DNA of 62,201 nt, filler included. It is 12 parts of 12 records of this genome, joined end to end, with 100 filler letters (N's around TTAATTAATTAA, not from the genome) between each part and the next. Parts side by side here need not be neighbours in the genome. Positions count along the whole stretch, not along the records: positions 11,497 to 16,057 come from SRR15195285_4359; 11 more parts are not named here. One strand, written 5' to 3'. Positions 1 through 62,201 of the stretch are shown one piece after another; position 1 is the stretch's first letter; each line of letters begins with the position of its first letter. A program made the position numbers and the translations under genes. Under the pieces are notes generated by a model that saw nothing but the letters and a program-made list of their open reading frames with translations, did no database searches and was not told the origin of the DNA.

Positions 1-413
1 CCCCGCCGCTGACAGCTTCGGCGTGGCTGTGAGAGCCGCCAAACATATTAGCGAAGCTTGCCTGAGCAGGCGACCTAGCAAATCTGACCACGACTTGCCT
101 TGTGCTGTGGTCGGCGCAGGTGCTCCTGGAGCCGGATCGCGCGGCTGCTCAGAGCGGGGCCGCGGGCCGGATTTGGGCGCAACTGCCGCAGCGCCCCGAG
201 GCTCAAAACACGGGCAGGCCGTCGCGATCGATACGCAAGCTGTCGGCAGGGGGAATCGTGACACCGTGCCTGAAGAAGCACTTCACCGGATCGAGCAAAC
301 GCCGGCACGAGACCGCGTTCAAGTGGGGTCCGAACGGCTGCGAGTCGGACGGTGAGGAAGACGGGCGTGGGGCTGGCGACGACGAGCACGAGCAAGAACG
401 AGCACGCACTACG

Positions 414-2204
414 ATGCTCATGGCATCAGCAGCTCTGCTCTGCCCGTGGATCGTCGTGGCTGCAGATCCACCCGTATCCGCTGGGCCGCGCCCAGCCGCG
501 GAGCTGGCACCGTATCCACCAATGCATTGGCACAGCTGGAACACATTCTGTGCCGAGGACATGGTCAATCACACGAACATGCGCGAGATGGCCGACGCGC
601 TGATCAGCTCGGTGCGCCAGTAGATTTGAGAATTTCCGCCTGAATGCACGCGCAGAACTATAGGAGTCGCCGTGCTGACTCGAGTAGAAAATATCTCCCG
701 GCCCCATGGTGTCGTAAACTGAATGCGTCTACACCTGTGCTGTGCGTGGCAGGGAATGGCGGATGCTGGGTACAGGATGGTAAATGTGGTTTGCAGCGGG
801 TGGACGGGGCGCGATCCCGTCACGCACGAGCTGCAGGAAAACAAAACCTTCTGGCCACAAGGCATCGCGGACCTAGCCAAGTATCTGCACTCGAAGAATT
901 TGCAGCTTGGATGCTACACTTCGCCAGCCAAAACCAATTGCTGTGGCGAGCCCGGCAGCCTGGGTTACGAGGCTATCGACATGGAAACTTTCGCTCGGTG
1001 GGGGTGCGATCATGTAATGGTAGACTGGTGCCGCGGGTATGTCGATCCACTCGAGACCAAGGCCGAATATAAGCTCATCGGCGATGCCATTGCCAACTCG
1101 TCGAACCCAAACATGCTCTACGGCATCTGGCCGGGGGGGCTCGGGAAGTCTTGGAAGTGGGGTGCTGAAGTGGGGGGGCACTACTGGCGCACTGCCCGTG
1201 ATATCTCAAACGGTTGGACGTCGGTGCTCCACAACTTCGACACGGCCTACTCCATCCCTTCTATCGACACATACACAATACCTGGACACTACACGTTCCT
1301 AGATCAGATGGTAGTAGGCGTGGCTCCAAACGGCACCGGTGATCGGTCTGCGCATGGGCCGAAGGGGGGAGTACCCGGCCCAGGACTCTCACCTTCTGAA
1401 ACACTCGCTCACATGACCATGTGGGTGATGGCAGCCAGTCCTCTACTTACCTGCAACGATGTCCGCAATATGACCGATGACATCAAAAACATCCTCACGA
1501 ACCCTGAAGTACTCGCTGTGCACAAGGATCCACTCACAAAGATGGCAGTTCGGATTGACATAGGCGGTGGTGTCGAGGAAGCACATGCTAGCAACCTGTG
1601 TGCATCTGAAATATCAGTCTACGGAAAGGAGCTTTACGATGGCAGCTCCGCGGTGATGGCGCTAAACCGCGGCGAGTCCAACGCATCTGTCGTGCTGCAC
1701 ATGGAAGACATCGGCAACTCTATGCACACAACCTACGGTGCGCGCGACCTTTGGGGACGTGCAAATCTATCGATTGGAGAGAATGGCCATGCCGAACCAG
1801 TGGTCAACCAGGTGGCCGTCGAAGTCGCTTCGCATGGCGCGCGCCTCTTTCGTTTCTGGCCAATGAAGCCTGCCCCGCCGCCACCACCGCCCCCGCCGCC
1901 ACCACCAGTGCCTCACGTGCCATGCCCAAGTGGGTTTCAGTCGCACGATAGTGGGTTTTGGTTTAACACTGACCCGTGCCCACACAACGATTTTGGTAAC
2001 TGCACTGCCGACAAAGTGAACGCCACGGTGCCGAAGTGTGCCAAGAAGTGCATGAGCACCAGCCAGTGCGTAGCATTTGAAGTCTTCCTTGGAGGAGATG
2101 CGACGAACCACGCGTGCTACATATTCCTGAAAGAAATGACCCCGCCGTTCACGCTCAGCTCTCAGTCAGAAACATGTGTCCGCCAGAGCGCGACTCGAGA
2201 CTGA
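414..2204 (+). CDS. Secreted GH27 alpha-galactosidase-family glycosidase with poly-Pro linker and C-terminal Cys-rich (PAN/apple-like) module; 2 exons (414..611, 753..2204)
   Basis: Signal-like N-terminus and PPMHWHSWN in exon 1. Phase-0 GT-AG intron 612..752 joins ...ADALISS to GMADAGY. Nucleophile region HVMVDWC, acid/base WRTARDI, WVMAASPLL, NPEVLAVHKD, ARDLW. Confidence 0.9.
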
Positions 2205-2856
2205 GATGCCAAGTTGAAGGCGTGCCTCATTGAGGAGTCTTCGAGCTACCGCGAGGGAATGGAAAAAGTTTGTTGTCGAGCTTAGACAGAGAGAAAAATT
2301 CGTCATCGCAAGATGATTATGATTCCTCTAGCGAGGCCTCCACGAACTTCACAGTCTCCCCATCGCCACTCCTGTGCGCCGTTACATGCCGCCCTGACGC
2401 CATCTCAGCTTTTGTCCAGCTCGGGACATCGCGCAGCAAGGTCACTTGAAATACAGGAAGCGAAGGTATTGAGACCGAAAGAAATAAATATGAAAACCAA
2501 TAGAAACGAAACGACAACAAGCCTACAGCATGCTGTCCATTAGCTACCCGAGCACCACTATTCGCTGTGTCGCATCTATCTGTTCTTGGTGTTGAGTGTC
2601 GTCGGACTGATTGGATCCATCCTGCTTGATCCACGCTGCGGTGTTGCTGTGGAGATGAGCGCTCGTCGCAAAGCACTGTAGACGCTTGAAGTTGGCAACA
2701 CGAGTGCGCGAGCTAGACGGCGCCGGCAAGATCAACGGGAAGTCAAAGTCAGTGCTTTTCGTGCACGCTGATGACGGGCGCGATGCAGACACTCGCTCGT
2801 CGACAGGCAGAGGGGGACGTCTGACCGGTGGGTGATGTCACTCGGTGCGCGGGGAC

Positions 2857-5148
2857 TCACACCACCTCACCAGCCCCTAAGCGCTGCCGCTGCAGCTCAA
2901 TGAGCTCGCGGTGCCCCACCAGCTCCACATGCTCTGCCATCTCACTCGCCCACGATTGCTCGATATCTGTGTCCCAGATTTCGTACAGAAAGGTGGTGGA
3001 GCCACGCATCCACTCCGCATTCAGCGATGCGGCGATATCCGGCGGCGGCTGGTCAAGCGCTTGGTGCGCCTTGATGACCATCACGCTGCCGATCTGATCC
3101 GGTAGATCCATCGACTCCGGAAAGCGCATAAACACGCCCTTAATTGCCGTTTGGTTGAGCCGTTTGATATACGCTTCCAATGCGGTAGTGTCGGCGCTGG
3201 CGTTGGGCTGGTCGGCCGGTCCAGCCGGCCCAGGCGTAGTCGGACCGATTCGGTCCCAGTGCACGTACGCTTCCCAGCCCAGCTCCGCCGCCGCGGCCGC
3301 AGTAGCGTGCGCAAAGTTGGCCTGCTTGGAAGGTGGGGAGATCGCAGATGGGAAGTTGTACCCGAAGCCACTCGGACCCATGAGGAAAGAGTCCTGGCCG
3401 GTGGTCGCGGCAGCGGCGTAGTACCAACGCAGAACGTCCGGGGCGTACTCGATCAGCCGATTGCTAAGCGTCCAGCTCATCGGCGGGCACGCGATCGAGC
3501 GATTGCGATCAGTCACCCAGCGGCAGAGTGCGAGCCGCGTTCTCATCTTCTCGCGGTTCGGGCCAGTCACGATCTGCATATTGTCTCCATCACTGCGAAC
3601 AATCGCGACGTATGTCTTGGAGCGGTTGTATCGTGGTGGCTGGACAGCTGGCAAGGCAGCGTGGTTCATCGCCGGGAAGGCCGATAGCTGCTCGTGGAAG
3701 GAGAAGCTGGTCACGTAGTCTGCCACAAGAGAGAGGACGTTGTGCTTGGGTGTGCACATGCTCGTCACCTCTGACCACCACAGAGCGCCAGTATTGTAGC
3801 CCATAACGGAGAGCAGTTTTGCGCCACGCCAGTGTGTGCTCTGTGTCGCGCGTACAAACAGCTCGTGTGACGCGGAACCGTTGATGCAAATGCCGTCTGA
3901 TGACAGAGCATTCTTCGTGTCACCAGCTGCTTCCGGCCAGATTGCAAATAGACGCCGGCTGACTATTAAGTCGACTTCGTATCCTGCAGCTAACGTTGCA
4001 GGGTCGGAGTAAACGAGCGTGTCGTCGTTAGAGCTAGCGTTCATGATGTGATCTATCGCCCAGCTGGTGGCAACCTTCGCGTTAGCCCACTGCCCGCGGC
4101 AGTCATGCTTTGTCGGTAGTTGACCCTCTAGGTCGGCATGACAGAGCGGGTTGCTAGTGTTGCCGCCGCCGCCGCCGCCGCAGTCGACGACGACGCTGGA
4201 GTGGATCCCGCCAAGTGTCAGGGCCGTCGCCAAAGCATGCAGCTCCGCCTTGTTGTCGGTCAGCACCCTGCCATGTACTGCACCCGCAGCCACGGCGGCC
4301 AAGACAAACTCGGTCGCATTGGTTGAGTTGATGAGCCGCGGCGTTGGGGTGAGCAACGGGTCGCCACTACGCAACGCATCGGCCAGCCACGCCTCGTCGC
4401 ACGAGTGGCGGTTGCTGTTACTGAACAGCGCGCAGGCAGCCGGCCGCTGCGTGTGGCGGTTGAGCAGCCCGACTGCTGTCATTGCGGCGGTTTCCTCGCC
4501 CGAGCCTTTCCATATCAGCAGGCGGCGGTTCGGTTCTGCGGCGGCGGCGGTGGTGGCTGCGGCTGCGGCGGTTGTTGCAGGAGCTGTAAGCGGTAGGGAT
4601 TCAGCGGTGGCTGGGCTCGCCACGCTCCTGGGTGCACGAGCGAGGAACGATCTAGTCGATGGCGCCGTCACGTTGCCAGTGAATGAGCGCGCAGGAGTGA
4701 TGATGCTGCCGTTGTTGTTGGCTCCGCTGCCGCTGCTTCCGTACACGGAGCAGCCCTGCACCTGCCCGTGGACACAGCCCGTGCCGGGCAGCTCGCAGCG
4801 GTACCGCAGCTCGGTGATCGCAACCCGCCGCGAAAGTCCAGGTACTGGGGCCAGGTTGATCACGTTGGAGCCAGAGGGGTTGCGCTCAGCCACCGTGCTG
4901 ACATTTGCGGCGTGCCAGCGGCCATCACCCTTAGCCTGCCTCACCTCGAAGCCTGCCGTGCCACGCAGCTCTAGCCAGCGGCTGCCGACCGACCGGAACG
5001 CCACGGCCAAGCCGCCGCCCAAATCGAGCGCACCGATAAAGATGGGGCTAGCGCACGGCTGCTGCTCCGGCTGCTCGGCGGCTGCGGTGGCGGCTGCTAC
5101 TGCTCCGGCGCCCAGCGCCAGCGCCAGTGCCAGCAGAGCCAGCGTCAT
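2857..5148 (-). CDS. Secreted GxGYxYP-family putative glycoside hydrolase
   Basis: Hydrophobic signal peptide; SDGDN and GPSGFGYNFP motifs of the GxGYxYP C-terminal domain. A possible donor near 2870 means the 3' end could extend. Confidence 0.75.
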   Translation of the reverse strand: MTLALLALALALGAGAVAAATAAAEQPEQQPCASPIFIGALDLGGGLAVAFRSVGSRWLELRGTAGFEVRQAKGDGRWHAANVSTVAERNPSGSNVINLAPVPGLSRRVAITELRYRCELPGTGCVHGQVQGCSVYGSSGSGANNNGSIITPARSFTGNVTAPSTRSFLARAPRSVASPATAESLPLTAPATTAAAAATTAAAAEPNRRLLIWKGSGEETAAMTAVGLLNRHTQRPAACALFSNSNRHSCDEAWLADALRSGDPLLTPTPRLINSTNATEFVLAAVAAGAVHGRVLTDNKAELHALATALTLGGIHSSVVVDCGGGGGGNTSNPLCHADLEGQLPTKHDCRGQWANAKVATSWAIDHIMNASSNDDTLVYSDPATLAAGYEVDLIVSRRLFAIWPEAAGDTKNALSSDGICINGSASHELFVRATQSTHWRGAKLLSVMGYNTGALWWSEVTSMCTPKHNVLSLVADYVTSFSFHEQLSAFPAMNHAALPAVQPPRYNRSKTYVAIVRSDGDNMQIVTGPNREKMRTRLALCRWVTDRNRSIACPPMSWTLSNRLIEYAPDVLRWYYAAAATTGQDSFLMGPSGFGYNFPSAISPPSKQANFAHATAAAAAELGWEAYVHWDRIGPTTPGPAGPADQPNASADTTALEAYIKRLNQTAIKGVFMRFPESMDLPDQIGSVMVIKAHQALDQPPPDIAASLNAEWMRGSTTFLYEIWDTDIEQSWASEMAEHVELVGHRELIELQRQRLGAGEVV

Positions 5149-5268
5149 CTGCTGTCGTTCACCACGCGTGTGACACCCGCGGCGGCGCTTGGGCCATCAC
5201 AATGTGATTCCTGGGTCGCGGAACATGCTTACAGTACCCCCCTCCGGCACCAAAATGTGTTCGCCGAC

Positions 5269-5368
5269 NNNNNNNNNNNNNNNNNNNNNNNNNNNNNNNN
5301 NNNNNNNNNNNNTTAATTAATTAANNNNNNNNNNNNNNNNNNNNNNNNNNNNNNNNNNNNNNNNNNNN
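5269..5368. other. Artificial contig spacer
   Basis: N44-TTAATTAATTAA-N44, stops in all six frames; identical at 11 positions. Confidence 0.99.
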
Positions 5369-5398
5369 GATAAAATGCCGCAACTCGAGGTGGTCAAC
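5369..5398 (+). repeat. Dispersed repeat A copy at contig start
   Basis: GATAAAATGCCGCAACTCGAGGTGGTCAAC is 27/30 identical to 48257..48286; CTCGAGGTGGTCA also occurs at 28537..28549. Confidence 0.8.
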
Positions 5399-5810
5399 TA
5401 TATTTCTCAGATCTCAGTTGATTCTCCATACTAAATACGGTATACCAACCCAGCCGGTGGTGACGGACGGACCCTTGTTGCTCGGGCGCGGCGGCTCCGC
5501 GAGGCAAGGGGGGCTAACGCGGGGCTGACCAAGAAGCGAGGGCTGACCAACAACCGGCCCGCAGCAGACGAGGTTGTGTGACGGCTCGATCTGATCTGAG
5601 GGGTTGGGTCCCCATGTGTGCTGGCGAGTGACGACGGACTCATCAGCTGCCTGCCTGCGCGTGATTGGGTCCCCACGCGGAGCGACTGGCTTTCCGGGTC
5701 TGGAGGCTCGTTTTGGCTTGCCGTCTGGGGGGGGAGGCTGACGTGGCGGCCGCGAGGGAGTGCAGCTTGGCGTGCTCGCGTGCGTGTGAGGTGTTTCGCT
5801 GCTGGCCACC

Positions 5811-6632
5811 ATGCCGCGCTCGTGTGCGTCGGTGCTTCGTGACGCGTGCTCGTGTTGCCAGCCGCGTATCGACCCGTCGGTGCGCGTGCGCCGTCGCTCC
5901 TCGGCGCACGCAACCCGACACGCAACCGCGGATGGCGCCGGGGGCTCCTGGTCCGGAAGCGGCCGTTGGATGGCTGGAGGTCTTGCGGAGCCGCTCTGGC
6001 GCGATGCGCCGCGCTCGGATGACGAGAGTGTTTCAGATGATAGCGAAGACGACGCAAACAGCAGCATCGTAGAGCGGCTGCAGAAAGCGGCGAAGAGGAG
6101 GAGCAAGGCAAAGAAGCGCGAGAAGCGGCGGGAACGCCGCAATGCTGCAGCTGACATCCAAACCCTGCCACGTGCGCGGCGGCAGAGTGAGGCTGTCGTT
6201 CAGCAGGCCAGGATATCCAGGGAACACCGGGCAAGCGCGCCGGAAATTGTGTCGCGACAACATCCATCCGACAGCGACCTGTACGGCGCTATCGCAGCAG
6301 CCTTACACTTGCCACAGACTGGCGGTCCAGAGGCTTTGATCCTACGCGCGTGCCAGCAGCTCGGAATACCACTCGGCAGCTCTGACGAGCTCTATGACAA
6401 CCCTGTGGCTATGGCATCTGCAACGCAGGAAGTCTTGCGTGCTCTTGGGCTAAGCACCGACAGCAGGCGCAAGCCCAGCGCTGGTAGGCGAAAAGCTAGC
6501 GCTGCCAAGCTAGATGATTCGGTACCCGCGTGGCGCGTAGGCGCGGTTGACGTGCTGAACATGCAACGCCAACCAGTGGCTGCCCAGGAAACACGTCGGG
6601 AACGCCGCAGATCTCGCGGTAATATTCAATGA
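5811..6632 (+). CDS. Hypothetical protein with acidic and Lys/Arg-rich segments; start uncertain
   Basis: 273-aa ORF with protein-like composition (SDDESVSDDSEDD, KRRSKAKKREKRRERR); converges on the C2-domain gene. Confidence 0.5.
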   Translation: MPRSCASVLRDACSCCQPRIDPSVRVRRRSSAHATRHATADGAGGSWSGSGRWMAGGLAEPLWRDAPRSDDESVSDDSEDDANSSIVERLQKAAKRRSKAKKREKRRERRNAAADIQTLPRARRQSEAVVQQARISREHRASAPEIVSRQHPSDSDLYGAIAAALHLPQTGGPEALILRACQQLGIPLGSSDELYDNPVAMASATQEVLRALGLSTDSRRKPSAGRRKASAAKLDDSVPAWRVGAVDVLNMQRQPVAAQETRRERRRSRGNIQ

Positions 6633-6699
6633 CGCATTGCACGTTCTTGGCAGACGACAAATGGCCCTGCCTAAGGAGAGGCCGCTCTATGACGCGGGA

Positions 6700-9600
6700 T
6701 CACATGATCGCGCAAAATCTGCTGCGTTTCGGCCCGTCATTCATCTGCCAGCCATCGCCGTCACGCTGGTTGACTCCACTGACCAAGGCGGCCGCATGGT
6801 CGATTTTGAGCTGCGACAACTCCGACCCGACTTTCTGACAGCGCGCGCGAAACGCCGCGGCTTCGCGGTGTGCTTGCTCCAGTCGTACCTCTGCAATGCA
6901 GACAGCGTGGACCAAACCAATCATCAGGAAGTAGATATTGAGCAGGCGCGACACGCCAGTGAGCTGGTACAACGGACATGCACACAACTTCTGCGCTCAA
7001 CAATGCAGGCAACGTGTCTTTGGCGGGTGGATATCTACAACGCACCAAGCTCGTTGGCACGCGATGCGTCTGTCTGCACATCATGCACTGCATCTGCCAC
7101 CGCCTGTGCCACAGTCTCCTGCTGGGTCTTCTCGATGGCGGCCAGCTGCTGCCGAAGCTCTTTTCGCTTTTCTTTATCTCTGTCTCGCGCGACCGTCGCA
7201 TTTTGCAACCGCTGCGAGATAGCCGCCGTGGCGGCTTCGGCATTATCTGCACGGGCTTCTGCCGCTGCGGCTTGCCTTCCTGCGGCTTGCACGGTTGTCA
7301 AAGCCTGCGCTAGCGCCACTCGCTGCCTTCTAAGCCTGGTGCTTAAACGCACACTCTTTACAGCAGCATCGAGCTGGGAAGCCGTCCATTCAGCCTCAGC
7401 AGCTCGCTGGTGCACATCTCTACGTCTCCGGCCTGTGCACACTTCTACTGTGCCCACCTGAATCGCACTGCCGCTAGAAGATTTTGTGGTTAACGGAATA
7501 TGGGTTGGCATCGTTGGCAACGCAGCCGCGCCTATCCCGCGTAGATCAATGCTACCAACAACGCCAAACCCATTGGCATCATCTTCCTCGCTCTGTCCGC
7601 AAGGACGGCGGTAGTCGCACAGAATGAGAACGAGTTGATTCGTTGCACCGTGCTGAATTTGCAACGATCGGAGCGGAATGGTTTGGGGAGGTATCCACCG
7701 GGGTGACGCGCTTCCACTGATCAGTGATGAATGACCCAGCAATTCACCGTTCAAGTGGCACTCTACGTAGAGATCTGGCTTGTATGAGTTTTCGACATCG
7801 CTCGGTACAAGGATACGACCGACTCCATCATTTTCTTGAGCCCCGCGACGGATAGCTTCCAGGTTGATGTCCGCTCCAAGCAGCACCTGTCAGTTCATGT
7901 TGCATGAAAACGTCAAGAAACTATGTGATATGGCGGAAAAAAATTGTAGTGCGCTTGTCCTTACCAGATCATACAGCCATTTGCTACCCGGTTCGTCATC
8001 GATAGTGTGTGACCACCATCGTCGCATTGCGAGGTCGCCAGCGTTTGCAGCAGCCCTCACATCCATCCACTCTTTCTCTGCTTCTGTGACACAGCCAGAC
8101 TCATCCTGCAGTGCACCATTTGCAAGGACCATCAACTCATCACTCCACCCACTGAAGGGTGCTGACGACGCAGCCGACCGCTTTCGAGTGAACTTGCGTT
8201 CAAAGGTCGCCTGTGGCCCTTCAGCTGGACACACGCGTAGCAAGACAGAGCCTCGGACACGAGCCTTGGGATGAGTCGGATGTGGCCGTAGGGGCATCTC
8301 TGCTGCATCTTGCGTTGGCAGTCCGGCAAGGCTTCCGGAAGATGGATCACCTTGATGATCTGCGTTCAGCTCCATCTGTCCAAGGAATGCGTGCTCGCCT
8401 TTTCTCTGGTAATCGAAGAGAGCTACTGCAATAGAATTTGGTCCTGCTCCGGATGGCGGTGATGAGCCATGCAGCATTGCAGCACCACGTAGTACGATCT
8501 CAGCGTTCCACAAGGGAGCAACAGTCTGGAGTGCCACATTGGTCTCGCCAGCCCATACGCCGTTGACATATACCACAGCAAAAGCGTTGACATCAGGTGG
8601 TGGTAGGAACGCCGCAAGACTGTTGCTCAAGTCAGTATTACTGCTCGATGTCAGGGGAGCAAGCCCCTGCGCACCAACAATTCGCACAACATAACCTCCG
8701 AGTGCCTCGTTTTCTTGCACACAAATTTTATCGACCACAGCTTGCACAGCCTCAACCACTTCGGGCAGCGCCTCCGGTTGCTGCTCCACATCAACACAAG
8801 GATCCGACTGCGCACTACCAGCGACTAAGCGAGCAGAGGCGGCAATGGCCATGGCAATAGACCGAGTTGCAGATCGTAGCTTGAACTTTGCGTCAAACTC
8901 GGCCTCTCCGTTTGCCAGCGCTGTTTTCCGTGGGTTGGATGGGGATGGTCTTGCAGAAAGCGACGACACCAGGTTGCTCAGCAGCTGCACACGCTCGGAG
9001 CCACCAGTCTCATGCAGCCCTTCAACCGCCAAGTCTGCGTTCAGGTCTCGCTGCCTACGCCGTTCCTTCTTACCACGTACAAGCCCTTGGATTCGAGCTG
9101 CTGCTGCGTGTTCTTGATCATTGGCATCTGTTCTACACCCGAACGGAACCTCGCTTGACCCCGCCCCATCCTCTCCAGAGCTCTTGCTGCGTAGCAACAA
9201 TGTCGCATTCGGTTCAATTTCTCCCTGCATAGCCGATGCCCAAGTTCGCTGCATGGCACTCATAGTCTCCGCAAGCTGCGGATCCACAGCTGGCATTCCG
9301 ACGGCGAGCCTCGCCGCTCCTAACACTTGCATGCAGAGCTTCTGCAACTCTTCGCGGTCCCTTCCGCGCCATTGGCCCACTGCCATTTTGCCTAGGTGAG
9401 CAGGGGAAGCTCCTCGTGCTGGGTCAGCAAGAGCAACTGGGCCGTGGTGGTCATCAGGGTGCACAGCCGCACGCTGGCCACAGTGCGAACAGCGTTGCTT
9501 GGCAATCTCTTTCGCGCGCTTGGCCTCAAATGCAGCAAGCTTCATTCGATCCCTTGCGGCAGCAGCCTGTTCATGCCGAAGCGACTTTCGACACACAGCC

Positions 9601-10634
9601 AACTCTGCACTGGTCGCCTGCAGTTTTGACTGCGAGCGTAGCAGTGCTACATAAACGTCTGCAGTGTTGCCCAAACTCTGTTCATCAGTGTCGTCCAAGT
9701 TGACGGATACCGTTTCGTCAGCTTCGTGCGCATTTCTGTGCGCTACATCGTGTGCTGTAGCTTCGTTTAAGCTCACAGCTGCGGAAGATGTCGGAGCTGT
9801 AGTCGGAGCGCGTTTGTCCTCTAGCGACTTGATAGTAACCTCAAGTGCCGCACGGTCGCTGCGCTCCTCTTCCAGCTCTAGCTTCATGGACTTGACAGTT
9901 TCGTGCTCCTCCGCGAGCTCCAACTTCAACGACTTCACGTTGGCCAGCGCTGTAGCTAGTCGCGCTTCCGTCTTCTTGTCAATTTTTTCCCACCGACGGG
10001 TGTCATTTACATTTTTGGTTTTCTGAGCTTCTAATTGTTGCTGCAGATTGGCACGCTCTGTGTTCCAGAGCGTTTCGGCCCGCTTGATGCTGTTGTCAGC
10101 TATTTTCTCACGCCGTCTCATCTGCTCATCCATGTCCGCAATCGTGGCCGCCGGAGCGCTCTGGAGCCGGCGCTGCAGATCTCTGCACGCAGTCAGGTCG
10201 CTGCGCACCTGATCATTGTACATCTCTTTAAGCCGAGTGCGCTCTTCAACAAGCAGCTTAGCGTGCCGCCGCTCCTGGTCCCGCATCTGCTCGTCGTGCT
10301 TCGCAGCGCGTTCCTGCAGACCTGCCATTTGACGCAGCACGCCATTGTGCTCCTTGCGCAGCACATCCAGGGCCGCCTCGGCACCACCCACAACAGGCGT
10401 GCTGTAAGCCTTCGGCGCCGGCTTGTTCGGCTTCTGCTTCGGCAGCAGCTGCGGGCGCCCCGCGACGTGTTTCTGCAGCGCCTTGATCAACGGCGTTGCC
10501 TCCACGTCGCCATCGAACTCGGCGAGCAGCGCCGAGGCGCCCAGCGGCGTCGCCGGCAAGCCCAGCTCCTGTCGCATCTCACCCAGCGTCCGTGCCCACC
10601 GTCGCGCCGGTTGCCGAGGCTGCTCGAGCTCCAT
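6700..10634 (-). CDS. Coiled-coil / IQ-motif / double C2-domain protein; 3 exons (introns 7887..7964 and 6891..7045)
   Basis: Long coiled coil, IQ motif IQGLVRGKKERR, two C2-like sandwiches (YVVRIVGAQGL...APLWN...LFDY...FLGQ; PDLYVECHLNG...SPRW...LCDY). Both GT-AG introns restore frame. ATG 10634 (MELEQP) preferred; the ORF is open to 10928. Confidence 0.75.
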
Positions 10635-11396
10635 CGGCGCCACAGCACCACAGCGAGGCCCACTGGCAGCCGTGAGGCCCAGGCTGAGGCTCTGGACGAC
10701 GCGTTCGCTGATTCGACTGCCTGATCTCTGATTCGACTGATGGCTCTGGCTGGACGTTGCTTCGAGTTTCACTTTCAGTTTGCAGGCACCCTCAAGTAAA
10801 AGTTCGGTGACCTCTCGAAACTCGGTGGTCCGGGGACCACGGTGTGTGAATTCACTGTATGACACCAGGCATACATGTAGTACTGGAATACAATGCAACA
10901 AATTTGGAATTGACATGCGAGCGCTCATCTGACTTTTTGCTCTGTATTTCTCAGCGAGTTCTCAGTACCCCGGAAGGTAATCTCATACTGTGCGCCGGTC
11001 GGCGGTCGTACGACTGCAGCTCTGCAGGCACGCGCGGAGCTGCGGACGGACGGAACACAGGCTGGTGGCGCCCCGAAGAGCTGGGGTGTGTGGTGTGTGC
11101 GGTGTGTGTGGTGTGTGCTTGTCTGCTTTTCTGCCTGTCCGTCCGTCCGTCCGTCTAGTCGGATCGGTTGCTCGGTGCGAGTCGCTGCGGCGCAATCTCC
11201 GAATAGACCCACCGTGATGCTGGATCGATGATACTGATGACGAATCGTTGCCGCCCCTGTGCACCGCCACCCCACCTACCAAGATCCATCGTGTCGATCA
11301 TGAGCGTTTTGAGTGGTGTCTGGGGAAGTATGAACGAACGGTACGTCTTGACCGTCGCAGGGCGCTTGGAAATTGATTGTCCGATTCAGTGACACT

Positions 11397-11496
11397 NNNN
11401 NNNNNNNNNNNNNNNNNNNNNNNNNNNNNNNNNNNNNNNNTTAATTAATTAANNNNNNNNNNNNNNNNNNNNNNNNNNNNNNNNNNNNNNNNNNNN
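11397..11496. other. Artificial contig spacer
   Basis: N44-TTAATTAATTAA-N44. Confidence 0.99.
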
Positions 11497-11571
11497 GCGC
11501 AACCAACGGAGAGAGAAGAGGGCGAGGGGGAGAGCGCGCAGTGAGCGGTCGGTGTGAGAGAGCGGGCGTCG

Positions 11572-13269
11572 ATGCCGTCCCGGCGGCGGAAGACAGCGTG
11601 CGCGGACGCCGAGGACCCCAGTCGGCCGCTTCCACCGCAGGCTGACTTGGTTGTCGTCGGCGGCGGGTGTCACGCGGCTGCCCTAATCATGCGTCTACTC
11701 ACGAAGGGAGAGGTCCTCAGCGACCCAAACCCACCCATCTCTGGCTTTCGCCACTCCCCGCCAAACGTTCGACGGCATCTGCTCAAGACACCTGTGGAGG
11801 AGGGTCTCAAGCGCTCCATCGTTGTCCTCGATCGCTCGGGAGGCTGGATGCTGAACTGGCAGCGCGCGTACCAAACGCTGGACATACCTCATCTGCGCTC
11901 CCCGGAAGGCCTGCATCCCGATCCGTACGACCATACGGCGCTGCCTGTCTGGGCTAAATACGCGAAGTGTGAGGATGAGTTTGTCGAGATGGACCACCTG
12001 GAGCGTGGCAAGACAGTGGACGGCAACGGCGACGATAGGAGAGGCGGAGGTACCTTTTATCACGGGCCGTTTGCCCTCCCGTCAGCTGATATGTTCGCAA
12101 GGTTTTGCGACCGGCTGATCAACAAGTCTTACGGTCTCGGGTCCTTGCTCTATCAGGGCGAGGTCACGAGTATGACTCCTCTGCCAGCAGGTAGCAGCGG
12201 GTTTGATCTCGAAATTTCTCGCGCCGACTCGAGTGGATCGGTGCACATGATTGCATCAAATGTAGTCCTGGCACGTGGCCCGACCGCGAGGTGGAATCTG
12301 CCGGCCTGGGCGGAACCTTTGTTCCGGAGCGACGATTCGCTGCCGTCGCCACACTGCAGGCTGTCGATTGCACACGCGTGGCAGATGGTTGACGCCAATA
12401 GCACGAGCGGCTTGCGCCCAGAGCAGCAGTCCAAGTCCTGTCCGTTTATCGATGCTGTCAAGCCAACCGATAGAGTTGTTGTCGTTGGGGGTGGCCTGAC
12501 CTCTGGCCACCTTGTCACGCTGTTAGCCAAGCACGGAGTTCGAGATATCAAACTCGTCATGCGTGGGCAGCGTAAGGTCAAACAGTTCGACCTCATCTTG
12601 CCCTGGTTTGGAGACGACCGATGGGCTAAGCGGCGTGAATTTGAGACGGCTTCCACTCCTGACAAGCTAGACACGCTGATGTCAGATCGTGATGGTGGTT
12701 CCCTAACACCGGAACTGGATGGCCGAATCCGGGCCCTGGAGGACGAGGGGAGATGTCAGGTGGTAGAATGCACTCAAGTGCGGTCTGCTACGTGGGTCGA
12801 GCCTGCTGTAGGTGAGCCGAGTGAGCCTGGTAACACGAGCAGAACGTCGAGCCACGACGAGTGCTTGGGGCACCACAATGGAGAGTGCGCTGGCCATTGG
12901 GATTTATGTTTTGATGACGATACTGACTGCCAGGTAGACAAGATCTGGCTTGCAACGGGCAGCCGGGCAGACGCTACCAGCGACCCACTGTTGCAGCAGA
13001 TGATGGCACAGCATCCAATTGATGTGCACGCAGGCTTACCAGATGTGGGTCCGACACTTCGCTGGGCAGAAGGAGTGCCGCTTTATGTGATGGGTGGGAT
13101 GGCAGCACTGCAGCTCGGTCCTGACGCGGTAAATCTAGCCGGTGGGCTGCGTGGTGCGTGTCGTATCTCAGACGAGCTGAAGGACCAACTCCAGTCGGCG
13201 GCTGGCGAGGAGGCTACACACACGTGTCGAGAACGCTCATTTACCGACCAGGGTATGGTACACACCTAA
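11572..13269 (+). CDS. FAD/NAD(P)-binding oxidoreductase, lysine/ornithine N-hydroxylase-like (IucD/SidA/PvdA superfamily)
   Basis: Two Rossmann motifs (VVVGGGCHA, VVVGGGLTSGH), HLRSPxxLHPDP, DGGSLTP, WLATG, LYVMGGMAALQLGPDAVNLAG; no intron needed. Confidence 0.8.
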   Translation: MPSRRRKTACADAEDPSRPLPPQADLVVVGGGCHAAALIMRLLTKGEVLSDPNPPISGFRHSPPNVRRHLLKTPVEEGLKRSIVVLDRSGGWMLNWQRAYQTLDIPHLRSPEGLHPDPYDHTALPVWAKYAKCEDEFVEMDHLERGKTVDGNGDDRRGGGTFYHGPFALPSADMFARFCDRLINKSYGLGSLLYQGEVTSMTPLPAGSSGFDLEISRADSSGSVHMIASNVVLARGPTARWNLPAWAEPLFRSDDSLPSPHCRLSIAHAWQMVDANSTSGLRPEQQSKSCPFIDAVKPTDRVVVVGGGLTSGHLVTLLAKHGVRDIKLVMRGQRKVKQFDLILPWFGDDRWAKRREFETASTPDKLDTLMSDRDGGSLTPELDGRIRALEDEGRCQVVECTQVRSATWVEPAVGEPSEPGNTSRTSSHDECLGHHNGECAGHWDLCFDDDTDCQVDKIWLATGSRADATSDPLLQQMMAQHPIDVHAGLPDVGPTLRWAEGVPLYVMGGMAALQLGPDAVNLAGGLRGACRISDELKDQLQSAAGEEATHTCRERSFTDQGMVHT

Positions 13270-13270
13270 T

Positions 13271-15825
13271 TCATGTCGTTGCAGCTTGAGCCGGGCTGAT
13301 CACGTGAAACAGACAACAGTCCTCACTCCCGGGGCCGTCTTGTTCCGCACCGAGCAGGCTGTACTCATAGTATCGCAGTTCGCCCACCAATGGTAGCTCC
13401 CGCGGTAGCTCAGGATATTCCAATTCGCTAACCTGTTGCTCTTCCACAACGGTTTTCTGCTTCACTGGGACTACTGCGCCGACCCTTCGCCGGACGACCT
13501 TTTGCTCTGCATCCTTCGGCAAATCAATCGAACCTTTCGACCCTGTGCTATTCTTCCAGCGATCTGTCGGACGAAGGGAACGAACCTCATCAGCATATCA
13601 CAGATAGCACCAAGAACAATGGACGCATAAATCACTCACCAGGTACAGTTTCTTGCGCAAGCAGTTCCCTTTGCTCGGGCGTCAGCTTGGCCCTTGCCTT
13701 AGCGGACTTATAGCGACCGCGCGGACGCTGCACTTTAGGCATCTCCACGTACAAACCACTAGGGCAGACACCGAGTGTAAGCGGGCGCTTGGGTAGCTTA
13801 GGCGCTTGAGCCTGCTCCTCATTTTCCTTATGTTGCTGCGATGACATCGACACACAGCATATAGAGATTCACATTGTGAAGCAGAGCATCATGCGCCAAG
13901 CTGTTAGCCTTTCGAAGAGGCAGGAGCCACGTGTACGCTGCAGCTGTAAAATGGTGAAGGCAACGCATCTGAAATACCTCTAAGCGGTAGTGGTAGCGAA
14001 GAATCGTGGCTGCTTCCATCCAGTCTAACATGCGAGTCTTCGATGCCTGAAGGCACTTTTGCACGTCCATCGGGAATGCCTTGTAGTCGACCTCCCCTGC
14101 AGCTATTACAGCAGCGACCTTCAAGTTCAGCTCCCCCGCATGTGCTTTTGCTGCATCTGCTTTAAGTAAGGCCTGCTGAGCTGCCTCTGTGGCAGCCCTG
14201 TTCTCTTTGTCGTCTTTTGCGTCACGAACAGCTTGAACAGCCTCCGCCTGTAATAGCTCTGCGACGGAAGCAGCAGCAGCTGCAGCTGCATCGCTGCCCT
14301 CCCACGCAGGGAAGTCAGCAGCGCCTGGGATCGTCGCCCACCATCGCTGCGAATCCAGCTCGACTGTCTCCCCACTTGCTCCAATACAGCGAGCAGAAAT
14401 CTCGTCTGCTGTGAGAAGGCATTCATCAAGCATGGCGACTATCTTCGCTGCCTGCAGGTCCGGCCCAATGAGAACAATCTCCTGTCGCCGATCGCCTCGC
14501 CAAGACTGGCAACTAGACTCACAGGCTGCCTCGCTGCTGCTCGAGTCACTGGAAGGCTGCGGCTTATATCCAGGCGCCGTACTGAGCCAAGATCCACCGT
14601 CACAGAAGCGAAACAGCGTTCCAGCCTGTTGCCACTCACCGATACGATCAGACCGCCCCGCGAGCCAGAACACTCCCTTTGACCGCACCAGTCCCAGTTC
14701 CATGAGAGCTTGCGCGGCGGTGGTAGCGCTCATGTCTAGAATGGCAGCACTGTCTGTAGCTCCAAGAAGAAGCTGTTTTAGGCGTCCTCCGTGAAATGGA
14801 CGCGTTCGGGTGTACATCTGGTGCCGAATGTTGAGGGAAGAAGCCTTGGACACAAACGTCCCAGAGATCAACTTTTCCCACCCCGGCTGCTCCTCTGCGG
14901 TGTCCCAGTCAAACCGGCCGGTACAAAGCACGTCACTCGGGCAGATTTTGCCCCAATCCGTTGTCAATATGGACGCGTGCGGATTCAGCCCTTCGATTAT
15001 CTTGCGTGTCTTTGCCAGCGACTCAACGCTGACCGACGACGCCTTGTTGAGCACAATCACATTCGCGAATTCGATCTGCTCTGTCAGGAGCTGCGATACG
15101 TGGGCACCCACCAACTTCGCATCGGCTGCTTCCGCACGAAGGTCCTTTCGCTCGAGCACTTGCTCACACGAAAAGAAATCGCGCTCAAAATTGGGTGCAT
15201 CGACCACGGTGACCAGCGTGTCGAGTGCCACGATATCGTCCAGCACCCTGCCACGACCCAAGTCAAACGCAGAGATGCCTTCGGCGATCGGCAACGGCTC
15301 GGCAGCTCCCGAGCCCTCGATCAACATGGCATCAAATCGGTCTGCCTTCGCGAGATCCCGAATTTGAGAAAGTAGGTCGTCCTTCAGTGTGCAGCACATG
15401 CAACCGTTGCTTAGTTCAACCAACTCTTCTGACCGTCCCACGTCCAGCCCGACCCTAGCAGCAGTCTTGGCGTCGATGTTGACTGCACCAATATCGTTCA
15501 CAATCAACGCCACCCTCAGCCCAAGCCTGTTCTTGAGCACTCTCTGGAGGACTGTCGTCTTGCCAGCTCCGAGAAATCCTGAAAGCAGCGTGATCGGCAA
15601 CTTCTTGTCTGCGCGTCGGCCACGAATCTCTAGGTGGTCTAGCGCACGGTAGCATGCTCGGCCGGCATCTGCGCACGACCTGCACGGATCGCCACCCTCG
15701 CAGTCGACCTCGCAAGCGGTGCAACGCACACAGGGCCCTGCTGTATGCGCAGATGGCGCTGCACTTGCCTCGAGGGGGCCCATGCTGCAAGGGCCCTCCC
15801 TTGTGCGGTCCTCGCGGACGCTCAT
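13271..15825 (-). CDS. COG0523/CobW (ZNG1-like) G3E GTPase metallochaperone with N-terminal Zn2Cys6-pattern domain; predicted 3 exons (introns 13836..13977, 13564..13639)
   Basis: SGFLGAGKTT, VNDIGAVNID, SNGCMCC (CxCC), EQIEFANVIVLNK, RPFH, RSKGVFWLA, GDRRQEIVLIG. Two downstream exons join in frame by GT-AG introns. Start is 15825 or 15783. Confidence 0.9.
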
Positions 15826-16057
15826 CCCCCATGCATGGCGCTGCAACGCGTAGGATTCCTAGCATTTTTTTGCGTGTTTTCGCACTCCTGAGCGTTTGTA
15901 TGTAGTTTTGTATGTGTAGAAATACTGTACTAGTACGAGTTTTACCTGTGCATGCAAGTACTAGTACATCGGTACCGGTAAAACTTCATTGAATGTCTCA
16001 AGGCTCCGAACACAAAGAAACAGATCTCTGTATATATACCTAATATTAGGGGGGGGG

Positions 16058-16157
16058 NNNNNNNNNNNNNNNNNNNNNNNNNNNNNNNNNNNNNNNNNNN
16101 NTTAATTAATTAANNNNNNNNNNNNNNNNNNNNNNNNNNNNNNNNNNNNNNNNNNNN
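16058..16157. other. Artificial contig spacer
   Basis: N44-TTAATTAATTAA-N44. Confidence 0.99.
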
Positions 16158-17879
16158 AGCAGCAGCAGCAGCAGCAGCAGCAGCCGTTGAGTGACTTGAG
16201 TGCACAGCTTCTTGATTTTGTGGACCATCTGAGCCGGTGTGGCATGCTGGCGATGGAACTCTTCGATCGACTAACCAGCGGGGACCCTGACTCCAACCTT
16301 ACTGGTTCTGGGGCTATCGCTGGTCGCGGACAAGAGGCAGGGTTGACGTTGCGTCGTCCAGCGGAGAATCAGCTGTGCTTGGACAAATGTGTGCCGTGTG
16401 AGATGGCCACAGCCGCTCTGCTTGGCAAGATGGAGGCGACCGGCATTCTCGTCGATGTTGAATATTTGCAGCGCGCCATCCCGTCCATCAAGCAGCAGCT
16501 TTACGAACTGGAAGCAGAGGCTCATTCTCTGGCAGGCCATCCGTTCCTTCTAACCTCACCGCAGCAGATCTCTACGGTAATTTATGACGAGCTGAACCTC
16601 AAGCCACGCGATCAGCCTTCGCAGGCTAAACAAGCAGCTGGTTCGACCGTCACCAAAACATCAGAGGCCATTCTGGTCGAGCTGCAGAGTCAGCACCCGT
16701 TGCCTGCCATCATTCTGCAGCACAGGTCCATCAATAAGCTGCTCTCGACATATATAGACCCTTTCATACAGAAGGCGACCTCGTCACAAGATGGCCGGTT
16801 GCGCTCCACCTTTCTGCAGCTCAATACAGTCACAGGGCGGCTGGCATCCAAAAACCCGAATCTGCAGAATCTACCGAGGGAATCAACCACGCTGAGTGGC
16901 AGTGGCGATGGCAATGACGGGGGTGTTGCGAGCAGCATCAATATCAGACGCGCACTAAAGGCTGCACCGGGCTGCGTGTTCGTGGCCTCGGATTTCTGCC
17001 AGCTGGAGGTGCGGATTCTGGCGCACTTCTGTGAGGATGACAAACTGCAGCGTTTCCTATGCGACGGGGGCGACCCTTTCACCTCGTTGGCAAGCGATTG
17101 GCTTTCCATTCCGACGCAGGCTGTAACTGAAACAGAGCGAGCCAAAGCCAAGCAGTGCGTTTATGGTGAGCTCACCGTGACCGCAAGCAGCAGAGGGGGA
17201 GTTTGCTCGCTGAATGCGTTCGTCGTGTCGTGGCTGCATGTCTCAGGGATTGTGTACGGAATGGGCCCTGGTCTACTTGCTCAGAAGCTTGGTTTGACTC
17301 TGCGCGATGCCTCGACTCTCATGCGCTCGTTCTCGTCCAGGTATCCTCTCATCAAGCGCTGGGAGCATCACGTGAGACAACCCACATTCCGACACACAGT
17401 AAGCATTCATCTAAAGTCGGCTGACTTACACGGATTCGCTGCACGCTTCTACTGGTCGTGTGTCCATGCAGACCCTGAGTTGTGCCCGAGCATGCTCGGC
17501 ATCGCATACCCTTTTCAGGAGAAGGCGGCACCTCCCCGATTTACACTCGAAAATTGGAGCCAAGAAAGCAGCGGCTGAAAGGCAGGCTATCAACTCGGTG
17601 ATCCAAGGCACTGCGAGTGACATCATGAAGCAAGCAATGATGAGGGCAGAGGAGCGCCTCGCGCAGCTGCAGCTAAGTGGTCCTTCTGCGACACGCGCTG
17701 GCGGTGCTATCTGCCGTTGCGTCTTGCAGGTGCACGATGAGCTCATCTACGAAGTGTCGCAGGAGTGGGCTACTGATGTGGGCAGCGAGGTGACCGCGGC
17801 GATGGAAGAATGTGTAGAGCTTTCGGTGCCGTTGAGGGTGTCGACGAAGATCGGCCCAACTCTCGGCGATCTTCGCTAG
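16158..17879 (+). CDS. POLQ: Family A DNA polymerase domain, Pol theta-like, 5'-truncated; introns 17166..17246 and 17372..17471
   Basis: TGRLASKNPNLQNLP, motif A SDFCQLEVRILAH, spliced motif B AKQCVYGIVYGMG, AERQAINSVIQGTASDIMK, motif C LQVHDELIYEV. Motif B looks closer to Pol theta than Pol nu. Confidence 0.85.
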
Positions 17880-18084
17880 TCATGGTAGAACTGGGTGCTG
17901 CGGAAACTGTTCGACCGGTACGGACCTTTTCAGTGGTGTCGCGATCCCGAGACTGAATGTCAGCGCTTCCTCAGTGACATGGCTGACTAGACGAGTGGGG
18001 AGCTCCATTCATTCATTCAATTTCAACGTGCCTTGCAAAATCGCCGTGCTGTCATGGGTGTATGTAAATTTCGGACGCGCTTGC

Positions 18085-19257
18085 CTAGCTAAGGTCGAAC
18101 ATCTTCACCGCTTCGACTACAGCTGCAACAATCGCACGGGACCCGTGAGCATTTAAGTGCCAGCCGCCCGCCTGCTTCGATGCAGTCCACGTAGCAGGTC
18201 CATCTACGACTACCGTACCTGCAGCTAGTCCCAGTGCTGGCATGTCAATCATTGTGAGTCCGTATTGCGCTGCTTGCTGCCGTTGGCACTCCACATCCTT
18301 CTGCAAGAATTCGTTCGTGACGGTCGGGTGCGAAGCGATTGGAAAATTCGACTGCCACACGACGGGGATACCGGCACTTTCGAGCTGCCGCATCGAAATG
18401 ATGTCATCTGAAAAGCGTGACGGGCAGTCAAAGCTAGAACCGTCGGTAACACCCGTCACAATACTAGACCATGGCGGAGAGTCGAAGCCCCAGAGTCCAT
18501 GAGCATGCCATGCCACCACAACCTTGGCAGCACGAAGCATTTTGAGCGCTACTGGATCTAGTTGCAGCCGCCGGGCATCACGGCATACAGGGGATTGTTT
18601 TCCCAGCGATCGTGCATTACATAGCAACGTGTCAAACGGATCCACTGATGCACGACGCAGCGCCGCTTGATTGTTCATGAACCGGAACATCAACGCCACC
18701 GTACAGGTTGCTGGCTCGTCACGGCCTGACACAGGCAGGGCGGTGTATATCCACGTTTGATCAGCCCACTGTGGCCGGCATTCAACAGTTGGATCGTTTG
18801 TGTTGCAAGGCAGAGCAGCTTGGTCCTCTGTTGGATAGCGATATCGCCGCATGTGACCAGCCTCCTCAAACGATTGCGCAAGTAAGTGAAACACATTGCG
18901 TAGGTTCGAATCGCCTGTCAGCAGGATTGCACGACAGTGGCTCCCGAAGTCTCCTGGCGAGGGCGCTGACACCAGCCGATTTTCTCCGTTTGATCGTGGC
19001 GGCTCAGCGCGTAGAATGGCCCTAGAAGCCGCATTCAACCTGGCTGGGATGTCACTTGCACTCAATGCTGCTCGTGTCGCTTCGACAACTACAGCGCTGG
19101 GCGATAGATGCGCGCTGTGGTGACTCAGCGCAAGCTCATCGTTAGCGCGCGGGGCGGCTGCAGCGCCGGGTCCGAGCCACTCTGGATACTGCTGTCCCAC
19201 GCATGCTGAAACCACCGCAGCAAACCAATTGATGCCGATCTGTCGGCTGAGCCGCAT
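18085..19257 (-). CDS. SGNH/PC-esterase-like hydrolase, probably secreted
   Basis: ILLTGDSNLRNVF (GDS block), HGLW, late GGWHLN His motif; hydrophobic N-terminus from ATG 19257. Confidence 0.65.
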   Translation of the reverse strand: MRLSRQIGINWFAAVVSACVGQQYPEWLGPGAAAAPRANDELALSHHSAHLSPSAVVVEATRAALSASDIPARLNAASRAILRAEPPRSNGENRLVSAPSPGDFGSHCRAILLTGDSNLRNVFHLLAQSFEEAGHMRRYRYPTEDQAALPCNTNDPTVECRPQWADQTWIYTALPVSGRDEPATCTVALMFRFMNNQAALRRASVDPFDTLLCNARSLGKQSPVCRDARRLQLDPVALKMLRAAKVVVAWHAHGLWGFDSPPWSSIVTGVTDGSSFDCPSRFSDDIISMRQLESAGIPVVWQSNFPIASHPTVTNEFLQKDVECQRQQAAQYGLTMIDMPALGLAAGTVVVDGPATWTASKQAGGWHLNAHGSRAIVAAVVEAVKMFDLS

Positions 19258-19590
19258 GCAGCAATGTCCAACCGCTAAGCACTGCTCACTGCGGCAGCAG
19301 TACGTAGTCACTCAGCCTGTTCTCAGCACTGCTGGTGGCGGCACCGCGCGCGCGCCGGCGTCGACCCGGCGCGCGCGCGCGGCACGCGCATGCGCACACA
19401 CATGCGCAGTAGTTGCGCACATATTCTAATATGGCGCGATTGCTCGATTGTCCGCGATCTATCAGATCTCATCTTCAGAGGCGCCAGATCGGACAACAGG
19501 AAAAAAAAAAGCGATTTTGGCAACAACGTAAACTAGGCCCTGGGGTGGCTAGTATGGCACGAGGGAGCCTCACTGAGGCCATAGCCGTCG

Positions 19591-19690
19591 NNNNNNNNNN
19601 NNNNNNNNNNNNNNNNNNNNNNNNNNNNNNNNNNTTAATTAATTAANNNNNNNNNNNNNNNNNNNNNNNNNNNNNNNNNNNNNNNNNNNN
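19591..19690. other. Artificial contig spacer
   Basis: N44-TTAATTAATTAA-N44. Confidence 0.99.
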
Positions 19691-19931
19691 GCACGTGCTC
19701 CTGATGGGCGCGTCGGCTCTACCATTTGAATGGTCTAGAAGATCGCCCTGACAGCTTGCGGTGGGCTATCGATCGATGATTGTAGTGGCAAAGGTTCTTC
19801 ACACGTTCTTCTTCTACCATTTAAAATAGTGCTATTGCTAGTACCAAGTCTTATACTTTCACCTGTACTACCGATCTAGCTCTACCACGTACAGGTACCG
19901 ATCTATACTTCGTCTGTATGTCAGTGACCGA

Positions 19932-22900
19932 TTAAAATCCTGGATTCACGACCTCAATCGTTACACGGACCGGGCGGACGACCACATCTACTGACGCAGC
20001 TGTGTCGTTCAGCCAAAAGACCGTCTCATGGACGCCCAGAGCTGCGGACGCTGTCGCGAACACCCAAATATCGAGGTGGCCAGAGCCATCCGTGCGATGT
20101 TGCGCACGCTTCACGCTAAATGCAGAAGCCTATGCGCATATCACACGTCACCAATTTAGAGAATACGGTAATGAGCACCGCAGCTCAGCGATGTGTCCGA
20201 TCGATCACTATGTCTACAGCCAGTGTATCTCTACAATCACCCCAGAAAGGCGAGCAGACAAAAGCACGTAGCAGGCAGGTAGAACAACGCACGCCAGTCT
20301 TCGACTTTTCTGCCGTATCAATAGTCAGAACCGCTTGTTGCGCGGACAACTTTTGTGCCTCCACCTGTGGCAGCAAGCCTGGGTGGGGGTAATAGACTGT
20401 CAGTGGCTTTGCTTCACCTCGACGAAGGCTCATGGTCCTTGGCCAGAGGTATTGCGCTGGCCTCCATGCCACTTTTTCGTCAGATCCGTCCAGTTGCCGA
20501 GTGGCAATGACCGCACTGTCGATAGACAAGGAAGAGCCACCGGTCGTAATGGTCGTGGACGTTGCCACAGTTGCTTTGGCGCCATGGCGACGCTGTAGGA
20601 TGGCCATGTCGAAGGCGGCACCTGTATCGTGTACATTTAGTCGCTGGCGATCAACTTTCAGTACAACAATACTAGGTCTCATATTGGTACATCAGCAAAC
20701 TCTTTAGAAAATTAAGGATGCTTTGTCATGTGCATACCCGACCCATACACTTCCTGTCCTACAATTCCTGGTGTCGAGCGGTCAAACCGATAGTCCTCCA
20801 CTGGAATCTCTGCCCCAGGGATTGCGTTTTGCCGATATGGCGGCACAATGATGACGTACACACGATCGACTCTCAGCATTCAACCGCGTGGCTGAGCCAG
20901 AGTGAGGAAAGCAATCACACACTCACCAATCGACACGTTGTTTGGAGCTCCAGTTTGGTAAGCCCACGGCGCAAGGGCGCCGTCCGGCATCCCCTGCTCC
21001 GTGAAAATATCTCGTCATGTACTTGCCTATTGTAATGGTGCTATGATGGTATATTCCCGAAGATGCTTTGAAATCTGATCAAATTGATTTCTCAAAAACG
21101 AGCGTTGATTGTTTCCTACCGATGGGTCTATGGTGATAGAGCGAAAGAAAATCATGAGCAGACAGCGAGGTACAGCACGAGCAAGTGTGTCAGAGCCGCT
21201 CTGCCAGGTGGCAAGCCATCACAACACAACCAATATACCGGAAGGTACCGTCCAAGCTACGCAAGCAACTCACACGTGGCCCGAAGCACACCACCAGCGT
21301 ACTTGACATAGCTGGTACCAACTGCCCTCGCCGCAGGGGACAGGTTTTTTCCACCAACACGCAGCCACTCACTTACGTACCAGGCCGAGGTATGGCCTTC
21401 CATCGCAGCAACGTAAGTTCCTGACATCGCCTGCAAGGATATCATGTACATTCAAGTTAATGAGACACTCCCCCTGCCTGCCTGCTTGCCTGTCTGTCTG
21501 TCTGTGGGTGTGCGTGTGCGCGCGCGCGCGTGTGTGTGTGCACGTGGAGGGCTTTTCGCACTGCCAGTGCCATAAAGGTGGGGAGACCATCACGGAAACC
21601 ATAGTCGGCTTGGAACAGCGTGCAATCTGCTAGCGTATATGCAAGTGGTCTGGAGGACAGGTCGTAGTACGTCTTATTCTGTGTAGCATCGCCAAGCTGT
21701 ACACGCATGCGCAGATGTTCACATCAACTGACACGGGTGCATTGTGGCTCATTATCAACCACGGCAGCTGGCGTCATCTATCCGATTGCTGAGAGCAGTC
21801 ATAATTATAAGCAACCAATTCAAGAATCAGGCACACCTTGGCCAAGCCCAACATACCCATGGCCTCCATCGGCAGCTCGTACGTCATGAAAAATTCGTCT
21901 GCGCCTCTATCGGACGCCAGACGATCCGCTGCGATCTTTGCCTCCTCTAGGTAAGTATGGTTGTGGAAAGTTTCATAAGCTTCCATCATCACCAGAATGT
22001 AGCCTGTTGCGCCATTTCAATTTCGAACTCATCATGACTTCGATCTTAAAAAGGGGAAGAGTTTCAAACTACATGTGATGCACTTTCAGTAGAATCACCT
22101 ACCACCAATTGCGTCCAATTCATAGCCTGAGTGCGGCCCTCCGAAACCGCCTGTCACGTCGCGTAGTCAGCAAGAACGTGCAGATGCACCACCACCAAGA
22201 AGCCTCACGTCAGCTCAACTTGCATGGGCGCACGAGTTTTCGTCCAACAGCAACTAAGGTGGAGATGGAGTTGCATTCTGCAGCCCCGGGCTCACCAATA
22301 CTTGATGCGTTTGCGTAGGCCATCGAGTAGCTTGGATGAAAACCGTAATCCATGTTGTGCGCGAGCGCGATGACAAAATTCAGAGTTCGCTGAAAAATTG
22401 GCGGGCGGCTCGTTGGTGTTGGCAGCAGCCTCTCCGCACCAGCAACCCGCAGCATCTGCACCATGATTTGCCACGAGTCAGAACCACCCATTCCTGAGCA
22501 TGGTCCTGCAATACATGACAAACAGCAGGACATCACAGGGTGACTGAATGAAGATGTGGAAACACTTGGTAGTGGCAGTGAGTGCCCGTCGTCGCACCAC
22601 CCCAGACGCAGAGCGTTTGCCATTCATGCTGATTGCTGCTTGCGGACGAAGCGCTGGTTTCACCACCTAGGTCGGAGTCCACAGCCCAGATTTCCAGTGC
22701 GCCCTCGGTGGCCTGCTTTCCCAGCAGCCCCGCAACCAACGGAGCGACGTCCTTCCCGGTCTTGATGTTTCTGTGAGTTCAGCCTCAATCATGACCAACA
22801 GTGGGGAATACATGATGTATACGTTGCGTGTGCACCTACACTGATTGCTGACAAACGGACGGACCTGGCCGTGGAGTCGTTGAGGTATCGGAGGCCGGGT

Positions 22901-23994
22901 TCGAGCTGCTCCAGGTAAGAGAAGATCTGCGCCTGGCAGTGATCGCTGCCCTGAACGCCACTTGCAGCGCAGTTTGCATTGTCGTTCACGTACGTAGGTA
23001 TGTAGGAAAAAGTCTTGTCCGGTGGGGAGAGTGGCCACGTGCCAGTTGATGCATTTGCAGGCACGAGGTTGTGGTAGGCCTGCGATAACAACCAAATCAG
23101 ATCCAGACTGCGCCCGCGAACACGGTCGTTGCGAACAAGAGATGATGTATATATGTAGGTGTTCACCGTGTTGAGCGTCCAATCTGACTGCCTCTGCACG
23201 ACATCATCCCAGTCGGCAATGTCGCGCGACGGGGGCGTTACCTTCTCTAGTAACTTCGCAAGCAGCCGCAAAAACAGATCTGCGCGCTCGCCGGCGTTGT
23301 CGGCTGTTTCCGATGTGACCATGAGCCAGGCGTCGGAGAGGGTCAGATTCGACCTCAGGGTCAGTGGGATCGCCGGTGGGGGCAGCTGCCAACCCAAGCC
23401 GAAAGGCCGCGACCATGTGTTCACCGAAAGTATCGGTTCTGGGAGTGCCTGTGCTGCGTCCAAGAGCGGGCCGATGCTGCCAACGTTCTGGTAGTACAGG
23501 AAGGTCCTTCGCGCCGTGCCGTCACCGATCGCGCCGTAGACGATCGGCGCCTCGAAGACAGTGCAGCGCAGGCCGGGCTTGCCGTCACAAACCGCGCCAT
23601 GGAAAGGGGCGGTAAGCGCATCCGAGTTTTCGGGGATCGCATCCTGGGCGCGACGGCGGCGGCGGTGCCTCCGCATCTCACCGTCCAGGGGCTGGAAGTA
23701 AGTGGTGAGCGGGCCGTGCGCCAGCAGCTCTGGGTGTGGGACAGTGCTCGGACCGAGCGCACCACCCGCGCGCATCTCGACTACGCGGTGCAGGGTCTCC
23801 ACGCCTCCTGCGGGCGCGTTGTCGGACTCTCGCTCCTCCTTGACGTCCAGGTTGGCGAGGCTCGGTGAGGCGATCGGGTACGTAAACTCCAGCATCCCGC
23901 CGGCAGCAAAGGTTCGTGGTGGGGCCACTGGCAAAGCGAGGGTTGTGGCGGCGAAGACTGCGGCGATGAGGGTCGCGAACAGCACGTGTGGCAT
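19932..23994 (-). CDS. Large multi-exon secreted protein, possibly six-hairpin (alpha/alpha)6 glycosidase-like
   Basis: Signal peptide MPHVLFATLIAAVFAATTLA. The first four GT-AG introns were traced in frame, giving ...GSDSWQI...YELDAIGGYILVMMEAYETFHNHTYLEEAKIAADRL. 3' exons are inferred from short minus-strand ORFs down to 19932 and not fully resolved. Confidence 0.55.
21472..21541. repeat. Compound microsatellite (CCTG)/(TCTG)/(CG)/(TG), probably intronic
   Basis: cctgcctgcctgcttgcctgtctgtctgtctg...gcgcgcgcgcgcgtgtgtgtgtg read directly. Confidence 0.8.
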
Positions 23995-24605
23995 TGCAGT
24001 ATTCCAGTACCACCTGAGCTATTCCGCCTATTCGGGATTCAATTGCTTCCTATTCGAATACCTCCGGAAGTACGCGTCTTCGTTCAAGCGCTCGTACAGC
24101 TGTAGCTGCCGATGCGCACGTGCAGTCGCACAGGGGAACTTCGAAATCTACCTCTAGCTAGAGACGGAGTACTAGATGTAGAATACGTATCTAGCCGACT
24201 CGGGCTCGCGCGTGCCGGAGCGTGTGCGTGAATGAGTACAGTCGTATGTGTCGTCGCCGCGCCGCCCAGCGCTAGCTCTAGCTAGCTGCCTGCGTGCTGC
24301 GGCCTGCGCGTTTGGCCGACGCGCCGTGGGCGATACGATGCTGTGCCCCGGGCGGCCGGGACCCACGCATGATGCTGGTGCCCCAGCAGGCCCGTACAAT
24401 TGTACAAGACACCGACGCATACATGTACCGAAGTTCAGGAATTTGAGGAATCAGTGTCGCCGAAAGTCTGGAGCGACTGACGAGCAATCTGCACTGCTAG
24501 CTATTCATAACGCGAAGGTACGTTGGGAGGGGTCGCGTATGGTTTAACCATGACAAGTAGCTGGTTGGCTATATCGAAGGGCGGGGGGGGGGGGGGGGGG
24601 GGGGG

Positions 24606-24705
24606 NNNNNNNNNNNNNNNNNNNNNNNNNNNNNNNNNNNNNNNNNNNNTTAATTAATTAANNNNNNNNNNNNNNNNNNNNNNNNNNNNNNNNNNNNNNN
24701 NNNNN
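24606..24705. other. Artificial contig spacer
   Basis: N44-TTAATTAATTAA-N44. Confidence 0.99.
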
Positions 24706-24774
24706 AGCAGCAGCAGCAGCAGCAGCAGTGCTGCAGTAGTGGCGCGGCAGTCAGCCTATCGGTTGGATGCATAC

Positions 24775-27700
24775 CTGCAGCTTGATGAAGCGCTGGTACT
24801 GCTTTGGAGGCAGCTGTGCCACAACTCCAATCACGCCGTTTACGGTCGCAAACAGGAGTGTAGGTGCCGCTGACATGGTTGGGTCCGTAGTGGCGTCTGC
24901 TCCGGGGCCACCGGGACCTACAGTTGGTCCGTCCACCGCCATCGCCGTCGCGCCTGAGCCACTGTCGCCGCTGCCGCCCGCTATCGGCGGAGCAACTGTC
25001 AGGGTGTCCGGAACCTGGGGCACCTGCATGACGAGACTGCCATGGCGGAATGCATTGATGAATTCGCCCACGTGAAATGCTCCCACCACTTCAAGCCGTT
25101 TCTTCTCTTCATCTGACGTCGCATCGTTATTCCTTCGCACGGTAAAAATGTTATATTCATGCTCTGCTCCGATGAAGGTGTGATCATCAATGGTCGAAAC
25201 TGCGGTCATCCAATTGGCGTCAAAGTCCTTCGCAACCTCCTCGATCGAACCCACGCTGTCACTAGAACCGTCGCTTCCCGGTGGTTTGTACTGCAGAAGG
25301 CTGACCGACTTCATCAAATCACCAACCACCACGAAGTCTCCTCGAACGGCAATGTACAACACTATGATGTGGCCGTGATGGCCGCATTCTCGGCGCAGGA
25401 CCCGCGAGCCATCCGCTTCAACCACAGACCATGTGTAGATCTGTAGCTTCGAATCAACACCAGCGACGAGCTTGCCGCCCTGAAACGTCGACATCGTGTA
25501 CACTGCCCCTGGAACATCCAGCTCGGTCACCTTCGCAAGCTTTTTCTGTTCGGTTAGTTGGAAGACCAGTATCCGCCCCTTGGATGGTTCCTGCTCACCC
25601 GGGAGGCAAAATGCAGTGCCTACGACAAAGTACGAAGCGTCGTCCTCCTTCTCTGTAAACGATGTCGAGATCAGAGAACATGCCGTCTCGTACGGCTCCA
25701 GCTCCATGCTGTCGAGCACCTCAAAGGTCTGGTCGTCATACACACGTAGGTAGTAAACCTCCTCGTAGTTATCCGGGTCTACGTCGGATGCCATCATTGT
25801 GACTACTGCAAACACCCTCGTTTGTGGCTGGTGGCAAATTCTCTTCGGCTGTTCCTGCAGTGGAATCGTGCGTATATGTAGCTTCTGGATGTCGTCTACT
25901 GTTCCAATTGTCAACTCATCCTCTGTTGAGATCGCTAGGTGATCCTTGAAGTCTTCACAATGGAACGGACACACGTGGTTGACATCCTTCCGGTTCACGT
26001 TCGAGTACAGCAACTTGCCATTGGACGAATACACCACCGTCGGCCGGTCGCAAGCTGCGAAGACGTACTCGGTTGAGTTGCTGGTAAACTTACCAAGGAC
26101 GATCGGCTGGGTGCCAAGGGAGATCTTCTTGCGCTCCGTCAAGGCTGCTGTCTCTGCGTCCAGCACAAACGTAAACAACTGCCCGTCACCTAGCCCGCAG
26201 AGCAACATCGGCTGGCCGTCGAATGCTGATATTAGCACCGAGCGCGGGATGACACCACCACCAAGTAGCTCTGTCGTGGCCATCTCGAGCGATGGAAGGC
26301 GTAGCAGACGTATCGAGATTTCGGTCCACAGGCCAACGGCCACGAGCAGCGTTTCATCCATACTGACAGTACACGGTGCGCAGCACAGACACGCAACCTC
26401 ATATTCCAGCACAACCGCGGCGACCTGTACCAGCTTCCATTCTATATCTTGTTGTTGAAGCTGTAGGTAAACCAGTCGGCAGCCCTCTGCAGCCACAACG
26501 ACTTGCGTGGGACTGCAGGCTGCAATGACGATCTCGGATTCTGCGCCGGGTGTCCAAACTGACGTCAAATCCTGCGTCACGCAGGAGACTAGCCGGACTT
26601 CCTTTGGAGTGACCTGGAGCAGCATGTCATGCGCAAGGTTGGCACAGAGCAAAGTTCGCGACTCGGAATCAAAACCAGCAATTTCCCCTTCCTCTAGGTC
26701 ACCACCCTCCTCCTGGTCAGCCTCGCCCTGGCCAGCCTCGCCGCCCGACACCCCGTCCTCGTGCATCGGATCTGCGCCGGCACTTACCATCAACATACGC
26801 GTCTCTGTCACGAAGGACTGCACGAGATACTTATCGTACAGCGAGGTACTGCTCTCGCGGAGTGACCAGAGGCCCTGGATCCCAGGTAGCTCAACCTCCG
26901 CTGTCTCGTTGATACCGATGCCATTGCGCACCTGCCGCAGCGAGCCGTCCTTCCCTGTACCAGAGCACGTTACCAGTTGGCACTGACCCTGGCGGTCGAG
27001 ATCGACAACGCAAAAGTCGACGATCGGCCCGAGATTAGTGTAAGTCTCGCGGATCTCGAAGAGATTCCCTGTCTCGGCGTCACGCTCCGGGCCGAGCTTA
27101 ATGAGCTGGCTGTCACCCTGGGCCGAACCGACGTAGACAACGCCACTGTCAAGGTATGAGAGTGTAGACGCGATGCTACTCTGGCCTAGCGGCTCCCAGC
27201 TCAGGTTCTGGACCACGCCCCCAGTATGTTCCAGTACGAGCATGTACAGGAACCCCTGGCTGTCGCCCACCAAGATGCGCGAGCCGTCCGGATCGACGTA
27301 CGCCCACGTCTTTACCTCGCACATGTCGATGGGCTGACACTCGTACGTATCTGCATTCAGATAGTACGTGACGCTTTCCTCCGCAACGAGCACCACGCCA
27401 CCAAGCGGCGCTGGTACCGGGATGACGTGGCTGGATTGCGGGTCAACGTAATCAATCCGCCAGGGGCCTGCCCGAAAGTCTTTGTCGCGCACAGAGACCT
27501 CATACGTCTTCAGGTGGCAGTTGTCCTGGTTGTCGAGATGCAGCACCAGCAGCGTCGGCTCGGGCGTGCAGTGCAACAGCGCGAGATCGATCACTTTGAT
27601 CTCCTCCATGCGGATGTTGAAAGCTTCGCCGAAACCCGTCCCCGGCACGACGGGAATGACCTTGAACAGCCCGTCGTACAGCTGCATGCCAACTAATCGT

Positions 27701-28077
27701 AGCCCTGGATCGACAAGAGCAACCTGTCCATCCTCACGCTTTCTCCCGATGCGGTCGGCGAGGTCGCCATTCGCCCGGGTCGTCAGCACCTTCGCCTCCG
27801 GGTCCCAGCCCAGCAGGCAGAACCAGTGGCGCTCGGTCGAGATGAACAGCGAGTCTTGGTCCTCGCCGGGCAGCCGTATCAGCTCCATGGTTGCCACGCG
27901 CCCGTAGATGCCGACATCGCTCACAGCTACCAGCCCCTCCGGCGTGAGCAGAAACAGCTCGATGCGCGTCGAGTGTGCGACGATCAGGTTGAGGTCGGCG
28001 GCGCCGGTAAAGTTCCCAACGAGCGACCGGAAGACCGCCGTCGGTGGCTGGGCCGTGACGACGTAGTTGTACGCCAT
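24775..28077 (-). CDS. DDB1: DNA damage-binding protein 1 (CUL4 adaptor), 3'-truncated at an intron near the contig end
   Basis: MAYNYVVTAQPPTAV, NLGPIVDFCVVDLDRQGQCQLVTCSG, GTVDDIQKLHIRTIPL, GDFVVVGDLMKS, FHVGEFINAFRHGSLVM; donor CAG|GTATGC at 24774. Confidence 0.97.
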
Positions 28078-28281
28078 GCGTCCCGCTCAAAAGTCCACTC
28101 CGCACTCTCGGTCAGCAACCCTCTGGTTCTTCGTCCAGCACGCAGCCAGCGCGCTGGGGCGGGAGCAGTCCTCTCCGACCCTCACTGCCTCAGTCAGCGG
28201 TACGGGGGAAGAAGCCCTGCCCCGTCCTACCTCGATGGATGGGCTGAGAGACGAAAGACGGCAGCCACCTGCACCCTCGCA

Positions 28282-28397
28282 CAGCCAACACTTCTACGGC
28301 CCCAGCCAACACTTGTACGGCCCCAGCCAACACTTGTACGGGCCCAGTCACTTGTATGGCCCCAGTCAATTGTATGGCCCCAGTCACTTGTATGGGA
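28282..28397. repeat. Minisatellite: 3 x 21-nt plus 3 x 18-nt related units (repeat family C)
   Basis: CAGCCAACACTTGTACGGCCC x3 then CAGTCACTTGTATGGCCC x3, about 200 nt upstream of the DDB1 ATG. Confidence 0.9.
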
Positions 28398-28549
28398 GCC
28401 CCCCCGTTCCCTCCCTTGCCCAGTTTGAAATCTCCTACTGTCGATTCTCAAGTCATTGACTCATTCATTCAGTCCCAGAATTCGCGGAGAGGAAAAAGCA
28501 CTAATTTCGGTAGTAATGTGCAAGAAAAAGCAGCGGCTCGAGGTGGTCA

Positions 28550-28649
28550 NNNNNNNNNNNNNNNNNNNNNNNNNNNNNNNNNNNNNNNNNNNNTTAATTA
28601 ATTAANNNNNNNNNNNNNNNNNNNNNNNNNNNNNNNNNNNNNNNNNNNN
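28550..28649. other. Artificial contig spacer
   Basis: N44-TTAATTAATTAA-N44. Confidence 0.99.
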
Positions 28650-28917
28650 GCATGGCTTGAGGACAGAGGTACAGAGGGGAGGCTGGAGGCTCAGGGAACA
28701 CCCGCCGCGGCGGCAGCGGCGGCGGCGGCGGCGGCAGTGAGGGGTGAGAGGCGAGGGAGCGGCACAAGAGCGGCACAGAAGCGGTGTACACACAGGTCAG
28801 GCGCTGCGGCCGACAGGAGCCGTCAGGGAAAGCTGCAGCAGCTGTGAAGGAGCCGGCGGCGGCTACACGGGAGCTCTGCAGCAGTTGTCATCCACAGGGA
28901 GCTCTGCAGCAGCCAGC

Positions 28918-31900
28918 ATGTTTGGCGCGGCGCTCCCGCGCAGAGGGCTCACGGGAGCAGCCGCGGGTGGCTTCCTGCAGCAGCACCAGCAGCTACAGCA
29001 GCAGCGGACGGCGGAGCGAAAGGCACAGATCCGCGAACAGCTTGAGAAGCAGCGCGACACACTGGACAAGCACATCGAGTCGATCCGGGCGCGGCCGCAT
29101 GCAGTCCTTTTCAACCTCACCGACGAGATAGCGATGGGGATGGCGCGCCGGCTGACCCAGGAGGAGGAGCGCGTGCGTCTCGCGGAGGAGCTGATCAAAC
29201 TCGTGCAGGAAAAGAAGTTAGCGGCGTTGAAGAGCAGCAAGCTGGGCGCCTGGCTGGATAAAAGCAAGCGCGGTGGGCTCGAGGACATGCGGAAGCTGCA
29301 GGGTTCTTTGAAGCGGCAGCTGGAGAGTGGCGACGATCACCTCGCCCAGACTTTGTTGGCGCAGGGCAAGGCGATCGCAGCGAAGAACCAGCAGACATCG
29401 CTGCTGCTCTTCAGGGCGGCAGCGTTCTACTACTCCGCCACTGGGCAGGAGCGGCCCAAGCTGATCAAACGCATCAAGGAGATGGAGGAATCGGTTGCCA
29501 GGCTGACTGCGGCGGGCGTGCTGAGACCATGCGCGCAGGTAGTGCTGAGCGAGGAGACGGAGGGCGGGGCACACGGCGACGAGGAGGACATAGCGCAGCA
29601 ACAGGCAATTCTTGCGTCAGATCCCCGCAGCGCGCTGCAGATGGCCAAAGACAAGTGGCAGGAGAACAAGGTGGGCTGGAAGAGCCGTACCCCTGAACAG
29701 AAAAAGGAGGAAGTCGAACAGTTTCAGCGACAAATCAAGTCGGCGATCAGCGCAACGGCGCAGCGGATCTGCATTGATGAAATGACACAGGCCCGTTGGG
29801 GCGCGCTAACGGAAGAGGAGCAGCAGAGCGCGCTTCGAAATGCTGAGGGGCAAGTCGAGGATCGCAGACGAAAGGCCGCTCTCGACGCTAAGAATGCCAC
29901 CACCGACAGCCCGGCCCGAATGTCCTCAACAAGCCTTGGGAAGAAGAAAGATGGCACAAAGCTGGTGAACCAGATCTTGGATCACCATACTAAGTTGCGC
30001 TCGATTCTGGACGAAATCAAAGCTGACGGTCCTCTCAGAGCTGAGATTGAGAGTAAGGCGTGCAGTAATCTCTTGGAGTGCGAGGAAGAGTACGTGAAAA
30101 TTCAACTGATGGAAGTTCGTGCAGCTGATGCTCAGCTCGCTAAGAAGGTGAAGGACACAGAAGCAACTACCGCAGAGAATAACAGAGACGCGGAGCAATT
30201 AGATCAAAAGCTTGACTCGTCCATCAAGAAGCTCTGGATGCGCTTCGTTTCGAAATATCACCCCGACAAGCCAGGCAGCCGATACGTCGATGATGCCGAT
30301 GGGTGGCGCAAGGCCGAGCAAGCCGCAAACGTGCTCCGCGACCGCCGCGTCCGATTGCTCTATTTCAGGAATGAGGCACACGAAGGTGTTACTGTGGACT
30401 CATCCATAGAAGCAGATGACGAGGTAGTGCACGCGATCCAGGGAGCAGCCCCGAATCGTTGCACTCTACCGTGGCTGACTGCTAGACCAGACGGGGAGCT
30501 CGACGTGGACTGGAGCTGTACTGGGGCAGCGTTTAGTAGCGTGCACACGTATCGTTTGCAAGCTAAAAAGAAGTTAATCTCACAGTCATGGGAGACCATC
30601 TGGGAAGGACCTCGACCGTCCACCACTGTTGGCCCCAGGTATCGCAGCTGGATATTTCGGTGTTGTGCGATCAACGGTTTCGGTAGCGGCGGATTTTCTA
30701 ACCCAACAAGCCTCGTGGAACAGCAGCAGCAAGAACAGCAGAAGAAGCGCAGTAGTGTTAAATCGCAGAGTGGTGGGTCTACCACGCTGACACGCAAGGA
30801 GGCCTTAGAGCAGAGGCGTAAGCAAGAGGCACGAGAGCAATTGCAGCATGCTATGAGCAGTCACAGCCAGAAAGCTGTGAACGCATATGACGTATTGATA
30901 GATGCCATAGCTGCATTTAAGAAGCTGAAGAAGCTGTCAACTGGCCATTCGTCAGGAGACGACGATGGTCTCATTCAGCGTGCTCAGTTGCTGTCAATCA
31001 AGCTTCAGTCTCGCATCGTTGCTAAAGCGGAAACCAGCGAATGGAAGCATCGTCTGAAGCATTGCTCAAACGAGGAGCTCAAATCGATGTTGGAAGAAAT
31101 TCAAGCGCACGAGATTAACCCAACTGTAGTAAACATGATCAAGCAGACAATTGACAAACGTTCAGCCTCAGATGATTTCGCCGAAATGCGCGAAGTACTG
31201 CTCACTGCTGCCCAACGCTCAGATATTTTCAAACGTGAGTGGCAAAACCACTTTTTCATGTTGGCAAGTGTGCTGGAGGGCAAAGTTGCACAACAAAAGC
31301 AGGCACAAGCTAATCGACTTGCACAACTTGAGGCTGAACGGCAGAAGAAAGAGCGCGCAAGAACGGCAGCGGAGACTGAGCGGCGTCGACGGCAGGAGGA
31401 ACAGGAGGCATATCAGCAGCAGCGCGAGCTGGCCGCGATTGCGCGTGCGGAACAAGAGTCGCGACAGCTCTCCAAAGCACAGCAGAAGAATGCACGCCGG
31501 CGCGCCAAGAAGTCCGCTACTCAAGAGCAGCAGGAGGCCATCGCTGACGTGATTGAGCGTCAACGCCAAGAGGTGGACAGACATATGGCTGAGAGAGAGG
31601 CTGAAGTTGCCCGCCGTGCGCGCGAGCGCGACGCAGAAGAACGTGAGCGATTGCAAGAGGTGCTTTCGCGAGAGATGCAGCAGGAGCAGAGCCAGCAGTG
31701 GCAACAGGCTGCTGGTCGAAGTGGTGGCGGATCTTCGGGCTGGGAGGGCGTTGACAGTTACAAAGCACAAACCTTGGTAGAAGAGGTTTCAACTATCGAA
31801 ACTCATGTTCGCGCGGGCACCACTGGAGGGATCAAGGTGCGGCGAGTTGCTGGCAGCTCCTCTGGTCAATCATCGAAAGGCAAAAAGGGGAAGAAACCAA

Positions 31901-32715
31901 AGACATCGGCGGAGACACGCAGATCGCAGGACCAATCGACACATTCCAACAAGCAACCCTCGACGCCTGTGCGCGATGCCCGCGCTACCAAAGAACCTGC
32001 GCCACAGAGATCAGGGTGTGTGTTTCCAGCATGGAGTAGTGGTCCTGAGAACAGTCTACCAGAGCCCCGAAGCTTGGAGTCAGCTGCGCAGCTGAGACAA
32101 CTTGAGCTGGAGCGCACTGGGCGCAATGCAGAGCGAGAAAGAGCACGCGACATGGCCGTAGCTTTGGAGAGAGCACGAGCTGAGTTGCAGCAGCGCGATC
32201 AGGAGCTTGAGGCTTTTCGTCGCCAGGAAACTGTGGTGCAGCAAACGGAAGTGTCCGGACCGGGACCATCTATACAGCAGCCCGAGACCATTGTGACTGC
32301 TGCCGTCGACCCTGGTGTGACAATGCGACCTCGCAATTCAGTAGAGGACAGCGTGACGGGCAGACTCATCGCGGCTGACTCCAGCGTTGTCATGGCAGAA
32401 GCGGTGACCTTGTCAACAGTTACAGCAGCCTCAGCCGAGGCTCAGGTTGTGGGTCATGATGACGGAGCGATGACAGCTGAAATGCTGGAGAGCGATGAGG
32501 ATTATCATGCGCTGAGTGCCTTCTTGAGCGCCCAGGGCATGAGCAGGCACAAAGAAAAACTGGTCGAGAATGAGGTATCGTTTGATACTCTGTTGATGTT
32601 CAATGAGGATGACTATAAGGAGCTAGGCATCGCCAAAGGCCCACGCGTCAAGATGCTGAGGACTTGCCAGGTCTGGTATCAGGAGCAGCTCGACAAACTA
32701 CAGCAACAAAGATGA
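28918..32715 (+). CDS. Multidomain J-domain protein: coiled coil, J domain, FN3, coiled coil, SAM
   Basis: IKKLWMRFVSKYHPDK...AANVLRD (J domain with HPD); LDVDWS...YRLQ...WETIWEG...FRCCAINGFGSGGFS (FN3); LSAFLSAQGMSRH...YKELGIAKGPRVKML (SAM). First ATG at 28918; the frame is open upstream. Confidence 0.8.
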   Translation: MFGAALPRRGLTGAAAGGFLQQHQQLQQQRTAERKAQIREQLEKQRDTLDKHIESIRARPHAVLFNLTDEIAMGMARRLTQEEERVRLAEELIKLVQEKKLAALKSSKLGAWLDKSKRGGLEDMRKLQGSLKRQLESGDDHLAQTLLAQGKAIAAKNQQTSLLLFRAAAFYYSATGQERPKLIKRIKEMEESVARLTAAGVLRPCAQVVLSEETEGGAHGDEEDIAQQQAILASDPRSALQMAKDKWQENKVGWKSRTPEQKKEEVEQFQRQIKSAISATAQRICIDEMTQARWGALTEEEQQSALRNAEGQVEDRRRKAALDAKNATTDSPARMSSTSLGKKKDGTKLVNQILDHHTKLRSILDEIKADGPLRAEIESKACSNLLECEEEYVKIQLMEVRAADAQLAKKVKDTEATTAENNRDAEQLDQKLDSSIKKLWMRFVSKYHPDKPGSRYVDDADGWRKAEQAANVLRDRRVRLLYFRNEAHEGVTVDSSIEADDEVVHAIQGAAPNRCTLPWLTARPDGELDVDWSCTGAAFSSVHTYRLQAKKKLISQSWETIWEGPRPSTTVGPRYRSWIFRCCAINGFGSGGFSNPTSLVEQQQQEQQKKRSSVKSQSGGSTTLTRKEALEQRRKQEAREQLQHAMSSHSQKAVNAYDVLIDAIAAFKKLKKLSTGHSSGDDDGLIQRAQLLSIKLQSRIVAKAETSEWKHRLKHCSNEELKSMLEEIQAHEINPTVVNMIKQTIDKRSASDDFAEMREVLLTAAQRSDIFKREWQNHFFMLASVLEGKVAQQKQAQANRLAQLEAERQKKERARTAAETERRRRQEEQEAYQQQRELAAIARAEQESRQLSKAQQKNARRRAKKSATQEQQEAIADVIERQRQEVDRHMAEREAEVARRARERDAEERERLQEVLSREMQQEQSQQWQQAAGRSGGGSSGWEGVDSYKAQTLVEEVSTIETHVRAGTTGGIKVRRVAGSSSGQSSKGKKGKKPKTSAETRRSQDQSTHSNKQPSTPVRDARATKEPAPQRSGCVFPAWSSGPENSLPEPRSLESAAQLRQLELERTGRNAERERARDMAVALERARAELQQRDQELEAFRRQETVVQQTEVSGPGPSIQQPETIVTAAVDPGVTMRPRNSVEDSVTGRLIAADSSVVMAEAVTLSTVTAASAEAQVVGHDDGAMTAEMLESDEDYHALSAFLSAQGMSRHKEKLVENEVSFDTLLMFNEDDYKELGIAKGPRVKMLRTCQVWYQEQLDKLQQQR

Positions 32716-32899
32716 CCCGGCCGGTTGCCGTCAGTTGCCAAACAGTCCAACGAGTTACGGTAGTCTGCTCTGGCTCCTGGACTGCATACTACTGTGAGTG
32801 GTAGCAGGCCTGTATGAGCCTCATGAGTTTCTGAACAGCCGTTGGCGCAGTAGTCTCAGTGGACACCACTTTATTTCAACTTCAAACCTTCTCACTTAG

Positions 32900-34087
32900 T
32901 TACTTCACTGAAAGAGATAGCGAAAGCACACTAAACACCGTCTGGCAGCTCGGGCCACTGCAACCTGGAGCGTCACGCTCGTGCAGCAGCCCAAGCTGAT
33001 CCGTGTTCCTGAGCTCTGTCATACAAGAGTATGCAGACCCTTCTGGATGCACAAGTTTCTTGAGCGACCATGTTCTGCCTGCATCGACTGATCGTCTGAC
33101 TGTCATCTTACTCCGACTCTCGTCTGCTGGATTTGAAAAGAACAGGAACTTAGGGTTGTCGACAGGGAGCCCGAGGACGCTGCCCTGACACCCGTGGCCT
33201 GGTTCAGTGAGGATGGGGTTCCACTGCACTGGGAGTGCGAAATGGCCTCCGCCATCTGTGGACAATGCACTTGCACGGCATTCGCTTGGCTTGCCGGTAA
33301 TGTTTCCTCTCGTTCGTGAGTTGAAGTACACTGCACTTGGACTAGTAGCCCCAGGCGTCGGAGGAGGCAGCAGTGTCTCAGCAACTTGAGCCTCATTCAT
33401 TTCAGGGATTGGCGTTTGCGAGATCGTCCAGCTGCTGCCTCCGTCGTCGCTGTACCAAACGCAATCGTGGCGATCCGGTGCGGGATACTTCTTGTCCCAT
33501 CCGACCATTACGAGACGGCCTGCGTGAGGGCCCTTCGCCAGCTGTACGCCCCGGCCTGGGCCAGCGTTCGCCGAAGCGCACAGTGGCGTTAAAGATACGG
33601 CCAACGAGCGGGGCGCGCGCCACGTCAGTCCATTGTCTGTGCTAGTCATCTGGTGTACAGTGCGATTCCAATTGAAGTGCAGAACAGTGGTGCCCGAGGG
33701 TCGATGGAAGACCGCCAGAGGCTGATTCGAGCCAGCTGGGGCAACACAGTGCGGTGACGCGTCCCAAGTTGAGCCATTCGTTGTCGACCGCTTCATGCAG
33801 ACACACGCTGGCGCAGTAGGTACAATTGGATTCTCTGGCACGCAGCCGTCGCCCACTCTGTCACGGCACTCTGCGAAAGCCAACAGGGCGGCTTCCTGCC
33901 CATTGTTTTCACCGGCCAAGATAACGGAGGGTATTCGGGTGCAGGGCCAGTGGCCTTCGTTGTGTGTGAACACGGTCGTGCCATCAGCCGCGGCCAGCGC
34001 TGCCTCACCAGCTGCGCTGCTGGCAGCAGCCACCACGCAGCACGCTGCAGCGAGCAGCAGCTGGGGTTGTGACTGCTGTGACGCCAT
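32900..34087 (-). CDS. Secreted GH33 sialidase (BNR/Asp-box beta-propeller)
   Basis: Signal peptide, TRIP motif, five Asp boxes (STTNGSTW, STDNGLTW, SDDGGSSW, STDGGGHF, SVDAGRTW), NEAQV Glu, NSR Arg, SAYS Tyr. Confidence 0.92.
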   Translation of the reverse strand: MASQQSQPQLLLAAACCVVAAASSAAGEAALAAADGTTVFTHNEGHWPCTRIPSVILAGENNGQEAALLAFAECRDRVGDGCVPENPIVPTAPACVCMKRSTTNGSTWDASPHCVAPAGSNQPLAVFHRPSGTTVLHFNWNRTVHQMTSTDNGLTWRAPRSLAVSLTPLCASANAGPGRGVQLAKGPHAGRLVMVGWDKKYPAPDRHDCVWYSDDGGSSWTISQTPIPEMNEAQVAETLLPPPTPGATSPSAVYFNSRTRGNITGKPSECRASALSTDGGGHFALPVQWNPILTEPGHGCQGSVLGLPVDNPKFLFFSNPADESRSKMTVRRSVDAGRTWSLKKLVHPEGSAYSCMTELRNTDQLGLLHERDAPGCSGPSCQTVFSVLSLSLSVK

Positions 34088-34602
34088 ATTCGATTATGAC
34101 AGTAGTGCGCGCTGGGCGGGGGACGGCGGGATGGCCGTGTGTGCTATTATAGTACACACGACACGCGGCGGCGGGGGGTGGGGGGTGGGGGGGCGGCACC
34201 TGGCGAATTTGGTGGTCAGGCTGGTCAGGACTTAGTCAGCGAGCGAGGAGCAGGAGGGACGTCGAGCCGGTCGTACGTACGCAGCTAGCAGCTTATTTGC
34301 CAATGCCATTTGGCCGCATGGCGCATGCTGCATGCATCCACGCATGCGTGAGCGGCGCGCGCGCGCGGGCATTTCACGCGGACGCGCACGAGGCGGTAGT
34401 ATACGAATTTATAATGTACACATGTATCCGGACGGATGGACGATACTGGATACGCCATGGTCATGCCCGCGGGGCGCCAGGTACGACGGTACGCGTAGCG
34501 TTCAGGCGACCTCGCGCCGTGCTGCTCCGCGCGCTCTAGAAGACGGAGACCGACCGACGACCGACCACCGCGGACCAGCAGCGCACGAGCGCACGCGATC
34601 GC

Positions 34603-36199
34603 ATGGTGGCTCTCGCGCTCTCCGTGCTGCTGCGGTATCAGCTGCTGAGGCGCAGCTGGTTGGCACTGACCCTGCTGTTGCTGCTGCCTGGAGCGGCCGG
34701 TATCGACAACGGCCTGGCCCGCACGCCGCCCATGATGTGGTCCAGCTGGGGGAGCTTCGGCTGCGACGTCTCTGAGCAGCACATCAAGGACACGGCCGAT
34801 ACTTTCGTTGAGCTCGGCCTTGTCGATGCTGGGTACTCGATTCTTCAGATTGATGACTGCTGGTCGAACAAGACTTCGCGCGCGAGCGACGGATCGCTCA
34901 TGGCCAACCGCACGAAGTTTCCATCAGGCACCCTCAAACCGATTGCAAAGTACGTAGAGAGCAAAGGTCTCAAGCTGGGGATCTACACGGACCTTGGCAC
35001 CCACACCTGCGCGGGCTATCCCGGCAGTGGTGGCGCCAGAAATCCCGACGGTAGCTACGGTCACTACTGCCAGGACGCGCAGACATTCGCTGACTGGGGC
35101 ATTCATTACATTAAGCAAGACTTCTGCGGTCCACGCCCGGGGAACTGTGGCACGTCAGACGCGGGTGGCAAGGCGTGCTACACCATAATGTCGAACTGTA
35201 TCGCACAGACTAAGAAACCGATCATCTTTGGCCTCTGCTCATGGGGCTCCGACCAACCATGGACGTACGGTCCACAGATCGCGAACCTGTGGCGCACGAC
35301 TGCCGACCAGCAGCCACTCTGGGAGTCAGTGATGCGCTCGGTAGATAACCAGATCGTGGCCCTTTCCGCCGCTGGGCCCGGTGGCTGGAATGATATGGAC
35401 GAGCTGTTCATGGTCTCGTCCGGCAAAGAGAACGGCCAAGAACATGGCAGCTGCCTCGCACTCTCGTACGTGGAGCGCCAGTCGATGTTCAACTTCTGGA
35501 CAATATTTGCGGCACCACTGGCGATCGGCGATGATGTGGCCAAGCTAATAGGCTCTTCCCCGGAGGCGGTAGAAGCGCGGGGGCTCTACACAAACAAGGA
35601 GGTGATCGCCATCGACCAGGACAGTCGGGGCACACCAGCAGTCAAGGTGTACGACTCGTCTCCCGGCGGTCTGCAGTGGGTGCAAGTCTGGGCACGCCCG
35701 TTAGCAAATGGGGATATCGCGGCGCTGATGTTCAATCGTGGGTCGTGGGGTGGTTGTGTCGCCTGCAAGGCATCCACGCAGGGGTGTGCGTGCCAGGGCC
35801 TACAATTCGACCAGATCGGCTCATCGCTGAACGACTCAAGGTGGAACGTGCGTGTCCAGACGTTCGCAGATCTCTGCTGTTTGGGTCATGTAAGCTTGTA
35901 TTGCTGACAGAGCGATCATGTTTGCCGCGACAGGCGACATCCAAAGTTTCAGTCCGTTTTGTCTGGTGCGTCTCAACTGTAATCCAGCAACGTGCCAGTA
36001 CAGGTTGGTCACAGCAACCATTCTGAGCAGGCGAGTTGCATTGAAATGCGATGTCAGGAACCACACCACAGCACCAGATGTCTATACGAGCAACAAGTTC
36101 CCCGCGAATGCCGAAGCAGAAGCGCTGCTTGCGCCGCACGAGAGCTTGCTAGTGCGGCTACGACTTGTGGATGGGCCCAACCCCGCCACCGACTGGTGA
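34603..36199 (+). CDS. Secreted GH27 alpha-galactosidase/alpha-N-acetylgalactosaminidase; 3 exons (34603..35847, 35934..35965, 36058..36199)
   Basis: DNGLARTPPMMWSSW, QIDDCW, KLGIYTDLG, YIKQDFC, WRTTAD, GGWNDMD, NKEVIAIDQD. The splice model restores VSVRFVWNHT...LAPHESLLVRL. Confidence 0.92.
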
Positions 36200-36545
36200 A
36201 CGAAATGCTGTCGCCGAACGCGCCGCTTCTTGGAAACAACGAGGCCCTCGTCTTGTATTCGAATGCGTCATTCTGGTCACGGTGCAACGAAGACTACTGC
36301 GGGTAGATCTGCTGGATAGCACAATCATGAGTTTATATCGAACGATGTTTCGCGAGCCTATCCACTGTCTTGAGCCCGGTGACCAAGCTCACAACTTTGA
36401 GGGACATTGTACACGCGCGTTGGTCTTGAAAAAGGAGCAAGGCAATAAACTGATACCAAGCATTTCTTGATTGTTGCTAGAATTATACTGGCACCACTAG
36501 CAGATCGCAGGCAGCAAACTAGCCCGTCGTTTTCGCAAAACCGCA

Positions 36546-38729
36546 CTACGATTTCTTGAGCGCGTCCAGCACCTGCTGCGTCGTCTTGACATCCAGCCGC
36601 ATATTGGCCTTCGTCGCCATGCGCCGTAGGTCCGCGCTTGTCGTCCCTCTGAGAAGAGCGACGCTCTTCATATTTGCCGGCAGGTGCTTGTCGAAGTAGT
36701 CGTACCAAGCGTCGAGACCAACTCGCTTCATGTAAGTGCGAACATCCTCGGTACTCCCGCCTCCACTGCTGCTGTACCGGCTGCTAGTGTCGCGTGGGGA
36801 GCTGTAAGAGGAGCTGCGGGCAGCCGTGGTCGAAGACGGGGGATCCTTCTTTTCGACGCGCACCTCGGCGCCGTCAGTAAGCTGGACCATCCATATGAGG
36901 TTTTCATACTTGAGACCTGTGCGCACCAGTTCTCCTACTCTCACGCCATCATGGTACACAGTCAACGTGCCCAGGTCCATGTTAAGCAACAGTCCAACCA
37001 CCATGCCCTCCCGTGCGGCCTTCTGTCCTGTCCATCGGTCTGTGGCCCGGGTGGTTCCGTGGTGCATAAAGCCCGACCGCGCACTGTAACCCCATGCGTC
37101 CTTGGTCGTGCATGCCAGCTTTGTGTCTCGCGGATCGAACGTCGATCGGCAGACGCCGAGGGTACAGTTGGCACCTTTGACCAGGGTAAATTCTGCATAG
37201 TTCTTGCCACGGCTCATCTTGGGCTCCTTGCACACGGCAGTTCCCTCCCTCCGTAGGCCACGCTCGCACTTGGCTGTGTCCCCACTGATCGTGACATCGT
37301 CGCTCTTCGAGGTAAACTCGATGCCATCGAACGCACTCCATGAGCGCGAGGAGCTGCTTCGTCGCTCCGGTGTGCGCGAGCGCGAGCGCGAGCGCGAGCG
37401 CGAGCGAGAGCGAGAGCCCTTGCGAGAGCGAGAGCCTGAGCGAGAGCCTGAGCGGGATCTCCGAGAACGGGATCGAGAGCGAGAGCGAGAGCGAGAGCGG
37501 CCCCGGCGGCTCCTCGAAGAGCTCGAGGGGCTCCTCGAGCGGCTCCGCCGTCTGCTGCTGCTGCTGCTGCGGCGGCGACTAGGCGAGCGTGAGCGCGAAC
37601 GCGAGCGTGAACGCGAGGGTGATCGGGAACGGGGTCGTGGTCTCGGCCGTCGCTTCTTTCTGGCGCTTCGTTTTGCAGCACTTCTTTTCGCAGCCTCCTT
37701 CTTTGGGGAAGCCGCACTTTTGGGCGTCGATGTCGCGGGGTCGCTGGTCAGCTTCTCGTATTCGATCGAAGTCTCCGGGATCTTCAGGCACGCACAGTTC
37801 CGAAGAATAATCATGTAGAAAAGTACGCCCAGAACGCCGGCGAGCATGTGGCCAAATTGTGTGATGCCGTCTTCTTCGAGGTCGCCGACAAACTCGCCGT
37901 AGGATAGCGACGCTTCTCCGAAGACAAACAGGCCGGACACGCAAAAATGCGCAAGGTGCTTCTCGTGGAACAAGTTGCGGCAGTGTACAAGACATCGGCT
38001 GCAACCGTCTTCGCGAGCCTCGCGGGACCTGGAAGACTTCTCGAGTTGCTGCGACCTGGTCGGCCACATTTTCACAGCAGGGAAAACCAGCATCACCGCG
38101 AAGATCAATGCGCTGGAGCCAATCAGTGCGGAGCCAGACGTCGAGAGCGCAAACAGCCCACCAATGATGGTGGTTGACAGCAACAGGGCTGCCATATGCG
38201 CCCACTTGATTAGAGCCTCGGCCTGCGCCCCGAGGACCAGCATGAACAGCATATTGATCTTGTAGGACTCGAAGCTCGTGTGCCCAAAGCTCCACGCAAA
38301 CAGCCGAAACAGGAACGCCATGCTGAAGTGATTGTAGTACGAGTGCGGGTAGCAGGTGAACAGCCATGCGTTGAGCCCACACCCTACCTTCGCCTCAAAT
38401 TCCTCGGCCAGCTCCCATGACGTAGCCGACTGGGCGCCGACCGGTTGCGCGGGGGCGTACGGAGCCACCGGGCCGTAGGGGTTGCTGGTTGGGTCGCTCG
38501 CCGCGTACGGATCCCATCCGGACGCGCCGGCCTGCAGCCTCCTGCCGGCAGGCTCCGCGATCAACACCTCGGTCTGGGTCGCTTCGGCGGACCACGGCCC
38601 GTGCAGAGCGTCCAGCGTGCACTCCTCAACCGGGTTCGTCACGAAGTCCCCGAGCAGCACCAGCGACGAGACGCCAACCACCACCAGCGTCACCGGCACG
38701 TCCGTGTGCACCGCGCGGTCGATCCGCAT
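36546..38729 (-). CDS. Rhomboid-family membrane domain fused to RS-dipeptide domain, SPRY/B30.2 and SAM-like tail
   Basis: RLFAWSFGH...NMLFMLVLG...E, LIGSSALIF (Ser), QFGHMLAG (His); about 95-aa RS tract; GKNYAEF...VVGLLLNMDLGTLTVYHDG (SPRY); VRTYMKRVGLDAWYDYF...TSADLRRM (SAM-like). Single continuous ORF. Confidence 0.8.
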   Translation of the reverse strand: MRIDRAVHTDVPVTLVVVGVSSLVLLGDFVTNPVEECTLDALHGPWSAEATQTEVLIAEPAGRRLQAGASGWDPYAASDPTSNPYGPVAPYAPAQPVGAQSATSWELAEEFEAKVGCGLNAWLFTCYPHSYYNHFSMAFLFRLFAWSFGHTSFESYKINMLFMLVLGAQAEALIKWAHMAALLLSTTIIGGLFALSTSGSALIGSSALIFAVMLVFPAVKMWPTRSQQLEKSSRSREAREDGCSRCLVHCRNLFHEKHLAHFCVSGLFVFGEASLSYGEFVGDLEEDGITQFGHMLAGVLGVLFYMIILRNCACLKIPETSIEYEKLTSDPATSTPKSAASPKKEAAKRSAAKRSARKKRRPRPRPRSRSPSRSRSRSRSRSPSRRRSSSSSRRRSRSRSPSSSSRSRRGRSRSRSRSRSRSRRSRSGSRSGSRSRKGSRSRSRSRSRSRSRTPERRSSSSRSWSAFDGIEFTSKSDDVTISGDTAKCERGLRREGTAVCKEPKMSRGKNYAEFTLVKGANCTLGVCRSTFDPRDTKLACTTKDAWGYSARSGFMHHGTTRATDRWTGQKAAREGMVVGLLLNMDLGTLTVYHDGVRVGELVRTGLKYENLIWMVQLTDGAEVRVEKKDPPSSTTAARSSSYSSPRDTSSRYSSSGGGSTEDVRTYMKRVGLDAWYDYFDKHLPANMKSVALLRGTTSADLRRMATKANMRLDVKTTQQVLDALKKS

Positions 38730-38740
38730 GCCCCCCCCCC

Positions 38741-38840
38741 NNNNNNNNNNNNNNNNNNNNNNNNNNNNNNNNNNNNNNNNNNNNTTAATTAATTAANNNN
38801 NNNNNNNNNNNNNNNNNNNNNNNNNNNNNNNNNNNNNNNN
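38741..38840. other. Artificial contig spacer
   Basis: N44-TTAATTAATTAA-N44. Confidence 0.99.
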
Positions 38841-39576
38841 CAACGCTGCAGCCCAGAAGACGCTCGGGCTCTCAGGCCCGTTCCGCGGTCCCCTGTTTGC
38901 GTCTGGCATGGTATCTAGCCCGGCTGCACTGTCGAAATCCAAGTACAACCTCAATCTTTTGGAGCCAGAGTTCGGTTTCAGGCTCAACAGCGATCTTCCA
39001 ACACAGTGCACCGTTGACCAGGCATGGGAGGCAGTCCAAGAGCTCACGCTCGTCATCGAAGCGTGTGGGAGCCGCTGCAACCTCGCTGACGTGCCTGCCG
39101 GTGGCTCCACGTTCCAGCGCGTCGCGGACGGTGGGATCGGAAGCCACGTGGTCCTTGGAACGACCATGAACGCAGCTGCTGCCCAGGCGGCCAACCTCAG
39201 CGACGTGCAAGTCGAGCTGTCTGTCAATGGCGAGGTACGCATGGCTGCCCATGCTGACCCAATAATGATCTGGCTGGAGGCGCTTGGTCCGCAACGAGGT
39301 CTTGTTATTGAAATGGACTTGGATATGTTGGATTTGTGGCAGGTGAAAGTGCGTGGCTCTGGCTCTGCTGTGTTCGACGACCCGATCAACTCGCTAGTGT
39401 TCCTGGCCGCAGAGATTGGCAAGTTCGGGCACACACTAAAGGCCGGCGACTTTGTGATCACTGGCGCAACGTGCATCCTGCCGCCGACTGATTACGGTGA
39501 GGGAGATCTAATTGAGGCGAATTTTGTTGGCCTTGGCAAGGTGACTCTCTCCACGGGCGGTGGCGCAAAACTCTAA
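38841..39576 (+). CDS. 2-keto-4-pentenoate hydratase-like FAH-superfamily enzyme, 5'-truncated; intron 39235..39342; C-terminal AKL
   Basis: AAAQKTLGLSGPFRG, LEPEFGFRL, VIEACGSR, VADGGIGSHVVLG, GSGSAVFDDPINSLVFLA, LKAGDFVITG, ANFVGLGKV. Confidence 0.85.
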
Positions 39577-40701
39577 GGCATTAGCATGCCACCTCCCTGT
39601 GTGGTAGTGTGGACGAGAGAATAAAGGCAAGGGCAACGGTGTGCACTTGAAACAAATCACTTTGCCAACATGTGATGCACAGCAGTTGCCGAAGTTACGC
39701 GCTGCGACCGCCATCTCTCTGCTCGGCTACACTGTTGCTGTCTTTGCCTTGCACACCCACAGATTGCCCACCGGACGCACACTGAGGCGCGCAGCACCAT
39801 GCGGAGCGCGGACCCACGGGAACCATCACCACACTGCTATCAAATGCGATCAGCCATGGCCCAAGCGCGACCCGAGCCCAGGAATCTGCCTGGCGCGTCC
39901 ACCCGTCTCCGTTCGTTGGCACCGCATCCAGCTACCTACACTCTTCGCAACATTCGACTGGCTCATTCTTGTAGCAGTGGCAACACATAGAAGTAGAAGA
40001 GGATGGCGAGAAAGACTACCAGGTGGTGTATCATTCGCCACTCGAGCTGTCTGCGCTCGTCCAGCAGCAACAGCTAGCGCGGCGATTATCGTTTCAGCAA
40101 ACAACAGCTCGCAAAGGCCCGCCTTCCACCACCACGTGTGAATCGCTGACCAATTCTGTGTGCCAGAACTGCCAGTATTGGTCAGCGCTGCCCTGTGCGT
40201 GCTCGTGCGGCCCCTCCACCTACATGTACAGTACTTGTGCAGCTAGCCTACTGTGCTGTAGTGGTGCTTGGGTGGTTTGCATGGTACCCTGGCACGGACG
40301 TGGCGCCGTGATACTGGATGTAGATGCTACGTGTACAGTAGTAGGCTGCTGACACCGCAAGTGGCCGGCGTGCCTCGAACCGGCGCACCCGCGTCAGAAG
40401 GGAGGACCTGCGTGCGGCCAGCACGCAGCCGGCGCGCGCCGCCTACTCGCAACTCGCTTAGAGTGCCTCGTGCTACAACTTGGTCAGCAGGCGCCGGCAG
40501 GCATGGATCTGCATGCACGCGGCGCGCGCTGGCGCGCAGGCTCGGGGCGGCTCCGCAGACAAGTCGAAGTCCGAAGCGAGAGAGCGGGGCCCTCGCCCTG
40601 GCCAGCACCGTGGGCCGTACGTGACACGCTCAGCGATGGTGTCTGGGTATCTGTGCCTGCAGCGGGTTGCAGCGGGGGCGCGCCCCTCAGCAGCTGCACC
40701 T

Positions 40702-41925
40702 ATGGCGACACGACTCAGTCCATGGCGCATTGGCATACGGCGCGGCTTTGCATCGGGGGAGGCCGGCTCAGCCCAGCACTGGTCGAAAGACAAGGCGAAG
40801 GTGAACGGTATCAAGCAGTACGGCACGTATGCTACCATTGGAGTGTTTGTCGCTGGCGTGGGCTGGCGTGGCTACCAGTGGTATGTATCGCGCAACGCTC
40901 GAGTGTGCACCATTTTATTCCGTGCCTTGTCTCTTGGTCACTGGGCCGTCACTCGCTGGCACTTGCTACGCAGGGCTACTGGCTCGATGGAAGGGCAGCA
41001 GAAAGCAGCTGCGCCACCTTCCGTACCTACGGAAGAGGCGCTTGCAGCAGCGACGAAGAAAAGCGTGGTCCACTGGGAGGGGGCCGAGCGCCCGCCGGTC
41101 GTTCGCGGCGAGCCAGCTACTGCTGCCACTGCGGCTGCTGCTGCTAGTGCCACCGATGACGATGCCACTGCTGCAGCTGCTATGCACGAGGCTGACCCGC
41201 CCGACGGCTCCGCCAAGGCGATGAAGCTAGCTCACGACGTCCAGGCCATTTCTGCCCGGCTGGGCCGTGTGGAGAAGGCGCTGGGTGTGCCAGAGCAGCA
41301 GACTGTCACCCATGTTGTTCTTCTGAAGCTCAAGAAGGAGGCCACCGCTGTGCAAAAGACTGCGATCATCGACGGCCTGCGCGCCCTGCCGTCGCAGATC
41401 CCAGAGATTGCCGCATATCGGTGTGGGGTTGACCTTGGCCTGGACCCTTCCGAACAGGACATTGCCATCGTCGGAGAATTCCAGAGTGTCGCGGACTACC
41501 AGGCCTATGCCAAGCACCCGGCGCACACAGGACTGATCGTCTCGAAGATTAAGCCGCTGTTGGCAACACGCACAGCTGTTCAATTTGTGCATGGCGAAGC
41601 GGAGACGTACGCAACTGGAACGAAGTGTGGCGTGACCCATGTCGTGATTCTGAAGCTCGCCGACAAGTCGGCAGTCCCAGCGATCATAGAGAGGGCGCGG
41701 ACTCTTCCTGGCAAGATAAGCCAGATACAGGAGTACCGCTGTGGTTATGATCTTGGCATAGATCCTTGTGGCGCAACACTTGCAATTGTTGGTAGTTTCA
41801 AGTGCAAAGGATGTTATGGTGGATACGCGAAGAACGCGGATCACCAGGCCCTGATCCAGGACCTTATCAAGCCAGCGCTTGCCCCAGGCGGTCGCGCCGC
41901 GGCGCAATTCAACATCGAACTCTGA
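40702..41925 (+). CDS. Tandem Dabb (stress-responsive alpha/beta barrel) protein with transit-peptide-like N-terminus and TM segment; intron 40881..40973
   Basis: Two repeats of VTHVVxLKL...LP..I..I..YRCGxDLG...F...Y..YAK...H...IKP. Arg-rich N-terminus MATRLSPWRIGIRRGFAS. Start uncertain. Confidence 0.85.
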   Translation: MATRLSPWRIGIRRGFASGEAGSAQHWSKDKAKVNGIKQYGTYATIGVFVAGVGWRGYQWYVSRNARVCTILFRALSLGHWAVTRWHLLRRATGSMEGQQKAAAPPSVPTEEALAAATKKSVVHWEGAERPPVVRGEPATAATAAAAASATDDDATAAAAMHEADPPDGSAKAMKLAHDVQAISARLGRVEKALGVPEQQTVTHVVLLKLKKEATAVQKTAIIDGLRALPSQIPEIAAYRCGVDLGLDPSEQDIAIVGEFQSVADYQAYAKHPAHTGLIVSKIKPLLATRTAVQFVHGEAETYATGTKCGVTHVVILKLADKSAVPAIIERARTLPGKISQIQEYRCGYDLGIDPCGATLAIVGSFKCKGCYGGYAKNADHQALIQDLIKPALAPGGRAAAQFNIEL

Positions 41926-42285
41926 GATCAGGGAACTATCGGTGAGGCAGAGTAGGTCCGAGACACTGTTAGTGGATAGAGCGGATGCCATGCATGACCG
42001 GGTTGAAGCACAGAAGTACTGTCGAAAACTCTCGCGAGGTGGCCAAGCCGCCAGTACCATAGCAGGTGCTACATTTGACTTCACGATTATCCTATGGTGT
42101 TCTCCATACCCACGCCCTTGCTTATGCCTACCACACATCCCTCAGTTACAATTTAGCGCTTGCACTTTTCCGCGGTGGAAGGTCCATGGTTGTTTGACCA
42201 CCTACAGTCAAGCCAGAACGAAACACGTGACGCAACGTGGTGCTTTGCAGAAGCTTAACTAGCGAATCATAGCGTGGAGCTTGTA

Positions 42286-42608
42286 TCATAGCAACAATCT
42301 GGCAAACAAAAGCGCACCAGAACGAGTCATCTGCTGCTGCCACGGTCGCGCGAGTGGTGCAACTGCCGGCACCGCATCATAGCTCGCACCAAGTAGCAGG
42401 GTGCGTCGCGGCTCCATGCCTCCATTTGGCATGCTACCATGCAGCGTTCTCGGCGTCCAGAACGTCAAGGCGCCAGCAGGAACAGGGCAAGATACCGCAG
42501 TCGAGAAATCGACTGCGTCCTTTGCTACGGACGTGAGCTGCAGCTCATCGAAATGTGAACAATCAATTGGGTTGAATGTCCGATGAGGAGCAACCGTGTG
42601 CTCAAGCA
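42286..42608 (-). CDS. Phytanoyl-CoA dioxygenase (PhyH)-family 2OG-Fe(II) oxygenase, 3' fragment
   Basis: AVSCPVPAGALTFWTPRTLHGSMPNGGMEPRR matches the distal His/Arg strand of PhyH enzymes; runs off the contig end. Confidence 0.65.
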
Positions 42609-42708
42609 NNNNNNNNNNNNNNNNNNNNNNNNNNNNNNNNNNNNNNNNNNNNTTAATTAATTAANNNNNNNNNNNNNNNNNNNNNNNNNNNNNNNNNNNN
42701 NNNNNNNN
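42609..42708. other. Artificial contig spacer
   Basis: N44-TTAATTAATTAA-N44. Confidence 0.99.
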
Positions 42709-43372
42709 GCCGCCGCCGCCACCACCACCACCACCACCGGCAGCGGCTGCTGCCGCTGCTGCCGCTGCTGCGGCTGCCATCGATCGTGCGTAGCCGACAG
42801 GGAGGGCACCGGCTGACTTAGGCGGCGCCGGTGCGGGGTGCGCAGCTGTGTGACAGTGTGTACACCCGGCATGTACTCCGCGTATCTTATACGACTTATG
42901 GAGTATACTAGTAGTGTAGTAGGATACTACTCTCTACTGTATTGTAAATCAGCATTTTCGCATTGGAAAATCGCACCATTTCTGTGTACTGAGTGTTTGG
43001 GTCGAATTGACGAATGGATTGTTGGCGGTACCGGTACTCAAGTAGGGTAGGATTCCTACCGTAAGCGTAACTCAAGGGAGAAGAGTCATCTTTGCACGCT
43101 GTGAACCGTAGATCTAGTATCAGATTATGACTTTCAGAGTTTCAGTGATATCCATGTGGGAGATGGGAAAAAGGACGCCGGCGTTGCGTGGTGTGGATGG
43201 TAGATTGGTAGTGCGCAGAGGGCCATCAAGGCGCACTCCCCACTGCTGGTGGACAGGTGGAGCTGCAGGACGACGGAGGAGGATGGTGAAAGCGCTGTGG
43301 GACAGGGGTGCTGCGCTGCTGGGCTGAGTTGAATGGATGGTGAAGCAGACTGAGCGGTGAGCAGCCGCCCGC

Positions 43373-44821
43373 ATGGCCTCGAACAGTTCAAGCAACAGAG
43401 AGGAGGCGGTCGGCGCACAGGAGAAGCGCGAGGTCTACCACAGGCGAAAGGCTCACGTAGAGCTTTGGAAGGCGCTGAACGACGTGTCCGATGAGTATGC
43501 CGCGATGTTTCCGTCCTACGAAAAGCTCGGCGCGCTGCTGAAACAGCACGCTGCCTCCGAGACACTGGGGCTGTCCAAGTCTGCAGCGAGCGTGCTGCTG
43601 CAGGTTTCCGACACCTTAGATGATCTGGCCACCATGCAGGCCGTGCGCGCCGGGGAGGTCAGGAACACTACAAGCTTTCTCCAGACGTTCGATGGTGGTG
43701 TGCAGGAGCACCATTCAGTGTGTACGACGGTGGAGCAGTTCATCTCGGAGGAGTTTGACCCAGTCGCTGCTGGGTACGCAGCGGCCGAAAGCTCTTACGA
43801 CACTGAGCACAAGCAAGAAACGACACGGGCCGGGGGCTCTTCCGATGTCCACGCGGGCAACAGCAAGCTAAGTCAGATGAAGGTGCAGCTTGATCTTGAG
43901 CAGCAGCACTACGACCTGGTGAAGCAGGAGCTCGCTCAACATATGCGGTCGCTCGACCACAAGCACGCCGCAATACTGAAGCGCGGGATTGGCGACCTGA
44001 TATATGGCGAGATGGGTATGCACTGTCGGGCGATGCAAATGCACGCGAACCTGTACCCCTACTTGGACGAAATGTGGCCAGACACTACCAGGCTAACAGG
44101 GTCAGTCAATCGAGGACACTGGGTCGACGGATGGGTGCACAACTTTCTTAGGACATCGAGTCCTGAGGCGTACTCCTACAGCGTTCCTGCCAGCGCAGAT
44201 CCATCGGCTGGAGAGGAAGAAAAGCAGGTGGTACCATATTGGCTTCGAGCTGGCACAGCGGCAGGTTCGCAGGGGGCACCTAAGGGCTGCTCATTGGTAT
44301 CGGTCAAGCCACGCGCCGTGTCATGGGTGGGCCAGCTCAAGCTGGATGATCCCGATCTAGGTTGGTATCACAGCGGGGCATCAGCAAACCTTGGGGATGA
44401 CACGAGAAAGGAGATTAGGCAGGTTGTGAATCGTAGGGGTGTCTTTGACAAGAAGAAGAAGGCCATGGGCAACGAGTTTAAAGTTCGTTACGTAAACGGC
44501 GACGAGCCCGACGCTTGGGTTCCTGAAGATCCGGCGGGGGAACTCAGGTTACGATTTTCTCTACAGGACGCAGTCTGCGAGGCATGGGCGGATCGCCGGG
44601 CTGCACTGCTCGAGCGGATTGACAACGCTAGGGCGGCCGGGCAAGGTCTTGAGAGCTTGCATCGAGAGCTCCTAATCCATGACCAGGATGCATGGCAAAC
44701 TGTTGCAGGGTGGGCTGCACACAGAGGGGCAAGTGTGGCGTCGTTGCCGGCGAAGGAGTTAGTTGAGACGTACGCCCGAGACCGAGAGGCGAGAGGAAAG
44801 AACCGCGTGATTGTAGGGTAG
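43373..44821 (+). CDS. Hypothetical protein with BAR-like helical N-terminus and possible chromo-like segment
   Basis: 482-aa ORF. The first ~235 aa form long amphipathic helices; a later segment reads IRQVVNRR...EFKVRYVNGDEPDAWVPED. Confidence 0.6.
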   Translation: MASNSSSNREEAVGAQEKREVYHRRKAHVELWKALNDVSDEYAAMFPSYEKLGALLKQHAASETLGLSKSAASVLLQVSDTLDDLATMQAVRAGEVRNTTSFLQTFDGGVQEHHSVCTTVEQFISEEFDPVAAGYAAAESSYDTEHKQETTRAGGSSDVHAGNSKLSQMKVQLDLEQQHYDLVKQELAQHMRSLDHKHAAILKRGIGDLIYGEMGMHCRAMQMHANLYPYLDEMWPDTTRLTGSVNRGHWVDGWVHNFLRTSSPEAYSYSVPASADPSAGEEEKQVVPYWLRAGTAAGSQGAPKGCSLVSVKPRAVSWVGQLKLDDPDLGWYHSGASANLGDDTRKEIRQVVNRRGVFDKKKKAMGNEFKVRYVNGDEPDAWVPEDPAGELRLRFSLQDAVCEAWADRRAALLERIDNARAAGQGLESLHRELLIHDQDAWQTVAGWAAHRGASVASLPAKELVETYARDREARGKNRVIVG

Positions 44822-44872
44822 ACGATTTGAAGTGGGCTTTGAAGTGGAGCTGGAATGGCATTCATTTGATCA

Positions 44873-62201: not shown

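Follow-up and report, generated by a model that had tools for sequence, protein, structure and literature searches.

A ZigA-like COG0523 GTPase with a diverged Zn2Cys6-type N-terminus and a possible role in metal handling

What would a six-cysteine cluster of the DNA-binding Zn2Cys6 type be doing at the N-terminus of a COG0523 GTPase? The question is raised by a gene on the minus strand of the window, i.e. the whole stretch of DNA analysed here (62,201 bases). Its coding sequence (13828..15825, minus strand) encodes 665 residues and a stop codon; it starts at the ATG at 15825, and another ATG follows in frame at 15783. It lies in a minus-strand ORF (13828..15858) that holds both the cluster and the GTPase with no interruption; all features described below are on this strand. 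Zn2Cys6 domains follow the consensus C-x2-C-x6-C-x5-12-C-x2-C-x6-8-C. A sequence-only reading had reported this exact spacing at 15652-15732, and it is reproduced in the translated minus-strand frame, where CVRCTACEVDCEGGDPCRSCADAGRAC (15732..15652) reads C-x2-C-x6-C-x5-C-x2-C-x6-C. Numbered from the ATG at 15825, the acidic cluster spans residues 32-58 (15652..15732) and its cysteines are residues 32, 35, 42, 48, 51 and 58, with a seventh cysteine at 38. It is the unique match to the Zn2Cys6 regular expression, strict or loose, across the six frames of the window, and 200 residue shuffles of these frames yielded no match. The six-cysteine motif is not a chance occurrence.

The cluster is preceded by a variable, probably disordered leader (residues 1-31, 15733..15825) with an AlphaFold pLDDT below 50 at residues 1-25. 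The leader sequence is not kept among relatives, two of which (P0005 and P0010) begin just 3 residues ahead of the first cysteine. Downstream, the linker YRALDHLEIRGRRADKKL (residues 59-76, 15598..15651) leads from the cluster to the GTPase strand beta-1, predicted by AlphaFold to start at residue 76 after a short helix at 62-65. Positions L38, L41, R44 and R47 of the linker (alignment A1 numbering) are invariant, and the segment is also kept in relatives that are devoid of the cluster. The cluster had been placed about 20 residues ahead of the Walker A motif; the counted gap between Cys 58 and GFLGAGKT is 24 residues.

The segment might be missing from the mature protein if the start were misplaced, an intron had been overlooked or the assembly were faulty. 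An assembly gap is found 213 bases upstream of the ATG, the clade member P0008 was called from a start located after the cluster, and the RNA evidence consists of contigs, without read-level 5' ends. Against this stands the distribution of start codons. In-frame methionines up to residue 143 occur only at residues 1, 15 and 143, and none is found from the cluster to the P-loop. Any product containing the P-loop must therefore carry the cluster, which is unavoidably translated together with the GTPase. The start is at an equivalent place in the relatives P0002 and P0003. EukProt-sourced proteins contain the segment, and one of them (P0229) is identical to the window protein as read from its second ATG. 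The same contiguous ORF was recovered in 15/15 independent protein clusters of several sources. Finally, metatranscriptome contigs of two runs from two studies, originating from a strain of about 95% identity and from libraries that may contain DNA, span the motif (X16, 15593-15814; X17, 15691-15814). The uninterrupted ORF and the absence of joints in the overlaid RNA-library contigs agree with the earlier assignment of cluster and GTPase to the same exon. Absence of the segment from the mature protein is largely refuted and now hardly credible. The RNA contigs also leave a large part of the gene without coverage, including 13700-14007 and the stretch over the Walker A codons; such gaps prove nothing.

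The fusion, in one ORF, to a COG0523 GTPase of the CxCC type was likewise borne out by matches to the cobW, CobW_C and ZigA models. The cobW G-domain (residues 77-287, 14965..15597) matches Pfam cobW with 147 bits (E 5.7e-43, cut-off 20.7). It contains the Walker A motif GFLGAGKT (residues 83-90, 15556-15579) and a CxCC motif of sequence CMCC (residues 142-145, 15391-15402), in which C142, C144 and C145 are invariant across 39 aligned sequences. The CobW_C domain (residues 337-470, 14416..14817) scores 52 bits against its Pfam model (cut-off 22) and carries an RxKG motif of sequence RSKG (residues 381-384, 14674-14685), whose R381, K383 and G384 are invariant in the alignment. The role of this motif in CobW_C is taken from PMC13001444. 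The best NCBIfam model is ZigA (NF038288), with 371.8 bits over residues 76-478, below the equivalog cut-off of 600; by this score the protein is ZigA-like and not a ZigA equivalog. In a structural comparison of the whole model, YjiA came out as the top match (E 1.3e-14). CobW_C is also the place of an inserted Ser/Cys patch, CESSC (14509-14523), and the family has extra Cys or His patches at the sites of the metal-binding loops of its relatives.

The protein ends with a C-terminal helical extension belonging to the eukaryote clade (residues 471-665, 13831..14415). AlphaFold predicts helices at 512-538 and 543-577, with mean pLDDT values of 88-95 for the ten-residue blocks over 501-560, and the motif WWATIPGAADFPAWEGS (14293-14343) in this extension is kept in relatives. 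A 71-codon tail ORF (13632..13847) follows in a frame that differs from the main coding sequence. In a sister strain this tail is read in frame as the C-terminus (P0232 and P0236, 732 residues). It is a separate ORF in the window and on the 5,246-base contig of P0002 itself (P0227, P0231). None of the five neighbouring ORFs was found to be zinc-related in a Pfam scan, which returned sub-threshold C2 and Pyr_redox_2 matches and DNA_pol_A, two of these ORFs being without any match; this counts against a role of the gene in metal handling.

The cluster is a conserved feature of a protein family. The six cysteines, P23 and G31 are invariant in all ten sequences of alignment A1, whose cluster segments share 39-94% identity with that of the window, and the six cysteines are kept in nine of the ten closest database proteins. 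A profile search with the N-terminal region recovered 15 protein clusters, all of which keep the Cys pattern and 14 of which carry cobW. The same fusion exists elsewhere, a check that the sequence-only reading had suggested, and the spacing is conserved in the family, a point on which that reading had made its proposal depend. These profile searches supersede a region-restricted word search that had returned just 4 proteins. The seventh cysteine, to which attention had been drawn, is indeed present at residue 38 of the window protein; it is missing in 5/10 aligned sequences, P0002 (a relative of 95% identity) having Ser there, so that, as judged from the alignment, it is not a family feature. 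In a sister clade the position of the cluster is taken by no more than a three-Cys motif, CxxC-x6-11-C. No paper on this fusion was found in a literature search; the COG0523 networks of PMC2770081 and PMC10642216 might list the subgroup.

Homology of this domain to Zn2Cys6 (Gal4-type) domains, together with the anatomy described above, is considered very probable, as profile searches and predicted fold agree. In a PDB search with a profile of the N-termini, Zn2Cys6 proteins made up 12 of the 15 matches at E<=10, among them PUT3 (3.3e-4), HAP1, PPR1, Pho7 and LEU3. Pfam Zn_clus matches 8/10 family members and is the top-scoring family in each of those eight. Two relatives, at 22.3 and 27.8 bits, exceed the 21-bit cut-off; the other six lie at 13.3-19.0 bits, so that 8/10 members fall under the curated threshold. 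An exhaustive profile search of 1.84 billion proteins gave 107 matches at E<=0.001, i.e. six members of the fusion family and 101 others; in a sample of the latter, 10/10 were Zn_clus proteins above the cut-off. Against a profile of canonical domains, one that leans towards the family since it was built from matches to the family's own profile, the window copy reaches 26.8 bits. Shuffles with fixed cysteines gave a mean of 2.3 and a maximum of 19.4 bits, and 0/300 reached 26.8 bits. An Atlas search with residues 22-72 returned nothing usable. In a whole-protein Atlas search the nearest cluster was mostly Chlorophyta, which was not taken as taxonomy.

Structure prediction points in the same direction. 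AlphaFold places helices at 33-38 and 49-53, directly after C32 and C48, with pLDDT values of 82-84. All 19 Foldseek matches listed for the isolated-domain model are Zn2Cys6 DNA-binding domains, every one with an E-value above 0.001. PPR1 superposes on the domain model with an rmsd of 1.2 A over 29 columns, and PPR1, PUT3 and GAL4 do so at 1.2-1.7 A over about 30 columns each. The two-helix Zn2Cys6 fold is thus predicted, and AlphaFold may reproduce this fold from the Cys spacing alone.

A convergent origin would explain some of these data differently: the segment would be a lineage-specific metal-binding tail not derived from Zn2Cys6 domains, perhaps holding an Fe-S center through a CX2CX2CX3C motif that includes the seventh cysteine. 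The Pfam scan proposed earlier as a check does not place the window's own copy in Zn_clus (no match at E<=10), giving for it just Fer4_6 at E 2.6; weak Fer4-type matches turn up in the scans of the family at E 0.08-2.6. The first four cysteines of the window copy have what we take to be a ferredoxin-like spacing, which was counted in favor of convergence, and the three-Cys motif of the sister clade sits at the same place. Every Fer4 match is however far under its cut-off, and the seventh cysteine is absent from half of the aligned sequences, the 95%-identical strain included. The residues other than cysteine carry the profile signal, as the comparison with Cys-fixed shuffles indicates; the hallmark Pro before the fourth cysteine and the Gly of the last loop are invariant; and two relatives pass the curated Pfam threshold. 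Convergence accordingly retains a small probability.

Would such a domain still bind DNA? The window copy has the acidic loop TACEVD (net charge -2) in place of the basic loop, as the sequence-only reading had pointed out, and the loop between the second and third cysteines has a charge of -1 to -2 in 10/10 family members. The charge of the whole domain ranges from -1 to -7 in the family. In 243 canonical domains, the mean charge is +2.7 for this loop and +3.9 for the domain, and the loop is without net positive charge (0 or below) in just 19 of them. The linker and coiled-coil element expected after the cluster is absent, AlphaFold placing there a 4-residue helix ahead of beta-1. The domain has lost both the basic loop that contacts DNA and the coiled coil that serves dimerisation, which makes canonical DNA binding unlikely. 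A DNA regulator in which the cluster binds DNA and the GTPase is the metal-sensing part could be argued from the homology of the domain to DNA-binding Zn2Cys6 domains, and from a green alga that has a nuclear CobW-domain regulator according to 10.1101/2025.07.09.663896. Set against the net negative loop and domain, the rarity of such loops among canonical domains and the missing dimerisation element, its probability is smaller still than that of convergence.

The reading preferred here is that of a ZigA-like COG0523 GTPase whose diverged Zn2Cys6 N-terminus would have a role in metal handling, a proposition that stands evenly balanced when taken as a whole. The fusion probably gives the chaperone a second predicted zinc site. 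The six thiolates would coordinate two Zn(II) in a small cluster, set off from the G-domain by about 18 residues, and this cluster would serve metal handling and not DNA binding. Being rich in thiolates, it could take up zinc and pass it to the CxCC site or receive it from there, and its occupancy may also affect GTP hydrolysis. A parallel is offered by the related G3E GTPase HypB, in which a high-affinity nickel site at the N-terminus cooperates with a lower-affinity site in the G-domain. Such a relay or sensor function of the cluster falls a little short of an even chance. The zinc reservoir that was also proposed earlier would be a poor one, each protein holding just two zinc ions; a relay site, a sensor or a docking module is a better fit.

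Docking is the main competing explanation: the cluster would be a zinc-stabilised module that tethers a client or partner and whose own zinc is not exchanged. The zinc clusters of known Zn2Cys6 proteins are structural, in keeping with docking, and zinc exchange is here an extrapolation. The acidic surface of the domain would suit a basic partner. Eukaryotic COG0523 proteins do use N-terminal extensions or extra modules to bind partners: the N-terminal extension of ZNG1 binds the zinc finger of MAP1 (PMC10642216), and Chlamydomonas CBP1, which consists of CobW/CobW_C and a WW domain, binds CCM1 (10.1101/2025.07.09.663896). No partner is known for the present family, however, the domain adjoins a metal-handling G-domain, and the Cys/His patches at the metal-binding loops of relatives point to metal handling. 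Docking is held to be unlikely. A prediction of the complex that the N-terminal domain would form with the G-domain plus CobW_C (residues 70-480), two Zn being included, returned a score of 0.00 and says nothing either way.

A more far-reaching version of the metal-handling reading would see here the first Zn2Cys6 domain with a demonstrated role outside DNA binding, a metallothionein-like two-zinc cluster that is part of a metallochaperone and whose occupancy gates GTP-driven zinc delivery. This is somewhat unlikely. If it were true, cluster occupancy would report the zinc supply, the three-Cys half-motif of the sister clade would need dimerisation to form a whole cluster of this kind, and the family would be a self-contained system for metal acquisition and release by COG0523 proteins. 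The source of the zinc of COG0523 chaperones and the control of its release to clients are still open questions, for which a family with a recognisable, predicted two-zinc thiolate domain tethered to the G-domain is a direct experimental handle. What is regarded as a DNA-binding module of fungi has here been reused by a lineage of marine protists, in which other residues take the place of those that contact DNA. This is informative on where the fold came from and how versatile it is. For the 15 family clusters, precomputed Pfam annotation names cobW and CobW_C and never Zn_clus; the architecture is therefore missed by routine annotation.

The family can be compared with four known systems. With the Zn2Cys6 domains of Gal4, Ppr1, Put3, Hap1, Leu3, Pho7 and Cep3 (PF00172), it shares the six-Cys spacing, the Pro ahead of the fourth cysteine, a Gly within the last loop and, in the model, two short helices that each open at a CxxC; profile matches are reciprocal and predicted folds match. 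It differs by its first loop, acidic or neutral here and basic in those proteins, by the lack of the linker and coiled coil, by its attachment to a GTPase where those have the body of a transcription factor, and by the scores of most copies, that of the window included, below the Pfam cut-off. With the bacterial ZigA/COG0523 proteins (YjiA, YeiR, ZagA) it has in common cobW, CobW_C, Walker A, CxCC and RxKG. The bacterial proteins in the alignment have just 11-26 residues ahead of Walker A, and are devoid of both the N-terminal Zn2Cys6 domain and the helical C-terminal extension of about 190 residues.

The likeness to HypB is one of analogy and not homology, as HypB belongs to another G3E subfamily and handles another metal. 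Both proteins are metallochaperone GTPases of the G3E family. Each has a Cys-rich metal site (here predicted) at its extreme N-terminus, joined to a G-domain with a lower-affinity site of its own, and the cluster starts at residue 4 in P0005 and P0010. According to PMC12284835, the N-terminal extension of HypB has a high-affinity Ni site and touches the G-domain close to where metal and nucleotide are bound. This extension is disordered, with a CxxCGC motif, and binds one Ni via three cysteines, whereas a folded six-Cys domain of another motif is predicted here. ZNG1, the zinc transferase for methionine aminopeptidase 1, is like the window protein a eukaryotic COG0523 protein with a CxCC loop and an N-terminal extension, functionally important in ZNG1 according to PMC10642216. 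The same paper describes the extension of ZNG1 as unstructured and as binding the zinc finger of the client; in the window protein, whose nearest model is ZigA, the extension is itself a predicted zinc-cluster domain.

The sequence-only reading had placed a Zn2Cys6-spaced cysteine pattern at 15652-15732. The pattern C-x2-C-x6-C-x5-C-x2-C-x6-C is found there with exactly this spacing (15732..15652, minus strand), in the translation of a stop-to-stop open reading frame (13828..15858) that contains ...GPCVRCTACEVDCEGGDPCRSCADAGRACYRALDHLEIRGRRADKKLPITLLSGFLGAGKTT.... Across all six frames it is the window's sole match to a strict or loose Zn2Cys6 expression; 200 residue shuffles of these frames gave none. 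Numbered from the ATG at 15825, the pattern is formed by Cys 32, 35, 42, 48, 51 and 58, with a seventh cysteine at 38. GFLGAGKT (residues 83-90) and the CxCC motif CMCC (residues 142-145) follow in the same minus-strand translation. In-frame methionine codons occur at residues 1 (15825) and 15 (15783) and next at 143, inside the CxCC motif, so that a P-loop-containing product must start upstream of the cluster, barring a non-ATG start or a splice. The relatives P0002 and P0003 (95% and 80% identical) begin at the place equivalent to the window ATG, and the EukProt-listed P0229 matches the window protein exactly from the second ATG onward. Two contigs from metatranscriptomic libraries of two studies, X16 (15593-15814) and X17 (15691-15814, extending upstream), cross the motif without joints; being ~95% identical to the window, they derive from a related strain, and DNA may be present in libraries of this kind, so that the contigs lend weak support to transcription of the motif region.

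An alternative-frame minus-strand ORF of 176 codons (15455-15985) overlaps the gene start, and short upstream ATGs occur ahead of the main one; both bear on start-site choice but, the sequence being GC-rich, are probably spurious. An assembly gap at 16039-16158, in which two N runs flank the linker TTAATTAATTAA, is 213 bases away from the ATG on its upstream side, outside the coding sequence. It separates the gene from a divergently oriented family-A DNA polymerase gene (ORF from 16160, DNA_pol_A E 4.5e-62), which appears to contain short introns and loses its 5' end to the gap.

The proposed fusion to a CxCC G3E GTPase holds within one ORF, Pfam cobW covering residues 77-287 (147 bits) and CobW_C residues 337-470 (52 bits). 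The best NCBIfam model is ZigA, at 371.8 bits against an equivalog cut-off of 600; the protein is thus ZigA-like but below that cut-off. The closest structural match of the full-length AlphaFold model (mean pLDDT 71) is YjiA (E 1.3e-14). A 39-sequence alignment shows no variation at the CxCC cysteines or at R381, K383 and G384 of RSKG; a 2026 preprint identifies RxKG as the C-terminal domain's arginine-finger motif (PMC13001444). From these domain matches, the YjiA-like model and the invariant motifs, the chaperone machinery looks intact. The CobW_C insertion carries a Ser/Cys patch, CESSC (14509-14523, residues 435-439), equivalent to CSCENTCVSGC in P0004, CDCSTC in P0005 and CDCETC in P0010; in more distant relatives (P0014, P0015 and P0019 among them), His-rich loops of the HGHGH type occur at other places in the C-terminal region. 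The patch is probably a further metal-binding loop using cysteine instead of histidine.

A C-terminal extension (13831-14415, minus strand, residues 471-665) is common to the eukaryote-type clade and has no family match. It bears the motif WW...FPAWEGS at residues 495-511, replaced by FPxFExDCC in second-clade relatives, and two predicted long helices (512-538 and 543-577; mean pLDDT 88-95 in ten-residue blocks over 501-560). In the sister-strain proteins P0232 and P0236 (732 aa, ...CVDGSQQQKENEE...ETVPGE) the last 71 codons are in frame with the protein; in the window the same codons sit in another frame (region 13632-13854, minus strand). Here the main frame terminates CVDVIAAT-stop at 13828-13830 and the tail forms an uninterrupted ORF of its own (13847-13632), with the same sequence as P0227. 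The P0002 strain is split likewise, with both parts on a single 5,246-base contig and P0231 as the tail. No RNA contig crosses 13632-13854. It seems that the strains truly differ by one base in length here and that the split is not an assembly error.

In a 5.8-billion-protein collection the N-terminal profile retrieved 15 clusters at E<=0.001, all keeping the six cysteines; precomputed annotation gave cobW in 14, the other being a 119-residue fragment, and Zn_clus in none. Apart from one coded organism, the runs with this stretch have marine, seawater or aquatic metagenome labels. EukProt labels name Picozoa on cluster mates of three relatives, so the organism is probably a picozoan, judging from the lineage of these relatives and not from the window itself. 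Eukaryote-type sequences group as one clade (SH-aLRT 98), itself divided in two, in a quick maximum-likelihood tree built from the G and C-terminal domains without the N-termini. The window's clade holds nine six-Cys members plus P0008, whose predicted start lies after the cluster. In the second clade, six-Cys P0011 branches first; the others have no cysteine or a three-Cys motif aligning with the second half of the cluster, and several add ankyrin repeats and His-rich loops. With a root on the bacterial side, this branching is most simply read as a six-Cys state ancestral to the eukaryotic group, later halved or lost. The three-Cys proteins (P0014, P0015, P0019, P0020, P0021, P0022, P0023) carry CxxC-x3-13-C after a segment loosely HMG-box-like by eye only; their precomputed Pfam lists contain no HMG domain. 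P0291 has four further cysteines (CAICVAGGTPCSHC) immediately before its six-Cys cluster, which suggests that the thiolate-rich N-terminus expanded further in some lineages.

Relatives conserve the spacing: when nine of them (39-94% identical to the window within the segment) are aligned with it, the six cysteines, one arginine, the proline before Cys 4 and a glycine in the last loop are invariant. The proposed Pfam scan succeeded for cobW and only partly for Zn_clus, which is unmatched by the window's own N-terminus at E<=10 but is the top-scoring family in eight of the ten members scanned singly, two of them above the 21-bit cut-off (P0010, 22.3; P0011, 27.8) and six at 13.3-19.0 bits. Against PDB sequences, 12 of 15 profile matches at E<=10 are Zn2Cys6 proteins, led by PUT3 (3.3e-4 and 5.7e-4) and CYP1/HAP1 (0.007-0.009), then Cep3, PPR1, Pho7 and LEU3; the remaining three are two cytochromes c and one ferredoxin. 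An exhaustive search of 1.84 billion representatives returned 107 proteins at E<=0.001, six from the fusion family and 101 bearing canonical clusters of the type CxRCRxxKxKCDxxxPxCxxC (ten of ten sampled are Zn_clus, well above cut-off). Against a profile of these canonical domains the window copy scores 26.8 bits, a comparison that leans to the family since the matches were picked by its own profile, Pfam and PDB being the independent tests. Cys-fixed, otherwise shuffled versions average 2.3 bits (maximum 19.4; 0/300 attain the real score), and the real score likewise wins in all ten members. The full-length model places two short helices straight after C32 and C48 (pLDDT 82-84). With the isolated-domain model (pLDDT 72), the best 19 of 25 Foldseek matches (E<=10, every E-value >= 0.001) are all Zn2Cys6 DNA-binding domains, PUT3 reaching a probability of 0.99 and PPR1 an rmsd of 1.2 A over 29 columns among the matches listed. 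Combined, conservation, profile, Pfam, shuffle and fold evidence indicate that the N-terminal domain is homologous to the Gal4-type cluster and has diverged from it. Some of the canonical matches (P0124, P0129, P0130, P0131, P0137, P0140, P0173, P0176, P0199, P0207, P0223) hold 5-6 tandem patterns, with up to 11% Cys and some loops not basic, unlike typical fungal factors with their single N-terminal cluster.

In Gal4-type domains the DNA-contacting lysines sit in the loop that joins Cys 2 to Cys 3. In the fusion family this loop is acidic instead, with a net charge of -1 to -2 in all ten members (-1 to -7 for the whole domain), against means of +2.7 and +3.9 for 243 canonical domains taken from the 101 matches outside the family, of which only 19 have a loop charge of zero or below. 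The predicted structure and alignment contain no linker and coiled coil after the cluster; a four-residue helix and an 18-residue linker, which is conserved, run directly into GTPase strand beta-1. That the cluster retains DNA binding is highly improbable. The acidic loop of the sequence-only reading is thus a family trait; its seventh cysteine is not, occurring in five of ten members and being Ser in P0002. In the window copy this residue creates CX2CX2CX3C, a ferredoxin-like spacing, and a convergent tail binding another cofactor is improbable. It is scarcely credible that the segment is an artefact; an intact COG0523 GTPase permanently bears a Zn2Cys6-type domain, conserved and acidic, with ~18 residues between it and the first GTPase strand.

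The six thiolates would bind two zinc ions, and the cluster would serve metal handling. Of the sensor and reservoir roles first suggested, a reservoir is disfavoured because two ions make a poor store. We tentatively favour a relay or sensor site that would feed or read the CxCC site, on the precedent of HypB. The main rival, possible but rather unlikely, is a structural zinc module docking a client or partner, for which there are precedents in the ZNG1 extension that binds the MAP1 zinc finger (PMC10642216) and in the WW domain carried by CBP1, a nuclear CobW protein (10.1101/2025.07.09.663896).

No description of a COG0523-Zn2Cys6 fusion was found in the literature searched, work on algae and protists included; two COG0523 surveys make no mention of it in the passages covered (PMC2770081, PMC10642216). 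The relay or sensor reading has its closest functional precedent in HypB, the cluster starting at residue 4 in P0005 and P0010. The HypB metal site likewise lies at the protein N-terminus. The HypB extension is described as holding a high-affinity nickel site and contacting the G-domain transiently near the metal and nucleotide sites (PMC12284835). Overall, COG0523 chaperones that carry a metal module at the N-terminus are a known kind; what appears new is the module itself, which would be an unexpected, repurposed Zn2Cys6 domain.
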